DNA of 64,000 nt from a bacterium (GCA_963674965.2 CAXXFL010000001.1:128001-192000), one strand, 5' to 3'. Shown: positions 1-64,000, numbered from the stretch's first letter. Numbers and translations are program-made. Notes: a model not told the origin generated them from the sequence alone.

Positions 1-708
1 GACGTCAACGTGAACGGGAACCGCAACCTCCTGGCGGCCATCGAGGGCTCGGGCGTCGATAAGCTGGTGGCCGCCTCGAGCGTGGCCGCCTACGGCCGAC
101 TTCCCCGTGACAACTCGATCATCGACGAGGACACGCCGCTTCGAGGGGAGTCCTCCAGCTATTACATGCTCACGAAGAGGATGATGGAGGAGGACCTCGA
201 CGTCTTCGAGAAAAGGAACCCCGGCGTGATCGTGACCCGGCTTCGGCCCTCCATTTTGATGGGCAAAGGCACGAGGAGCTTCGCCCGGGAAATGGGCAAG
301 CTCCGGTTCGCGCCCCGTATCAGGGAGGGACTTTACCTTCCCGTGGTCCACGAGGAGGACGCGGTGGACGCCTTCGAGTTGGCCGTCGAGCGCGACGCTC
401 CCGGGGCCTTTATCATCTCGCTTCCCGAGCCCATGACCCTGGAGGAGATAGTCGAGGGCCGGGGCGTGCCAATAAGGAGCTTCAACCGGAGCACCGTATT
501 GGGAGCGTCGAGAATCATGTTCCCCCTCCGCCTGACCAGGCTGTCGCCCGACTGGATAGCTTGCGCCGACACGCGGTGGCGCTTCGAGGTCTCGCGGGCG
601 AGGAACGCGCTGGGATGGGAGCCTAAAAGGGACAAGGAAAAAATCGTCTCCGACATATGGGACAATATCGAGGGCAAGCCCAGGTGGAGAAGATGGATGG
701 GCGGGTAA
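1..708 (+). CDS. NAD-dependent epimerase/dehydratase (extended SDR), 5'-truncated by window edge
   Basis: SSVAAYG and YMLTK (YxxxK) motifs; the Rossmann GxxGxxG motif is absent, so the N-terminus lies upstream of the window. Confidence 0.85.
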   Translation, partial: DVNVNGNRNLLAAIEGSGVDKLVAASSVAAYGRLPRDNSIIDEDTPLRGESSSYYMLTKRMMEEDLDVFEKRNPGVIVTRLRPSILMGKGTRSFAREMGKLRFAPRIREGLYLPVVHEEDAVDAFELAVERDAPGAFIISLPEPMTLEEIVEGRGVPIRSFNRSTVLGASRIMFPLRLTRLSPDWIACADTRWRFEVSRARNALGWEPKRDKEKIVSDIWDNIEGKPRWRRWMGG

Positions 709-748
709 GGCCGGCTCGTCTCGGCCAGGCGACGGGGAGGAAAAAGTA

Positions 749-1684
749 TTGATCGAAAAAATAGCGGACCGGATATGGCTTATCGATACCAACATGAGCG
801 GACGACGGGGCTACACCTCGGTGTTTCTGGCGGAGGGCGACGGCGGCGCGGCCCTTTTCGACTCGGGCGTCTCGGTCACGGCCGCTGATATTTTGGAGGG
901 CGTCCGGGAGGCTGGAGTCGATCCTCGCGGGCTCCGCCGGATTTTCCTCAGCCACGCCCACTACGACCACGCGGGAGGGGCCCACGAGCTTTTGCGTCTT
1001 CTGGCCGAGGCGGGGGCCGAGGAGGTCAAGGTGGCCTGCTCGATCAAGCCCAAGGTATATCTTGGGCGGGCGGACGTCCTGGAGAAGCTCATGCGCTCGG
1101 GCCTGGCCACGGAGGGCGAGATGGCGGGCCGGATGCTTCCCATGGCGGATGACCGCTTTCACGTGCTTGAGGACGGGGACGAATTCGACCTGGGCGGAGT
1201 GACGGTCAAGGCCCTGGACTCTCCGGGCCACGCCAACGGGCACATGGTTTTCCTGGTCCGTCCGGGCGATTTTCTTTTCCTGGGCGACTCCTGCGGTTTG
1301 ATGGGCCGCTTCAAGGACGGCGCTCCGGGATTGATACCGACCTCCTTCGCTCCGGAGTACGATCACGAGCCATACCTCGAGACCATAGGGAGGCTGCGGA
1401 AACTCTCGCCCCGGCTCCTGGGCTTTGCCCATTACGGGTGGACGGACGAGCCGGCCAAAGTCCTCGATATGGCGGCCCGAAGCGCGGAGAGGATGAGGGA
1501 GGTAGCGCGGGACGTCGAGGAGGGAAAGCTGGAAAGGGACGAGGCCCTGGACCTTCTCGAGCGCGAGATGGGCGAGCCGGCGGTCTCGCTTTACGGCGAT
1601 CGCGAAAGGTCTCTTTTAACCTTTAAAACTCTTCTTAAGGGCAACCGGGTGGACTTGCGAAGGAAAGCCGTCCCCGCCCCGTGA
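749..1684 (+). CDS. MBL-fold metallo-hydrolase
   Basis: SHAHYDHAGG (HxHxDH), SPGHANGH, LGD and FAHYG motifs; TTG start after a GGAGG RBS. Confidence 0.9.
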   Translation: MIEKIADRIWLIDTNMSGRRGYTSVFLAEGDGGAALFDSGVSVTAADILEGVREAGVDPRGLRRIFLSHAHYDHAGGAHELLRLLAEAGAEEVKVACSIKPKVYLGRADVLEKLMRSGLATEGEMAGRMLPMADDRFHVLEDGDEFDLGGVTVKALDSPGHANGHMVFLVRPGDFLFLGDSCGLMGRFKDGAPGLIPTSFAPEYDHEPYLETIGRLRKLSPRLLGFAHYGWTDEPAKVLDMAARSAERMREVARDVEEGKLERDEALDLLEREMGEPAVSLYGDRERSLLTFKTLLKGNRVDLRRKAVPAP

Positions 1685-1720
1685 CCCCCGGGCTTTTATT
1701 CCCGATACGGCCCGATCTCT

Positions 1721-1750
1721 TTGCCTTCGGGCTAAAAGCCGGGTTATAAT
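1721..1750 (+). promoter_or_regulatory. sigma70-like promoter of the aminotransferase-hom-thrC operon
   Basis: TTGCCT-18 nt-TATAAT in the intergenic region. Confidence 0.55.
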
Positions 1751-1888
1751 AATTCAGGCCATTGATACGGGGACCGGCGGTCTTGGCCGGCGGGCCAGCC
1801 GATGGGCTCCGTTCAATCATGGCCGGTTTTTTATGACTACGCGGCCTCTCGCCCGAGGGCGGAAGGGCCCGGAATTAACGGGAGCGAC

Positions 1889-3082
1889 ATGGAAGAGACA
1901 AAACAGTTTCAGCGTATGCAGCGGCTTCCCCCCTACGTTTTCGCCGTGGTCGTCGAACAGATGATGCGGGAGCGTCGCGGCGGTGAGGACATCATCGACC
2001 TTGGCATGGGCAACCCCGACGTACCCACTCCCGGCCCGATCGTGGAGAAGATGAAGGAGGCCCTGGACAACCCCAAGAACCACCGTTACAGCGCCTCGAA
2101 GGGGATCAAGGGAATCCGCAAGGCCATTTGCGACTGGTACCAAAGGCGCTACGAGGTCGAGCTCGACCCCGACTCGGAGGCCATCGCCACCATCGGGGCC
2201 AAGGAGGGACTGGCCCATCTCAACCTGGTCACCCTGGGGCCGGGCGACGTGGTCTTCGTGCCCAACCCCTGCTACCCGATACACTTCTACGCCTCCATTA
2301 TCGCGGGGGCGGACGTTCGCAGCATCCCCCTTTGCGACGACGTGGACTTCCTCGAGCAACTTCAGATGGCGGTGCGCTACACCTGGCCGGCCCCCAAGAT
2401 GATTATCCTGAGCTTTCCCCACAACCCCACGACGCGGGTGGTGGAGCTGGACTTCTTCGAGAAGGTGGTGGCCTTCGCCCGCGAGCACAAGATTTACCTG
2501 GTCCACGACCTGGCCTACGCCGACCTGGTTTACGACGACTACCGGGCCCCGAGCCTTCTCGAGGTGCCCGGCGCCAAGGAGGTGGGGGTCGAGTTTTTCT
2601 CCATGACCAAGGGCTACTCGATGGCCGGCTGGCGGGTGGGCTTCTGCGTGGGCAACAAGACCCTGGTGGCCGCCCTGACCCGCATCAAGAGCTACCTGGA
2701 CTACGGCATCTTTCAGCCCATCCAGATCGCGGCCATCAAGGCGCTTAACGACTGCGACCAGGAGTCTCGGGAGATATGCAAGGTCTACGAGGGCAGGCGG
2801 GACGCCCTTTGCGACGGACTCAACCGGATCGGCTGGGAGATCGAGAAGCCCAAGGCCACCATGTTCGTGTGGGCCAGGATACCCGAGAAGTTCCGGGAGC
2901 TGGGCAGTCTCGAGTTCAGTCTCCAGATGCTCAAGGAGGCCAAGGTGGCGGTCAGCCCCGGCATTGGCTTCGGAGACGTCGGGGAGGGCTACGTCAGGTT
3001 CGCCCTGGTCGAGAACGATCAGCGCATCAAGCAGGCCATCCGAGGCGTCAAGCGGTGGTTCGATCAGACCGGCGGCCTTTGA
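1889..3082 (+). CDS. alaC: class I/II PLP aminotransferase, AlaC-like (alanine transaminase)
   Basis: [20 protein letters not shown] and [14 protein letters not shown] (PLP Lys); lies upstream of hom-thrC; start chosen at ATG 1889 after GGAG. Confidence 0.8.
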
Positions 3083-3100
3083 CGGGGCCGCGGAGGATTA

Positions 3101-4411
3101 ATGAAAAAGGTTAAGGTGGGCCTGATAGGCTACGGCACCATCGGGCAGGGAGTAATCAAGCTTCTAAAGACCAACAAGCGCGAGCTGGCCGCCAGGCTGG
3201 GGTTCGAGATCGAGCTTGGCGGCGTGGCCGACGTGGATATAAAGCGGCCTCGGAACGTCAAGGTGAAAAAGGGGCTGCTCACGAGCGACCCGTATAAACT
3301 TATTAACGACCCGGGCATCCCCATCATCATCGAGCTGGCGGGCGACTGGCCGGGCGTGCAAAAACAGATAATGGACGCCCTCAAGGCGGGTAAGTCGGTG
3401 GTCACCGCCAACAAGGCGCTTCTGGCCAAGCACGGGGAGGAAATCCTCGGGGCCGCCAGGGAAAGCGGCCAGGACGTGTATTACGAGGCCGCGGTCTGCG
3501 GGACCATACCCATCATCCGGGTCCTTCGGGAGGGCGTGGCCGCCAACCGGATCGACGCGGTTTACGGCATCGTCAACGGTACCTGCAACTACATCCTGAC
3601 CGGCATGTCCATGGGCCTAGGCGATTACCCGGGCATCCTCAAGCGGGCCCAGGAGCTGGGCTACGCGGAGGCCAAGCCCGAGGCCGACGTCGAGGGATAC
3701 GACGCCTCCCATAAGCTGGCCATCCTCATGCGGCTGGCCTTCGGAATTCCGGTCAAGCTCAGCGACATCCACCGGGAGGGCATAACCAAAGTGTCCGCCT
3801 CCGACATCGAGGCGGCGGCCGGCCTGGGCTACTCGGTCAAGCTTCTGGCCATCGCCAAGCGCGTCAACGGCGGCGTCGAGGCCCGGGTCCATCCCACCCT
3901 CATCAACAAGAACTCCGAGCTGGCCGCGGTCTCGGGCCCCTTCAACGCCGTTTACGTGGTGGGCAACATGAGCGGTCCCACCTTGTACTACGGGGCGGGG
4001 GCGGGCATGGATCCCACCGCCAGCGCCGTGGTGAGCGACGTGATGGAACTGGCCCGGCGCCTGGTCCGGGGCGACGCTCCCCGCCGGCTTCCCGCGGGGG
4101 GCTACGTGGAGGGACACCGGCCCGACCTGACCCTTTTGCCCATGAAGGACGTCGAGACCGAGTACTACCTGCGCATGCTGGCGGCCGACAAGCCGGGCGT
4201 GCTCTCGAAAGTGAGCGGGGTCCTGGGCGAGAACGGCATCAGCATCCGGTCGGTGGTGCAAAGGAACCGGGAGCGCGGTCCCGAGGCTTCTCTGGTGATC
4301 GTGACGCACCGGGCCAAAGAGGAAAAGATGATGAGGGCCCTGGACGAGATCAAGAAGTTCAAGGTGATAAAGGGACCGATCAAGCTCATCCGCATCGAGC
4401 AGGGAATATAA
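3101..4411 (+). CDS. hom: homoserine dehydrogenase with C-terminal ACT domain
   Basis: GLIGYGTIG, VVTANKA, GIVNGTCNYIL, LGYAEA and DKPGVL (ACT). Confidence 0.96.
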   Translation: MKKVKVGLIGYGTIGQGVIKLLKTNKRELAARLGFEIELGGVADVDIKRPRNVKVKKGLLTSDPYKLINDPGIPIIIELAGDWPGVQKQIMDALKAGKSVVTANKALLAKHGEEILGAARESGQDVYYEAAVCGTIPIIRVLREGVAANRIDAVYGIVNGTCNYILTGMSMGLGDYPGILKRAQELGYAEAKPEADVEGYDASHKLAILMRLAFGIPVKLSDIHREGITKVSASDIEAAAGLGYSVKLLAIAKRVNGGVEARVHPTLINKNSELAAVSGPFNAVYVVGNMSGPTLYYGAGAGMDPTASAVVSDVMELARRLVRGDAPRRLPAGGYVEGHRPDLTLLPMKDVETEYYLRMLAADKPGVLSKVSGVLGENGISIRSVVQRNRERGPEASLVIVTHRAKEEKMMRALDEIKKFKVIKGPIKLIRIEQGI

Positions 4412-4433
4412 GGGAAAAGGAGGCTTTGCGCTT

Positions 4434-5501
4434 ATGGCCTGGGAGGGCGTAATAAAGCAATACTGGGATTATCTTCCCATCGAGGACAAGGAGAGCGTGG
4501 TCACGCTGCTGGAGGGAGGCACTCCGCTAATTCCCTCGGTGCGGCTGGCCGAGCGAATAATGCCGGGGATTAGGCTTTTCTTCAAGTTCGAGGGCCTCAA
4601 CCCGACGGGTTCCTTCAAGGACCGGGGCATGACCATGGCCGTGTCCAAGGCGGTCGAGGAGGGCTCGAGGGCCGTCATCTGCGCCAGCACGGGCAACACC
4701 TCGGCGGCGGCGGCGGCCTACGCGGCCCGGGCCGGTCTCGAGGCCTACGTGCTTATCCCGGAGGGCAAGATAGCCGCGGGCAAGCTGGCCCAGGCGGTGA
4801 TGCACGGGGCGCGGGTCATCGAGGTGGAGGGCAACTTCGACCAGGCCCTCCAGATAGTGCGCAAGATATCCGAGAGCCATCCCATTACCCTCGTCAACTC
4901 CCTTAACCCCTATCGCCTTCAGGGCCAGAAGACCGCGGCCTTCGAGATATGCGACGCCCTGGGCGGGCCTCCCGACCACCACGTGCTGCCGGTGGGAAAC
5001 GCCGGCAACGTGACCGCCTACTGGATGGGCTACAAGGAGTACAAGGAAAAGGGCGTGATCAAGGACCTTCCTCAAATGAACGGCTTCCAGGCCTCGGGCG
5101 CCGCGCCTATCGTTCTTAAAAAAATCGTCGAGAAGCCCGAGACCTTCGCCACCGCCATCAGGATCGGCAACCCGGCGAGCTGGAAAATGGCGGAGAACGC
5201 CAGGGACGAGTCGGAAGGCATTATCGAGATGGTCACGGACGACGAGATTCGGGAGGCCTATTTCCTTTTGTCTTCCTTGGAGGGCATCTTCTGCGAGCCG
5301 GCCAGCGCCTCGGGCATCGCCGGCATGATCAAGTACAAGGAAAAGATGGGACTTCAGCCCGGCCAGACCGTGGTGGCGACCCTTACCGGACACGGGCTCA
5401 AGGACCCCGACTCCGGCGCCGAGACGGCCAGAAAGTTCGAGGACAAAAGAGACAAGCTGCCCGCCGACTACGGCGTGGTGGTCAAGGCCCTGGGCTTTTA
5501 A
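4434..5501 (+). CDS. thrC: threonine synthase
   Basis: EGLNPTGSFKDRGM, CASTGNTS, PVGNAGN and TGHGLKDP. Confidence 0.96.
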   Translation: MAWEGVIKQYWDYLPIEDKESVVTLLEGGTPLIPSVRLAERIMPGIRLFFKFEGLNPTGSFKDRGMTMAVSKAVEEGSRAVICASTGNTSAAAAAYAARAGLEAYVLIPEGKIAAGKLAQAVMHGARVIEVEGNFDQALQIVRKISESHPITLVNSLNPYRLQGQKTAAFEICDALGGPPDHHVLPVGNAGNVTAYWMGYKEYKEKGVIKDLPQMNGFQASGAAPIVLKKIVEKPETFATAIRIGNPASWKMAENARDESEGIIEMVTDDEIREAYFLLSSLEGIFCEPASASGIAGMIKYKEKMGLQPGQTVVATLTGHGLKDPDSGAETARKFEDKRDKLPADYGVVVKALGF

Positions 5502-5570
5502 GCCGCGGGCGGCGTGGACCCGCTCCCCAGCCGTGCTACAATAATCGCGTGATTTTCACGTTCCCGGGCC

Positions 5571-6752
5571 ATGGCTGATATCAGGCACATATCCTGCCCC
5601 AAGTGCGGCGGCACTCTCGGGCTTTCCGGCATGGACAGGCTGGTCAAATGCCGCTACTGCGGGACCACCTCTTTGGTCGAAGCCCCCGGCCACGCGCCCG
5701 AGTATTACGTCGATCCCAGGGTCCAGGCCGTGACCGCCCGCCGGACCCTCCAGCGCGTCCTGATGGAATCGGACGTTCCCGCCGGTCTTCTCAAGCGGGC
5801 CAGGTTCCATTCGGCCCGGCTTTACTTCATCCCCTTCCACGAGGTCAACGCCCGCAGGGTGGGCACGATGAAGCTTACCGAGTTCAAGCCGGAAAAGAGG
5901 CCGCGCCAGTCCAGCCGGGCCGTCTCCATGGGCCAGGGGGCCACCGTCTCGATCCCCAGGGTCCACGACGACTGGGCCGTTCCCAAGACGAAGGTCGTGG
6001 ACACGCGGGTGATCATGAACGACTTGACCCGCGTCGAGCCGGCCGTGTCCCTCCCGGAGTGGCACGTCGAGGAGGCCGACGTTCAGACGGCCCGGGCCGG
6101 CGAGACGGGCCTTCTCAAGGCCATGGATCGCCGCCGGGTCGAGAAGCTGGGCCGGATTTACAAGCCGACCATTACTCCCGACCAGATGCTCTCGCGTTTG
6201 GACGCGGACAACCTGGCGGCCAACGTGGAGGACAATACGGAGATAGTGGAGGTACGGATCAAAAGGATTTATTACCCGGTCTGGCGCGTCCGCTACGAGT
6301 ACCAGGGACGGCTTTACGGAGCGGCCATCGACGGCGTCACGGGCAAGATCATGAGCGCCCGCGCCCCGGAGACCGACAAGTACCGCGTGGTCTGGCTCTT
6401 GGGCACGGCGGCCATGGTCAGCTTCTTCGCCGGCAAGATCGCCCGAGTGATCGCGACCCTGGCCATGGGGGACCATGGGGGCGCCGAGGGTCTGGTGGCC
6501 GTCGGAATACAGGGTTCCATCATGATGATTCCCGTAATATTAATCGCCCTCCTGGCCGTGTTTTTCGTGCTGGGAGTCGGCTGGGACCAGTTCCGGTACG
6601 CCGGCGAAATAGTCACGCGGGGCGACAAAAAAATGGTCGAGCGCATCAACCGTCCTAAAAAGACCTTCTTCGACAAGGCCCGCGACTCGGTCTCCCGCAT
6701 GCTCGAGGATTTCATGAAGAAAGCCGAGACCAACGCTCGATGGAGGACTTGA
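5571..6752 (+). CDS. zinc-ribbon membrane protein, function unknown
   Basis: N-terminal CPKCGG...CRYCG; YxPxW-type motifs; two C-terminal hydrophobic segments. Confidence 0.7.
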   Translation: MADIRHISCPKCGGTLGLSGMDRLVKCRYCGTTSLVEAPGHAPEYYVDPRVQAVTARRTLQRVLMESDVPAGLLKRARFHSARLYFIPFHEVNARRVGTMKLTEFKPEKRPRQSSRAVSMGQGATVSIPRVHDDWAVPKTKVVDTRVIMNDLTRVEPAVSLPEWHVEEADVQTARAGETGLLKAMDRRRVEKLGRIYKPTITPDQMLSRLDADNLAANVEDNTEIVEVRIKRIYYPVWRVRYEYQGRLYGAAIDGVTGKIMSARAPETDKYRVVWLLGTAAMVSFFAGKIARVIATLAMGDHGGAEGLVAVGIQGSIMMIPVILIALLAVFFVLGVGWDQFRYAGEIVTRGDKKMVERINRPKKTFFDKARDSVSRMLEDFMKKAETNARWRT

Positions 6753-7414
6753 TGGGCTCGGGCGTGACGGTCACTCCCCTGGTATGTCCGGACTGTGGTA
6801 GTCCCCTGGCTGGACTTCGCTACGACAGGATTTTCAACTGCATGAACTGCCGCATGGGCTACAAGCCGGGCAAGGAGGGCAAGTGGACCCGGTACGCCCT
6901 TCGCTTCGCGGAGCCGGGCCATGCAAAGGCCAAGGTAAGCTTTTATCTGCCCCTCTGGCAACTCGGTATCGAGTCCTCAGCCAAGGCCTCGAACAAACAG
7001 CAAGAGGTGGCCATCTCCCGGATCGAGGACATGAAGAGCGTTTGGGTCACGGCCTTTACCATGGTCCGGCCCTCTTATTATGGAGACATAGGGCTCAACT
7101 ACTCGAGCGCCGGGGCCATGCCCAGGATGGTCAGGGAATGGCCCCAGGCTTCCTTTACCGCCGGCTGCGCCAGGACCTTGGAGGACGCCTCGAAATACGC
7201 CCGCCTTTTCGTGACCCTCTTTATCGACAAGCGGACCGACGTGACGGGCATGGAGATAGACGTCAAGGTCACGGGCGCGGCCCTCTGGGGCATCCCCTTC
7301 GCCGACCAGGGGAGCAAGGTCATGGACCTGGTCTCGGGCATGGAACTCCCCGCCTTCGCCATCGACGACCTGGCGGAGATAAGAAGGATCGCGAGCGCGA
7401 GAAAAGGGGACTGA
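6752..7414 (+). CDS. zinc-ribbon protein, function unknown
   Basis: CPDCGS...CMNC and FYLPLW; TGATG overlap with the upstream gene. Confidence 0.7.
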   Translation: MGSGVTVTPLVCPDCGSPLAGLRYDRIFNCMNCRMGYKPGKEGKWTRYALRFAEPGHAKAKVSFYLPLWQLGIESSAKASNKQQEVAISRIEDMKSVWVTAFTMVRPSYYGDIGLNYSSAGAMPRMVREWPQASFTAGCARTLEDASKYARLFVTLFIDKRTDVTGMEIDVKVTGAALWGIPFADQGSKVMDLVSGMELPAFAIDDLAEIRRIASARKGD

Positions 7415-7437
7415 GGAGGAGGACCGGACGGTCCTTC

Positions 7438-8412
7438 TTATTCGATTTCCTCCCACGACAGCGGCGCTATGCAGGCCTTTCCGCCGGGGCATCCAGCCGG
7501 GCGGGGGAAATCGGTCCAGCCGCAGGTGGTTATCCACCAGTTGCCGTCGCCGTCAAGGATATATTCCGGGGCGTGGGCCTCGATCCTTCCCACCAGCCGG
7601 GCCGTCTCGTCCGCCTGGCCGCCCTTGAAAACGCCGAAGTCCAGGGGGTCCGCCGAGTAAAAAACCACCGTGTCGAGATAGACCCCGGGGTCCTTGTCCA
7701 AGGGATAATTGGTCAGGCACACGGAAAGGTAATAGCCGCCGTCCCGGGCCATGACGAAGGGCGACTCGCAGGCGGAGTTGGCGACGTATTTGCCGTAAAC
7801 GTGGGCGGGACGAAGCGCCGTGAAGACCACGCCGGCCTTTTCCCAGTTATAGAGGTCGCGGGAGGTCCAGGCGCTGACCACGTCCTTCTTATCCACCCGG
7901 TCGGTGGCGTACATGATCCACTTGTCGTCCGCCTTCAATGCCATGGTGTCCCGGAGCCATCGGTAGCGGTCCTTGACCGCCACGCCGGCGTACTCGAACT
8001 CCCGGCCGTCGCTCGAGACGAGGTGTCTTATCTTGCCCGGACCGAAAAAGGCGTGGAGCGTGTTTCCGTCCCAAACCGCGTGGGGCGCCCATTTGACGCC
8101 CTTGTCCGGAAAGCCCTTGAACAGGGGACCCATATCTCGCATGGGCTCGGACAAGGACGGCGTGACGCCGCGGATGAAGAATTTCTCGTTCAGCCCGATC
8201 GATGGCTTCTCGCCGGTGATGCCCATGAGCGTCCAGTTTCCTTCCTTGTCCTGGTACACGCAGTGGTCGTTAATATATTTGCCCGAGACGGTGGGCTCGA
8301 GCAGGTCCATCCAGGGGCCCGCGACCAAAGGCCGGCGCGGCGTCTCGGCCGCCGCCGAAAATGAAAGAACAAGAAAACCGATCGCGATAGCCAAGCCAAT
8401 AATTCGTCTCAT
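7438..8412 (-). CDS. secreted five-bladed beta-propeller glycoside hydrolase (GH32/GH43-like)
   Basis: signal peptide; INDHC, WAPH, LRD, CESPFV and HAPE motifs. Confidence 0.7.
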   Translation of the reverse strand: MRRIIGLAIAIGFLVLSFSAAAETPRRPLVAGPWMDLLEPTVSGKYINDHCVYQDKEGNWTLMGITGEKPSIGLNEKFFIRGVTPSLSEPMRDMGPLFKGFPDKGVKWAPHAVWDGNTLHAFFGPGKIRHLVSSDGREFEYAGVAVKDRYRWLRDTMALKADDKWIMYATDRVDKKDVVSAWTSRDLYNWEKAGVVFTALRPAHVYGKYVANSACESPFVMARDGGYYLSVCLTNYPLDKDPGVYLDTVVFYSADPLDFGVFKGGQADETARLVGRIEAHAPEYILDGDGNWWITTCGWTDFPRPAGCPGGKACIAPLSWEEIE

Positions 8413-8577
8413 CCGACTTCTCCCGTTGATTGAATATTTCGAATCGATAATAGCGCGAGGGAGGGCGGACGATCAATAAAGAAAACCAAAAACCTTGCCG
8501 GACGTTTTATGAAGTGTATAATCATAAAGAGAATAACAAGGCGGGCCTTATGGCCGCGCCCGAAGGGGGAGGAAATT

Positions 8578-9597
8578 ATGAAGAGCACGGACAACGTTGG
8601 CATGGTCGCGAAAGGAAACAAGCGGGGGAAAATCTTCTCCATCACGGCGCCATTAGTGGTAATGGCCCTTGTTTGCGCCTTGGGCTTTCTCGTGATGGGA
8701 GGCGCCAAAGCCTCGGGCGACCCCGCCGATAAAGCCCCGGCTCCCGAGGCCGCCGCCGGCCAATGCCCCGCCCGGACGGCCCATGACGCGCCGACAATGC
8801 TGGCCCAGGGCGCGAACGCGGAGCAGCATAACGTTTACTCGACGGTTTACCAGTGGGCCTCCGCCTGGGAGAACAACATCTACTCCATCGATTACTACAA
8901 GTCTTACTACCATCCCTCCTTCTGGTCCAACTACAAGGCCAAGAACGGCATGAACTATAGCCAGTGGATGGCCGACAAGGCGGCGAAAGGTAAAAAGGCC
9001 GGCTGCATCCAGATTTACGTTGACGATCTAACGGTGGACGTCCAGGGCCGGATCGCCACGGCCGGCTTCAACCAGACCTACGTGTCCGACACCTATTGCG
9101 ACTCCGGCAGGAAATGGCTTTACCTGGAGAAGTTCGACAACGGCTGGAAAATAGTGGGCGAGGAGCAGCCGTCCTATCAGAAATGCGGCTCCCGCTGCAG
9201 CGCCCGGGGCAAGGATCGCCAGGAGATTCGGGTCCTGGTCAACCAATGGGCCCACGCCTGGGAGAGGAACGTCTATTCCATCGACTACTACCGAAGCTTC
9301 TACGACCCCAGCTTCTGGTCCAATTACAAGTCCAGAAGCGGCATGAACTACAGCCAGTGGATGGCGGACAAGGCGGCGAAGGGCAAGGCCGCCCGGTGCA
9401 TCTGGATTATGGTGGACAAGCTCTCGGTGGACATGTACGACGGCTGGGCCGAGGCCAGGTTCTTCCAGACCTACATCAGTAACAGTTATTGCGACACGGG
9501 CTGGAAGACGCTTTACTGGGCCAATATTGCCGGGGCCTGGAAAATAGTCGGGGAGGAGCAGTCCGGTATTACGCGTTGCTCCAGCAGGTGTAACTGA
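8578..9597 (+). CDS. exported protein with two tandem NTF2-like domains (resembling the C-terminal domain of Csd6-type L,D-peptidases)
   Basis: hydrophobic signal/anchor; two repeats of QWAxAWE...FxQTYxS..YCDxGxKxL...WKIVGEEQ offset by 393 nt. Confidence 0.7.
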   Translation: MKSTDNVGMVAKGNKRGKIFSITAPLVVMALVCALGFLVMGGAKASGDPADKAPAPEAAAGQCPARTAHDAPTMLAQGANAEQHNVYSTVYQWASAWENNIYSIDYYKSYYHPSFWSNYKAKNGMNYSQWMADKAAKGKKAGCIQIYVDDLTVDVQGRIATAGFNQTYVSDTYCDSGRKWLYLEKFDNGWKIVGEEQPSYQKCGSRCSARGKDRQEIRVLVNQWAHAWERNVYSIDYYRSFYDPSFWSNYKSRSGMNYSQWMADKAAKGKAARCIWIMVDKLSVDMYDGWAEARFFQTYISNSYCDTGWKTLYWANIAGAWKIVGEEQSGITRCSSRCN

Positions 9598-10502
9598 TGG
9601 TTTCAAAAATGGGAAATATGATGAGATTCAAAGCATGGCCTGGATGGCCGATACTGGTTTTCGCTTTCGCGCTTTTGCTTTGCGGGGTCTTCTCCGCGGT
9701 CGACTCCCGGGTCTTTGCCATGGAGACGGGCGGGACAAAATCCAGTCCGAGCGGCGCCGAAAAGGCTTCCGATCCGCTCCCGGCGGCGGGGGCACAAGAC
9801 GGGAAAGACTCCATAATCAAAAAGGAACTTGGCCTGAGCGTCGAGGGAAAACCCATTATGGCCTACTACTATAACAAGTCCGAAAAAAGACCGACCCTGG
9901 TCTTCTCCGGCATCCACGGCGATGAAAGGACATCGGTCGAGCTGGGCCAGATGCTGCTTAAAAGATGGAACGAGGACCCCGGGATTCTGGGCGGCAAGTA
10001 CGTGATCTATATCCCCATGGCCAACCCGGACGGGTGCGCCAACAATACTCGCCGCAACGCCAACAAGGTGGACTGCAACAGGAACTTTCCCGACGAATGG
10101 GAAAACACCAAGTCCGGCGGCTCGACCTACGGCGGTCCCCGTCCCCTTTCCGAGCCCGAGGCCAGGATATTGTACCAACTGGTCAACGAGGAGAAACCCG
10201 TCAAAATCGTGTCCATACACTCCTGCTCGAAATGCGGCGGCAAGAACAACTACGACGGACCAGCCGAGGCGCTGGCCAAGGCCATGAGCAAAAAAAACGG
10301 CTACGAACCCCTGGCCGACTGGTACGCCAAAACCCCCGGCAGTTTCGGCACCTTCGCCGGCAAAGGCAAGGGTATTCCCACCATCACCCTCGAGCTGCCC
10401 AGAAACATCGAGACGGAAAAGGAATGGGAGGGAAACATACTGGCGGTGGAGGCCGCCGTCCAATTCGAGATCGAGGAAAAAACCGGCGACCAGGCCAAGT
10501 GA
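9597..10502 (+). CDS. M14 zinc carboxypeptidase / murein peptide amidase A-like, with signal peptide
   Basis: GIHGDE (HxxE), NPDG, RRNANKVDCNRNFP, SIHS and ITLELP; exact start uncertain (several nearby ATGs). Confidence 0.85.
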   Translation: MVSKMGNMMRFKAWPGWPILVFAFALLLCGVFSAVDSRVFAMETGGTKSSPSGAEKASDPLPAAGAQDGKDSIIKKELGLSVEGKPIMAYYYNKSEKRPTLVFSGIHGDERTSVELGQMLLKRWNEDPGILGGKYVIYIPMANPDGCANNTRRNANKVDCNRNFPDEWENTKSGGSTYGGPRPLSEPEARILYQLVNEEKPVKIVSIHSCSKCGGKNNYDGPAEALAKAMSKKNGYEPLADWYAKTPGSFGTFAGKGKGIPTITLELPRNIETEKEWEGNILAVEAAVQFEIEEKTGDQAK

Positions 10503-10600
10503 TTCATGGTAGCCGTCGGTGAAGTGAACATGGTTCAAGAAGCCTGATAGTCCAGGGCCGCAAGGACGATACCAAGTAAAGCCCGCTAATGATATAGGAA

Positions 10601-11239
10601 TTACTCGAACTGCGCCTTGAAGTCGTTGAACCGCTTTTTCAACTCCTCCAGTTCTTCTCTTAGATTTTTCACTTCTTCCTCGATTCTCGCCACGTCGTCG
10701 CCGGCGGAGGCGTAGGATTTGGCGGGCGTGGCCTGGGCCATCTCCTCGATATCGACGGGCCCGGACATGAGGTGGGCGTAGCGCGATTCCTTCTGGCCGG
10801 GCATGCGGGGAAGCTTGACCACCAGGCCCGCGTCCGCCAGCTCGGAAATGGACTCCTCGACCTCCTCGAGGGTCTCGAACTTGTACAGGCGCTCGGTCCT
10901 GGTCCGCAGCTCTCCCGGCGTTTGGGGGCCTCGAAGGAGAAGCACGGCGATGATGGCGCCCTCGCTTTTGAGGACGTTGGCCACGTTGGTGAAGTTCTGG
11001 CCGTACTTGGGCACCCTGTCCCCGGTCACGTCGTGGACGAGCTGCTTTTTGCGGAGGGAGGCCAGGGCGGCGAAGGCTGTTTTATCGTCGTAATTGACCA
11101 CGGGATAGCGGTTTGATTTCTGGTTGCAGGCGTTGACCAGGGAGTTTAGCGACAAAGGGTAATACTCGGGCGTGGCCATCTCCTTTTCCAGCAGGCAGCC
11201 AAGGACCCTGGCCTCGACGTCGTTAAGCTCAATATCCAT
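10601..11239 (-). CDS. yceH: YceH / DUF480 family protein
   Basis: EARVLGCLLEKEMATPEYYPLSLNSLVNACNQKSNRYPV and LLLRGPQTPGELR. Confidence 0.9.
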   Translation of the reverse strand: MDIELNDVEARVLGCLLEKEMATPEYYPLSLNSLVNACNQKSNRYPVVNYDDKTAFAALASLRKKQLVHDVTGDRVPKYGQNFTNVANVLKSEGAIIAVLLLRGPQTPGELRTRTERLYKFETLEEVEESISELADAGLVVKLPRMPGQKESRYAHLMSGPVDIEEMAQATPAKSYASAGDDVARIEEEVKNLREELEELKKRFNDFKAQFE

Positions 11240-11287
11240 TGTTTCACCCCTCTCGCGTACATTATAACACAATCGAGGCCCGGTCCT

Positions 11288-12703
11288 TTAATACTGTTTC
11301 TTCATCCTCTGCGCGTGGCGTTCGTATTCCACCAGTCGGGAATAAGCGGCCGCGGCGCGCTCGGGCGTGGTGAATGCGGGGACCGACCCCTGGTGGAGCA
11401 GGTCGAGCAGGTCGTCGGTCAGGTTGAATCCCGGAAAGGACGCGGCCATTACGGCCTTGCCCGATTTCTTTCTCGCGGCCGTGAGGCCCTCGACGTAGGC
11501 CTTGTTCGAGTCGTGATCGAAGCCGCAACCGACCGACACCACCGCGTCCACCTCGGGGTCGTCCAGCAGGGCCTCGGCGCTTTTAACGTAAAGGCTTATA
11601 TCGAAGGACGACGAAAGCCCCACGTCCACCGGATTGATAAGGCTCGTGCCCGCGGCGGGCAAAAAGGACCTCAGCCGTCCGATGGTCGCGCCGCTGAGGG
11701 GAGCGAGGGTAAGGCCGCGCCGCTCGACGGCGTCGGCGGCCGACACGGCCGGGCCGCCCGGTCCCGACAGGATGGCCACGTTGCCTCTCGCGCCGGGCGG
11801 GAGCATGGTAAAGGCCAGGGCCGTATCGGTGAATTCCTCGACGTCCTTGACCGAGGTCACTCCGAACTGGCTGAACACCCCCTCCCATATCTCCCGGCTT
11901 CCGGCCATCGAGCCCGTGTGGCCGGCGGCCGCCTTTTTGCCCGCGTCGGTCATGCCCACCTTCCACATGACCACCGGCTTCTTTCGCGTGGTCCGATCGA
12001 GGGCCCGGGCCAGCCGGACGCCGTCTCCCGGGCTTTCGCAATAGACCAGCACCAGGCTCGCGTCATCATCGTCGGCCGCGGCCTCGAGAAGCTCGGGGAG
12101 GTCTATGTCCGCGCCGTTGCCGAAGCTCACGGCGTGTCTCATGAAGATGCCCTTTTTGGCGGCCGAGGTGGTAAAGAGGTTGGTAAGGGACCCGCTTTGG
12201 GAAAGGAAGGTCACGGGTCCCGGACTTTTCGGCATCCAGGGCAAAAAGGCCTGGCCGCTCACCGGCGAATAAACGCCCATGCAGTTGGGTCCCAGGAGGC
12301 GGAAGCCTCCAGCCCTCGCCTTCCGGACCAGCCTTGCCTCGTCAAGCGCACCTTGCTCGGTCCCCGATTCCCTGAAGCCCGAGGTGTACATGACCACGAC
12401 CTTGACGGACTTGGCCGCGCACTCGTCAAGAACGTCCCATACGGCGTCCTTGGGAGTCAGGACGATCGCCATGTCCACCGGGCCGGGCGCCGCCGAAAGC
12501 ATCGGGTAAGCCTTGAGCCCGTCGATCTCGGAGGCCGTCGGGTTCACCGGATAGATGGCGCCCTTGAAGCCCTGGTCGAGAAGGCCCACCAGAAACAGCT
12601 TGCCCGTCTTGAAGCCGCGGGGGACCCCGATTAAAGCTATGGACTGGGGATAGAAAAGGGCCTCGAGTCCCCCGGCGCGGTCCTCGCGAGGCTTATTCTT
12701 CAT
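11288..12703 (-). CDS. ADP-forming acyl/acetate-CoA ligase alpha-type subunit (CoA-binding)
   Basis: IYPVNP, RLLGPNCMG, SQSG, GHTGSMAG (phospho-His) and NPVD. Confidence 0.88.
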   Translation of the reverse strand: MKNKPREDRAGGLEALFYPQSIALIGVPRGFKTGKLFLVGLLDQGFKGAIYPVNPTASEIDGLKAYPMLSAAPGPVDMAIVLTPKDAVWDVLDECAAKSVKVVVMYTSGFRESGTEQGALDEARLVRKARAGGFRLLGPNCMGVYSPVSGQAFLPWMPKSPGPVTFLSQSGSLTNLFTTSAAKKGIFMRHAVSFGNGADIDLPELLEAAADDDDASLVLVYCESPGDGVRLARALDRTTRKKPVVMWKVGMTDAGKKAAAGHTGSMAGSREIWEGVFSQFGVTSVKDVEEFTDTALAFTMLPPGARGNVAILSGPGGPAVSAADAVERRGLTLAPLSGATIGRLRSFLPAAGTSLINPVDVGLSSSFDISLYVKSAEALLDDPEVDAVVSVGCGFDHDSNKAYVEGLTAARKKSGKAVMAASFPGFNLTDDLLDLLHQGSVPAFTTPERAAAAYSRLVEYERHAQRMKKQY

Positions 12704-15077
12704 CTTTCTTCCACGTCTTTTGTTTGGACCCGCTCATGATGGACATGCCCATCTTGGTCAGGCTCCGCTTGACCGATCCGGCCGGTTTGGGGTCGTGGAC
12801 CCAGAGGTAGTAGCCGTTGACGGAAGTTCCCCAGTCGGCGAAAGCTCCATCCAACACCAACTCGGGAGCGGAGCAATCGGGGGAAAGGACATAGTCTATC
12901 TGGCCGATGGTCACGACGGAATCGGGAGGGATCGCCACTCGCCACGATCCCAGGTCTTCTTTGCACAGCTTTGCCGTGACCACGCCTTTATATTCACGGT
13001 GAAAGTCGTTGACCACCATGATCTCGGCCTGAAGACGGTCTCCGGAGGCGTATTCCTTTTGCTCGAATTTGGCCGTGACCAAGAGAGGATTGTAGGAGTT
13101 CTTGAGCGCGTTATAGGCCAGCTTGGGCCTTAACTCGTAATCGATCACGGACCAGCAGATGGCGGGCCATGGCTCGTTCAATTGCCAGAAGGCGGTCCCC
13201 GAGGTCTTGTATTTCCTTTGTCTCCAGTTCTCGATGCCCCTTTGTAAATAATAGGCCTGCATTACCTGGCTTGCCTGGGTAAGTGAAGCAAGATTGTCTC
13301 CGCCGCTAACGGGCGCTCGGTAGACGCGATATTGTTTCTCCAATCCGGTTGCCTTGAGCGCCGAGACGTATTTCATCATCTTGTCCTTGCCCAGGCTGTG
13401 GTGGACGTGAGTTTTATTGAGCGGCCAGAGTCCGTCGTAGGATATCCAGTTTTCCAGCGTAAGAGTTGAGGGAAAAGCCTGCAGCCCAAACTCGCTGGGA
13501 AGGGGCGAGACGTCGTCCATGTAGTCCTCGAGGTTTCCCTTTTGATGCCACACCACCCAGTTGTGGGAGTCGCCCTTGTAGGGAGAGGCGGGGATGAAAC
13601 GGCGCGTGTCGTCCAGGCTCGAGGTCACGTCCTCCAATATGTCCACCACGTGCTGGTTCTGCTTGGCGTTGAACTCGTTTCCGCCGCACCACATGATAAG
13701 GGACGGATGGTTCCTGAGCTGGCGTACTATCTCCTCCGACTCTTGCCTGACCAGGTTTTTAAAGTGGTCGGTCTTGGGGTAGCCCTTCAGGTAGACGCAG
13801 GCAAAGGGGAACTCCTGCCAGACCAGGACCCCCACCCGGTCGCAGTAATCGTAAAAGGCCCGGCGCTCGCGGTTGCCGCCGCCCCAAACGCGGAGCATGT
13901 TGACGTTGGCCCCCTTGGCCATGTCGATGAGCTTTATGTACCTGTCGTCGTCCATGCGACCGTACATGGACTCGGGCGGGACCCAGTTGGCGCCGCGCAT
14001 GAACTCGCGTTTTCCGTTCACGAAAAGGACCCAGTCGGCCGAGCCCTCGGGCGCGTCCGGGTTGGGGCCCCATGAAATCTCCCGGATGCCGAAGGTCTCG
14101 GAAAGATAATCGACCTTGCCGTCCTGGCCCTTCAGGGCAACCGTGACTTGATAAAGGTCCTGGTCGCCCATGTCCCACGGCCACCAGAGACGGGGATTGG
14201 GAACGTCCATTTGAACGGTAACCACCCCGCTTGTCCCCTCCAGTTCATGCGGTCCCGATACGATTTCATCCATCTCGAAATTTTCGCCGTTAAGAGAAAC
14301 GCCCATGGTCAAGCCCGGCTCGCCCGCGGTCTCATACTCGACCTCGACCTCCACGAGGCCGTTCAGGCTGGGCTTAACGAAGACGTCCTTTATTATGGCG
14401 TCCCCCGTCTCGTAAAAATAAACGCGGTCCCAAATCCCGCAGGTCTTAAGGCGGGGCGCGAAGTCCCAGCCGAAGCTCATCTGGGTCTTCAAGTATTTGC
14501 TTCTTCCGAACTCGTTCGAGCCGAGGACCGGACCCAGCTTTTCCCAACTGGGACTGGGCACGGGAAACAATATCACTCTGATCTTTTGCACGCCCTCCGG
14601 GTCCAGGGCGTCGGTCACGTCGAATTCCATGCGCGAGAACATGCCCTCATGCCGCTCCTCGAGAACGTGGCCGTTAAGCTCGATCCGCGAGATGTAATCG
14701 ACGCCCATGAACCGCAGGCGATACCTCCTGCCCTCGGCCGGCTTGAACTCTCCCTTTGCCTCGTAGGCCCAGGTCTTCTTGCTCACCCAGTCCAGCTCGA
14801 GAGAGTTCTCGTCGCGGTACGGGTCGGGAATCCTGCCCGCGTTCATGAGGTCGGTGTAAACGTCGCCCGGGACCTTGGCCGGGATGTCTTCCCCGGCCGG
14901 CTCGAGGGTCTCCGGATCGACCTCGACCAGCATGAACTCGGTAACCTCCCAACCGCGCCGCTCCGGGGTGGGAGCGCAATCGGAACCCTTCTCGTCGGCC
15001 GAGATGGACATGAACGCGCAGACGAGGGCGATGGCGATTAGAACGCGTCTTACGGGACCGTGATGTTTTTTCTTCAT
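12693..15077 (-). CDS. secreted glycoside hydrolase family 2, beta-mannosidase-like
   Basis: FGWDFAP, MRGANWVP, NMLRVWGG, WQEF, WCGGNE, SEFG and FWQLNEPWP; signal peptide. Confidence 0.9.
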   Translation of the reverse strand: MKKKHHGPVRRVLIAIALVCAFMSISADEKGSDCAPTPERRGWEVTEFMLVEVDPETLEPAGEDIPAKVPGDVYTDLMNAGRIPDPYRDENSLELDWVSKKTWAYEAKGEFKPAEGRRYRLRFMGVDYISRIELNGHVLEERHEGMFSRMEFDVTDALDPEGVQKIRVILFPVPSPSWEKLGPVLGSNEFGRSKYLKTQMSFGWDFAPRLKTCGIWDRVYFYETGDAIIKDVFVKPSLNGLVEVEVEYETAGEPGLTMGVSLNGENFEMDEIVSGPHELEGTSGVVTVQMDVPNPRLWWPWDMGDQDLYQVTVALKGQDGKVDYLSETFGIREISWGPNPDAPEGSADWVLFVNGKREFMRGANWVPPESMYGRMDDDRYIKLIDMAKGANVNMLRVWGGGNRERRAFYDYCDRVGVLVWQEFPFACVYLKGYPKTDHFKNLVRQESEEIVRQLRNHPSLIMWCGGNEFNAKQNQHVVDILEDVTSSLDDTRRFIPASPYKGDSHNWVVWHQKGNLEDYMDDVSPLPSEFGLQAFPSTLTLENWISYDGLWPLNKTHVHHSLGKDKMMKYVSALKATGLEKQYRVYRAPVSGGDNLASLTQASQVMQAYYLQRGIENWRQRKYKTSGTAFWQLNEPWPAICWSVIDYELRPKLAYNALKNSYNPLLVTAKFEQKEYASGDRLQAEIMVVNDFHREYKGVVTAKLCKEDLGSWRVAIPPDSVVTIGQIDYVLSPDCSAPELVLDGAFADWGTSVNGYYLWVHDPKPAGSVKRSLTKMGMSIMSGSKQKTWKKDEE

Positions 15078-15163
15078 TTCTTTTCTCCGGCAAAGGCCTT
15101 TTGCGATCGATGGCAAAGCGCTGCTTCCTAGGGATTATTCTAATACGCCGGCGTCTCCGGATA

Positions 15164-15197
15164 CAAAAAAAGACCCGGACGAAAATCCGCCCGGGTC
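15164..15197 (-). terminator. Rho-independent terminator after pnp
   Basis: GACCCGG(G)CG...CGTCCGGGTC stem followed by a T-run on the minus strand. Confidence 0.75.
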
Positions 15198-15218
15198 CTG
15201 GTATTTTAATGGAGCGTC

Positions 15219-17516
15219 TCAGTATCTGTCTTCGCCGCCTCCGCCCCTTTCTCCGCGCGGCGGCCTGCTTTTTTTCTTTTTTCTTCTCGGCCGGTTTCTC
15301 CTGTCGTCTCCATCGGGACGGCCTTCCCCTCTCGGGCTGGGCCTGTTCCCGGTGTAGGGCCGCGACTCGGCGGGGGCCTCGGGATCGTCGTCGTCGTCGT
15401 CCCTCTTCGCCCTGGCGCCCTCGGGCTGGAGGTCGAGCACTTCCCTTCTGGAAAGGGCGACCTTGCCCCCCTGGTCGATGCGGATGCACTTGACCACGAC
15501 CTCGTCCCCCTCCCGGAGCACGTCGGTCACCTGGTCGATGCGGTGGTCCTCGATCTCGGAGATGTGAAGCAGGCCCTCCATGCCCGGAAGTATCTCGACG
15601 AAGGCGCCGAAATCGACCACCTTGGTCACCCTGCCCCGGTAAACCTCGCCTATCTCCGGCTCGGCCATCAGGTCGTTAATGATGGCCACCACCTTGGCGT
15701 TCACCTCGGCGTCGGCCGAGGCCACCCGGACCGTGCCGTCGTCCTCGACGTCGATCTGGGCGCCCGTCTCCTCCTGGATGCCCCGGATGACCTTGCCGCC
15801 GGGACCGATAAGGTCCTTGATCTTGTCCACCGGTATCTTGAGGGATACTATGCGCGGCGCGTAGGGGGACATCTCCTCCTTGGGCGCGCTGATGATCGCG
15901 TTCATCTTGTCCAGGATGAAGAGCCTGGCCTCGCGGGCCTGCCCCAGGGCCTTCTGCATGATTTCCTTGTCCAGGCCCGATATCTTGATGTCCATCTGGA
16001 CGGCGGTCACGCCGTCGGCCGTGCCCGCGACCTTGAAGTCCATGTCGCCCACGTGGTCCTCGTGGCCCATGATGTCGGTAAGGACGTGGAACTTGCCCTC
16101 TTCCTCCTTGATCAGGCCCATGGCCACGCCCGCCACCTGACCCTTGACCGGCACGCCGGCGTCCATAAGGCTGAGGGACCCGCCGCAGACGGTGGCCATG
16201 GAGGAGCTTCCATTCGACTCGGTGATCTCGGAGACGATCCTGATTGTATAGGGGAAATCCTCGTGCTCGGGCAGGACCCTGGCCAGGGCCCGCTCGGCGA
16301 GGTATCCGTGTCCGATGTCCCTTCTTCCCGGCCCGAGCCTCATGCTGGTCTCGGCCACCGAGTAGGGCGGGAAGTTGTAATGGAGGAAAAAGGTCTTGTA
16401 GTAGTCTTCCTCGAGCCGCTCGATCTTGCGCTCGTCCTTCCTGGTACCGAGGGTGGTAGTCACGATGCCCTGGGTCTCGCCCCGGGTGAAAAGGGCCGAG
16501 CCGTGGGTGCGGGGAAGCACGGCGGTCTCGATATCGATTTGCCTGATCTCGTCGAGTTTCCTGCCGTCCGCCCTTTTGCCGCTAACCACTATCTGGTCCC
16601 TGACGACCTTCTTTTCCAGCTTCTCGATCAGGGAGTTGAAGTAGTACTCGTCAGGCCCGAAGTCGGTCTCCTCCTCGACGAGCTTTGCCTTGGCCGCCTT
16701 GATAAGCTCGGCCTGCCGGTCGTAGCGATCGAGCTTGCCCGGCAGGGTCCAGGCCTCCTGGAGGTCCTTAAGAAGCATCTTCTCGATCTTGTCGGCCAGT
16801 TCCTTGGGCGGCTCGATAAGCTCGTGCTCCATCTTGGGAAGGCCCACCGCCTGGCGAAGCTCGTCCTGCATGTCCAGGAGAGGCTTGATTTCCTCGTAGG
16901 CGTAGAAGATGCCCTCGAGGATTTCGTCCTCGGGCACCATGTTGGCGCCGCCCTCGACCATGGCCACGCCGTCGCGGTTGCCGGCCACCACCATCTCGAC
17001 GTCGCACTCGTCGAGTTCCTCGTAACTCGGGTTGATGATCCACTGGTTGTTGATCCGCCCGACCTGCACTCCGGCCACGGGTCCCTCGAAGGGGATGTGG
17101 GATATCTCGAGGGCGGCCGAGGCCCCGAGTATGCACATGACGCCGGGGTTGGACTGGTAGTCCGCGGAAAGGACGGTGGGAATTATCTGGGTCTCGTAGA
17201 CCCACTGTTTGGGGAAAAGGGGACGGATGGGCCTGTCGATGAGACGGCAGTTAAGCGTCTCGAAGTCGGTGGGCCTGTTTTCCCGTTTGAAGAAGCCGCC
17301 CGGGATTTTGCCGGCGGCGTAGAATTTTTCCTGGTAGTTGACGGTGATGGGAGCGAAGTCCCGAAGCGGTCTGGGCGTCCTCTCGGCCACGGCGGTGACC
17401 AGGGCCACCGTGTCGCCATATCGGAGCACGACCGCGCCCGATGCCTGCTTTGCAACCTTACCCGCCTCGAGCGAAAGCTCGCGGCCGTGGTAGTGCAAAG
17501 ATATTTTCTTGTACAT
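15219..17516 (-). CDS. pnp: polyribonucleotide nucleotidyltransferase (PNPase)
   Basis: AAGKIPGGFFKRE, LIDRPIRPLF, HGSALFTRGETQ, GDMDFKVAG, KH (IGPGGK) and S1 domains; downstream of rpsO. Confidence 0.98.
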   Translation of the reverse strand: MYKKISLHYHGRELSLEAGKVAKQASGAVVLRYGDTVALVTAVAERTPRPLRDFAPITVNYQEKFYAAGKIPGGFFKRENRPTDFETLNCRLIDRPIRPLFPKQWVYETQIIPTVLSADYQSNPGVMCILGASAALEISHIPFEGPVAGVQVGRINNQWIINPSYEELDECDVEMVVAGNRDGVAMVEGGANMVPEDEILEGIFYAYEEIKPLLDMQDELRQAVGLPKMEHELIEPPKELADKIEKMLLKDLQEAWTLPGKLDRYDRQAELIKAAKAKLVEEETDFGPDEYYFNSLIEKLEKKVVRDQIVVSGKRADGRKLDEIRQIDIETAVLPRTHGSALFTRGETQGIVTTTLGTRKDERKIERLEEDYYKTFFLHYNFPPYSVAETSMRLGPGRRDIGHGYLAERALARVLPEHEDFPYTIRIVSEITESNGSSSMATVCGGSLSLMDAGVPVKGQVAGVAMGLIKEEEGKFHVLTDIMGHEDHVGDMDFKVAGTADGVTAVQMDIKISGLDKEIMQKALGQAREARLFILDKMNAIISAPKEEMSPYAPRIVSLKIPVDKIKDLIGPGGKVIRGIQEETGAQIDVEDDGTVRVASADAEVNAKVVAIINDLMAEPEIGEVYRGRVTKVVDFGAFVEILPGMEGLLHISEIEDHRIDQVTDVLREGDEVVVKCIRIDQGGKVALSRREVLDLQPEGARAKRDDDDDDPEAPAESRPYTGNRPSPRGEGRPDGDDRRNRPRRKKKKSRPPRGERGGGGEDRY

Positions 17517-17739
17517 TCGCGCTAATCTCCTTTTCGGCGTCCGCGCTGACTCACTCCCGATCCACGTCCCGAAGCCGTCGGACAAAAGACATATCGGCTT
17601 ATTCCTCGAGCCGATTCCTCTTTCAACGGCGCCCGGATGTGACCCGGGATTTTGAGCGCGCGTCCATGTTGTTGTCGTAAAACGGCGGGCGCGGTTCGCC
17701 CTGATTGGATCAGGAGCGAGACCGGCGGCCCCGCCTCCG

Positions 17740-18009
17740 TTACTTGCGCAGTCCCAGTCTCTCGATCAGTTCCTTGTATCTGGCGTAATCCTTCTTTTGA
17801 AGGTAGGTGAGAAGCCTTCGCCTCTGACCGACCAGCTTGAGAAGTCCACGCCTGGAATGGTGATCCTTTGGATGAGATTTGAAATGCTCGGTAAGGTACT
17901 TAATTCGCTCGGTTAAAAGAGCGACCTGGACCTCCGCGGACCCGGTGTCGCCTTCGCCGCGCTGATAGTCCCTGATAATGTTCGATTTTTTTTCTTGGGC
18001 CAGCCCCAA
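17740..18009 (-). CDS. rpsO: 30S ribosomal protein S15
   Basis: [13 protein letters not shown]...[23 protein letters not shown] start after GGAGGTG. Confidence 0.98.
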
Positions 18010-18177
18010 TTTACTTCACCTCCCTTTTGCCGGCCTCCGGGATTACACCCGGAAAACGCGTTTAGTTAGCATAAAAGGTAACATAGAAAAAAGAAATAGT
18101 AAAGCCGACTAAGTCAAGCTTTGTTTTGGTCAGGGAAAAAAGCCAAGCGCCTTTTCCGTCTTTTCTAGTCTGGCTTT

Positions 18178-19722
18178 TTAGAATCTCCACCTGACGGACA
18201 CCCACGCCTGGTTATTGTCCGAGAAGACGGCGATGGGGCTGAATTCCTGCCCGCTGGTCTGGGAGTCGCCGTTGCCTCCGGCGAAGATATTGAGCCCGGC
18301 CGTGACGGAGTAGCGGTCCTTGAACTTATAGGTGACGCGGGGGCTGATGAACCAGTTGTTTTCCTCGGTCTGCATGTTGATGACCCGCCACTCGGGGATG
18401 AGGGAATCGTTCATCGCGTACATCCTGAGGAGGGCGACAAAGTATATGGAGTCGTCGTTCTGGTAGACCAGGTCGCGGGGCGCGCTGAAATAGGTGATCC
18501 TCTCGGCCCCGACCTTGATGAAATATTTCCCGCTCGAGTCCAGGTGGTCGAGCTCGATGGACGCCGCCTGCCATGGCCGCCGGACCTTAACGGTCTCGTC
18601 GAAGGCGGCGTCCTCGTCCGAGTCGAGCCACATGCTCATGGTCCGGCCGGGGCTGTAGGCGTACTCGGCCCTGAGGTCCACGCCCTTAAGATGGGTCTTG
18701 TAGGTTATTCCGTAAAGCTCGTATCTTTGGAACTGAAGCTCGAACTGGGCGTCGGTGACCTCGCCCTCCACCGCGGTCGAGCCCTCGAGGTTCTCCGGTT
18801 CCTTATATTTTATATGCGGGAAGTCCTCCCGGCTATAGAAGTACACCAGCTCGACCACCGAGCTCTCTTGCCTGTAGGCCAGCTTCAAGGCGGCCTCCCC
18901 GAAGGCGACCATCTGTTCCTGGTAGTCCACTTTCTCGATGGGAATCCACTGGTAGTCCCGGTTTAGCAGAGAGTTGAATTCGTCGGGCACGTTATCGGGC
19001 AGGTCCTCCTGTTTCAGGAGACCGAGGTCGGCCCCGGCCAGGTCGAATATGGCCGACTGAAAAATGGGGATATAAAGGGTCTCGACGGTCAGGTCCTCGG
19101 CGTAGAAGTCGGCCTTGACCATGGGCAGGGGGATTTTCAGGTCCTCCGTCCTGGGATCGATGAAGATACGGTAATTAACCGGGTTGATTCCGTTGGTGGG
19201 AGCGAACAGGTCGCAGGCCCCCCATTTGACCAGGATTTTTCCGATCTTCAAGTCCGCGTGCTCGAACTTGAAGTTCATGTACGCCTCGTAAAGGTCGAAG
19301 TCTATCTGCTGTCGGTCGTTCCCCCCCTCTTGCATCCAGGCCAGGGCCCACACGCTAAGGTAAAGGGAAGTATCGCCGGAGAAGCCGTATGTGCCGTACC
19401 CGAAAATCTTCGAGCGCAGGTCGATCATATCCTCGTCGCCGTTTTCCTGGTAGGTATCGACGGCCATCTCGTTGTCCCAGTAGCCGCCAATTTTGACTTT
19501 TCTCTCGTAGGGTTCCTTTTCGGGACCTTCCAGGAGGGACCTGGAGGGAACGCGTTTTTGTTCCTCATCCTCGAAAAAGATGATTTCCTCCTCGTCCTCC
19601 TTTTGGTCCTCCTGGCAAAGGGCCAAGAGGGGAAAGAACTGGAGGCATAAAAGAACAAGCGCCGCCAGAAACGGCGCCGTCCGGTTGACAAGGTCCCAGA
19701 TGGAAGTGCTTGGGCGCGACAT
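18178..19722 (-). CDS. outer-membrane beta-barrel protein (DUF1302-like)
   Basis: signal peptide; LYEAY...LKIGKILVKWG; C-terminal VSVRWRF beta-signal; adjacent to a LolA-like gene. Confidence 0.65.
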   Translation of the reverse strand: MSRPSTSIWDLVNRTAPFLAALVLLCLQFFPLLALCQEDQKEDEEEIIFFEDEEQKRVPSRSLLEGPEKEPYERKVKIGGYWDNEMAVDTYQENGDEDMIDLRSKIFGYGTYGFSGDTSLYLSVWALAWMQEGGNDRQQIDFDLYEAYMNFKFEHADLKIGKILVKWGACDLFAPTNGINPVNYRIFIDPRTEDLKIPLPMVKADFYAEDLTVETLYIPIFQSAIFDLAGADLGLLKQEDLPDNVPDEFNSLLNRDYQWIPIEKVDYQEQMVAFGEAALKLAYRQESSVVELVYFYSREDFPHIKYKEPENLEGSTAVEGEVTDAQFELQFQRYELYGITYKTHLKGVDLRAEYAYSPGRTMSMWLDSDEDAAFDETVKVRRPWQAASIELDHLDSSGKYFIKVGAERITYFSAPRDLVYQNDDSIYFVALLRMYAMNDSLIPEWRVINMQTEENNWFISPRVTYKFKDRYSVTAGLNIFAGGNGDSQTSGQEFSPIAVFSDNNQAWVSVRWRF

Positions 19723-19726
19723 GGCT

Positions 19727-20533
19727 TTATGGCTGCTTGAGCCGCCTGATGGTGAAATTGTCGTCGGGGAAGGTCACGTCGAACTTTATTTCCTCGAGCT
19801 CGAGCACGGTCTTATGGTTCGACGCCTTATTGGTCATCTCGGACTTGCTGATGACCCTTCTTTCCCCCTCGGCCCTGTACTTATAGACCTTCATTTCCTT
19901 GGCCATGTTTCCTTCCTTATCGTAGAACTCGGCCTTGATGGGCAGCCAGTAGTCGGTCCTTATCCAGGTCAGGACCTTGCTGTACTTGTAGTCCGGGTCG
20001 CGGGAGACGCTTTGCACCACGTGGCACTCGATGCCGGCGATGGTCTCGGTCCGTAGATAGGTATTCTCCGTGTCCTTGGGGTCCTTGACCTGGAAGTCGG
20101 TCAGGTCGAAGTCCGACCCCAGGAAAGTCTGGGAGCTGTTTTTTTCCTCGACGTTTATCTCCCTCACGTCGTCGGTGGGCGGAGGCAGGTAAACGAAAAT
20201 CTGCGAATCGCCCTTATCGCTGGCCACGAGCAGGTATCCGGTGTCCTTGATGTCGGGGGGGTCCATGAACCGGATGAGCACGTTGTCGCCCATGCGCTGG
20301 ATGCGAAGGGACCTGGTCTGGGTCCTGCCGGTCTTGTCCACCAGGGTCATTTTAATGGTCGAGTCCACGCTTTCCGAGTACTCGTTCTGCCTGACCTTGG
20401 CCATGATTTCGTCGCCCGTGGGCGGCTTGGCGGGCGGGTCGCCCTGGGAAAAAGCGGGAAAGGCAACCAAAAGGAGCGCGATGACAGATACGAAAAACGC
20501 GGCGCGCCATAATGCGCGGGAAATAGTTTCCAT
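19727..20533 (-). CDS. LolA-like outer-membrane lipoprotein-sorting protein
   Basis: signal peptide; RFMDPPDIKDTGYL, FLGSDF and EFYDKEG motifs. Confidence 0.8.
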   Translation of the reverse strand: METISRALWRAAFFVSVIALLLVAFPAFSQGDPPAKPPTGDEIMAKVRQNEYSESVDSTIKMTLVDKTGRTQTRSLRIQRMGDNVLIRFMDPPDIKDTGYLLVASDKGDSQIFVYLPPPTDDVREINVEEKNSSQTFLGSDFDLTDFQVKDPKDTENTYLRTETIAGIECHVVQSVSRDPDYKYSKVLTWIRTDYWLPIKAEFYDKEGNMAKEMKVYKYRAEGERRVISKSEMTNKASNHKTVLELEEIKFDVTFPDDNFTIRRLKQP

Positions 20534-20570
20534 GCCGTCCTCCTGTTTTATGAACCGACTATTGGCCGAA

Positions 20571-21107
20571 TCAGACTTTCTTGCTTCTCATTTTCAAAAG
20601 CTCGTCCACTTCCGCGAGCCTTTCCTTGAAGGTCTGGTTGCTTGGCTCCATCTTGATGGCGAGCTGAAGATTGATCTTCGCGCTTTTATAATCTTTATTC
20701 CTGATGCCCGTCTGGGCCATCTGATAATATTTTTTGCCCATGGGCGTCTGGCCCTCGTCCTCGGGCTTGTCGGCCTTGGCCAGCCGGGCGTAAAGCTTGG
20801 GGTTGTAGCGAATGTACTTTTGCCCGTCATCCCCCGAGATGGCCTTGGTATAGGTGGCCCTTTTGTCCTGGTCGGAGAGGACCTTGTAAGCCTCGCAGAC
20901 CCTTTTGAAAATCTTGTTGACCATTTCCACCAGCCGGGGGTCCTCGTTGTAGAACTTGTCGGGATGGAACCGCCTGGACTGGTTGAAGTAGGCCGTCTTA
21001 ATATCCTGGGTAAAGGCGCGCTTTCGCACCTTGAGTATCTGGTAGTAGTCCATCGCGTCTATGGTCTTGGCCAGCGTTATTATTTCCTGTTTTGTCTCGG
21101 CGTCCAT
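20571..21107 (-). CDS. J-domain protein with C-terminal TPR-like helices
   Basis: DYYQIL...FHPDKF...EAYKVLSD (HPD motif); no G/F region or zinc finger. Confidence 0.88.
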   Translation of the reverse strand: MDAETKQEIITLAKTIDAMDYYQILKVRKRAFTQDIKTAYFNQSRRFHPDKFYNEDPRLVEMVNKIFKRVCEAYKVLSDQDKRATYTKAISGDDGQKYIRYNPKLYARLAKADKPEDEGQTPMGKKYYQMAQTGIRNKDYKSAKINLQLAIKMEPSNQTFKERLAEVDELLKMRSKKV

Positions 21108-21169
21108 TTTCTATATAGTCCCCTAATTGGAAAGGATTTTCAGGTTATGCGATCGGCCGCCCAGCGACG

Positions 21170-22765
21170 TCACTCGAGCTGAAGCTCGGGCTTGTAGGTC
21201 TGGACCCCCTCGTCCTCGCCGGAGTGCCTTTCCTTCAGGGCCTGGATTTCCTCCTCCGAGAGTCCTCCGGAGACGTTGAGCTGGACCGAGCGGGCCTTGC
21301 CCGTCTCGCGGTCGCGGGCGGTCACGTTCACGATGCCGTTGGCGTCGATCTCGAAGGTGACCTCGATTTTGGCGTCGCCCTTGGGGGCGGCGGGGATATC
21401 GGTCAGCCGGAACTCTCCCAGAAGCTCGTTGTCCTTGCAGAACCTTTCCTCCCCCTGGAAAATCCGGATTTTGACCGCGGTCTGCCCGTCCCTGGTGGTG
21501 GTGAAAACCCTGCTCTGCTCCGTGGGTATGGGGGTGTTGCGCTCGATCAGGGTGTCCATCAGCCCGCCCGCCGTCTCGATGCCCAGCGACATGGGCGTCA
21601 CGTCCAAAAGCAGCGCCCCGGCGGTGGAGTCGACCAGGGCCGAGGCCTGGATGGCCGCTCCCAGACTGACCACCTCCTCGGGGTCGATGCCGTCCTTGGG
21701 CTCCTTGAAGAAGTAACTCTTGACCGCCTCCTTGACGATGGGCATGTTGGTCGGGCCGCCCACCAGTATGAGAGCGTCCACGTCCTCGACCGTCAGGTGC
21801 GCGTTCTGCAGGGCCTCGTCGCAGACCTTGAAGGTCCTCTGTATAAGGTCGTGGACCATCTGGCCGAAATAGTTGCGGTTCACCGTGAGCTCGAGGTCGG
21901 TGGGACTTCCGTTCACTTGGGTGATCCCGGGCAGGCTGATGGTGGTCTCCAGGTTTTCCACCAGGTCTATCTTGGCCCTTTCAGCGGAGTCCTTCAATCT
22001 CTGGAGCGCGCTCCGGTCGTGCCGGAGGTCGACGTCATGGTCGCGCATGAAGCGCTCGGCCATGTAGTCTATGAGCCGATCGTCGAAGTCGTCGCCGCCC
22101 AGGTACATGTCGCCGGCGGTGGAGATGACCTCGAAAACGTCGTCGCCTATCTCGAGGATCGAGATGTCGAAGGTGCCGCCGCCCAGGTCGTAAACGGCCA
22201 CCTTTTGCTGGAGGCCCTTGCCGAAGCCGTAAGCCAGGGCGGCGGCCGTGGGCTCGTTGATGATCCTGAGAACGTTGAGACCGGCGATGGTGCCCGCGTC
22301 CTTGGTGGCCTGGCGCTGGCCGTCGTTGAAGTTGGCCGGGACCGTGATCACGGCCTGGTCCACGTCATCCCCCAGGTGCTCCTCGGCGATCTTCTTCATC
22401 TCCATGAGGATCATGGCGCTGATCTCGGGACAAGAATACTGACGGTCGTCTATCTGAATCCGCACGCTCTGGTTGGGACCCTCCACGATCGAGTAAGTGG
22501 AAACGGCCATGGCCTTCTTGACCTCGGAACTGAAGAACTTGCGGCCGATCAGACGCTTCGAGGAATATACCGTGCGCTCGGGATTGTGGATGATATGCTT
22601 CTTTGCCTCGTTGCCGACCAGTATCTGGCCGTCATCCAGAAAAGAAACCACCGACGACTGAATCGGATCGCCGTCCGGCCCGTTGATTACCCTGGGCTTT
22701 CCATCCTCCACGTATGACACGCAGGACGTGCTCGTTCCCAGATCGATCCCGACTACTCTACCCAT
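21170..22765 (-). CDS. Hsp70/DnaK-family chaperone paralog (short, no C-terminal lid)
   Basis: [41 protein letters not shown] and EIDANGI; about 531 aa. Confidence 0.93.
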
Positions 22766-22987
22766 ATCCGCTCCTTTTGTACGGTCGATATGCAATAAAA
22801 TACTTCGCCCTAGGCTAACATGAAAACCATGGGCGAGGCAAATAAAATTTCATTGTAATCAGAAGGTTCAACCAAACCGGCCCCTTTTTCGCCCGCGCCG
22901 GGATACCGCCTAGAAGATAAATTCGGCGGACCGGCCGTCAAAGCGGGTCCGCCGAGAAATCCCCTCGATCGGCCTGGCGGAGGATTC

Positions 22988-23815
22988 CTAGAAATTGGCC
23001 CCAACGGTGAAGACCATTCCGTCGTTTACCGTGTTCAAATCCGCCTCGAACTCTCCTTCCTCGTCCTCGGCGTGTATGGCCGTGTTGATGAACCTGTATC
23101 CCAGCCCGAGATGGAGCCATTTATAATCGTAGGTAAGTCCGGCGTCAAGGTCTATATAGCTGGCCGAGTTGTCCTCATAGCCCGCGTACATGCCGCAGAC
23201 CTGGCCGCGAAAGCCGAAGCCGTAGGCCAGGTCCATGGCCCCTCCCAGGCCCAGGACCGGAACGGGCAGGGGGAGGGTCTCGTTCTCGTCCACGTGCCCG
23301 CCCGTCACGTCCTCGGTGCCCTCGTATCCGGCCTCGATTATATATAACTGGGTACCCCAGACCAGCCCGAGTCTTCCCCTGTCCTTGTTCAGGAAGTCCC
23401 ACTCGTCCAGTATGGAAATACGGTCCACGGCGTAGGTGGTGCGAAGGGGCGCGTCAGCCGTCAACTCGTACCCCCCGAACTCGATGGTCCGGCTAAGGAG
23501 GTTCGTGCCGCTGTAGTCGACATGGTAGTACCCCAGGGACAGCCTGTGGTTGGGAAGGGTCTTAAACCAGGCCTGGACCTCGAAAACGTCCTGGGGCGAA
23601 TCGAGACCCAGGTCGTCCTCCATGTCCAGCTTGTCGCCGATGACGACGCCCGTGTCCCCCACCTGGTCAACGTCGCGAACCTCGGCGTCGCCCGAGAAAC
23701 CAGCTATCCAGTAATTGACACTGATCCCGCCTTTATACTCGTCCTCCGCGGCCGAGGCCCGCGAGCAAGCTATCATGGCGACCATGACGGCCATCCAGAT
23801 AAACGCCCTTTTCAT
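22988..23815 (-). CDS. outer-membrane beta-barrel protein
   Basis: signal peptide; amphipathic strands; LEDDLG-like and PLPVPVLG motifs; C-terminal TVGANF. Confidence 0.7.
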   Translation of the reverse strand: MKRAFIWMAVMVAMIACSRASAAEDEYKGGISVNYWIAGFSGDAEVRDVDQVGDTGVVIGDKLDMEDDLGLDSPQDVFEVQAWFKTLPNHRLSLGYYHVDYSGTNLLSRTIEFGGYELTADAPLRTTYAVDRISILDEWDFLNKDRGRLGLVWGTQLYIIEAGYEGTEDVTGGHVDENETLPLPVPVLGLGGAMDLAYGFGFRGQVCGMYAGYEDNSASYIDLDAGLTYDYKWLHLGLGYRFINTAIHAEDEEGEFEADLNTVNDGMVFTVGANF

Positions 23816-23860
23816 GTCTTTCCTCCTTGTGATGGTCGTTCCCCTGTAAGGTCTTGGTAT

Positions 23861-23889
23861 ATGCTAGCCAAATTGGGAAATGGATGCAA
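23861..23889 (-). promoter_or_regulatory. sigma70-like promoter for the beta-barrel gene
   Basis: TTGCAT-17 nt-TAGCAT on the minus strand. Confidence 0.55.
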
Positions 23890-23929
23890 CCAAGTCCCCA
23901 ATTTTTTCCCTTTCAAACCCGGGCCGGGC

Positions 23930-25423
23930 CTAGAAGTACACCGGGATGCAGGTGCAGATGGTGTCGCAAGAGCACCCTATACCGCCGATGGGCCCGCCGA
24001 AGCCCGGGAACGTCGGCGTGTCCGTGCCGGTAAAGGGCTCGATATAAGTGCCCGGTATGCAGTCGCAGGTACACTTGACGCCGGCCGGAAGCTCCACGTC
24101 GCAGGGCACGGTGTAATTTATGGTCTTGCCGCCCTTGGTCGCGTACTTGAACTGCCGGGCCTTGTTCTCGGGGCGGTTGGCCTGGAGATCGATCAGGCAG
24201 CTCGCCATTTCCTCGCCGCTCTCGTCCCAAACCATAATCGTTCCGTCCCACATGCCCGAGACGATGGTCTTGCCGTCCGGGCTCACGGCGATGCTTTTGA
24301 CCGTGTTGATGTCGCCGTGGAATTTCTTGAGCAGCGCGCCCGAGGAGGCGTCCCATATTTTGACGGCCTTGTCGTTGCCGCCGGAGACGATGCTTTTCCC
24401 GTCGGGCAAGAAGGCTATCGCCGTGACCCATCCCTTGTGGGCCTCGATGGTCTTGGCTTTCTGGGGGGTGGCGATTTTCCTGATCTTGACAATGCCCTCC
24501 CTGTCGGCCGAGGCCAAAAGCTGGTCGTCGGCGCTCAGGGCCACCGAGGTCACGGGCTCGCGATGGACCTTGATATCGAGCGAGTGTCCTCCCTTCTCGA
24601 TGCCCCAGAGCTTGACGGTCATGTCGTCCGAGCCCGAGGCCAGGGTCTTGCCGTCGGCGCTGAAGGTTACCGTGTTGACGTGGCCCGCGTGTCCCTCCAG
24701 CGTTTGAATAAGGGCCCCGGCCTTTACGTCCCAGAGCTTGATGGTCCCGTCAAAGGAGCCCGAGGCGGCTATCCTGCCGCCGGGATTGACCGCCACCGAG
24801 CGCACGTAATTGACGTGCCCCTCCATCGTCTTCAGTTCTTTTCCGGTTTTGGCGCTCCAGGTTTTGACCAGGTTGTCGAACCCTCCGGACACGATCGTAC
24901 TTGCGTCCGGCGTGAAGCATACCGAGGCCACAATATCCGAGTGGGCCTTCTCGATTTTTTTAATCAGCTTGCCCTTGGCCACGTCCCAGATTTTTATCAC
25001 CTTGTCCTTGCTCGAGGTCACCAGTTTCGAGCCGTCGCGGCTCAAGGCCACGCAGGTGATGGTGTCCACGTGGGCCAGGATGGGACTGCACTTGCCGGTG
25101 TTTTCGATCTCGGCTTTTTCCTCGTCCTTGACCTCGGTGGGAGTCAGGGACACCGGCTCGCCGGGCTTTGCCGACGAGGTGGACCCGTCTTCCGACCCCG
25201 GCCCGCCCTTGCCGATGGGCTGGGGCTTTTTCCTCCCGCCGGGCTTTTCCTTGCACGAGTAGGCGGCGGCGGCGGCGAAAAGAGAGCCGGCCACCAGGAA
25301 ACCCCGGCGACCCGACCGCCAATTCGCGGAGAGGTCTTTTAGCTCGTATACGCGCGGTTCCTCCGACCTCCCGTCCTCGAGGCGTTTTTCCAGAATGAAC
25401 CTTGGTCTTTTCAAGTCCGTCAT
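23930..25423 (-). CDS. Tat-exported lipoprotein with 7 WD40 repeats and a Cys-rich C-terminal tail (candidate radical SAM substrate)
   Basis: SGRRGFL twin-arginine motif, h-region ending AYSC, seven (G/A/V)H...W(D/S/G)-type repeats (two degenerate), tail with 9 Cys; AGGAG RBS. Confidence 0.85.
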   Translation of the reverse strand: MTDLKRPRFILEKRLEDGRSEEPRVYELKDLSANWRSGRRGFLVAGSLFAAAAAYSCKEKPGGRKKPQPIGKGGPGSEDGSTSSAKPGEPVSLTPTEVKDEEKAEIENTGKCSPILAHVDTITCVALSRDGSKLVTSSKDKVIKIWDVAKGKLIKKIEKAHSDIVASVCFTPDASTIVSGGFDNLVKTWSAKTGKELKTMEGHVNYVRSVAVNPGGRIAASGSFDGTIKLWDVKAGALIQTLEGHAGHVNTVTFSADGKTLASGSDDMTVKLWGIEKGGHSLDIKVHREPVTSVALSADDQLLASADREGIVKIRKIATPQKAKTIEAHKGWVTAIAFLPDGKSIVSGGNDKAVKIWDASSGALLKKFHGDINTVKSIAVSPDGKTIVSGMWDGTIMVWDESGEEMASCLIDLQANRPENKARQFKYATKGGKTINYTVPCDVELPAGVKCTCDCIPGTYIEPFTGTDTPTFPGFGGPIGGIGCSCDTICTCIPVYF

Positions 25424-25437
25424 GCTTGGCGCTCCTT

Positions 25438-26772
25438 TTAAGACCCGCCCGGAAGGCTTCCTCTCCAGACGCCTCCCCCGGACGAGATGTATTTCAATAA
25501 CAAATACTTGGTCAACTCGCGGTTAACGCGGCACCTGGGCGTCGGCTTGAACTTGTCAGGCCCGGACTCGGAAAAGGTCTTGGCCATGCAATCGCCGGCG
25601 CAGTGCCACTTGCAAAAGCATTCCCTACAATACTCTAATCGCTCGGGCGCTCGCGAGTCAAGTAGGGACCGCAATTTATTTTTATCCAGTACCGGACGGC
25701 CGCTCTCATCGATCCTTCCGAAGAAAAAATGGCGGGCCAGGGGATGGCGCGAACTGTAGACCTCGAAGCAGGCGGTCAACTCGCCCCGCGGCGTCACCAC
25801 CAGGGATTCCGATCCCGCCCGGCAGAAGCGGCCCGAGGTTATCTCGGGACGGGCGCCCGAGTAGACAAGAGCCACGCCCCGCCGGAGGCAGAGGTCGTGG
25901 GCCGACTTGAATTCCTCGATGAAACGGTCGAGGCTTTCCTCGCCCATCCACTCGCCGCCACCCCTTCCCTGGGGAAAAACGGGCTCGACCTGGATTTTCC
26001 TGGGGCCGGCGTTGTCCAGGACAAACTTTACGCTCGAGGCGAACTCGGGCATGGATATCTCGTCCGCCGTGATCCTGACGCCGTAATGCAGCCCTTTGCG
26101 GTCGAAGGTCTCGATGGTCTTCATCACCGCCTGGAAGGAACCGCCGCCCGACCGGGAGGGTCTTTGCCGGTCCTGGATATGGGCTGGCCCGTCCAGGGAA
26201 AGGCTCACTCCGTCCAGGTTCTCGGCTATCCACTCGGCTTTTTCCCTCCCATAAACCCCGTTGGTGGCCATGGACACGAGGGAGGGCAGGGCCTTTTCCC
26301 GGACGCGGGAGACGGCGGCCCGCATGGTTTCCCAGTTCATGGTGGGCTCGCCGCCGCCGTGGAAGGCCAGCTCGAAATGGCTCGAGAAGCGGCTTTGGGC
26401 CGAGTCGTGGGCGAAGTCCACCGCCGCCAGGGCGAGTTTGGCGCCCATGTCCTCGGGCGGCTCCTCGCCCGAGGAAGCGTAGCAGTAGGCGCAACTGAGG
26501 TTACAGCGGTTGGTAAGGAAGAGGGTGGCCCCCATCGGCAGGTAGTTGTCCCCGGGCTCGGGCCGGGCAGGAGGGGGGTCCGGCCGCAGGAAACCGATCT
26601 CCTCGAGGAAGGACGAGGCTTTCGACCCGTCGCCCTTTCCTCCCTTTTCGAGAAGCTCGGCCGTCAGGTTGGCCATGGCCCGGTTGCCGACGAAAGCCGT
26701 CCTGATCAGGGGCCGATACAAGATCAGCTTTTCCTCGAAGGGTATCTCGAATATCTCCGGAAGGGAAGCCAT
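25438..26772 (-). CDS. radical SAM/SPASM-domain protein (peptide/protein maturase type)
   Basis: CNLSCAYC (CxxxCxxC), FHGGGEP, TNG, LSLDGP; SPASM C-x12-G-x4-C...C-x2-C-x5-C-x3-C-x18-C. Confidence 0.93.
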   Translation of the reverse strand: MASLPEIFEIPFEEKLILYRPLIRTAFVGNRAMANLTAELLEKGGKGDGSKASSFLEEIGFLRPDPPPARPEPGDNYLPMGATLFLTNRCNLSCAYCYASSGEEPPEDMGAKLALAAVDFAHDSAQSRFSSHFELAFHGGGEPTMNWETMRAAVSRVREKALPSLVSMATNGVYGREKAEWIAENLDGVSLSLDGPAHIQDRQRPSRSGGGSFQAVMKTIETFDRKGLHYGVRITADEISMPEFASSVKFVLDNAGPRKIQVEPVFPQGRGGGEWMGEESLDRFIEEFKSAHDLCLRRGVALVYSGARPEITSGRFCRAGSESLVVTPRGELTACFEVYSSRHPLARHFFFGRIDESGRPVLDKNKLRSLLDSRAPERLEYCRECFCKWHCAGDCMAKTFSESGPDKFKPTPRCRVNRELTKYLLLKYISSGGGVWRGSLPGGS

Positions 26773-27060
26773 GCAAGTCTCTCTTATATTTATACGCTCG
26801 AAAGGATATAAACTTCTTTTCCCGAGAGTATACACCGAACGGTCGGGCGGGTTCCAATCCGGGCGGGCGCCGGCGTCGGACTTCCGCCGCCCGGGGTCCA
26901 AAAGACGCCTCGCGAAACGTTATCCGGCGCCGCTTGCCCGGGAAGTATCCCGGTGGTATAAGCGTAAAATCGCGTGGCCCGGGCTCTTTTCGCCGGGCCA
27001 GGGGCCGTGTCAAAAGGACGGGGCAGTTTTACCGTCAGTCGTGACCGATGGAGCGAGAGC

Positions 27061-28356
27061 ATGAAAAGCAAGGCGGCAAGGACCTACCTGGCGGCGGTTT
27101 TCTTCGCGGCGATTTTTCTTTCGGGCGCTACATTCGACATGTACGAGGCCATGGACCGGATATGGGAATGGAAGAAGCCCGACCCATATCCATATCCGCT
27201 GGAGGAGTTGGACGCCGAGACCCTTTCAGTCCTCCTGGACGCGGGCAACCTCCAGTGGTACGAGCCGCGTCCGGAAAAAGGCCAGTGGGACGCCGCGGTG
27301 GGAATGAAGGTCCACGCCGCTCCTCAAACCGTCTGGAGCGTAATCACGGACTACGAGGCGCCCTGCCGGATAATGAGCAAGACCTTCCTCGAGTGCAAGA
27401 GCGAGCGGGTATCCGACGACAAGGTTAAAAACGAATACAAAATTATCACCCGGGTCCTCGAGTTCGGCTCGACCTTCGACATGATCGACGAGGTCACGGA
27501 GAAGCCCCCCTATTTCCAGCGGATCGAGACGGTCGAGGGGGGCCTCGAGGGAAGAGTGGTGACCATTACCCTCATTCCCGCCGACGGGGGAAAGACGACC
27601 CTGGCCTTCATGCGCTACTACGCCTCGATGAGGTCCCTGGGCCTGGCCATGAGGGCCGTGCTGGCGGTGGTCCCCGCCGCCGAGTGGCCGGTGGCGGCCG
27701 CCAGCGCCAATTATCACCTCACCACCCACGGCATGGAAGCCGAGCGGATCGAGGGCTATCGGCGCCCGGAAAAGCCGGGCGATTTAAAGCACGACAAGCT
27801 TGACATGGAAACCCTGGCCCGCCTCGCCCGGTTCAACGCCGGCCTTATTCGCGAAACCCCGGAGGGAAAGACCGTCGACGGGCTGGCCTACGCCTTTATC
27901 GACGCTCCCCCCGGAGTCGTGTACGGTATCCTCGAGGACCTGGAGCATTACGACGAGAACCTCCAAAACCAGAAAACAGCGGTGGAAAAACGGGAGGGGA
28001 ACAAGGTATGGGTCACGCAGAAAATAACCTCGCAGTCGGTCCTGGTTTTCACCTTCTCCTACGAGATGCACGCCCTTTATCAGCTCGACCCGCCATACCA
28101 CGTCTCCTACCGGGCCATTGACGGGACCTACGAGGGAAGCACGGGAGACTTCAGGATCGTTCCCCTCGACGGCGGCGAGCGCTGCGCGCTTTTCTGCCAA
28201 ATAGGGATAAACTTCGAGCGCGACTCCGCCCTTACCACGAGGATCATCAGGTCGGGCGATTATCCTTTCAGCACCGTGATGGACCTGATAGCCGCGAGGA
28301 CCTACTTGAATAGCATTAAACCCCTGGCGGAAAAAAGGGCCAGGGAAGGCGGCTGA
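27061..28356 (+). CDS. exported protein with two SRPBCC/START-like (polyketide cyclase-like) domains
   Basis: N-terminal hydrophobic signal; VHAAPQTVWSVITDYE and IDAPPGVVYGILEDLEHY domain starts. Confidence 0.7.
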   Translation: MKSKAARTYLAAVFFAAIFLSGATFDMYEAMDRIWEWKKPDPYPYPLEELDAETLSVLLDAGNLQWYEPRPEKGQWDAAVGMKVHAAPQTVWSVITDYEAPCRIMSKTFLECKSERVSDDKVKNEYKIITRVLEFGSTFDMIDEVTEKPPYFQRIETVEGGLEGRVVTITLIPADGGKTTLAFMRYYASMRSLGLAMRAVLAVVPAAEWPVAAASANYHLTTHGMEAERIEGYRRPEKPGDLKHDKLDMETLARLARFNAGLIRETPEGKTVDGLAYAFIDAPPGVVYGILEDLEHYDENLQNQKTAVEKREGNKVWVTQKITSQSVLVFTFSYEMHALYQLDPPYHVSYRAIDGTYEGSTGDFRIVPLDGGERCALFCQIGINFERDSALTTRIIRSGDYPFSTVMDLIAARTYLNSIKPLAEKRAREGG

Positions 28357-28364
28357 AGACGGCG

Positions 28365-28405
28365 AAAAAAAGGACCGGCGTCAAATCCCCGGCGCCGGTC
28401 CTTTT
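28365..28405. terminator. bidirectional Rho-independent terminator
   Basis: AAAAAAAGGACCGGCG...CGCCGGTCCTTTT between convergent genes. Confidence 0.85.
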
Positions 28406-28424
28406 ATGACTTGTCCGCGTTCTA

Positions 28425-29567
28425 TTATCTGATTTTTCTCGCCGACTTGGTTTCTCCCCGCAGCGGATTGGGGACCTTGACCACGAAGGTGATCCTTCTG
28501 TTCTTGGCCATGCCCTCGGGCGTGTCGTTGGTGGCGATGGGCTCGTACTCGCCCTTGCCGACGGCGCTGAGCCGCGCTTGCTCGACCCCGGCGTTAACCA
28601 GGAACTGCATGACCGACCCCGCCCTCTTCTCGGAGAGGACCTGGTTGGACTCCTCGCTGCCCCTGGAGTCGGTGTGCCCCTCGATGGTTATCTCGACCTC
28701 GGGGTTGGCGTTCATGACCGAGGCAATTTCCTCGAGCATGTCGTTGTACTTGGGCTTGATGTCCCACTTGCCGGTGTCGAACTGGATGTCGTAAATGGTC
28801 CAGCACCCGAAGTCGTCGATGCTGGCGCCGTAGGGGGTGTTGGGGCACTTGTCCACCGAGTTGTGGACGCCGTCCATGTCCCTGTCCTCCTTGGCCCCGA
28901 AAAAGGCGTTGCCGATGAACTTCTCCATGTTGCCGGCCGTGTCGATCGACCCCGAGGTGGTGCCGAAACCGCAGGCGCTGCCTCCGGCCTCCCGGATTTT
29001 CTGAAGTTGCTTGCCGCCCCGGTCGGACTTGCCCACCTGGATGGTGTAAATGCAGGCCGTGCCGTTATAGTGGTTCTTCAGGTTCTCCGCCTCCTTCACG
29101 GGGTCGTCCGAGTCGCTCAGGCTCCCGTTACTGACGATGATTACGGCCAGGTTGCCGCTGATCCCGTTGGAGGAAAGATCGTCGCGCAACGCGCGAAGGG
29201 CGTCGGACAGGTTGGCCTTGCCGGTCCTGGGCTTCATCGACTCGACGGCGTCAACGAAGTTGGACTCGTTAAAGCCGGCCCATTGCTGGGGGGTCCTTAC
29301 CTCGTTGCTGGGAAGACCGTACTCGTAAACGGCCCCCTTAAGTCCGATGTCGGTGGGAAGCTCCTCGCAGAAAATCTTGGACACCTTGCGAGCGAGGTAG
29401 TTGTGGCTCTGGTTGCGGAAAGTCTTGTTCATGTCGAATGACTGGTCCACGAGAAGAGCGAAGTTCTTATAGCGGGCGGCCCTGCTCGCGTTGGCCCCGT
29501 CGGCGCCGATGAGGACCGCCACTAAAGCGAGGGCCATAATCAGGCATATAGGTTTGACTGTTCTCAT
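28425..29567 (-). CDS. OmpA-family peptidoglycan-binding protein with N-terminal vWA-like domain
   Basis: signal peptide; LLVDQS; DRDMDGV...DKCPNTP...GC repeat; IEGHTDSRGS...NQVLSEKRA...NRR. Confidence 0.88.
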   Translation of the reverse strand: MRTVKPICLIMALALVAVLIGADGANASRAARYKNFALLVDQSFDMNKTFRNQSHNYLARKVSKIFCEELPTDIGLKGAVYEYGLPSNEVRTPQQWAGFNESNFVDAVESMKPRTGKANLSDALRALRDDLSSNGISGNLAVIIVSNGSLSDSDDPVKEAENLKNHYNGTACIYTIQVGKSDRGGKQLQKIREAGGSACGFGTTSGSIDTAGNMEKFIGNAFFGAKEDRDMDGVHNSVDKCPNTPYGASIDDFGCWTIYDIQFDTGKWDIKPKYNDMLEEIASVMNANPEVEITIEGHTDSRGSEESNQVLSEKRAGSVMQFLVNAGVEQARLSAVGKGEYEPIATNDTPEGMAKNRRITFVVKVPNPLRGETKSARKIR

Positions 29568-29641
29568 AAAAAAATCCTCCTTGTTTTCTTTGTTACCCCA
29601 AAGAGTCCTTAAAATTATCCCCCAATTGTTAAGCGAAAGTT

Positions 29642-29670
29642 ATTTTAGCCGCTGGATTGGGGTTTCGCAA
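29642..29670 (-). promoter_or_regulatory. sigma70-like promoter for the OmpA-family gene
   Basis: TTGCGA-17 nt-TAAAAT on the minus strand. Confidence 0.5.
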
Positions 29671-29700
29671 GTATGGATGGACGAAAAAAGCCGGGCCCCA

Positions 29701-30477
29701 TCAAAGGGACCATTGTCCCTCCAGCAATTTCAGCGAATTGGAGGGCGCGCCGAGATGGAAAGCGATAAACGGCGATAGGATGTCCATGGACTGGGCAAGG
29801 GAGTTGCGAGTGAAGTTGACCCGGGCCAGCACGCTCTCGTCGGCCTCCATGACCCAGCTCAGGGTCCGCGAGGTATCGGGCGACAGGCCCCTTTCCATGC
29901 CAACGGGAACTTGCCGGCCCTTCTCCTTTGCCCGGCATTCCTCGCACAGTCCGCCCCCAAGGGAGGCGTCGAAACGGCAGCCGCGCTCGAGGGCGCTTTG
30001 GCCGCAGGCCACGCAGCCGGCGACCCTGGGTTCGTAACCTAGTTCTTTGAGCAGCCGGAAGGAGTAGGCCGCGGCCCACCGGTCGGAGTCCGGTTCCCGG
30101 CGCAGGCGGAGGAGTCCGGACAGGAGCGCGTGAAAGGCCGCTGGTGAAGGTTCTTGGGCGGGGGCGGCCATGCCGATTATCTCGAGCAGCAGACAGGCCC
30201 GGGCGAGTCGTCTCGGGTCCTTCCTGAACTCGGGAAAGCCATCGATCAGCCGGGCGTGCTCGAGAATCAGCCGTCCTCCCCGCGGCGAGGTCACGAAGCC
30301 GGCCTCGATGAGGTGGACGAGGTCGAGGGCCCCAACGAACCTTTTTTTGCTGCGGAGGGCTCCCTTGGCCAGGGCCTCGATCCGCCCCCCCTCGGGAGTG
30401 AAGAGCCCGACCGCCAGGTCCGACTCTCCCTCGGGCCTCGTTCCCAGCACCAGGGCCGCCGACTCGAACCTGGTCAT
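29701..30477 (-). CDS. recO: DNA repair protein RecO
   Basis: ESD, AKGALRSKKRF, LGYEP and CVAC...CEEC zinc finger. Confidence 0.92.
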   Translation of the reverse strand: MTRFESAALVLGTRPEGESDLAVGLFTPEGGRIEALAKGALRSKKRFVGALDLVHLIEAGFVTSPRGGRLILEHARLIDGFPEFRKDPRRLARACLLLEIIGMAAPAQEPSPAAFHALLSGLLRLRREPDSDRWAAAYSFRLLKELGYEPRVAGCVACGQSALERGCRFDASLGGGLCEECRAKEKGRQVPVGMERGLSPDTSRTLSWVMEADESVLARVNFTRNSLAQSMDILSPFIAFHLGAPSNSLKLLEGQWSL

Positions 30478-30524
30478 GGCTTCCGGTCCTTCATAATCAC
30501 CTTTGCCCTCGCCCGAAGAATCTA

Positions 30525-31868
30525 CTAAAGAAGCAGGTTGGCCAGGGTTAGATAGATGAAGATTCCCATGATATCGCAGGTGGTGGAAATTATCGGAGCG
30601 GTGGCTATGGCGGGATCGACCCCTATCCTTTTGAAGAAGGCCGGAAGAAAGGTGCCCACCAGGGCGCTAAAGCCCATGACCGAGACGATGGCGCAGCCGA
30701 TAACGACGCTGAACTCGATGGCGGAATGTCGGAAATGCACGAAAGTCGCGGTGGCCATCCCAATTATCATTCCCAGGATCAGGCCCACGGCGACCTGTCC
30801 GAAGAAGAAGGCGCCGATGTCCTTGTAATCGATTTTCCCGGTGGCGATGCCGCGGACCACGATGGTGGCCGACTGGGTGCCCACGTTGCCGCCCATGGCC
30901 ATGACTATGGGGATGAAGGCGGCCAGCGCCACCATTTCCTTCATGGTCTCCTCGAAGTGGCCCAGGATAATCGAGGTAACGATGCCTCCCACCCAGGTGA
31001 TGGCGAGCCAGGGGAGCCGGGCCTGGACGCTTTTGAAAACGGAGAGTTCCTCGAGCTCCTCCTCGCCGGCCCCGGCCATGAGAAGGAAGTCCTCGTCGGC
31101 CTCGTCCTCGATGACGTCCATAACGTCGTCGAACCAGATGCGGCCAATAAGCCTGCCCGAGTCGCCGACCACGGGAAGAGAGATCAAATTGTACTTCAAG
31201 AAAAGGTTGCTGACCTCCTCCTGGTCCATGTCGGCCTTGACCGAGATAACGTCGGGGTCCATGATCTCGGAGACCTTGCGTTCGGGAGTGGACAGGATCA
31301 GGTCGCGAAGATCGAGTACTCCCTCCAGCGTCTTGTCCTCGTTGACCACGAAGACGAAGTGCAGGTTCTCGACCTCGTCCTTTTGCGCCCTGATCTCCTC
31401 GATGGTCTCGCTGACGGTGGCGTCCTTTAACACCGCCACCATCTCCGTCTGCATGAGCCCGCCGGCCGTTTCCTCGTCGTAGCCCATCAGCCGCCGGATT
31501 TCCTCGGAGTCGGAGGCGTCGATCCGCGCCAGTATCCGGCGGCGGTCCTCCCGGGTAAGCTCGGCCAAGAGGTCCGCCGCGTCGTCCGTGTCCATCTCCT
31601 CGACGAAGTGGACCATGCGCTCGTCCGGAACGGACTCGATCACTTCATCGAGAACGTGGTCCTCGATCTCAGGAAGAACGTCGGCGGCGACCGAGCGGGG
31701 GATAAGGGTGAAAATGCGTCTTCTTCCCTCCTCGTCGACTTGCTCGACCAGGTCGGCGATGTCGGCGGGATGGACGAGACCGAGGAACTCACGAAGTTCC
31801 TCGTCCGACCCTTGTTTAACGAGAATCTCGAGATCGTTGAACTCGGGATATTTAGCCGTTCCTTCCAT
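30525..31868 (-). CDS. mgtE: magnesium transporter MgtE
   Basis: HPADIA, DDAADLL, ETAGGLM, CBS pair, RLPWL, MGGNVGTQS and DPAIA. Confidence 0.96.
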   Translation of the reverse strand: MEGTAKYPEFNDLEILVKQGSDEELREFLGLVHPADIADLVEQVDEEGRRRIFTLIPRSVAADVLPEIEDHVLDEVIESVPDERMVHFVEEMDTDDAADLLAELTREDRRRILARIDASDSEEIRRLMGYDEETAGGLMQTEMVAVLKDATVSETIEEIRAQKDEVENLHFVFVVNEDKTLEGVLDLRDLILSTPERKVSEIMDPDVISVKADMDQEEVSNLFLKYNLISLPVVGDSGRLIGRIWFDDVMDVIEDEADEDFLLMAGAGEEELEELSVFKSVQARLPWLAITWVGGIVTSIILGHFEETMKEMVALAAFIPIVMAMGGNVGTQSATIVVRGIATGKIDYKDIGAFFFGQVAVGLILGMIIGMATATFVHFRHSAIEFSVVIGCAIVSVMGFSALVGTFLPAFFKRIGVDPAIATAPIISTTCDIMGIFIYLTLANLLL

Positions 31869-31985
31869 GGCCGCGACTCCCCCCGGCGCCGGGCCGGGGC
31901 ATCAACATACTACACCCGCCCATCGGGAAGCGTCAAAAAGAAAAGAAACCCGACGCCAAGTTCCCTACGGGAACCGCGGGGTCCC

Positions 31986-32561
31986 TCATCGCCTGGGGGG
32001 ATAGTTTTCCTGGTCGGTGAACTTGAACTCCGAGAAGTCGTACCCCCGCTCGGCCAGCCGGGCCTCGATTTTTTCCAGCGTGGCTTTTTTCAAAGTGGGG
32101 GTCCTTGAAAGGACCCATCCATATTCCCTTTTCGGGTGTCCCACCACGGCGTACTCGTAGTCCTCGCCCAGGTCGATGACCCAGTAGTCGCCTCCGGCCG
32201 CCTTGATCCCGAAGGGCAGGAAGCTGACCTTGAGCTTGGCGTTGGTCTCCGGGTCGACCACCCAGGCGACGCCCTTGGCGCTCGAGAGCTTTCCCTTTTT
32301 GGTATAGCAGGCGTTAACCACCTGGACGGTCCCGTCCGGCTTGAGCGAGTATGAGGCGGTGGTCCCGCCGGCGCACTGTCTCTGGAAGACGGCGGGTATG
32401 GAGGCTATTTCGTACCAGGTACCCATGTATCTTTCCACGTCCACTTTTTTCACGACTTCCGGACCGCCGTCTTTTTCCCCGGCGAAGACCCCGAGGGCGA
32501 GGAATATTCCCAGCGCGGCCGCGACGGCGAAGGGCGCTATCTCACGCGAGTATGCGTGCAT
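31986..32561 (-). CDS. blc: lipocalin family protein (Blc-like)
   Basis: VDVERYMGTWYEIA, LKVSF, GDYWV...DYEYAVVG and WVLSRTP. Confidence 0.9.
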   Translation of the reverse strand: MHAYSREIAPFAVAAALGIFLALGVFAGEKDGGPEVVKKVDVERYMGTWYEIASIPAVFQRQCAGGTTASYSLKPDGTVQVVNACYTKKGKLSSAKGVAWVVDPETNAKLKVSFLPFGIKAAGGDYWVIDLGEDYEYAVVGHPKREYGWVLSRTPTLKKATLEKIEARLAERGYDFSEFKFTDQENYPPRR

Positions 32562-32573
32562 GACTTTCTCCTT

Positions 32574-34778
32574 TCATATCCTTCCGACCTTGATTACGTC
32601 CTCGATTTTCTCGAGGGCGACGATAATATGGTTAAGCTCCTTGAGGGTCTTGGCCCTGATGGTGAAGTTATGGACCGCTCTTTTGTCGTCGGTCGTGTGC
32701 ACGACCGCCCTGAGCACGTGCATGTTGAGGGAGTCGATGGCGGAGGAAAGCCTGAATAGCATGCCTCTTTCCTCCTTGGAGATCACCTCGATGGTGACCT
32801 CGGACTCTCCCTCCACCTTCTCGTCCCATTGGGCGGAAAAAACGCTTTCGTTATCCGCCTCGGCCAGCGCGTGGCACCTCACGTTATGTATCTCGAAGGC
32901 GCCGTCCGGCTTTTTCACCGCGCCCACCTCCTCGCCCACCAGGGGCATGCAGCAGGCGCCCATTACCACGCCGGAGTCTTTAAAGCTGGAAATTACCACC
33001 GGCGGCTTGCCCTGGGACTCCGCCAGGGCCACCGCCTGGGCTTCCCCTTTTTTAGTCCTCGACTTTTTCCTCGCCTTCCTGGATTTGTCCTTTTGCCGCT
33101 TCACGGACTCGAGGGGCACGAGCTTGTGGACCGCCTTTCTCACGGGGAAATGGTCGTTGCCGATGGCCTCGAGCATTTTTTCCACGCTGGGAAAGCTGTA
33201 TTGCCTGGCCACCTCGAGCAGGCTTCCGTTCTTGATGAGCGGAGCCAAAGCGTGGTGGTTCTTGAGGAGGTCCACCTCGAGCATGTGCCTTCCCAGTTCC
33301 CTGGCCCGGCTGATTTTGCGCGAGGTAATGAAATGGTTTATCCGGGCCCTGGCCCTCGAGCTTTTTGCGAAGTTCAGCCACGCCTCCTGGGGCTCGATCG
33401 ACTTGCTGGTGATGATCTCGACGATGTCGCCCGACTTGATCTCCTCGCTGAGGGGAACGATCTTGCCGTTAATCTTGGCCCCTCCGGCCCGGTCTCCTAT
33501 GTCGCTGTGAATGGCGTAGGCCAGGTCGATGGGCGTGGCCCCGAAGGGCAGCTCGATGGTGTCGCCTCCCGGCGTGAAGGCGATGATCACGTCGGGTATG
33601 ACCTCGCTCTTGACCGACTCGAGGAACTGGTAGGGGTTCTCCAGGCTCTTGGTGATCTCGACCAGGTGGTTGACGAACTCGAGGGTCTTTTCCTCGCCGC
33701 CCTCGTGGGGGGAGACCAGCCCGTCCTCCTTGTACCTCCAGTGGGCCGCGATGCCGTACTCGGCCAGGGCGTGCATCTCCCTGGTCCGTATCTGTATCTC
33801 CACCCTCTCGCCCTCCAGGCCTATGACCGTGGTGTGAAGCGACCGGTACATGTTGGCCTTGGGCAGGGCGATGTAGTCCTTGATGCGCCCGGGCACGGGC
33901 GCCCAAAAGGAATGAATGACGCGCAGGGCGTCGTAGCAGGCGGGGATGCTGTCCACGAAAATGCGGAAGGCGATCAGGTCGAACACCTCGTCGAAGCTGA
34001 GGTTCTGCTTCTCCATCTTGTTATACACGCTGTAGAGGTGCTTGAAGCGCCCGGTGACCTCGCAGCCGACGCGGGCCTCGTCAAGCCTCGACTTGAGGGA
34101 GTTTTGAACCTTGTCGATGAAGTCCTTTCTCGCCTCCCGGGTGGTGGCCATCTTCGCCGCCAGCTTGAAGTACAGCTCGGGCTTCAAGTACTCGAAGCTG
34201 AGGTCCTCGAGCTGGGCCTGAATCCAGTGGATGCCCAGCCGGCCCGCGATGGGGGCGTAGATGTCCAGGGTCTCCTGGGCGATGCGCTTTTGCTTTTCCT
34301 CCTCCAGGCTCTTGAGCGTGCGCATGTTATGGAGCCGGTCGGCCAGCTTGATAAGGATGACCCTCACGTCCCGGGCCATGGCCAGGATCATCTTCCGGTA
34401 ATTCTCCGAGTAGACCTGGGCGCGGGAAGAACCCGAGGTCAGCCTGCCCATCTTGGTGACGCCGTCCACCAGTCGGGCTATGTCGGGTCCGAACTCCTTT
34501 TCCATCTGGTCCACCGTATAGTCGGTGTCCTCGACCACGTCGTGGAGGAGCCCGGCGGCGATGGCCCGCTCCTGGAGCTTGAGCTCGGTAAGTATGCCGG
34601 CGACCTCGAGGGGATGGGACAGGTAGGGAAGGTTGTCCTTCCTGCGCTGGCCCTCGTGGAGCATGGCGCTCTTGATATAGGCCTTCTGAACCACGGCGAC
34701 GTTGGCCTTGGGATGGTAGGATAAAAGCCGATCAATGATTTCCTCGATCCGGATGACCGTCACCGGATTATCCTCCAT
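32574..34778 (-). CDS. spoT: bifunctional (p)ppGpp synthetase/hydrolase (RelA/SpoT)
   Basis: PYLSHP, LLHDVVED (intact HD), KLADRLHNMRTL, RIKD, YRSLHT, AAHWRYKE, TGS and ACT domains; downstream of rpoZ. Confidence 0.95.
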   Translation of the reverse strand: MEDNPVTVIRIEEIIDRLLSYHPKANVAVVQKAYIKSAMLHEGQRRKDNLPYLSHPLEVAGILTELKLQERAIAAGLLHDVVEDTDYTVDQMEKEFGPDIARLVDGVTKMGRLTSGSSRAQVYSENYRKMILAMARDVRVILIKLADRLHNMRTLKSLEEEKQKRIAQETLDIYAPIAGRLGIHWIQAQLEDLSFEYLKPELYFKLAAKMATTREARKDFIDKVQNSLKSRLDEARVGCEVTGRFKHLYSVYNKMEKQNLSFDEVFDLIAFRIFVDSIPACYDALRVIHSFWAPVPGRIKDYIALPKANMYRSLHTTVIGLEGERVEIQIRTREMHALAEYGIAAHWRYKEDGLVSPHEGGEEKTLEFVNHLVEITKSLENPYQFLESVKSEVIPDVIIAFTPGGDTIELPFGATPIDLAYAIHSDIGDRAGGAKINGKIVPLSEEIKSGDIVEIITSKSIEPQEAWLNFAKSSRARARINHFITSRKISRARELGRHMLEVDLLKNHHALAPLIKNGSLLEVARQYSFPSVEKMLEAIGNDHFPVRKAVHKLVPLESVKRQKDKSRKARKKSRTKKGEAQAVALAESQGKPPVVISSFKDSGVVMGACCMPLVGEEVGAVKKPDGAFEIHNVRCHALAEADNESVFSAQWDEKVEGESEVTIEVISKEERGMLFRLSSAIDSLNMHVLRAVVHTTDDKRAVHNFTIRAKTLKELNHIIVALEKIEDVIKVGRI

Positions 34779-34916
34779 CGGGCCGCCGAAATTACCATCG
34801 TGGTTCGGCCCCTCCAGCCTGGACCGGCCGCTGGTTCAGGCGGCGCTTACAGTCAAACCAGCCCGCCAGAGGCCTGGCGGGCCAGACTCGAGACAAAAAA
34901 GACGTCTCGGAGAATA

Positions 34917-35174
34917 TCAATAATCGTCGGGGTCCTTGAGAGTAATGGGAACGAACTTTTCCTGCTCCCCTTTTTTCTCGTCCAGTTTCGCGTCGATGGG
35001 GTTCACCTTTTTCGCCGCGATCTCCCGAAGCGAGGTGATGACCTCCTTGTTGTCGCAGCCGATTACCGGGTCGGCGCCCGCGTATAGCTGCTTGCTGCGC
35101 TTGACCGCCAGCATGACCAGGGCGAACCTGTTCTCAACGTTCCGAAGGCAATCCTCAACCGTGATACGAGCCAT
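34917..35174 (-). CDS. rpoZ: RNA polymerase omega subunit
   Basis: [10 protein letters not shown]...NRFALV...LREIA. Confidence 0.96.
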
Positions 35175-35219
35175 GGCTAAATCCTCTCTTTAAAAGGGCC
35201 CGGAAAAACCCGAGGCTCC

Positions 35220-35888
35220 TTATGAAATTTTCCCAGGCCCCCGAGCTCGCTTCCCGGGGGCGGTGAAATCGGGCAAAACGCCTTTGGCCTTTTCCGCCAT
35301 ATGGTCCCGTCCGGCCCGCCGCGAGGCGACGACGCACTTCAGAGTCTCGACGGCCTGGTCAAAGTCGTCATTTATTATTATATAGTTAAACCGCTCCCAT
35401 TCAAGAATCTCCTCGCGGGCGCGGCTGAGGCGTCTTTCGATTTCGTCCTCTTTTTCCGTTCCCCTGCCGACCAGGCGCGTTTTAAGGGCGTCCCACGAGG
35501 GCGGCAGGATGAAAATGAACGCGCCATCGTCCACGCTTTCCTGAAGCGTCCTGGCCCCCTGAATGTCGATCTCGACCAGAAGGTCCACGCCCTCCCTGGC
35601 GGACTTTTCAAGGTAAGCCCGGCTGGTGCCGTAACGCTTGCCGTGAACGTTGGCCCACTCGGCGAACTCCCGATTCTCGATCATGCGGTCGAAGGTCTCG
35701 TCGTCCACGAAAAAATAGTCCCGGCCGTCGCGCTCTCCCTCCCGGCGCGGGCGGGTGGTGTAGCTCACGGACCAGGCCAGTTCCTTGGAACCCTCCCGGG
35801 CCAGACGTTTTATCAGCGCCTTGCAAAGCGAGGTCTTGCCCGCCCCGGAGGGAGCGGCCACCACGAACAGCAGTCCTTTTTCGCTCAA
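35220..35888 (-). CDS. gmk: guanylate kinase
   Basis: APSGAGKTS, SYTTRPRR, DYFFV, YGTS, EIDIQGA and FILPPS; probable TTG start. Confidence 0.96.
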   Translation of the reverse strand: MSEKGLLFVVAAPSGAGKTSLCKALIKRLAREGSKELAWSVSYTTRPRREGERDGRDYFFVDDETFDRMIENREFAEWANVHGKRYGTSRAYLEKSAREGVDLLVEIDIQGARTLQESVDDGAFIFILPPSWDALKTRLVGRGTEKEDEIERRLSRAREEILEWERFNYIIINDDFDQAVETLKCVVASRRAGRDHMAEKAKGVLPDFTAPGKRARGPGKIS

Positions 35889-35941
35889 TCCATCCCCTGT
35901 CGCTCGAATTGTCCCGGCGGCCCGAAAAGCCGGGCCCGGGC

Positions 35942-36826
35942 TCATTCAATATTTTGCACCTGCTCCCGAATTTTTTCCAACTCGGCCTTGACCTTGACCG
36001 TGACCGCCTGGGCGTCGGCGTCCATGATCTTGTTTCCCGAGGTGTTGATCTCGCGGAAGATTTCCTGGGTCATGAAGTCCAGTTTCCTCCCAACTGGCCC
36101 CTCCTCGGCCAGGACGGCCCGGAACTGCTCGAGGTGACTTTTAAGCCGGACCATCTCCTCGGTGATATCGGCGCGGTCCGCTAAAATGGCCACCTCCTGG
36201 GCGAGACGGTCCTCGCTCACGGCCGCTCCCTCCGGAAGAAGGTCGGACAGGCGACGCTCGAGCTTTTCCCTATGAGACCTCACCACCCGGGGGGCCATGG
36301 CCTCGAGCTCGAGGACCCAGGACTCGATGGACGCCAGCCGCTCGATCATGTCCCTCTCCAGGGCCTCCCCCTCGCGGGACCGCATCTCCCGGAGCTCGCC
36401 GAAGCAGGACTCGAAAACGGCCGCCAGCTCGGGCCAGGCCTCGTCGCCCATCCTCGAGGGGTCTCCCACGATGATGACGTCCTTGAGGTTGGCGATGAAC
36501 CCGAGGTCCGGCTCTCCCGCAAGGCCCAGCTCCCGCTTCATCTCGGCCATGGCCTCGGCGCACCCTCTGGCCAGGGGCCGGTTCCAGGCGACGGAAACGG
36601 GGGCCTCGCCGGGCTCGGCCGCCGCGTAGACCTCGACCCTTCCCCGGGCGAAGTATTTTTTGGCCAGCTCCGCGACCTTGTTCTCGAGGGCGGCCATCTC
36701 CCGGGGCAGCTTGCACTTCAAATCCAGGTACCTGTGGTTGACGCTTTTGGCCTCGACGGTCAGGCTCGTTCCCGAGGCCTTTCCCGAGACGCGGGCGTAT
36801 CCGGTCATGCTGAGTACTCGGCTCAA
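35942..36826 (-). CDS. yicC: YicC/YloC family endoribonuclease
   Basis: SMTGYA, KSVNHRYLD, DITEE, GRKLDF..QE..REINT and EKIREQVQNIE. Confidence 0.95.
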   Translation of the reverse strand: MSRVLSMTGYARVSGKASGTSLTVEAKSVNHRYLDLKCKLPREMAALENKVAELAKKYFARGRVEVYAAAEPGEAPVSVAWNRPLARGCAEAMAEMKRELGLAGEPDLGFIANLKDVIIVGDPSRMGDEAWPELAAVFESCFGELREMRSREGEALERDMIERLASIESWVLELEAMAPRVVRSHREKLERRLSDLLPEGAAVSEDRLAQEVAILADRADITEEMVRLKSHLEQFRAVLAEEGPVGRKLDFMTQEIFREINTSGNKIMDADAQAVTVKVKAELEKIREQVQNIE

Positions 36827-37371
36827 TTTGTTTTCCTTTCCTTCGCCCTCCGGCGCAGATCGTGTTTATAGGCTTCCCTGATCCTGTTGAGGAAGGCGAT
36901 CATTTCATCCTCGGCGTAATCGGGATAGGTCCATTCAAGCCTCTTGAAGGAGCCGCTCTCGAAAACCAGGGTCAGGTCGATGTAAATTCCCCGGCCGGCG
37001 TAGGTCCTGCTGGGGTTGGGTTTTCCCGTGGCCAAAACGAAGTTATACACGCTTATCAGGCCGGGATCGAGATTGATCCTTCTCAGGTCGCCCTCCCTTT
37101 GCCCCTCCTCGAGGGAATTGGTGAAAAGCTTGATGGCGGGAAGCTCGCCCGGATCGACCGGTTCCTTGAACGTGAAGAAGCGCCGAAGAAGCTTTCCTCC
37201 CATCTCGCCGTCGTAATAGTGGGTCATGGCAAAGGGAAGCTCGCGAGTGGAATGGTCGGTGGGCCCGAACTTTCGTATCAGTTCGGGGAGGCACGCCTCC
37301 AGGGCCTCGCCGCTCGAGTAGATGGCGCTAAGGAACAGCTTGGCCGGGTCGGGCGTCCTGGGCCTGCTCAT
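36823..37371 (-). CDS. DUF4416-like protein
   Basis: THYYDGEMG, IKLFTNSLE, RRINLDPG and WTYPDY; ATGA overlap with the upstream gene. Confidence 0.8.
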   Translation of the reverse strand: MSRPRTPDPAKLFLSAIYSSGEALEACLPELIRKFGPTDHSTRELPFAMTHYYDGEMGGKLLRRFFTFKEPVDPGELPAIKLFTNSLEEGQREGDLRRINLDPGLISVYNFVLATGKPNPSRTYAGRGIYIDLTLVFESGSFKRLEWTYPDYAEDEMIAFLNRIREAYKHDLRRRAKERKTN

Positions 37372-38069
37372 TCCCTTATTCCCGCGGGTCCCTTGCAGGC
37401 CTTGACGCACACGCCGCATATCCTTTGCCCGATCCCTCTTAACTTCTCGTTTTCCCTGTTGCGCTCGGCGCAGGAGGCGAGGTCGAAGTCCGCCGGGCCC
37501 TCGTGGATGGCCCCGACCGGGCAGACGGCGCGGCAGCGGACGCATTTGCCGCACCCGCTTTCGTCCTTGTTTTCGAACCACGGTCCCGGGTCGAAGACCT
37601 CCATGTCCGTTAGCACCGTGACCAGCCGCGCCTGGGCGCCCCGGGAGGGAGTGACTAAAAGGTTGTTCCTGCCGTACCAGCCTTGTCCCACCGTGACCGC
37701 GACCTGCCGGTGGTTGACGTGGGCCAGCAGGGGCTCGCCCCAGCTTATAATCTGGCTGGCCGGGACCGGCAAGGCCCGATGGCCCGATTCCTGGAGCCGG
37801 AGCGCCGCTCCCATGGCCGTCCGGTCCATGAGGTAGTTAAGCTGGCCATAGGCGTGCTTGTAAAGAAGAGTGGGCCGGTCCGTGATTCCCCCGATCGACT
37901 CGGGCGGCAAGGGATAGGCCAGACTGATGGCCCAGTCAAGGCCCGAGAGGTCCTGTTCCTTGCTTAGCTCCCACTGGTCCCTCACGCCGGTTATGTCCCC
38001 CGCGGCGATCAGGACGGGCGACTGGCCGGATATCCAGTCCTTGAGCGAAAGCCAATCCCAATGAGCCAT
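37368..38069 (-). CDS. epoxyqueuosine reductase-like iron-sulfur protein
   Basis: GWYGRNNLLVTP, RLVTVLTD, CGKCVRCRAVCP and C...ICGVCVKAC. Confidence 0.75.
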   Translation of the reverse strand: MAHWDWLSLKDWISGQSPVLIAAGDITGVRDQWELSKEQDLSGLDWAISLAYPLPPESIGGITDRPTLLYKHAYGQLNYLMDRTAMGAALRLQESGHRALPVPASQIISWGEPLLAHVNHRQVAVTVGQGWYGRNNLLVTPSRGAQARLVTVLTDMEVFDPGPWFENKDESGCGKCVRCRAVCPVGAIHEGPADFDLASCAERNRENEKLRGIGQRICGVCVKACKGPAGIRE

Positions 38070-38080
38070 GGCGCGCCCGC

Positions 38081-39076
38081 TTATCTGCCTTTCTTATTCT
38101 GGACGGCGTTCCTCAGTTCCTCGACCGTCGCCACCGAGGTGCCCAGCTTGCCCACCACGATGCCCGCGGCCAGGTTGGCCGTCTTGACCGCGTCCTCCAA
38201 TCCGAAGCCCGCGGCCAGGGCCGTGGCCAAAACCCCGATCACCGTGTCGCCCGCGCCGGTCACGTCGAAAACCTCGCGGGCCAGGGCGGGAATGTGCAGG
38301 GACTTCTCGCCCGGCCGGAAAAGGCTCATGCCCTTCTCGCCCCGCGTGATGAGCAGGGCCTCGCACCCTAGCCGGGCGATGATGTTGGCGGCCGCCTTCT
38401 CGAGCGTCTCGTCGCCGGTTATCTCGAGGCCCGCCATCTGTCCGGCCTCGCGGTGGTTGGGCGTCAGGACATTCGCCCCGGCGTACCAGTCGGCGTTGAC
38501 GGGCTTGGGGTCAACGGCCAGGGTCTTTCCCTGTTTTTTGCAGAGCCTGACAAGGTCCTGGACCAGGTTTTCGCTGACCAGTCCCTTGGCGTAGTCGCTG
38601 ACTATGACCGCGTCCACCCGGTCCAGGGCCGACCTGACGGCCCGCCAGAAGGATTTATAGGTCGAGGGCTTGAGCGGGCGGATTTCCTCCCGGTCGAACC
38701 TGACCACCTGCTGCTGGTGGGCGATGATCCTGGTCTTGACGGCGGTGGGCCTCGTCTGGCTTCGCCTGACGCAGGAGCGGTCGGCCCCGACGCGGTCCAG
38801 TTCCCTGAGCACGGCCTCGCCGGCGGGGTCCCTTCCCACCACGCCGGCCATGACGGCCCGGGCGCCGAGGGCGAGGACGTTGTTGACCACGTTGGCGGCC
38901 CCTCCCAGGAGGGCGGTCTCCCTCGATACCTCGACCACGGGCACGGGGGCCTCGGGGGATATCCTTTTTACCTTGCCCCAGATGAAAACGTCGTGCATGA
39001 CGTCGCCCACCACCAGGACGCGGGCTTTTTTCAGCTCGTCGAAATAGGGCAATAAATGAACGTTGGACTTGGACAT
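38081..39076 (-). CDS. rfaE1: D-glycero-D-manno-heptose-7-phosphate kinase (stand-alone RfaE domain I, PfkB family)
   Basis: RISPEAPVPV, GGAANV, SDYAKG, VDPK, TPN and DVTGAGDT. Confidence 0.92.
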   Translation of the reverse strand: MSKSNVHLLPYFDELKKARVLVVGDVMHDVFIWGKVKRISPEAPVPVVEVSRETALLGGAANVVNNVLALGARAVMAGVVGRDPAGEAVLRELDRVGADRSCVRRSQTRPTAVKTRIIAHQQQVVRFDREEIRPLKPSTYKSFWRAVRSALDRVDAVIVSDYAKGLVSENLVQDLVRLCKKQGKTLAVDPKPVNADWYAGANVLTPNHREAGQMAGLEITGDETLEKAAANIIARLGCEALLITRGEKGMSLFRPGEKSLHIPALAREVFDVTGAGDTVIGVLATALAAGFGLEDAVKTANLAAGIVVGKLGTSVATVEELRNAVQNKKGR

Positions 39077-39100
39077 TTCACACCACTTTATTATAAAGGT

Positions 39101-39352
39101 TTACTCGGCGTCGCCGATAAGGGACCTGGCGGCGGGGGAGAGGAAGACGTCGTCGAGATCGACCCCGGCGAGGGCCTTGGCCAGCGCCTCGACCCTGTCG
39201 GCCGGGTCCATGGACTCGCTGAGAAAGACGACGGGCTTTCCCTTGAGGAGCACGAGCCCGCCCCGGCCGGCGAGGTCGGCGGCCACGCGCACGCTTACGC
39301 CGGCGGCGCGGGCCGCGGAAAGCAGCTCGTTATACATCGCCTCGGCGTCCAT
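39101..39352 (-). CDS. small hypothetical protein
   Basis: 83 aa in operon context; GGLVLLKGK...[10 protein letters not shown]. Confidence 0.6.
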
Positions 39353-41990
39353 TCGAATTGGGACCGTTCTCGCGGGTTACGTTGCCCATCTCCTTGCGGA
39401 GGTTGGCCGCCTCCTCCGTCAGGATATCGACCACCTCGGAGAGCCTGGCCGCGCTGTCGGTGCTTTCCTGGCTGACCATCTTGATGCGCTCCATGAGCTG
39501 GATGATCTGGGAGCTGCTCTTTTTTTCCTCCTGCTGGGCCTGGCTGATGCTGTAGAGCATCTGGGTGATGTTCTCGATGGACTTGGTAATGAGCTTGGAC
39601 CCCTGGAGCTGCTCCTCGGCGTTCCTCTTGACCTGGAGGGACGCGGTCTTCATTTCCTCGGTGGCCCGAAGGATGAGTGCCCCGCCCCGGGTCTGCTCGG
39701 AGGTGGCCACGGATATCTGGTTGACCATGTCGGCCACCTTGTCGATGGCCTTCGAGACCTGGCGGCTGGACTCGGCCTGCTCGATGGTGGTGTTGGCGAT
39801 GCCCTGGACGCGGGCGGCCGCTTGTCTGGTGCTTTCCATGATCTGGGCGAGGGAGCTCGAGGCCTGGTCGGTAAGCTGGACCCCGGACTCGACGGCGCGG
39901 GCGCCCTCCTCGATGGCGCCGACGGCCTGGACCGATTCCTCCTGCACGCCCTTGATAAGCTGGTGTATCTCCCGGGTCGATCCCGAGGTCCTCTCGGCCA
40001 GCTCCTTGATCTCGTCGGCGACCACGGCGAAGCCTCTTCCGTGCTCGCCCGCCTGGGCGGCGATGATGGCGGCGTTCAAGGCGAGCAGGTTGGTCTGGTT
40101 GGCCACGTCGTCGATGACCTTGACGATTTTTCCGATCTCGGCGACCCTGTCTCCCAGTCTCTCGATGACCTGCTGTCCGGCCAGTACCACCTCGGATATC
40201 TCGTGCATGCCGCCGGTGACCTTGCCCACGGCCTCGACGCCGGCCTCGGCGTCGGCCAGGACCGACTCGCTCCAGTTGGCGGTGTCCTTGGCGCTCTTCT
40301 CGACCTCCCGTATGGAGGCGTCCATCTCGCTCATGCTGGAGGCCGTCTCCTCGGTGACGGCGCTTAAGTTGGTCACGTTTCCCGCCACCTGGTCCAGGGC
40401 CACGGTCATCTCGTTGATCGAGCTCGAGACCTCGGAGATGGACTGGTTAAGAATGTCCACGCTCTCGTTGATCTTCTTCACCGCCGCGCCCATCTCGAAT
40501 ATCGAGCTCGAGCTTTCCTCGGCCGAGGCGCTCAGGGCCTCGACGTTCTCGGCGATGCCCTGGATGCTCATGTCCATCTGGGTGGTGGCCGAGCTGACGT
40601 CGTCGATGGCCTGGTCCTGCATCCTGGCGCCCTCCTCGACGGAGAGGGCCGAGCCGCGGATGGCGCCCGTGGCCTCCTCGAGGCTGCAGATGGCGTCGGT
40701 GATCCTGCCCAGCACGCCGCCAAGCTGAAGGCTCATGCGGCGGAGGGCGAGGGAAAGGTCGCCCACCTCGTCGTTGGCGTGATAGAAGACGTCGCTGTGG
40801 ATGTTGCCCTTGCCCACCTCCTTGGCGAAGCCGACCAGCGCCTTGATCGGGCGCGAGACCTCGCCGGCGATGACCCTGACCACGAGGACGCTTATAAGAA
40901 CGACCACCGCCAGAAGCAATAAAGAGACGACGGCGAAGCTGCCGAGGGAATCGTTATAGTCGCCCCAGGGGAACCCGACCATCAGGTAATATCCGGGGCG
41001 TCCACCCACCTCGATCTCGAAACCGGCCATGATCTCGGCGTGAAAAAGATCGAACTCGACCGCGCCTTCTTTATTTTCGAAAGCCCTGGTCATAATATCG
41101 ACGCCGACCTCGGGCATGTGGTCCATATAATCCATGTCCCGAACCAGCTCGCGATAACTTATATTGCCGTCCTTGTCCTCGTCCTTGCGGACCAGGTAGA
41201 CGTTGAAGGACTCCCCCTCCTCCGACTTGAGTTCCTTGAGACTCGAGACGAGTCTGGACTCGGAGCCAACGCTCGAGGAAAGACCCGCGTTCCATTCCTT
41301 CTTTAGCCATTTAAGCTTATGGGAGCCGGCCTCCTGCTGCACGGCCGTCGAGGCCTGCCGGTATCCGGCCAGGGCCGCGATGAAGAAACTGAAGCCGATA
41401 AGAGGGATAAGGGTGATGCTCATGAAGCTCTTCAAGGCCAGGCGCTTGGAGTCTATCTTCTCGTTAAGGATATCGGGCGACTTGTGAATGATCATCCCAA
41501 CCACGGGATCGAGAATGTCCCGCCAGTAATAAAACTGGAATATGGTGATAATTGCGGCGGCGCTCCAGATGCTGACCAACATGGATATGAAGTCCATGGG
41601 CCGGAGTTTCCAGTCGGTCAAGCCCGTGGCGAAGACGACCACCAGGAAACCGCAGAAGCACCAGATGAAAAGGCCGAAGAGGGGCATCTTGATGGGAAAG
41701 TCGAGCATGGACGCAAGGGCCTCGGACCCGGTGACCCCGCTTTCTTCTCCCTGGTCGATAAACTTGCTCGCCTTGTCCCATCTCCTTTTCATGAGAACGT
41801 GCTCGTGAACCAGGATGAGCCCAATTATAAAAGGAGAGGCCAAGGCCAGCGCCTTTATTATTACCGTTACGGGAACGGTGGGAATAAGGATCGTCGTGTA
41901 AATCGAGAGGAGAGCGATTCCTCCCGGGGTGATGCCTATGAACAAAATCAAGCTAAGCTTTTTCTTGGCCTTGTCGACAACTTGCGCCAT
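39330..41990 (-). CDS. methyl-accepting chemotaxis protein, multi-TM
   Basis: HAMP (NDEVGDL) and [37 protein letters not shown] signalling tip. Confidence 0.93.
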
Positions 41991-42005
41991 GATATCCCCG
42001 CACAG

Positions 42006-42311
42006 TTAGTGTATTCGTCCCGTGGTGGGCACTTCTTCCTCGTAAACTTCTCCAAAGGGATGCTTGACCCAGTCGTCCCGGCAGCGCTTGCACAGCACGA
42101 AGGACATCCTCTGGTAAACCTCGTCGGTCAGTTCCCGTTCGCTTTTATTTTCTATTTCCCGCCAGAGATTCGATCGGTCCATGGAACTCTCGGGCGCCTC
42201 GATGTGCCCGTCAAAGTCGGCCACGATGTTAATGGTAACCAGGTACCGCGTATTGCCGCCAACGAGGGCCCGCCCGCAACTACCGCAATACTGAACGGTG
42301 TTTGAAGCCAT
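42006..42311 (-). CDS. small putative zinc-binding protein
   Basis: CGSCG and LCKRC pairs; 15 nt upstream of the MCP gene. Confidence 0.65.
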   Translation of the reverse strand: MASNTVQYCGSCGRALVGGNTRYLVTINIVADFDGHIEAPESSMDRSNLWREIENKSERELTDEVYQRMSFVLCKRCRDDWVKHPFGEVYEEEVPTTGRIH

Positions 42312-42541
42312 TTTTTCAGCGCCTCCGGTTTACGGTTTAATTCCACGCTCCCTTTTATATTAAAATTTTATTAAAATACAAAGGCGATTATAAATCAGTA
42401 ACTAAGTAAACTCAAGCCGGGAGGAGCGGACGCGGTAAAAATTTTAACCGCTCGGTTATTTTCATCCATACTCCGGCGTGAACTAATCTTTGCGCGTTTG
42501 CGAAAGGGTGCTTACATTATTAATTGAAAGGAGGTTTTGCC

Positions 42542-42742
42542 ATGAACAAAACCGTTAAGATACCGAATATTACCTGCGGCCATTGCGTGGCCAACATAAA
42601 AAGGGAACTGGTTGACCTCGAGGGCGTGGTAAGCGTCGGCGGCGATCCGGATTCGAAAGAGGTAACCGTGGAATGGGCCGAGCCCGCGAAATGGGAGGAT
42701 ATTGAAGAGGTCCTTAACGAGATCGGGTACCCGCCCGCGTAA
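42542..42742 (+). CDS. copZ: copper chaperone (HMA domain)
   Basis: ITCGHC...IGY; AGGAGG RBS; directly upstream of the P1B ATPase. Confidence 0.88.
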
Positions 42743-42753
42743 GGTGGAATGGC

Positions 42754-45000
42754 ATGGCCCGGAAAAGAGTCGAAATACCCGTGATCGGCATGACCTGCGC
42801 CAACTGCTCGAGAGCGGTCGAGCGCGTTCTGACCAAAAAGGTGGAAGGCGTGTCCTCGGCGGAGGTCAACCTGGCCTCGGACCTGGCCCAGGTGGTGTAC
42901 GACCCGGATATTACGGGACTGGACGCCATGGCCGAGGCGGTGAAAAAAGCCGGATACCTCCTGGTCCTGCCCGAGGAGGGAAAGGAGAACGAGGACGTCG
43001 AGGCCGAGGCCAGACGCAAGGAGCAAAAAGCCCAGTCGCGCGCTCTTCAAGTCGGCATCGTTTTCACCTTGCCCCTTTTCGCCTTAAGCATGCTCCGCGA
43101 CTTCGGCTTTCTCGGACCTGGTTTCTCGGAGGCCTGGTTCAACTGGATCCTGTTCGGCCTGGCCGTTCCCGTCCAGTTCTATACGGGATGGGGCTACTAC
43201 GTGGGCGGCGTAAAGAGCCTGGCCAACCGGAGCGCCAACATGGACGTTCTCGTGGCCATGGGTTCGTCGGTGGCCTTTTTCTACTCGGTCTCCGTCCTTG
43301 TCTTGCCGGCCCTTGGCGGCCACGTTTATTTCGAGACGTCGGCCATGATCGTGACCCTGATCAAGGTGGGCAAGTATCTCGAGTCCCGGGCCAAAGGCCG
43401 GGCGGGAAGGGCCATCCGCGCATTGATGGACCTGGCGCCGAAAAAGGCCCATCTGGTGGTTGAGGGGAACTCGATCCAGGACGTTCCTTTAAAGGCGTTG
43501 AGTAAGGGCGACCTGGTCCTGGTCAAGCCGGGCGAGAGGATACCCGTGGACGGCGAAGTTATCGAGGGTTCCTCCTCGGTGGACGAGAGCGCCTTTACGG
43601 GCGAGTTCATGCCGGTGGACAAGTCGGCGGGGGATAGGGTCCTGGGCGGCACGTTCAACCTGCAGGGAGCGCTCGAGGTCCGGGCCCAGGCCGTGGGCTC
43701 GGAGGCGGCGCTGGCCGAGGTGATCCGGCTGGCGAGAAAGGCCCAGGGAAGCAAGGCGCCCATCCAGAGGCTGGCCGACAAGGTCTCGGCTTATTTCGTT
43801 CCGGCCATCATCATGATCTCGATCGTCACCTTTATTCTCTGGTGGACCCTGGGCGGCGAGTTCGTGCCCGCCATGGTGAGGATGGTGGCGGTCCTGGTCA
43901 TCGCCTGTCCCTGCGCGCTGGGACTGGCCACCCCCGCGGCGGTGCTGGTGGGCTCGGGCAAGGGCGCGTCCATGGGCATACTCTTCAGGAACGCCGAGGC
44001 CCTGGAAAAGGCCCACGCCGTGAACACGGTGATCTTCGACAAGACCGGCACCGTCACCATGGGCAAACCGACGTTGGCCGACTGGCTGTACCTTGGCGAG
44101 GACGGCCGGGACCAGGAAGTACTTGGTCTGGCCGTTGCCGCGGCGTCCCTTTCCGAGCACCCCATTTCCCGGGCCATCGTGTCCGGCGCGAAGGACCGAA
44201 AGGTCTTTCCCGCTCACGCCGTTAATTTCAAGGCTTCCTCCGGCTTCGGTATCGAGGCCGAGGTCTCGGGGAAGCCGGTCAAAGTGGGACGGCTCGAGTG
44301 GGTCGCCGGACCGGCCGGGATACCGGACAAAGTAAGGAAAGCCCATGCCAAGCTGAGTGAGGCCGGCGCGACGGTGAGCGCGGTTTCGGTTTCGGGTTCG
44401 ATAGTCGGCCTGCTTGGGGTGTCCGACCCGGTTAAGCCCGGGGCCGGCGAGGCCATTAAGCGGCTGATCGAGATGGGGGTCGAGCCGGTCATGCTTACCG
44501 GCGACGGGGAGGTGGCCGCCCGCTCGGCCGCTTCCCAGGTGGGCATTGAAAAGGTCATCGCCCAGGTCCTTCCCGCGGACAAGGAGGCCGAGGTGAGGAA
44601 AGCCGGCGAGGAGGGCAAGGTCGTGGCCATGGTGGGCGACGGCGTTAACGACGCGCCCGCCCTGGCGGCGGCTGGGGTCAGCTTCGCCATGAGCACGGGC
44701 ACGGACGCGGCCATGGAAGCGGCGGACGTTACCCTTCTGGGCGGAGACCTGGCGGGCGTGGCCCGGGCCATCGAGCTATCGCGTGCCACCATGCGGACCA
44801 TCCGCCAGAACCTGTTCTGGGCCTTTTTCTACAACCTGCTTTTGGTGCCGGCGGCCGCGGGCGCCTTCCACGGCGTGGCCTTTTTGCCCGGGTTCATCCG
44901 TGACCTCCATCCGGCCATGGCCGCGGCCGCCATGGCCGCCTCGAGCATAACCGTCGTGTTGAACGGGCTTCGGCTGGATAAAAGTAAGATCGGGAAATGA
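42754..45000 (+). CDS. copA: copper-translocating P1B-type ATPase
   Basis: GMTCANC, ACPCALG, DKTGT, SEHP, GDGVND, YN and MAASS. Confidence 0.93.
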
Positions 45001-45067
45001 GGGACGCTCCGGGACGGGCGGCAAAGGCCCCCGGGTTTGAGCGCGAAACCGGAACGGCGGGCGTTTT

Positions 45068-45433
45068 TCAGGCGAACATGAGCTTGACTTTTTCTCTTAT
45101 TTCCTTGGGCGAGAAGGGTTTTTCCATAAAGGCGTCGCCTCCGGCCATTTGGGCGGAGTACCTGGAGACGGCCCCGGTCCTGGCTGACAGGAAGAGGATG
45201 GGCGTGTGTTTGTTTTGCTCGGTCTTTCTGAGGAATTCGCATACCTCGTATCCGGTCATGCCCGGCATCATGATATCCAGGATCACGAGGTCGGGTTTAA
45301 TTTCCCTGGCCTTGGCCAGGGCCTCGTACCCGTCCTTGGCCTCATGCAGATCGAACCCTTCCTTCTTGAGCGATCTAACGACAAGGACCCGGTTTTCTTC
45401 ATTATCGTCCACTATTAGGATTTTCCTGCTCAT
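45068..45433 (-). CDS. single-domain response regulator
   Basis: ILIVDD, LDIMMP, FLSA and EKPF. Confidence 0.92.
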   Translation of the reverse strand: MSRKILIVDDNEENRVLVVRSLKKEGFDLHEAKDGYEALAKAREIKPDLVILDIMMPGMTGYEVCEFLRKTEQNKHTPILFLSARTGAVSRYSAQMAGGDAFMEKPFSPKEIREKVKLMFA

Positions 45434-45762
45434 TAACCCACCGTTTAATTTCCCGATCACGGCCTGGCGAGGAGAAGACAGTTAAGAAGGAAGCTTACGC
45501 CAAGGTTTGTAAAAAGAATACATCAGAAGCAATAACTCAATAGACGAACGTGCAATAAATTGGTTCCCCACTAACTTAATTACCCGATAATTGTTAGCCG
45601 ATCATGAGCGTTTTGTCAAGAAAAAACAATTTTCATGCCAACGCCAAATTTGGCGGAAACGACCGACAACCATTTTCCTTGCTCCAATCAAATCTTGTTA
45701 TTGCTTTTATACTGGACCATAAGGCTATATTAAAGTAGAATTGAATATGGAGATATTGGAAT

Positions 45763-46725
45763 ATGCCGGTAAACATGGATAAGCCTCATCTGTGGAAAGC
45801 CGACGTCGCGGAATCCGTGGATTTTTACAACGAATGGTTCATGCGATTTGCTCCCAGGGCTTTTCGAGAAACGAGGCGAGAAACAACGGCTCAAGTTGAG
45901 GAAGCTTTGAAGCTCACAAATAGCCTCAAGGATATATCCCCAGATATCCTATCCAAGGACCCAGGGATACTTTCGATTCTACGAATGTCAACGGCCCCGC
46001 CCATCGCTCGGGACCGATTAATTGGTCTTGCGTCCGTATCTCCGAATCTTGTGAGAAACATGGAACTCAAACGGCGAGTCTCTCCCAATATGGATCGCGC
46101 GGTCATGTTTGAAGAATTGAGAAAAATGGGAAATCTTATCAGAGAGCTTGCCGATCTGGATATTTTTCCGTGGCTTGAGGACGACCATAATCCGCGAAAA
46201 GAGGAAGTTCATCGAGCGGCAACCGTCGTGGCTGACCGCCTTTGCGGGGCTTTGGCGGACCCTATTGTCAGGAACGCTCAGGAGAGACGCCAACTTTCAT
46301 CAATACAATCCTGGCTTGAGAAGCGAGGCTACAATTATATAAAACCGACGACCATATCCGATTTCCAAAAGATGGAGGCTGGTACTTTCACGTTCCATTT
46401 GAATATTTCGGTCGCTCTTGACGGCGGCCTGAAGAAAATCAATATTCCCGTTGACCTGGCCGTAATGCCTAAAACCAAACCGGATGCCCCATTGCCCGTC
46501 ATGATAGAATGTAAATCCGCCGGAGATTTTACAAACACCAATAAAAGACGCAAGGAAGAAGCGATTAAAATCACACAATTAAGGGCTAACTACGGCGCCG
46601 GCGTAAGTTTTATTCTGTTTCTTTGCGGCTATTTCGATAGCGGCTATCTCGGCTACGAGGCGGCGGAAGGGATAGATTGGGTTTGGGAGCACCGGATCGG
46701 CGACCTAGCGGGATTTGGGCTTTAA
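45763..46725 (+). CDS. type II restriction endonuclease, XamI family-like
   Basis: PVD...IECKSAGDFTNTNKRRKEE (PD-(D/E)xK), MSTAPPIARDRLIGLA and GIDWVWEHR; coupled to a methyltransferase; lower GC than the backbone. Confidence 0.8.
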   Translation: MPVNMDKPHLWKADVAESVDFYNEWFMRFAPRAFRETRRETTAQVEEALKLTNSLKDISPDILSKDPGILSILRMSTAPPIARDRLIGLASVSPNLVRNMELKRRVSPNMDRAVMFEELRKMGNLIRELADLDIFPWLEDDHNPRKEEVHRAATVVADRLCGALADPIVRNAQERRQLSSIQSWLEKRGYNYIKPTTISDFQKMEAGTFTFHLNISVALDGGLKKINIPVDLAVMPKTKPDAPLPVMIECKSAGDFTNTNKRRKEEAIKITQLRANYGAGVSFILFLCGYFDSGYLGYEAAEGIDWVWEHRIGDLAGFGL

Positions 46726-48308
46726 TGATGCTGGACGTCGAAAAACAAGAACGGCGGCGACTCGAATTGCAATCTCGCCTCGACGATGAAAAGAGCCAAG
46801 GTGAAAGGAACCGTCTCGGGCAGTTCGCGACGCCAACGGCTTTGGCCGCGGATATTTTATCCTACGCGAAAACCCTTCTGCCGGATAAGGAAATTATCCG
46901 ATTCCTGGACCCGGCGATCGGCACGGGATCATTTTACTCGGCCTTCCTCCGCGTTTTCGGAGCGGGCGGGGCCCACTTTGCGGTTGGCTTTGAAATAGAC
47001 GAACATTACGGGAATCCCGCCCGCGAATTGTGGTCGGAAAGCGATCTGACAATAAGGCCGGAGGATTTTACCAAAGCATCCCCTCCGGCCAAGGAAAATG
47101 AAAAAGCCGATCTTATAATCTGCAACCCTCCCTACGTTCGCCATCATCACCTCTCCTCTGAGGATAAAAAAAGGCTCGGCTCGCTGGTATCTTCCCGCCA
47201 TGGAATAACTCTCTCGGGTCTGAGCGGCTTATACTGCTATTTCCTTTGCCTCTCCATCGATTGGATGGCCAAGGGCAGTATTGCGGCCTGGCTGATTCCA
47301 AGCGAATTCATGGACGTCAATTACGGCGCCAAAATCAAGGAGTTCCTGCTCTCCAGAGTCGCCTTGCTTCACGTCCACAGGTTCTCCCCGCAAGACGCGC
47401 AATTCGGCGACGCTCTGGTTTCGTCAGCCATCGTCTGCATTAAAAACGAGCGGCCCAATCGTGATTTTCATCCGGTCTTTTCCTTTGGCGGAAGCCTCCT
47501 TGCTCCAAAAGAGCAAAAATCCTACTCCATCGGAGAATTGCGCGAGGTAAACAAATGGACTCGCCTGCCGGAAAGCGTGGACGTGGAAAAGGAGCGCGCT
47601 TCCCGTTTTACTATCGGGGATTTCTTCGACGTAAAAAGGGGCATTGCCACGGGGGCCAACGATTTCTTTATTCTTTCCCCCTCTGAAATCCGCCGCCGAT
47701 CCATTCCCCCGACTTTCCTCACCCCCATTCTTCCAAGCCCCCGGTATGTGAAATCCGATTTCATTCTCGGTGACGACCGAGGCGTTCCCGACCTGGAAAA
47801 GCTTGGCTTTTTGTTCTCGAGCGGAATTCCGGAAGAAGTGATAAGAGAAAAATTCCCAAAGGTAGGGGCTTACCTGGAGGAAGGGCGCGCGCGGGGAATT
47901 CACGAGCGTTATTTATGCCGCAATCGGCGGCCCTGGTATTTGCAGGAAAACCGGGACGTCGCTCCCTTCCTCTGCACGTATATGGGAAGGTCGAAAGAGG
48001 GGAATGGATCGAAGCCTTTCCGCTTTATATTAAATCGCTCGCGGGCCATCGCGGCGAACGTTTACTTGATGCTCTATCCAAATTCCCGGATAAAAAAACT
48101 CATGCAAGACGATCCGGCGCTTATGGAAAAGATTTGGGCCGTCCTTCAGTCAATCCCCGCGCGGAGTCTCTTAAGCGAAGGCCGCGTATACGGAGGGGGC
48201 CTTTATAAAATGGAACCCAAGGAATTGCTTAACGCGCCCGCCGACGCCCTTGCCGATCTGCTTCCCGAAAACGTCATAAGCCGCGCGAGACAAATGTCTT
48301 TATTTTAA
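46725..48308 (+). CDS. N6-adenine DNA methyltransferase (gamma-class motif order)
   Basis: GQFATP, LDPAIGTGSF (motif I) and ICNPPY (motif IV); TAATG overlap with the endonuclease gene. Confidence 0.92.
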   Translation: MMLDVEKQERRRLELQSRLDDEKSQGERNRLGQFATPTALAADILSYAKTLLPDKEIIRFLDPAIGTGSFYSAFLRVFGAGGAHFAVGFEIDEHYGNPARELWSESDLTIRPEDFTKASPPAKENEKADLIICNPPYVRHHHLSSEDKKRLGSLVSSRHGITLSGLSGLYCYFLCLSIDWMAKGSIAAWLIPSEFMDVNYGAKIKEFLLSRVALLHVHRFSPQDAQFGDALVSSAIVCIKNERPNRDFHPVFSFGGSLLAPKEQKSYSIGELREVNKWTRLPESVDVEKERASRFTIGDFFDVKRGIATGANDFFILSPSEIRRRSIPPTFLTPILPSPRYVKSDFILGDDRGVPDLEKLGFLFSSGIPEEVIREKFPKVGAYLEEGRARGIHERYLCRNRRPWYLQENRDVAPFLCTYMGRSKEGNGSKPFRFILNRSRAIAANVYLMLYPNSRIKKLMQDDPALMEKIWAVLQSIPARSLLSEGRVYGGGLYKMEPKELLNAPADALADLLPENVISRARQMSLF

Positions 48309-48326
48309 AGAAAGTTACGTATCCCG

Positions 48327-50051
48327 CTAAGGCTCATTAATAACCGTGTACCTTTTCCCGTCCCAGGCAAAGGCGTAGTCGTATCGCGAGGCGTCAGGGG
48401 AAGGGGTCTTTGGCTGGGAGGAGCCTGGATACATGGAGGAGAGGGCGTCGCCCTCGACGGCGCGGGTTAGAAGGCGACCGTCGATGATGGCCGTTCCCGC
48501 GGAGAGGTTTCCATTGATGAGGGCCATGAATTTCATCTCGTCCGCCCGTCTTGCCGCGGTGAAATAATCCGCCGCCGGGCCGGGGCGGCCGATCAGTATG
48601 GCCAGGTACCCCTGGTAGGCCCCGACGATGGATTTGTTCTGGCCCAGTTCGACGGCCTTTTCCATATAATCGAGGGCGGGGGCGTAATACTCCGGATACC
48701 TGTAGATGAAGGCCAGCACGCAGGCCTGGTTGAAATAGGAAAGCCCCGCGTACTTCTCGCTGAACTCGAGTTTCTTTTTTACCTCATCGAGGCTCGGCGC
48801 GGGGTCCGGCGTTTGGGCCAGGCCGGCGTCGGCCAGCCCTTGCGCCACCATGCCCGCGATCAGGTAATTGCAATTCAGAGTCGGATGGCATCCGTCCATG
48901 AAAAGGTCGAAGCCGGGAAGCGAGGCGCCCGAGCTTTCCCTTAACTCTCGATCGACGTCGATGAGGGGTATGCGCTCCTCGCGAGCCATGGCCCTTAGTC
49001 CCTCGTTGTAAGAGGGGGGCGTTTGCTGGAAGAAGTCGGCCCTCTCGACCGCGGTCTCGAGGTTTTCCACCGCTCCGTTCCGGTCTCCCGCCATTAAATC
49101 GGCTTTGCCCAGGAAGAACCATGCCTTGGCCCAATCGGGATCGGCCCGGGTGATTTCCTTGCCCATGGCGGCGGCGGCGATCGGGTCTTGGTTTTGGAGC
49201 AGATTCCTGACTTTCTCCAGATCGGCCTCCAACTTATCCAGTTCAATATCGGAGAGGCCCTTCGAGTGGGCCGACTTCATGGGGGCCCACCCGGCCAGGT
49301 TCGAGCCGGGCGTGGCCAGGAACACGGCCGCGCCCCCCGACCTGGCGACCTCGATCATTTGGCTCACGCGCAAAAGGTAGAGCCTTCGGGCCAGGTCCCT
49401 TTTAGCCGGGGGGTTGAGCCACTTGCCGCTTTCGCTTTCCATGCGGGCAACGTCCCGCATGAGGCTTACGGCCAGTCCTTTTTCCATGAGGCGGGCCATG
49501 AACTGTATGGGCAGGTTGTATATCCTCGATCTCCGGCGAAGCCACCAGACCGCCCGGCTCAGGACCGGGTGGGTCAAATCGTTGATTCTTTCGTAAGCCA
49601 GTATCTCGTTGTTGCCCGCGTAGATGACCACCGCGTCGGGCTCGAGAAGAGGGACCGCGTCCTCGAGGGTTTCCCGCTGGAAGGCGGTATTGACTCCGTT
49701 GACGGCCAGGTTGACTATCTCGAGGCGCCCCCCCTCGGTCGGCTCGAGCATGGCCCGCGCCATCTCGGGAAATCCCGCTCCCTCGAAGGGATAGCCGTTG
49801 GCCGCGCTCTCGCCCATCACCAGCACGCGCTTTAAATCCTTGGGCTTGGGTACTTGAATGGGTTTTATCCTGGCGTTGAAGACATAGGAGCATTCGAGGG
49901 CGCCGCCGCTTTCCTTGCAGTCGAAGGGCGCAAAGACTTTGCCCTTGCCCGAGAGGGCCAGTCCGGCCTCGGCGAGAATAATAAAGATAAGAGCGGCGGC
50001 GAGGGCGTAGGCCAATCGCCTGGCCGCTGAAAGCCTGGTTTTGGAATCCAT
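48327..50051 (-). CDS. membrane-anchored SGNH/GDSL hydrolase-like protein with TPR segments
   Basis: N-terminal TM; MGESAANG, NLAVNG, YAGNNE and DGCHP blocks; AKAWFFLG TPR-like segment. Confidence 0.75.
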   Translation of the reverse strand: MDSKTRLSAARRLAYALAAALIFIILAEAGLALSGKGKVFAPFDCKESGGALECSYVFNARIKPIQVPKPKDLKRVLVMGESAANGYPFEGAGFPEMARAMLEPTEGGRLEIVNLAVNGVNTAFQRETLEDAVPLLEPDAVVIYAGNNEILAYERINDLTHPVLSRAVWWLRRRSRIYNLPIQFMARLMEKGLAVSLMRDVARMESESGKWLNPPAKRDLARRLYLLRVSQMIEVARSGGAAVFLATPGSNLAGWAPMKSAHSKGLSDIELDKLEADLEKVRNLLQNQDPIAAAAMGKEITRADPDWAKAWFFLGKADLMAGDRNGAVENLETAVERADFFQQTPPSYNEGLRAMAREERIPLIDVDRELRESSGASLPGFDLFMDGCHPTLNCNYLIAGMVAQGLADAGLAQTPDPAPSLDEVKKKLEFSEKYAGLSYFNQACVLAFIYRYPEYYAPALDYMEKAVELGQNKSIVGAYQGYLAILIGRPGPAADYFTAARRADEMKFMALINGNLSAGTAIIDGRLLTRAVEGDALSSMYPGSSQPKTPSPDASRYDYAFAWDGKRYTVINEP

Positions 50052-50165
50052 AGCCGTCTGAAAAATAACATTATATGGGGTCCCTGACAAAACGGGGGGC
50101 CCGCTTCGCGGCCAAACTCGCCCGGGTTTTTTGTTCGCTCGGGCCAAGGCCCTTATAATTGGCCT

Positions 50166-51701
50166 ATGGTTAAAAGATTTATCCGGCGGCCTTTCGAGGC
50201 CCTTTTGGTTTTCATCGCGGGCCTGTCGGCCCTGCGGCTGGCTCTCATCGTAACCTTCCCCATGAGCCCGGACGAGGCTTATTACTGGACATGGTCCCGC
50301 CGCTTGGCCTTTTGCTATTACGACCAGCCGGGCATGATCGCCTGGGTCGATCGGCTCTTCGGCCTGCCTTTTCAGACCGCCACCGTCTTCAGCGTAAGGC
50401 TGGCCGCGGTCGCGGCCTCGGCCTTGACCTCGTGGCTCCTTTACCGGACTTACCTCGAGTACAGGGGAAGCAAGGGCGAGGCCGCTCTCTTCGCGATCGT
50501 CTTTTCCATCCTTCCCTTTTCCTGGCTGGCGGGAATCATGATCGTCCACGACACGGTCCTTTTGCCCTGGCTGGCGGCCTCCTTCTGGGCCATTGTCCGG
50601 CTGGTCAAAAGGAACGGGAAAGCCTTTGACTGGTTCGCCCTGGCCCTGGCCCTGACGGGCGCCATGTACGCCAAGTTCTCGGCCGTGATGGTCGCGTGGG
50701 GTATCGTCCTGTACATGGTGGTCTCTCCCAAGGGCCGAGGATGGTGGAAAACCTGGCCGCCTTACGCCGCCGGATTAACCGCGGCCGTCCTTTACCTGCC
50801 GGTAATTTTATGGAACGCCGAGCACGACTGGATCAGCGTGCGAGCGGTAAGGGACCTGACGAACATGCGCGAACTGACTTTGGGAGACCGTTTCAGCTAC
50901 GTCCTCGAGTACGCGCTCTCCCAGGTCGGGATATTCAATCCCCTTATCGGCGTCATCGTGTTCGGGGCGCTTTTCAAGGGCATACGAGAAGCTTTCCGCG
51001 ACCCGAAGAACGACGAGGTCCTTTTGCCGGTTTGCCTGGCCGCCGCGGTATTCGCGTATTTCTTCAAGCAGTCTTTCTCGAGCCACGTTTACGGCAACTG
51101 GCCGGGCGTGGCCTATATTCCCGCGGCCATGCTGGGAATGAGGGCCGTCTCGCTCCGGGTCCGCGAAAAAGGCGGCGGGCTTTTCGGGGCCAGGTTCGCC
51201 TTGGCGGCCCTGGGGTTCAACGTCTTCATAATAATTATTTTCAGTTTGCACTTTCACGCGCGCCTTTTCTCTCCCGTCCTTCGCTCCATCGAGGAAAGCC
51301 GGGACCTGGACAAACGGATTGACTGGAGACTGGACCAGGACTTCGAGGGCTGGGATGAATTGGCCTCCCTGGTGGAGGGGGCCATGGACGGGGCCGACTT
51401 CATCCTGACCAGGCGGTATCAGATGGCAAGCATGCTGGAGTTCCAGGTAAAGGGACAGCCTTTCGTCGAGTGCTATACCGAGGGTATCAGGGGAAACCAG
51501 TGGGACGTCTGGTCCACGCTCGGGGAGCGGGCCGGACAGGACGCGCTTTACGTTGACGACCGGATGGCGGCGCGCCAGATACGCGAGCTTTGCGAGGAAT
51601 TCACTCCCATCCACGAGCCGTACGTGATCGGAGAAAAAACCATGCCGGCCAAGCGATTTTACATTTACAGGTGCTCGGGTTTCAAGGGAGTCGAAAAATA
51701 A
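50166..51701 (+). CDS. GT-C glycosyltransferase (GT39/ArnT/PMT-like)
   Basis: PDEAYYWTWS...YYDQP, many TM helices, WNAEHDW. Confidence 0.85.
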   Translation: MVKRFIRRPFEALLVFIAGLSALRLALIVTFPMSPDEAYYWTWSRRLAFCYYDQPGMIAWVDRLFGLPFQTATVFSVRLAAVAASALTSWLLYRTYLEYRGSKGEAALFAIVFSILPFSWLAGIMIVHDTVLLPWLAASFWAIVRLVKRNGKAFDWFALALALTGAMYAKFSAVMVAWGIVLYMVVSPKGRGWWKTWPPYAAGLTAAVLYLPVILWNAEHDWISVRAVRDLTNMRELTLGDRFSYVLEYALSQVGIFNPLIGVIVFGALFKGIREAFRDPKNDEVLLPVCLAAAVFAYFFKQSFSSHVYGNWPGVAYIPAAMLGMRAVSLRVREKGGGLFGARFALAALGFNVFIIIIFSLHFHARLFSPVLRSIEESRDLDKRIDWRLDQDFEGWDELASLVEGAMDGADFILTRRYQMASMLEFQVKGQPFVECYTEGIRGNQWDVWSTLGERAGQDALYVDDRMAARQIRELCEEFTPIHEPYVIGEKTMPAKRFYIYRCSGFKGVEK

Positions 51702-51724
51702 AAGGCTATTTTTTTCTTTTCGAT

Positions 51725-51754
51725 TTGACAGCAAAATAAAGTATTGATAATAAT
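51725..51754 (+). promoter_or_regulatory. probable sigma70-like promoter of the PilZ-Hsp70 unit
   Basis: TTGACA followed by an AT-rich GATAATAAT segment; exact -10 position ambiguous. Confidence 0.45.
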
Positions 51755-51889
51755 AAAGATTGCATTATAGCGCCCGCCCTGGTACATGGCGGGAGATTCT
51801 GGGCGTATCCGCTCGTCGAATATCATCGCGGGCGAAAAGATATAGGCGTTTTCTTCAGCGCCGGGCTTCCGGCGAGGAGTGGTGGTTTT

Positions 51890-52588
51890 ATGGGACGACG
51901 CGAGTTATTGCGAATAGACGCCAAGGTGGAAGTCGAGTTTAACAACTTCGAGCAGTTCTACCGGGAGTATACCAAAAATCTCTCCAAGGGCGGCATATTC
52001 ATCAAGACCTCGAACGTCCTCAAGCCCCAGTCCATATTGGAGATATCCTTGAAGCTTCCGGGCGTCAACCGTCCTCTCAGCCTGGTGGGTGAGGTGGTGC
52101 ACGTCATCGAGCCCGAGTTGGCCTCGGGACACGGATGGGACCCGGGCATGGGCGTTCATTTCGTCGATTTCGAGGAGTCGATCCAGCGGGTGATCGAGCA
52201 GTATATCGCTCGGAAGATCAAACAGGACTCGGGAGGCAAGGTCAGCGACAGGCGGGCCCACTCGAGGGTGGCCATGCGTCTTCGGGTAAAGTTTCCCAGC
52301 CTCGACGTTCTGGAGCACGACTACTCCGAGGACATCAGCAGGGGCGGTATATTCATCCAGACGAAGAAGCCCCGGAGCGTGGGCGAGCGCTTGATCCTTA
52401 CCCTGGTCCATCCCGAGACGGGCCAGGAGATCGAGCTTTTGGGCGAGGTGGTCAGGGTCAACAATGAGGACCCCCAATCGCCGGGAACGCAGACGGGAAT
52501 GGGAATCAGGTTCGTGGACGTGGACAAGGCCAAGTCCAAGTCCATCGAGAAGTTCCTGGGACTGGACTTTCCCGTCGAGAGCATTTAA
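51890..52588 (+). CDS. tandem PilZ-domain protein (myxobacterial TIGR02266-like)
   Basis: RELLR...NLSKGGIF and RAHSR...DISRGGIF; GMGVHF / GMGIRF. Confidence 0.88.
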   Translation: MGRRELLRIDAKVEVEFNNFEQFYREYTKNLSKGGIFIKTSNVLKPQSILEISLKLPGVNRPLSLVGEVVHVIEPELASGHGWDPGMGVHFVDFEESIQRVIEQYIARKIKQDSGGKVSDRRAHSRVAMRLRVKFPSLDVLEHDYSEDISRGGIFIQTKKPRSVGERLILTLVHPETGQEIELLGEVVRVNNEDPQSPGTQTGMGIRFVDVDKAKSKSIEKFLGLDFPVESI

Positions 52589-52682
52589 CTCGCCTTGGCC
52601 TTGGGGGCGCGAAAAAACGGCGAGACTTGGCGTAAGGTTTCGCGTGGCATAAATTCAAATAACCGATCGGCCGGAAAATTTT

Positions 52683-54197
52683 ATGAGCAAAATAATTGGA
52701 ATAGACCTTGGCACGACGAACTCATGCGCGTCGATCGTCGAAAAGGGACAGCCTAAAGTCATCCCCTTCGCGAAGGGCTACCTGACCATACCCTCGGTCG
52801 TGGCCTTCACCCAGGAGGATGAGCTTTTAGTCGGACCCGACGCCGTCAGACAATCTCTCAACAACCCGGAGAACACCATCTATGGGTCGAAACGGCTGAT
52901 GGGCAGACAATACTCGTCCTTCATCGTCCAGCGGGTGAAAAAGCTTTTCCACTACGAGATAGTCGAGGGAGACGGAGGGGAATGCTCGGTCATCGGCAAC
53001 GGCCACCCCTTCACCATTCCCGAGATATCCTCGATGATCCTCCGGGCCATCAAGCAGTCGGCCCAGGAACACCTCGAGGTCGACGACCTCAAGGCCGTCA
53101 TCACGGTCCCCGCCTACTTCACCGACCGCCAGCGCTCGGCCGTCCGGGAGGCCGGAAAGATGGCGGGTCTCGAGGTCCTCCGCATTATCAACGAGCCCAC
53201 CGCCGCGGCCCTCGCCTTCGGCTACAGGAAGGGCGGCGACAAGAAGATAGTGATCTACGACCTCGGGGGCGGGACCTTCGACGTCTCGGTCCTCGAGCTG
53301 GGCGAGGGCGTCTACCGGGTCCTGGCCACTTACGGCGACACCTTCCTGGGCGGCGTCGATTTCGACAACCGCCTGGTCGAGCACCTTATCAACCGCATGC
53401 TCCGGGACCAGAGGGTCGACCTCATCGGCGACAGGGTGGCCCTGCAAAGGGTCCGCATGGCGGCCGAGGAGGCCAAGAAGGAGCTGTCCCTTCGCAACGA
53501 GACCCACATCCATCTGCCCTATATCGCCACCGGCCTGTCCGGTCCCGTCGAGATGAACTACACCATAACCAGGGGCGAGTTCCAGACCATGGTCAGTTCC
53601 CTGGTGGACAAGACCATCGAGATTTGCCAGGTCGCCCTCGAGATGGCCCAGACCTCGCGCGAGGAAATCCACGACGTGGTGCTGGTGGGCGGCCAGACCC
53701 GCATGCCCCTCATCTGGGAAAAGATCAAGGAATACTTCGGCAAAAGCCCGTCCAAGGGCGTCCATCCCGACGAGGTCGTGGCCATGGGAGCGGCCATCAT
53801 GGCCGACATTATCTCGAGCGGCGAAACCGGGGTCCTGCTTTTGGACGTGGTCCCCCTTTCCATCGGGCTCAAGCTGGGAAACAACAAGTTCAAGGTGCTT
53901 ATTCCCCGCAACAGCCAGACGCCGGTCAAGAAGACCGAGACCTTCACCACCGGGAAGGACGACCAGAAAAACATCAAGCTCACCATTTTGCAGGGCGAGT
54001 CGGAAGAGGCGGACAAGAACGAGCTCCTGGCCAAGGTCCTCATCACCGACCTTCCTCCCGCCAAAAAAGGAGAACTACAGATTCTTACCTCCTTTACCGT
54101 CAACGCCGACGGCATCCTCAACGTGACGGCCGAGGTCAAGGGCACGGGGCAAAAGGTGGAAACCATCATCTCACAGAGGGGCGGACAAAAAGATTAA
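52683..54197 (+). CDS. Hsp70/DnaK-family chaperone paralog (504 aa, no C-terminal lid)
   Basis: [42 protein letters not shown] and LLLDVVP. Confidence 0.93.
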   Translation: MSKIIGIDLGTTNSCASIVEKGQPKVIPFAKGYLTIPSVVAFTQEDELLVGPDAVRQSLNNPENTIYGSKRLMGRQYSSFIVQRVKKLFHYEIVEGDGGECSVIGNGHPFTIPEISSMILRAIKQSAQEHLEVDDLKAVITVPAYFTDRQRSAVREAGKMAGLEVLRIINEPTAAALAFGYRKGGDKKIVIYDLGGGTFDVSVLELGEGVYRVLATYGDTFLGGVDFDNRLVEHLINRMLRDQRVDLIGDRVALQRVRMAAEEAKKELSLRNETHIHLPYIATGLSGPVEMNYTITRGEFQTMVSSLVDKTIEICQVALEMAQTSREEIHDVVLVGGQTRMPLIWEKIKEYFGKSPSKGVHPDEVVAMGAAIMADIISSGETGVLLLDVVPLSIGLKLGNNKFKVLIPRNSQTPVKKTETFTTGKDDQKNIKLTILQGESEEADKNELLAKVLITDLPPAKKGELQILTSFTVNADGILNVTAEVKGTGQKVETIISQRGGQKD

Positions 54198-54987
54198 TCC
54201 CATCAAGACCGGATACGCGTCTCTTCTGATCGCCCTCGCGGCCGCTCTCTTTCCCTTTTCATCCCCGGCCGAGAGTACCGTCGGGCCCCGCTTAAAGGAA
54301 TACTTTAAAGACCAGTTCATCGTCCACCTGAGGGACGGAGCCAAGGCGACCTTTTTGGACTCGAGAAACCTCATGTGGCTGGGAGCCGGGGCCGCCATGA
54401 CCGCGGGCGCCCATCAATACGACGGCGACGCGCAAGATTACTTCCGCGAGCGTCCCATGAACGAGTCGGCCTCGGATTTCGGGAACCAGGTCTGGGGAGA
54501 CGGGCTTTTCCAGGCCGGCCTGGCCGCCTCCATCATGATGACGGGCTACGCCGCCGGGGACCCTCAAACCTCGGATCTGGGAGAGACCCTGGCCGAGGCC
54601 CTTATCATCCAGGGCATTACGGTCAACCTGATCAAACCCGTCGCCGGCAGGGAAAGACCCAACGGCGAAAACGACCTTTCCTTTCCCTCCGGCCATACCT
54701 CGACCGCCTTTTGCACGGCCGCCGTCCTCCACGACCGCCTGGGCCTGTGGGCCGGCCTCCCGGCCTACGCCCTCGCCGCCATGACGGGGGCCGCCCGTAT
54801 TGACGACGAGGCGCATTACCTTTCCGACGTGGTCATGGGGGCGGCCATCGGCGCGGTCACGGGCTACGCCGTCTCGAGGTCGCGGGACGACCGGCCTTTC
54901 CGGCCCCGGCCCGGCGTGAAGCCCGTGGCCGTCGTGCCCTTTTACTCTCCCCAGGGCAGGGGCCTGGCCCTGGTCGTTCCTCTTTGA
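54193..54987 (+). CDS. PAP2-family phosphatase, probably exported/membrane; probable ATT start
   Basis: KPVAGRERP, SFPSGH and ARIDDEAHYLSDV; the frame stays open upstream of the called TTG 54355 and encodes a signal-like peptide. Confidence 0.85.
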   Translation: MNPIKTGYASLLIALAAALFPFSSPAESTVGPRLKEYFKDQFIVHLRDGAKATFLDSRNLMWLGAGAAMTAGAHQYDGDAQDYFRERPMNESASDFGNQVWGDGLFQAGLAASIMMTGYAAGDPQTSDLGETLAEALIIQGITVNLIKPVAGRERPNGENDLSFPSGHTSTAFCTAAVLHDRLGLWAGLPAYALAAMTGAARIDDEAHYLSDVVMGAAIGAVTGYAVSRSRDDRPFRPRPGVKPVAVVPFYSPQGRGLALVVPL

Positions 54988-55029
54988 CTCGCGTCCGCTT
55001 CATTGGCCGGGATTAGGGCGTTATATTAT

Positions 55030-57030
55030 ATGCTCATGGTTTCCGACTACGAGAGGGAGGTCAAGTGGTTCCTGGGTCCGAAGGGCCCCTTGGCCGAGAG
55101 CCTCGAGCGCTATGAGGACCGGCCCGACCAGATAAGGATGGCGGGCTCGGTGCTGAGCGCCCTCGAGAAGCGGTCCATTTTAATCGTCGAGGCGGGAACG
55201 GGCACGGGCAAGACCCTGGCCTACCTGGTTCCGGCCATCTACTCGGGGGGAAGGGTCGTCATCTCGACCGGCACCAAGGCCCTGCAGGAACAGCTCGTGA
55301 ACAAGGACCTGCCGGTCCTCACCCGGCGCTTCAAGATCGAGGCGGCGGTGATGAAGGGGAGGAACAACTACCTCTGCCGCCGCAGGTACCGCGAGTTCGG
55401 CATGGCCCCCACCTTCCGCTTCCGCGAGGAAATCCCCTTTTACGAGCGCGTAAGGGATTGGGCGTCCGCCACCAAAACCGGGGACCGGGCCGAGATAAGG
55501 GACCTGCCCGACGAGTTCTCGGCCTGGCGCGAGATAAGCTCGACCAGCGAGCAGTGCGTGGGCCAGAAGTGCGAGTTCTTCGACGACTGCTTCGTCACCA
55601 GGATGAGGGCCAGGGCCCAGATGGCGGACGTCGTGGTGGTGAACCACCACCTCTTCTTCGCCAACATGTCCATCCCCAAGGAGGCCCAGGTGAACCTCAT
55701 ACCCTCGTACCAGGCGGCCATACTGGACGAGGCCCACGGCTTGGCCGAGACGGCGGCAGAGTACTTCGGCGCCCAGGTCAGCACCTGGAGGGTGGACGAC
55801 CTGGCCCGCGATATAAGGCGCATGGAGAGGATCGGGGAGGTGGACGTGGACGACCTTGCCGCCATGCTCAAGTCCCTCGAGACGGCGGAGGAGGCCTGCC
55901 GCTCCGCCTTCAAGACCATCGCCCGGGCCGGCGCCAGAGGCATGGCCCTGGACGGCGCTCGCTTCTCCATCGCCGAGATCAAGGACAGGGGCTCCGTCCT
56001 CGAGGAGTCGGAAAGGGCCTCGACGGAGCTTCTCTTCCTGGCCAGGGCCCTGGCGGGGTTCGGGAGAAAGGACGAGTACGTCATGAACCTGGCCGGACGG
56101 GCCCAGGCCCTGTCCGAGGACTTCGCCTTCATCATCACCCGGGACGAGCCGGACCACGTGTACTGGGCCGAGACCAGGGGAAGGGGAGTCATCCTCCGGG
56201 CCAGCCCCATCGAGCTCGGGCCCATCATGGAGCAAAAGCTCTTCAGCGACGAGACCCCCATCGTGTTCACCTCGGCCACCCTGGCCGTGCAGGACAAAAA
56301 GAGGTGGTCTTATTCCCACTTCAAGTCCGAGATCGGACTCGAGGGGACCGAGCGGGAAGTTACCGAGATACACCTGCCCTCCAGCTACGACTGGAAAAAA
56401 CAGGCCATACTCTACGTGCCGCGCCATTTGCCCGACCCCTCGTCCCCCGACTTCATCGTCGAGGCGTCAAGGGAAATGCTGAGGATTCTCCGCATCAGCA
56501 AGGGACGGGCCTTTTTGCTTTTCACCAGCTACAGGAACCTCGAGGCCGCCCACGAGCTGCTCGAGCCGCACCTGGACTTCCCCGCCCTCAAGCAGGGAGA
56601 CGCGCCCAAGGGAGAGCTGCTCGAGGAGTTCAGGCGCGACGAAAGCTCGGTCCTCTTCGCCACCCAGAGCTTCTGGGAGGGGGTGGACGTGGCGGGCAAG
56701 TCCCTCTCCTGCGTGATCGTGGACAAGCTGCCCTTCGCCTCGCCCGGCGACCCGCTCACCTCGGCCAAGATCGAGCGCGTTCGCAAAAACGGCGGCAACC
56801 CCTTCATGGATTTCCAGCTCCCCCGCGCCGTCATCTCCCTCAAGCAGGGCCTGGGCAGGCTCATCCGCTCCCGCGAGGACTACGGCGTCCTCGCCGTCCT
56901 CGACGGCCGCCTCCACAAAAAGCGCTACGGCAAGACCTTCCTCGACAGCCTCCCCCCCGCCCCAATAACCGACAAACGCGAGGACCTCGCCGCGTTCATG
57001 GAAGAAAAGGAAGGAGGGGGAAAGGGGTGA
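55030..57030 (+). CDS. DinG/YoaA-family ATP-dependent DNA helicase
   Basis: EAGTGTGKT, KGRNNYLC, Fe-S Cys, VVNHHL, DEAH, FWEGVD and QGLGRLIR. Confidence 0.93.
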   Translation: MLMVSDYEREVKWFLGPKGPLAESLERYEDRPDQIRMAGSVLSALEKRSILIVEAGTGTGKTLAYLVPAIYSGGRVVISTGTKALQEQLVNKDLPVLTRRFKIEAAVMKGRNNYLCRRRYREFGMAPTFRFREEIPFYERVRDWASATKTGDRAEIRDLPDEFSAWREISSTSEQCVGQKCEFFDDCFVTRMRARAQMADVVVVNHHLFFANMSIPKEAQVNLIPSYQAAILDEAHGLAETAAEYFGAQVSTWRVDDLARDIRRMERIGEVDVDDLAAMLKSLETAEEACRSAFKTIARAGARGMALDGARFSIAEIKDRGSVLEESERASTELLFLARALAGFGRKDEYVMNLAGRAQALSEDFAFIITRDEPDHVYWAETRGRGVILRASPIELGPIMEQKLFSDETPIVFTSATLAVQDKKRWSYSHFKSEIGLEGTEREVTEIHLPSSYDWKKQAILYVPRHLPDPSSPDFIVEASREMLRILRISKGRAFLLFTSYRNLEAAHELLEPHLDFPALKQGDAPKGELLEEFRRDESSVLFATQSFWEGVDVAGKSLSCVIVDKLPFASPGDPLTSAKIERVRKNGGNPFMDFQLPRAVISLKQGLGRLIRSREDYGVLAVLDGRLHKKRYGKTFLDSLPPAPITDKREDLAAFMEEKEGGGKG

Positions 57031-57058
57031 AGGGGGGGTGAGAGATTATCGCATTTTT

Positions 57059-57667
57059 TTATGTGAAGCTTGCAATGCGATTCTCGTCTTGATGCTTCAA
57101 TATTTCTGCTATCACCTCATCATCAAACTCGAATAAAATTGTTGTTAGTTTTCTAATTGAGTCTATAAATGCAATCAAAATTAATGTACTAGGCATTTTC
57201 ATATCATCGTATTTTTCCAGTTGTTGCCTTTTTTCGCCGTCTATATGAAAATATTTGCCATTTAAATACCAATCGATTATTTGCTCTCTAGATGGAGAAA
57301 ACTCCTGTCTTTCAAACCTACAATTAAATCCTCCGACATTAATATCCCTGTCCGCATTAACTTTTTTCCAAGATTCAAATGCATTACGTTCTTTGGAAAT
57401 AATTTTGTCATCCTTGACGTTTTTTTCTATTATATTCCGAATATGAAAGAAATTAACTGGTTCATCATTAAGAATAAACACCCTAAAATCTACTATCATG
57501 GATTGTATAGCCGTTTTGTCAGGCCCTTCAAAAGTTACCCTCTCAACTCCCGTTTCAAAATCATATCTACTTTTTAACGACATTCTTTTGAAAAAGCCCG
57601 CGTTATGCCTTAGTTCATCGACTCTTTTATGAAAGAGTATTAGTTTATTTAAATCATCATTATTCAT
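57059..57667 (-). CDS. hypothetical protein, very AT-rich
   Basis: 202-aa ORF in AT-rich DNA; no family recognised with confidence. Confidence 0.7.
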   Translation of the reverse strand: MNNDDLNKLILFHKRVDELRHNAGFFKRMSLKSRYDFETGVERVTFEGPDKTAIQSMIVDFRVFILNDEPVNFFHIRNIIEKNVKDDKIISKERNAFESWKKVNADRDINVGGFNCRFERQEFSPSREQIIDWYLNGKYFHIDGEKRQQLEKYDDMKMPSTLILIAFIDSIRKLTTILFEFDDEVIAEILKHQDENRIASFT

Positions 57668-57767
57668 GGGCTATTTATATCTATTGTCAATTGAAATAGA
57701 ATGAAAGCCAGTGAGCTATCTACGACTTAGTATCAATCCACACGAACATATTGCCTTAAGATACCTC

Positions 57768-58139
57768 TTAAGCAATGCCATACTTTTTAACATCTCCGGT
57801 ATATGTCACCTTTACACCGGTCTTAGAGCAAACAAGCTCGGTCTCTGTAGACATGTCAATATCAAGGTCTTCACCCCGTAGCCCTTGCCATTGCGCCAGA
57901 TATAAATGAGTGCCGTACTTTTTCTTATTCTTCGTATCCCTTTCTACTCCGCCTTTCCATCCCAGGGGTGGGAGTTCTCCGTTTCTTGCCCGCTTCGCTA
58001 GCCCCGGCTTTTCTTTACTTAATCTTCTACCGACCTCCCAGCAAGTTATCAGCCCCCTATCACTGCCCGTCCAACGCTCATCGTAAGACGCGCCCACTCT
58101 TTCGGGTACTCCGCGGGATCGAAAAACTCTTTGCTCCAT
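57768..58139 (-). CDS. hypothetical protein
   Basis: 123-aa ORF with GAGAGG RBS, 9 nt after the exonuclease stop. Confidence 0.7.
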   Translation of the reverse strand: MEQRVFRSRGVPERVGASYDERWTGSDRGLITCWEVGRRLSKEKPGLAKRARNGELPPLGWKGGVERDTKNKKKYGTHLYLAQWQGLRGEDLDIDMSTETELVCSKTGVKVTYTGDVKKYGIA

Positions 58140-58148
58140 GTGCCTCTC

Positions 58149-58898
58149 CTATTTCTTCAGGCCATGCAATACTTCTTGGAGGATGCCTTTAATTTCATCC
58201 TCTTCCAGAACGTCGAGATACTCGTCATCAAGCGCTTCCTTAGTTTTAGCGAAAAGATGTTTGTAACGGCTCGCAACTTCAGTATGATCTTCTAGCCAAT
58301 AGAGAAGCCCATATACTTCTTTGTAGTTCACCTCGTTATCTGCAAGTATGCCTTTGATTAATCCTGTAAATTCTGAGATGTCGGTTTCAACCGACTTTGA
58401 AAAATCTATTCCCGATTCTCCAATGAGGTTGAGAAATATTTTTGCACAAGTAACAGCATCCTCTCCGGCATCATGGTGTTGAAACGCCGGAAGGCCGAAA
58501 TGCTTCGCCAAGGTTTTCAATTTATGGTTTTTCAGATCGGGTAATTGTCTTTTTGCCATTGCGCACGTATCAATATATTCAAAGCATAATCCTATGTCAT
58601 AGTGATTAGAAAGCGCGTTTAAGACCTGTTTATCAAATATGCTATGGGCCACCAACTGATAGTTGAATATTTCTTCTATTGTCGGAAAGAGTTCTAAAAA
58701 ATTCGGTTTATCATTAGTGTGATCTTCCTTTATGCCGTGTATTTTAGATTGGAAGGAAGCATGGCCGCCAACCGGTTTCATTAGGAAACTTTTCGTTTCT
58801 AAGATTTCGCAATTTGAAACCTTAGCGTAGCCGATAGAACAGGCGCTAACTCTTTGCGGGTTTGCAGTTTCGAAATCGACTGCAACGAATTCTTTCAT
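58149..58898 (-). CDS. DEDDh 3'-5' exonuclease (DnaQ-like) with extra C-terminal helical domain
   Basis: AVDFETAN, IHGI, LVAHSIFD, IDT and HHDAGEDA. Confidence 0.88.
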   Translation of the reverse strand: MKEFVAVDFETANPQRVSACSIGYAKVSNCEILETKSFLMKPVGGHASFQSKIHGIKEDHTNDKPNFLELFPTIEEIFNYQLVAHSIFDKQVLNALSNHYDIGLCFEYIDTCAMAKRQLPDLKNHKLKTLAKHFGLPAFQHHDAGEDAVTCAKIFLNLIGESGIDFSKSVETDISEFTGLIKGILADNEVNYKEVYGLLYWLEDHTEVASRYKHLFAKTKEALDDEYLDVLEEDEIKGILQEVLHGLKK

Positions 58899-59060
58899 CT
58901 GTTTCTCCTACATGTAAATCCATTTACTGCAGAAAGATTAGCATCAAAATATTCTTTTAGTTTTTTCTCGTGCTCTTTCTTCCTTGAGATGAGCCCTCCA
59001 GGTTATCTGTCGGTAGTTGGCCTCCCGACAGACTTCTCTTAAGTTTACCTTTCCGAGTTC

Positions 59061-59090
59061 AATCTACATAAGTCTAGACCTGCTTGTCAA
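59061..59090 (-). promoter_or_regulatory. sigma70-like promoter upstream of the exonuclease unit
   Basis: TTGACA-18 nt-TAGATT on the minus strand. Confidence 0.55.
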
Positions 59091-59100
59091 GTTCTTCCGC

Positions 59101-59139
59101 GGGTGGCCCGGATAGCTTTGCTATCTGGGCGCCGAAGGC
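59101..59139 (+). repeat. REP-like palindromic repeat, copy 1
   Basis: GGGTGGCCCGGATAGCTTTGCTATCTGGGCGCCGAAGGC; internal hairpin CCCGGATAGC-TTT-GCTATCTGGG. Confidence 0.9.
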
Positions 59140-59187
59140 GCGGGAAAGGGGCGACGGCCCGCCGGGCGCGTGCATGTCAATCCAACG

Positions 59188-59226
59188 GCTTCCGCCGCGC
59201 GGATAGGCGAGCTATCCGCGCCACCC
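59188..59226 (-). repeat. REP-like repeat, inverted variant
   Basis: reverse complement reads GGGTGGCGCGGATAGCTCGCCTATCCGCGCGGCGGAAGC. Confidence 0.75.
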
Positions 59227-59249
59227 ATGATCGCGGCCTGGCGAGGAAG

Positions 59250-59288
59250 GGGTGGCCCGGATAGCTTTGCTATCTGGGCGCCGAAGGC
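59250..59288 (+). repeat. REP-like palindromic repeat, copy 2
   Basis: identical to the 39 nt at 59101-59139. Confidence 0.9.
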
Positions 59289-59485
59289 CGGCGGAAAGAT
59301 GGGGTCGCGAGAGGGCGGGGCGGAATACCCATCCCGCCGCGCGGGACCCGCGAGGCTTCTTCGCAACCGGACGGGACGCCCGTCTCGCTCAATTGACTTT
59401 TGATTATATAGTATGCCATGCTATATCTTACAATTTGGTATCCGCAAGTCTTTAAAATGGTCGGTCCAGAGTCAAGGAGGTCAAA

Positions 59486-59878
59486 ATGGACGCAAATGAA
59501 TTAACGGAAATATTTGTAAAGTATTACAGATGGTCGGAAGAACCGGTTAAACTTGCCTTGCGAGCCCGTTTCAAATGTGAATATTGCGGCCGAGATTTCC
59601 TGGCCTCCGCCAATGATTACGATTCTTGGCAGGTGGACCATATAATCCCCACTTCTAAAGGCGGCGGCGATGAATTCGACAACAAAGCGGCTTCATGTAA
59701 GACCTGTAATTTTATCAAAAAGAACTGGCTGCCCGATGATTTTTCTCAACTGACAAGGAAGGAGAAAATAGAAAGAGTCAAGCGGTTCATCGCCTCAAAA
59801 AGGGCCATAAAAGAAAATGAGGTCATGGAAATGAGAGAAGCGGTTGAAGATTTACTGTGGGGTAAAATAAACGCTTGA
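59486..59878 (+). CDS. HNH endonuclease
   Basis: CEYCG...VDHIIP..KGG...N...SCKTCN..K; AGGAGG RBS. Confidence 0.88.
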   Translation: MDANELTEIFVKYYRWSEEPVKLALRARFKCEYCGRDFLASANDYDSWQVDHIIPTSKGGGDEFDNKAASCKTCNFIKKNWLPDDFSQLTRKEKIERVKRFIASKRAIKENEVMEMREAVEDLLWGKINA

Positions 59879-59903
59879 GTAAACTTTCGAGTGGGCTAAT
59901 CGC

Positions 59904-59938
59904 GGCCCGGATAGCTTTGCTATCTGGGCGCCGAAGGC
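59904..59938 (+). repeat. REP-like palindromic repeat, copy 3
   Basis: 35 nt identical to the core of copies 1 and 2; lies between convergent genes. Confidence 0.9.
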
Positions 59939-59976
59939 TGTGTGGCGCATACGGTTTTTCCAAAAACCGCGGGCTT

Positions 59977-60243
59977 CTAGATATATTCCTTAGGAACGGC
60001 TTTAAGTTGTTCCTCAACTGTCCAGTCATCAGGTTTCTCCTTTTCGTGAAACCATTTAGCTCCATCATTAATCCATTTTTCACGATATTGTATAATCCCA
60101 TTAATGGTTGAATCTTCATAACCAAATTCAACTCCACAACATGAAAAGATAATATAGGTCGGACTCCGGCCATCTTCTCCCCAAATCGGTTCTCCCTGGT
60201 CAAGGCCACATACTCTGCATCTGTTTTTATCATTAATTGGCAT
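59977..60243 (-). CDS. small Cys-containing protein (CPCC-like, immunity-protein-like)
   Basis: CRVCG...WGEDG..P.Y.IFSCCGVEFGYED...YREKW...GAKWF...KPDDW. Confidence 0.65.
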   Translation of the reverse strand: MPINDKNRCRVCGLDQGEPIWGEDGRSPTYIIFSCCGVEFGYEDSTINGIIQYREKWINDGAKWFHEKEKPDDWTVEEQLKAVPKEYI

Positions 60244-60407
60244 TGAAAGACTCCGTTGAAAGAAAATCCCCCTAACCCACCCTCTTTGCTCCCCTATATA
60301 GCGGCTATCTAGGCTATCCGGTATCCGGCACATTGCGCCTGCCGTGCGGAGTACCCATCCCGCGACGGGGGGCGGTTTTTTGCAAAATCGTCCGGGGCAT
60401 TACCCCG

Positions 60408-62075
60408 TCACCTCATAATCTTCTTATTGACCTTACCCACCGAGGTGAGGGGGATGGCGTCCACGAACTCGATTATCTTGGGCACCTTGTAGGGCGCGAG
60501 CTTTTCCCGGGCAAAGGCCAGTATCTCGCCCTTGACCTCGTCGTCGGGCTTGTCCTTGTAGGCAGGGCTTTTCTGGACCACCAGCTTCACCACCTCCGAG
60601 TCGGGACGCTCGGGGTTGGGAAGGCCCACGATGGCGCACATGCCGATGGCCGGGTGCTTGTAAAGCTTGTCCTCCACCTCGGAGGAAAACACCTTGTAAC
60701 CGCCAACGATCAGCATGTCCTTGGCCCGGTCCACGATGTGAACGAAACCGTCATCATCCATCCGCCCCACGTCGCCCGTGTGCATCCAGACCTTGCCGTC
60801 CCGCTCGCGAAGGGCGTTCTTGGTTTCCTCGGGACGGTTTAAGTAGCCCTTCATCACCTGCGGGCCCGAGCATATCAGCTCGCCCTCCTGGCCGATGGGC
60901 AAATCGGTCGCGCCGTCCTCCAGATCGACCACCTTGACCATGGTGTTGGGCAGGGGCAGGCCCACCGAGCCCACGCGGGATGGCTTCAGCGCCGGGTTGA
61001 CGGTGATGAGGGGGCTGGTCTCGGTCATGCCCCATACCTCGACCATCTTGTCCTTGCCCACCACGCTCTCCAGGTCGATGATGCCCTCGACGGGGAAGGG
61101 CGCGGCGCCGGAGAAGCAGTTCTTCACGCTCGAGAAATCGAGCTTCCTGAACTCGGGCCGGGCCAGGAGCATGAGGAAGAGGGACGGCACGTTGGCCAGG
61201 AAGCTGGGCCGGTATTTGTCGAACTCGGCGATGATGTGGTCCGTGTTGCGCGGGTCGGGTATAAGGGCCTGGGTTGCGGCCCAGGACAGTCCGCACATGG
61301 CCACGAAGAGCCCGGCCATGTGGAACATGGGGAAGCCGGAGATGAACATCTCCTTGCCCCGCTCGACGTGCATCCATACCTCGAACTGGTTGACGTTGGC
61401 CACCATGTTCGAGTGGGAGAGGAGGGCGCCCTTGGCCGGTCCCGTGGTCCCGCCCGTGTACTGGATGAAGCAGGTGTCCTGTCCGGCCAGCCTGGCGTCG
61501 GGAGGGGCGGAGTCGGCGTCCTTCACCGCCTTCATGAAGGGGACGACCTCCTTGCCCGGGTAAGGCCTGCCCGCCGGGAACTCGGTCGCGCCGGGCAGGG
61601 CGTCTCCCATCCCGGTAATGAGGACCATTTCCACGCCGGGGGTCTTGTCGCTTACGGGGGTGAACTTGGCGTCCAGGAGGAGGTCGAGGGTGAGCATGAC
61701 CTTGGCCCCGCAGTCGTTGAGCTGGTAGGCCACCTCGTCGGGCATGAGCAGGGGCGCCAGGCCGGAAACGGCCATGCCCGCTCGCAGGGCGCCCAGTATG
61801 GCGATCAGGTACTGGGGCGAGTTCGGGAGGTTAATGGCCAAAACGTCGCCCTTGCCCAGGCCCTTCCCCGCCAGAAACGCGGCGAACCGGCCCGAAAGCT
61901 CGGCCAGCTCGGCAAAGCTGGTGCTCGAGCCCATGTAATGGTATGCCGCCCGGTCCGGATATTGCGCCGCCGCCTCGAGCAGGTAGTCCTTCAGCGACGC
62001 GTCCGGAATATCCAGATATCCCTTCACTCCCTCGTCGTAAGACTTAAGCCACGGTCTCTCGTCATAAGCGCTCAT
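60408..62075 (-). CDS. long-chain fatty-acid--CoA ligase (AMP-forming)
   Basis: QYTGGTTGPAKG, WGMTETSP, GPQVMKGY, HTGD, DRAKD and VGKV. Confidence 0.93.
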   Translation of the reverse strand: MSAYDERPWLKSYDEGVKGYLDIPDASLKDYLLEAAAQYPDRAAYHYMGSSTSFAELAELSGRFAAFLAGKGLGKGDVLAINLPNSPQYLIAILGALRAGMAVSGLAPLLMPDEVAYQLNDCGAKVMLTLDLLLDAKFTPVSDKTPGVEMVLITGMGDALPGATEFPAGRPYPGKEVVPFMKAVKDADSAPPDARLAGQDTCFIQYTGGTTGPAKGALLSHSNMVANVNQFEVWMHVERGKEMFISGFPMFHMAGLFVAMCGLSWAATQALIPDPRNTDHIIAEFDKYRPSFLANVPSLFLMLLARPEFRKLDFSSVKNCFSGAAPFPVEGIIDLESVVGKDKMVEVWGMTETSPLITVNPALKPSRVGSVGLPLPNTMVKVVDLEDGATDLPIGQEGELICSGPQVMKGYLNRPEETKNALRERDGKVWMHTGDVGRMDDDGFVHIVDRAKDMLIVGGYKVFSSEVEDKLYKHPAIGMCAIVGLPNPERPDSEVVKLVVQKSPAYKDKPDDEVKGEILAFAREKLAPYKVPKIIEFVDAIPLTSVGKVNKKIMR

Positions 62076-62098
62076 GATTGTCCCCCTTCTAAATTATT

Positions 62099-63058
62099 TC
62101 ATTCGACCGCCCCGTATTGGCGGAGCAAGTCAACGACGTCATCATGGTTATATTTTAGGGCCAGCCCCAATGGCGTTGCGCCCGTCTTGTTTTTCAACGT
62201 TAGATCCGCCCCGTTAAGGATTAGCAAATGGGCCATGTTTTTATGTCCGTTAATTGTCGCGCAATGTAATGGCGCGTAATTGCGAATATCTTTCGCGTTC
62301 ACCCCGGCTCCATAAGCCAATAAAGATATCGCGATCTGATCTAGCCCCTCATATGCCGCTAAATGTAGGGGCGTTAAATCCTTATTGTCTTTCACGGTTG
62401 CTTCCGCGCCATGGCTCAGTAAAATCTTCACGGCTTCATGCTTTCCAAGAGAAACCGCAAAATGTAATGGTGAGTTTCCGTCTTCGTCCCTGCAGTTCAA
62501 ATCGTCGCTATTAATAATAATCAGCTCGATCAGTTCATTGTCCCCGGATCCCGCGGCAAAATGCAAAGCCTTCATGTTGCCGAAGTCAACCTCATTGACG
62601 CCGGCTCCTTTTTCAATTAGTAGAGCGCTAACTTCGTAGTTATTTCCACTCACGGCGCCTTGCAGAGAGGTACCTCCGAAAATTTTATCGTGGGCGTTTA
62701 TCTTTGCTCCATTTTCCAGCAACAGCTCCACTATCTCCTTATTGCCCTCCACGGAGGCAATATATAGCGCCGTAACCCCTGATTCTTCCCACATGGCGTT
62801 TGCCAGGCTTGGGTCTTTTCCCAACAAAGATTTAACTTCCTCCAGATCTCCCTTTTTCACCTCCTCCATAAAGTCCTCAGAAGGGTTGGAGCAATTAGCT
62901 CCAAATAACGCGCAAGTCAGCGCGAGAACCAAAAGGAGCCGCCCGCATATCGACGGAGGAACATGTATTATAGGCGCTAAATTATTCTCTGGCGTGACCA
63001 TTGGCCGGAGATTACGGGCTTTTTCCCTGGCCACTTTCCACTTTTTACAATTGATCAT
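62099..63058 (-). CDS. ankyrin-repeat protein, probable lipoprotein; start uncertain
   Basis: about 7 repeats of (T/S/A)(P/A)LH.A...G....V..LL..GA.VN; hydrophobic stretch ending FGANC; lower GC. Confidence 0.85.
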   Translation of the reverse strand: MINCKKWKVAREKARNLRPMVTPENNLAPIIHVPPSICGRLLLVLALTCALFGANCSNPSEDFMEEVKKGDLEEVKSLLGKDPSLANAMWEESGVTALYIASVEGNKEIVELLLENGAKINAHDKIFGGTSLQGAVSGNNYEVSALLIEKGAGVNEVDFGNMKALHFAAGSGDNELIELIIINSDDLNCRDEDGNSPLHFAVSLGKHEAVKILLSHGAEATVKDNKDLTPLHLAAYEGLDQIAISLLAYGAGVNAKDIRNYAPLHCATINGHKNMAHLLILNGADLTLKNKTGATPLGLALKYNHDDVVDLLRQYGAVE

Positions 63059-63427
63059 TTTGGAGATGCCTACACAATTGTTGGTCCACCGACATGATCG
63101 GCCACCGCCAGACGCCCCCGTATAAATGGCCACCTGATCCAAATTTCCGATTGGAGTTGCCCCGGAATCACGCCGAGATTATCGCGTCCAGAATTTCGAG
63201 CTTTATTCAATTGGACTTTCAGTCACTCGCGATTATCCGGCATTTCCGGACGGAGCGGTTTCTCCTAAACCGGACAAGACCTTCCTGGGCGGGCCATATG
63301 TCCCTTGGGCGACTATATCAGGATTGGAATGTTCTTGGAAATCGCGGCCGGGTGGCGCGTCTATGAGCAAGCCCGTCAAGTCGGGCAAGGGATTTAAGCG
63401 GAACGTCCCAGCCATCTATCCGACGCT

Positions 63428-63467
63428 GGTGGCACGGATAGCCTATTCGCGCGGCGAAAGCGCGGGA
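63428..63467 (+). repeat. degenerate copy of the REP-like repeat
   Basis: GGTGGCACGGATAGC(4-nt gap)CTATTCGCGCGGCGAAAGCGCGGGA aligns with copy 1 including its GCGCGGGA flank. Confidence 0.6.
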
Positions 63468-63729
63468 TCGAATTACAAATAATCCAACGGGTACTCAGGG
63501 TAGACCCTGGTGGGTCAATCCTGGGCTACTATATTCAGCCCCTTCGGGACTGAGGGAAATGGAATGAATAAGGCGCCGATATTATTGCCGGCAATTATGA
63601 AACGCCGCGGTCCCCGCAAAATACGCCGGGATTTGGGGATTGAAGAGATCGGCAAGTGAAGCGGCTTTCCCGGCCAAAGATATCATTTGGATTCAGGCGC
63701 GAGAATAATCATCCGGCGTGACTTGGTTG

Positions 63730-63792
63730 AACCAACCAGGCTTGGGCCGGGAGGGGATTGCCCTTTGCCCGGCCCAGGCTTGGTTTGGTTTT
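63730..63792. terminator. long inverted repeat downstream of the last gene (possible terminator)
   Basis: AACCAACCAGGCTTGGGCCGGG...CCCGGCCCAGGCTTGGTTTGGTT. Confidence 0.5.
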
Positions 63793-63798
63793 CAGTCT

Positions 63799-63999
63799 TT
63801 AAAACTCGATCAGGAGCCGGCCGTAGGTCTCGAGGGCCGTGTCTCCCTCGTCGTCCTCTCCGTAGGCCACCTGCAGGGCGACGGAGGCGTTCTCGAATAT
63901 GACCGCCCCGGCGAAGGCGTTCCAGGCCGCGTATCGCGTGGGAGTAAGGGAGGGGTCGGCCTCGTTGGCCCCGAGCCAGTCCAGGCCGCTTATCTGGTC
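63799..63999 (-). CDS. C-terminus of a probable outer-membrane beta-barrel protein (partial; missing from the ORF track)
   Basis: open frame DQISGLDWLG...SVALQVAYGEDDEGDTALETYGRLLIEF* ending in a Phe beta-signal. Confidence 0.65.
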   Translation of the reverse strand, partial: DQISGLDWLGANEADPSLTPTRYAAWNAFAGAVIFENASVALQVAYGEDDEGDTALETYGRLLIEF

Positions 64000-64000
64000 G

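Follow-up and report, generated by a model that had tools for sequence, protein, structure and literature searches.

A widespread gene pair, encoding a radical SAM/SPASM enzyme and a WD40 protein with a Cys-rich tail, as a candidate RiPP-like pathway acting on a whole protein

Results

Organisation of the locus

The genes described here lie in a stretch of bacterial DNA of 64,000 nucleotides (GCA_963674965.2 CAXXFL010000001.1:128001-192000), hereafter the window, whose first letter is position 1. On its minus strand we confirmed a gene pair (Table 1): the gene of a radical SAM/SPASM enzyme is followed, after 14 nt, by that of a 497-aa protein, which we call the partner. A preliminary description, made from the DNA alone, had read this as a two-gene unit with a short gap and a ribosome-binding site, next to a divergent upstream gene, and the junction itself bears this out: the enzyme stop codon (TAA, 25438-25440) and the partner ATG (at 25423) are separated only by the spacer that carries AAGGAG, and the upstream gene is indeed divergent. 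By contrast, the downstream gene had been called separately promoted, and a scan of the 114-nt gap that precedes it revealed neither a promoter-like nor a terminator-like site.

Table 1. Features of the gene pair and its immediate surroundings (window positions)
Feature	Position	Strand	Basis
Upstream neighbour, SRPBCC/polyketide-cyclase domain	26974..28356	divergent	Pfam/NCBIfam scans
Radical SAM/SPASM maturase gene, 444 aa	25438..26772	-	ORF; Pfam PF04055, PF13353, PF13186; CteB as best solved relative
N-terminal RRE-like domain, enzyme residues 1-60 (three strands, then two helices)	26593..26772	-	AlphaFold2 model; CteB likeness
CxxxCxxC (C90, C94, C97), motif of the SAM-cleaving [4Fe-4S] cluster	26482..26505	-	Invariant in 25/25 aligned sequences; codons read
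SPASM region, seven Cys (C317-C414), for two auxiliary clusters	25531..25824	-	Invariant columns; aligns to the SPASM part of CteB
Intergenic spacer, 14 nt, with AAGGAG ribosome-binding site	25424..25437	-	Direct reading of the sequence
Partner (putative substrate) gene, 497 aa: leader, Tat-like signal, linker, WD40 propeller, Cys-rich tail	23930..25423	-	ORF; Pfam
Leader-like N-terminal stretch, partner residues 1-38	25310..25423	-	Conserved motif; modelled enzyme contact
Twin-arginine motif R39 R40 (RRGFL) and hydrophobic helix to C57: probable Tat signal, possible lipobox	25253..25309	-	Alignment; model
Charged low-complexity linker, residues 58-112	25088..25252	-	pLDDT <50 (residues 55-103); variable in length and sequence in the alignment
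Seven-bladed WD40 beta-propeller, residues 113-410	24194..25087	-	Pfam; AlphaFold2
Post-propeller junction, residues 411-440, modelled as a beta-hairpin	24104..24193	-	Conserved; strands 422-428 and 434-440 at pLDDT 57-80
Cys-rich tail, putative core, residues 441-497; blocks C441...C451-x-C453-D-C455 and C484-x-C486-D-x-x-C490-x-C492	23933..24103	-	Alignment
Downstream neighbour after a 114-nt gap, weak match to an outer-membrane beta-barrel family	22988..23815	-	Domain scans

The absence of an adjacent precursor peptide, peptidase, ABC exporter or sulfatase, also claimed at that stage, stands within the limits of our scans: none of the last three occurs among the five neighbours scanned, and the search for small ORFs (20-120 aa) with CxC or at least four Cys between 21000 and 30000 retrieved only the antisense mirror of the tail itself. 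The SRPBCC and barrel genes were considered as further parts of the system, an idea that the ranking of ORF clusters did not uphold; among the top 14 most widespread clusters, the merged enzyme/partner cluster was the only one holding an ORF of the window. In the genome from which the window derives, the family is represented by a single enzyme, and a search with the tail profile recovered a single tail-bearing protein. A PqqD-like protein, seen in 17 related loci, gave no match in this genome with one query, which does not establish its absence.

The enzyme resembles RiPP maturases in its layout

The enzyme ORF is open from a TTG (25438..26901), and the ATG at 26772, which gives the 444-aa product, agrees with the N-termini of 24 aligned homologues. 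The protein is a member of the radical SAM superfamily, as defined by its CxxxCxxC motif and by a score above the PF04055 cut-off (53 bits versus 29.5); it also matches Fer4_12 (PF13353; 29.5 bits versus 22). Judged by its seven-Cys motif and its alignment to CteB, it meets the criterion for a SPASM-type enzyme, although the Pfam SPASM model (PF13186) falls marginally below its cut-off (21.3 versus 21.5 bits) and cluster binding itself is inferred. All seven later Cys (C317, C335, C382, C385, C391, C395 and C414) are, like the three of the CxxxCxxC motif, invariant in the 25 aligned sequences, in line with the earlier claim of a complete enzyme.

CteB is the closest solved structure (profile E value of 1.7e-40; full-length fold with a TM score of 0.71-0.77, N-terminus included), followed by SkfB and anSME. 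The best NCBIfam matches are thioether maturases, while none of the curated NCBIfam enzyme-family cut-offs is met. AlphaFold2 models the N-terminus as three strands (8-12, 15-20 and 25-29) and two helices (31-42 and 51-58). We term this domain RRE-like because of its likeness to CteB and of the account of such enzymes in the part of PMC13692751 available; the label does not come from a family HMM, and leader binding by the domain is only modelled.

Architecture of the partner protein

We aligned the partner with 31 full-length relatives (32 sequences). Pfam recognises seven WD40 stretches (224 bits) and AlphaFold2 predicts, between residues 122 and 410, 28 strands arranged as seven four-stranded blades, mostly with pLDDT >90; on these matches and this model the partner is a WD40 beta-propeller and fulfils the criterion for membership. 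L410, D412, G432, T438 and P440, in the area of the junction that follows, are nearly invariant. The anatomy first proposed (lipobox, RRGFL motif, charged linker, seven WD40 blades and a tail with nine Cys) was thus recovered except for the lipobox, the window's A-Y-S-C being non-canonical.

The hydrophobic stretch after the RR pair (residues 39-40) ends in AAAYSC (C57), with a helix modelled over residues 39-56. R39 is invariant and R40 nearly invariant across the 32 sequences, and the 38 residues preceding them make an unusually long n-region. The Tat HMM TIGR01409 does not match the window copy; one of ten N-termini passes it and six more score below threshold. TatC is encoded in the genome. 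RRGFL and the hydrophobic segment probably form a Tat signal, to judge from sequence features, and export itself is an inference. As for the lipid anchor of the preliminary description, the case is weak: A-Y-S-C fails the strict lipobox pattern [LVI][ASTVI][GAS]C, which 6 of 44 relatives fulfil. We also considered lipoprotein status as a trait of the family and did not uphold it, since even a loose lipobox-like motif occurs in merely 14 of these 44.

Nine Cys are found within the final 89 residues of the partner (C409, C441, C451, C453, C455, C484, C486, C490 and C492). C453 is invariant in the alignment and the other seven of the two blocks, C441, C451, C455, C484, C486, C490 and C492, nearly so. 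Because AlphaFold2 gives the tail a pLDDT <50, it is probably disordered before any modification, as expected for a peptide-like substrate. An N, D, E or Q occupies the +3 position of 85 of 278 tail Cys (background, 9.3%). In 66 of 150 CxC units Val follows the second Cys, not an amide or acid, so that the acceptor rule proposed below does not cover every unit; the first tail motif of the window also deviates from the family consensus. A tail-profile search of a set of 5.8 billion proteins retrieved at least 798 proteins, nearly all of them WD40 proteins. Searching the same set with the window's own tail (residues 400-497) returned solely the protein itself, because too few exact words are common to it and its relatives. 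Pfam and NCBIfam, applied to ten partner proteins, assigned no family to the tails or to the short Cys-rich ORFs.

A conserved leader-like stretch is modelled onto the enzyme

The first ~35 residues of the partner are conserved across phyla and lie at a set distance from the RR motif, with P23 nearly invariant. In the predicted complex, partner residues 4-31 touch enzyme residues 6-55, within the RRE-like domain. Three runs scored 0.74, 0.38 and 0.74 (median 0.74), against 0.00 for the best control; the mark used for this tool is reached by 58 of 80 solved complexes and by 2 of 110 mismatched pairs. The runs share at least 60% of their contacts, and the pLDDT of the partner is only 43-64, leaving its own fold uncertain. 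The pass may also stem from solved RRE-leader complexes, CteB with CteA for instance, memorised by the predictor. With this caution, conservation and modelled contact strengthen the reading of the N-terminus as a leader that had been made at the outset.

Short partners of related enzymes, which have 10 to 20 Cys and lack a signal peptide, carry a leader that resembles this one. In an hhalign comparison, long-form and short-precursor leaders matched weakly (probability 48%, E value of 1.8e-4), so a common origin of both types is suggested, not demonstrated.

Pairing of enzyme and partner across genomes

Pairing was examined from both sides. The enzyme-seeded set comprised 50 genome loci, each matched over nearly the full length of the enzyme at no less than 30% identity, their partners being labelled from regular expressions and by eye. 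The tail-seeded set was obtained by scanning metagenomes with the tail motif alone, 80 loci being kept, and an enzyme was counted as of the family at 30% identity or more. The preliminary description had made its case depend on whether tail homologues neighbour this clade of radical SAM enzymes, and they do: a Cys-rich partner stands beside the enzyme in 41 of the 50 genome loci, and an enzyme of the family is present in 47 of the 80 tail-seeded loci, 35 times directly adjacent and on the same strand. By partner, the genome loci include 17 with a WD40-plus-tail protein, one with a non-WD40 protein carrying the same tail motif and 23 with a short Cys-rich ORF; seven have no visible partner, four of these with little flank. 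Among the remaining tail-seeded loci, three contain weaker or truncated matches and 28 have a flank too short for judgement, while two (L151 and L158) showed no radical SAM match despite at least 1.5 kb on both sides. The adjacency recurs in at least nine phyla, in both search directions.

The two genes also agree in phylogeny. In the enzyme tree (FastTree or quick IQ-TREE searches), the smallest clade with all 51 enzymes partnered by a WD40-tail protein has 57 members, the other six being enzymes without an assigned partner, and is well supported (SH-like 99 with FastTree, SH-aLRT 99 with IQ-TREE). All 22 enzymes with short partners (22/22) fall outside it. A different small precursor as conserved neighbour, which would have refuted the proposal, is seen neither in this clade nor around the window pair; in the Thiotrichaceae members of this clade, a 42-aa ORF is all that accompanies the enzyme. 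In a relative from the same family (G003) only an in-frame remnant is kept, and the system is therefore dispensable.

Discussion

Our observations are the domain anatomy, a pairing that is conserved and mirrored in phylogeny, and the conservation of leader, RR motif and tail; on them we build the following proposal. In the cytoplasm, the N-terminal RRE-like domain of the enzyme would bind the leader of the partner (~residues 4-31), an interaction for which we have a model only. The enzyme, through its three Fe-S clusters, would then modify Cys of the disordered C-terminal tail. The likeliest products would be intramolecular thioether links of the ranthionine type, from Cys to a nearby side chain, and the acceptor may be the residue at +3 from Cys, as suggested by a C-x-x-[N/D/Q] spacing that recurs (in the window as C-T-C-D and C-S-C-D). 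In a closed seven-bladed propeller both chain ends usually lie near each other. A leader bound at the N-terminus could in this way present the C-terminal tail, an argument not based on a distance in the model. The Tat pathway would export the folded protein after modification, although this order of events is inferred, as is the subsequent cleavage. With the leader placed within the n-region of the signal, one cleavage event, by signal peptidase I or II, would release both, which would explain the lack of a gene for a dedicated leader peptidase or exporter among the neighbours scanned. After maturation, the WD40 propeller would reside in the periplasm or be attached to the envelope, and would bear a cross-linked, Cys-rich appendage. 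We can only guess at its role, for instance as a rigid module, one that resists proteases or one that binds metal; function, like chemistry, is inferred.

The central claim, that the tail is the substrate of this enzyme, we hold with considerable confidence. That the two genes form an enzyme-substrate pair in a RiPP-like pathway operating on a whole protein, with every step as outlined, is a longer chain, which we regard as reasonably probable. Should the tail be the substrate, thioether chemistry would be our favoured outcome without being secure: it is backed only by motif statistics, and no chemical evidence of modification exists.

The evidence for pairing is silent on chemistry, and the same pair could instead produce sactionines (Cys to C-alpha), C-C or C-O cross-links, epimerisation or an anSME-like Cys oxidation. 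The SPASM scores leave some room for this, being comparable for anSME (70 bits), the SkfB family, cyclophane formers and DynA, and SkfB and anSME are the next-best solved relatives; the top relatives by sequence and fold, however, make thioethers of the ranthionine type (CteB and the SCIFF and PapB families), Cys is the conserved feature of the tail, with acids and amides enriched at +3, and no sulfatase-type motif or sulfatase gene was detected among the neighbours scanned. We rate such other chemistries as unlikely, if well worth keeping in mind. Less likely still, in our judgement, is that the tail serves mainly as a metal- or Fe-S-binding module, the enzyme helping to assemble or insert the cofactor or acting elsewhere. 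Tat often transports cofactor-bearing proteins, and this alternative would explain the choice of that route. It would also fit the two blocks of four close Cys, more strictly conserved than a mere substrate seems to need, and the authors of the Crp study suspect that their own product binds metal (PMC13692751, available in part). Yet the enzyme has the full layout of a RiPP maturase (RRE-like, SAM and SPASM parts), with peptide cross-linkers as its closest relatives; a cofactor insertase would have little evident need of a conserved leader that is predicted to sit on the RRE-like domain; and a similar leader occurs in the short Cys-rich partners without a signal peptide. Metal binding by a cross-linked product would, for its part, not contradict the cross-linking proposal.

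There remains the possibility that the two genes are neighbours by chance. The true substrate would then be a small peptide that has escaped recognition, or the product of a gene located elsewhere, and the WD40 protein would be nothing more than an exported propeller whose tail is rich in disulfides. WD40 proteins are common, as are radical SAM enzymes, and the two tail-bearing loci without an enzyme, as well as the Thiotrichaceae members with only their 42-aa ORF, could be cited in its favour. Against it, the pairing recurs in both search directions over at least nine phyla, no small Cys-containing ORF surrounds the window pair, the genome encodes a single enzyme of the family alongside a single tail-bearing protein, and leader, RR motif and tail are conserved together. 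We consider this explanation, already disfavoured, to be highly improbable.

Among known systems, CrpC/CrpA, reported in 2026, is the nearest precedent of the window pair. In Methanococcus voltae CrpC, of the TIGR04463 family, cross-links the Cys-rich CrpA, with ranthionine cross-links shown by mass spectrometry (Dieter et al. 2026, PMC13692751; this and the other statements from that paper rest on the parts available). Both systems encode, side by side, a SPASM enzyme and a protein-sized Cys-rich substrate (putative in the window), the enzyme carrying an RRE in CrpC and an RRE-like domain in the window. The N-terminus of this substrate resembles a leader, and Cys repeats spaced as C-X-X-Q/D lie at its C-terminal end (PMC13692751). 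The systems differ in that the window enzyme does not reach the TIGR04463 cut-off (51.9 bits versus 525), and in that its partner places a Tat-like signal and a seven-bladed propeller between leader and core. We found no mention of WD40, propeller or signal peptide in such main text of PMC13692751 as was available; further multi-domain relatives are listed in its Supplemental Data set 1.

The best sequence, profile and fold matches of the window enzyme are CteB/SCIFF (TIGR03974) and the PapB family (NF047865), with which it shares the succession of RRE or RRE-like, radical SAM and seven-Cys SPASM parts and which form thioethers on Cys-rich cores, but it meets neither cut-off (115 bits versus 425, and 110.5 versus 340, respectively) and has no small Cys-rich ORF nearby. 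The substrates of SCIFF and PapB maturases are short, free peptides, whereas the putative core of the window is fused to a probably exported propeller. Another solved relative, by both profile and fold, is anSME (TIGR03942; 70.2 bits, below the cut-off of 349.45). This SPASM radical SAM enzyme acts on a Cys or Ser residue of its substrate, a full-length protein that is exported afterwards. anSME lacks an RRE and forms formylglycine in a sulfatase motif, and no sulfatase occurs among the five neighbours scanned here.

The QhpD/QhpC/QhpB system of quinohemoprotein amine dehydrogenase (QHNDH) can be seen as a conceptually split version of the fused protein of the window. In QHNDH, the cross-linked small subunit sits with a seven-bladed propeller subunit in one complex; these are separate polypeptides, with a quinone cofactor derived from Trp and with a dedicated protease and exporter. 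The window tail, in contrast, has no Trp, and the window enzyme stays below the QhpD cut-off (TIGR03906; 89.4 bits versus 453). The QhpD-type radical SAM/SPASM enzyme cross-links the Cys of the small subunit in the cytoplasm, prior to export (PMC13692751, in the part available).

A full-text literature search found nothing linking radical SAM enzymes to WD40 or Tat substrates, apart from one match to "ranthipeptide + WD40" (PMC12993501), whose content was not assessed; PMC7159879, as far as available, mentions radical SAM in an unrelated context. The preliminary description had not recognised the pathway as characterised while allowing for prior description. A protein-sized precedent does exist, in another family (PMC13692751, available in part), and we found no description in print of the WD40 family.

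In its widest form our proposal is tentative, its chances lying in our estimate a little below even: that the tail-bearing proteins, of which at least 798 were retrieved and whose named loci are spread over nine or more phyla, represent a widespread, undescribed class of "protein RiPPs", in which the Tat n-region holds the leader of the cross-linker, the propeller separates leader from core and signal peptidase acts as leader peptidase, the product being an exported propeller whose Cys-rich module is covalently stapled. Most work on enzymatic thioether stapling concerns short peptides, and this family would extend it to folded, exported beta-propellers in many phyla; the first biochemical example that we found on a larger Cys-rich protein dates from September 2026 and concerns another enzyme family (PMC13692751, available in part). 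The system is easy to test, with two genes, a defined tail and no accessory genes in this genome. It would show that a recognition sequence, an export signal and a cleavage site can be combined in a single N-terminal segment, and it would supply a testable description for hundreds of proteins that at present carry no label beyond "WD40 repeat protein" or "hypothetical". If the proposal is true, these proteins would unite in one chain what QHNDH distributes over a propeller subunit and a cross-linked-peptide subunit, and they might fulfil a new function in the bacterial envelope, be it redox, metal-binding or structural.

The enzyme resembles a RiPP maturase

The system consists of a radical SAM/SPASM enzyme and, behind it, a WD40 protein with a Cys-rich C-terminal tail, here called the partner (Table). 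The start assigned to the enzyme coincides with the N-termini of 24 aligned homologues. Pfam recognised Radical_SAM (53 bits; cut-off 29.5) and Fer4_12, with SPASM slightly below its cut-off (21.3 against 21.5 bits), and both the CxxxCxxC motif (C90, C94, C97) and seven later Cys (C317 to C414) are retained by all 25 aligned sequences. No model reached its cut-off in an NCBIfam scan of the enzyme: the highest scores were those of the SCIFF maturase (115 bits vs 425 required) and the PapB family (110.5 vs 340), followed by the nif11-type (96.8 vs 518.7) and QhpD (89.4 vs 453) models; anSME gave 70.2 (cut-off 349) and TIGR04463, the CrpC family, 51.9 (cut-off 525). Searched with a profile from 25 family members, the closest solved relative was CteB (5wgg; E 1.7e-40), ahead of SkfB, ChlB and anSME. 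The AlphaFold2 model of the enzyme (mean pLDDT 87) places three strands and two helices at N-terminal residues 8-58, and its top fold matches were CteB chains (450-464 columns, TM 0.71-0.77). Judged by these NCBIfam scores, by the profile and fold matches to CteB and by the N-terminal unit, the enzyme resembles a RiPP maturase that forms thioethers and carries a domain for leader binding, but it lies outside every curated family. Its own family is large: of 8000 candidates scored, 936 reached E 1e-10 or better, most of them unnamed or labelled merely 'radical SAM protein' or 'uncharacterized protein'.

Table. Coordinates of the features discussed (window positions unless a locus is named)
Feature	Position	Strand	Details
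Enzyme ORF	25438-26901	minus	ATG at 26772; 444 aa
Partner gene	23930-25423	minus	ATG at 25423; 497 aa
Partner C112	25088-25090
Partner C409	24197-24199
Hsp70/DnaK-like and J-domain-like ORFs	20571-22795	minus	541 aa and 178 aa
Fused ORF of relative genome G003	L168 (G003:C71), 955-2319	minus	454 aa
~150-aa PqqD-like ORF (examples)	L020:10291-10734; L100:3866-4318; L139:1488-1976; L158:6568-7029
Tandem WD40-tail genes	L020: 7370-8782, 8840-10180; L088: 2226-3722, 3807-5291; L164
Thiotrichaceae 42-aa ORF	L039:1970-2098; L042:7325-7453

The partner joins a putative leader, a propeller and a Cys-rich tail

The enzyme stop codon is followed by 14 nt, with AAGGAG, and then by the partner ATG; both genes and, lipobox aside, the domain anatomy attributed to them in the preliminary description are real. 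Pfam finds seven WD40 stretches in the partner, and AlphaFold2 models seven four-stranded blades (residues 122-410, pLDDT mostly >90). N-terminal to this propeller lie a 38-residue leader-like stretch, then RRGFL together with a hydrophobic helix that spans 39-56 and runs up to C57, and next a charged linker; C-terminal to it come a hairpin and a tail modelled as disordered (pLDDT <50 for 448-497). Nine Cys fall within the final 89 residues, and in a 32-sequence full-length alignment C453 does not vary and seven other tail Cys (C441 to C492) vary very little. The 32 tails hold 150 CxC units, in which the second Cys is followed most often by V (66) or N (47) and otherwise by D (21), Q (9) or I (7). 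Of the 278 tail Cys, 85 have an acidic or amide residue (D, E, N or Q) at position +3, against a background of 9.3%.

Two further Cys, kept in most of the 32 aligned relatives, flank the propeller: C112 just ahead of the first blade and C409 in a conserved C-L-x-D motif past the last one. They might form a disulfide closing the propeller or take part in the modification; the distance between them was not measured.

Of 8000 proteins scored, 798 matched a profile built from 12 tails with E of at most 0.001, the only names being 'WD40 repeat protein', 'hypothetical' and, once, 'tail fiber domain-containing protein'. Many longer relatives of 570-1040 aa (e.g. P0133, P0148, P0167, P0184) carry beyond the Cys motif a further C-terminal domain, PF13884 according to the database, one of them being that named for a tail fiber domain; here the Cys-rich stretch is internal, not terminal (loci L092-L096, L104, L105, L117 and L145).

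Modelled leader recognition and inferred export

In 44 relatives, selected by a script for RR plus a hydrophobic stretch, the ~35 residues preceding RR conform to either of two related patterns. In the 32-sequence full-length alignment R39 never varies, and P23 and R40 hardly do; in an 18-sequence N-terminal alignment R39 and R40 are both invariant, with P23 nearly so and at a fixed distance from them. The N-terminus of the short partners found beside other family enzymes is similar to the leader (profile comparison over 28 columns, probability 48%, E 1.8e-4). Complex models of the enzyme with partner residues 1-40 gave 0.74, 0.38 and 0.74, the best of three controls 0.00; 58 of 80 solved complexes attain the mark applied, as do 2 of 110 mismatched pairs. 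The runs share at least 60% of their contacts, with leader residues 4-31 placed on enzyme residues 6-55 and parts of 381-435 (partner pLDDT 43-64). This modelling supports leader binding by the enzyme; binding has not been shown, and RRE-leader complexes that are already solved may have contributed to the pass.

That the partner is a Tat-exported lipoprotein, as had been proposed, is an inference. In favour of Tat stand the conserved RRxFL, the helix and the presence of TatC in this genome; the Tat model TIGR01409 does not match the window copy, and of the 10 N-termini scanned only 1 passes it. The lipobox is weak, a similar motif being present in 14 of the 44 relatives by a loose pattern and in 6 by a strict one.

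Enzyme and tail are conserved neighbours

The tail motif by itself was used to scan metagenome contigs; of 401 matching stretches 247 were confirmed, and the best 80 were kept. The same ORF resembles the WD40 core of the window's partner in 71 of these 80 loci, and an enzyme of the family (identity of 30% or more, E <1e-10) is present at 47: at 31 it lies on the same strand within 250 nt, at 4 it overlaps the partner solely from over-extended ORF calls, and at 12 it is 0.4-4.3 kb off, once on the opposite strand. Three further loci have weaker or truncated radical SAM matches, 28 have flanks too short to judge, and only two whose flanks reach 1.5 kb or more on each side show no radical SAM match. 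There is some redundancy (L113 and L114 are duplicates, L108 duplicates the genome locus L062 and L164 the genome locus L020, and L144 and L157 share a contig). Since this tail-seeded scan, the very test put forward in the preliminary description, finds the enzyme, the conserved pairing is supported, and tail-bearing homologues do consistently neighbour this radical SAM clade.

A ~150-aa ORF recurs near WD40-tail genes at 17 loci, with an N-terminal RRxFF-like motif and a C-terminus that is PqqD-like by eye, no HMM having been used. It is present in L158, a tail locus without a radical SAM match, and a single query did not find it in the window's genome.

The reciprocal scan, seeded by the enzyme in one genome per species, gave 80 loci out of 437 confirmed matches. 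Of these loci we examined the 50 (L007-L055 and L062) whose match covered nearly the whole enzyme at no less than 30% identity. A Cys-rich partner was found at 41 of these 50: at 17, a ~450-1300 aa protein with the same leader, RR and tail, on the same strand within 4.3 kb (WD40 in all five scanned with Pfam); at one, archaeal (L009), a protein that is not of WD40 type but whose end carries the same tail motif; and at 23, a short Cys-rich ORF of 58-240 aa, recognised by its CxC-repeat pattern in 15 cases and by Cys density in 8. Two Thiotrichaceae loci have solely a 42-aa ORF with one Cys, and at the remaining 7, 4 of them with little flanking sequence, no partner was found.

The Thiotrichaceae ORF, which may be a minimal substrate, is conserved ~205 nt downstream of enzymes of the WD40-type clade, and has a leader-like stretch and its single Cys near the end (…GCSPN). 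At some loci (L020, L088, L164) two tandem WD40-tail genes stand behind one enzyme. Sister enzyme clades occur in larger operons (L021, L025, L027, L028, L033, L035, L044-L046, L048, L050, L054), in the order enzyme, Cys-rich peptide of 96-224 aa, often a lipoprotein, and then a ~500-aa ORF and further ORFs. The peptide has 10-20 Cys with CxC repeats and ends in ...PVH (HYWYPN in the related L034 and L038); from N-terminal sequence by eye, without a family scan, the lipoprotein was named as such, the ~500-aa ORF resembles a radical SAM enzyme of the B12-binding kind (13 loci), and the further ORFs resemble peptidase U32 (12 loci).

Enzyme trees were built with FastTree (111 enzymes) and a quick IQ-TREE run (94 enzymes). 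The smallest clade with all 51 WD40-tail-partnered enzymes has 57 members and a support of 99 in both trees, the six extra members being labelled 'none' (L007, L009, L024, L026, L039, L042), and all 22 enzymes with short partners fall outside it. By the tool's labels, named members of the clade belong to Acidobacteriota, Thermodesulfobacteriota, Bacteroidota, Pseudomonadota, Lentisphaerota, Armatimonadota, Cyanobacteriota, Actinomycetota and Vulcanimicrobiota. Partner labels at genome loci were set by hand, related sequences are not independent and both tree searches were fast.

The pair in its own genome and close relatives

The window genome has one family enzyme and one tail-bearing protein. 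The only small Cys-containing ORF near the pair is the antisense mirror of the tail, in agreement with the reported absence of an adjacent short precursor peptide. The gene upstream is divergent; the downstream gene is on the same strand after a 114-nt gap, and the separate promoter ascribed to it could not be confirmed. Just past this downstream gene, which has a weak match to an outer-membrane beta-barrel family, lie an Hsp70/DnaK-like ORF and an ORF with a J-domain-like start, likenesses read by eye from the translations without a family scan.

Among 30 related genomes searched, only G003, of the same family, gave a match: a single ORF in which roughly residues 1-262 of the enzyme (with 50% identity to the window enzyme) lead in frame into the final WD40 blades and the tail, without SPASM domain, leader or signal. 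It is apparently either what a deletion left behind or an artefact of the assembly. P0190, a tail-profile match with PF04055 plus PF00400, may resemble the G003 fusion. The system is unevenly scattered among these genomes, as accessory gene clusters commonly are.

Discussion

We propose that in the cytoplasm the enzyme would bind the leader and then cross-link the tail Cys, with side-chain thioethers as the most likely product in view of the enzyme's relatives and the C-x-x-N/D spacing. Tat would export the folded propeller after cross-linking, and signal peptidase would cut off leader and signal in a single step, which would account for the absence of adjacent peptidase or exporter genes. The evidence establishes the anatomy and the conserved association only; leader binding is modelled, and chemistry, event order, cleavage and function are inferred.

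Other explanations have to be weighed against this proposal. The adjacency of enzyme and partner could be incidental, as the two well-flanked tail loci without a radical SAM match would allow; the recurrence of the pair in scans seeded from either side speaks against it. A different chemistry could act on the same pair, a reading that accepts the association and parts from ours only over the product, where relatives and spacing favour thioethers without proving them. The tail might also be mainly metal-binding, the enzyme then helping to assemble or insert a cofactor or acting on something else; its conserved Cys are observed and their cross-linking is inferred, but the maturase-like layout of the enzyme and the modelled leader contacts fit this reading poorly. 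As far as sequence evidence reaches, the original interpretation, in which the radical SAM enzyme modifies the tail Cys before Tat export to give a protein-fused RiPP, is supported.

QhpB is a propeller subunit, and QhpD/QhpC with QhpB form a split analogue of the fused partner protein. The nearest precedent is CrpC/CrpA (Dieter et al. 2026, PMC13692751). There, CrpC is described as a SPASM enzyme with an RRE that installs ranthionine links in the 29-kDa Cys-rich CrpA, which has a leader-like N-terminus, and the C-X-X-Q/D spacing reported for CrpA resembles the +3 spacing of the WD40 tails. However, CrpC belongs to TIGR04463 and the window enzyme does not, and no mention of WD40, propeller or signal peptide was found in the main text (PMC13692751). 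Supplemental Data set 1 of that paper is said there to hold further 'single- and multi-domain' relatives, and prior listing of the present family in this supplement is not excluded. Full-text literature searches turned up no publication connecting radical SAM enzymes with WD40 or Tat substrates. We regard the system as a case of radical SAM/SPASM cross-linking of a protein substrate, its chemistry inferred, and of a general kind already known; what makes it distinctive is that the leader lies inside a Tat-like signal and that a propeller stands between leader and putative core.
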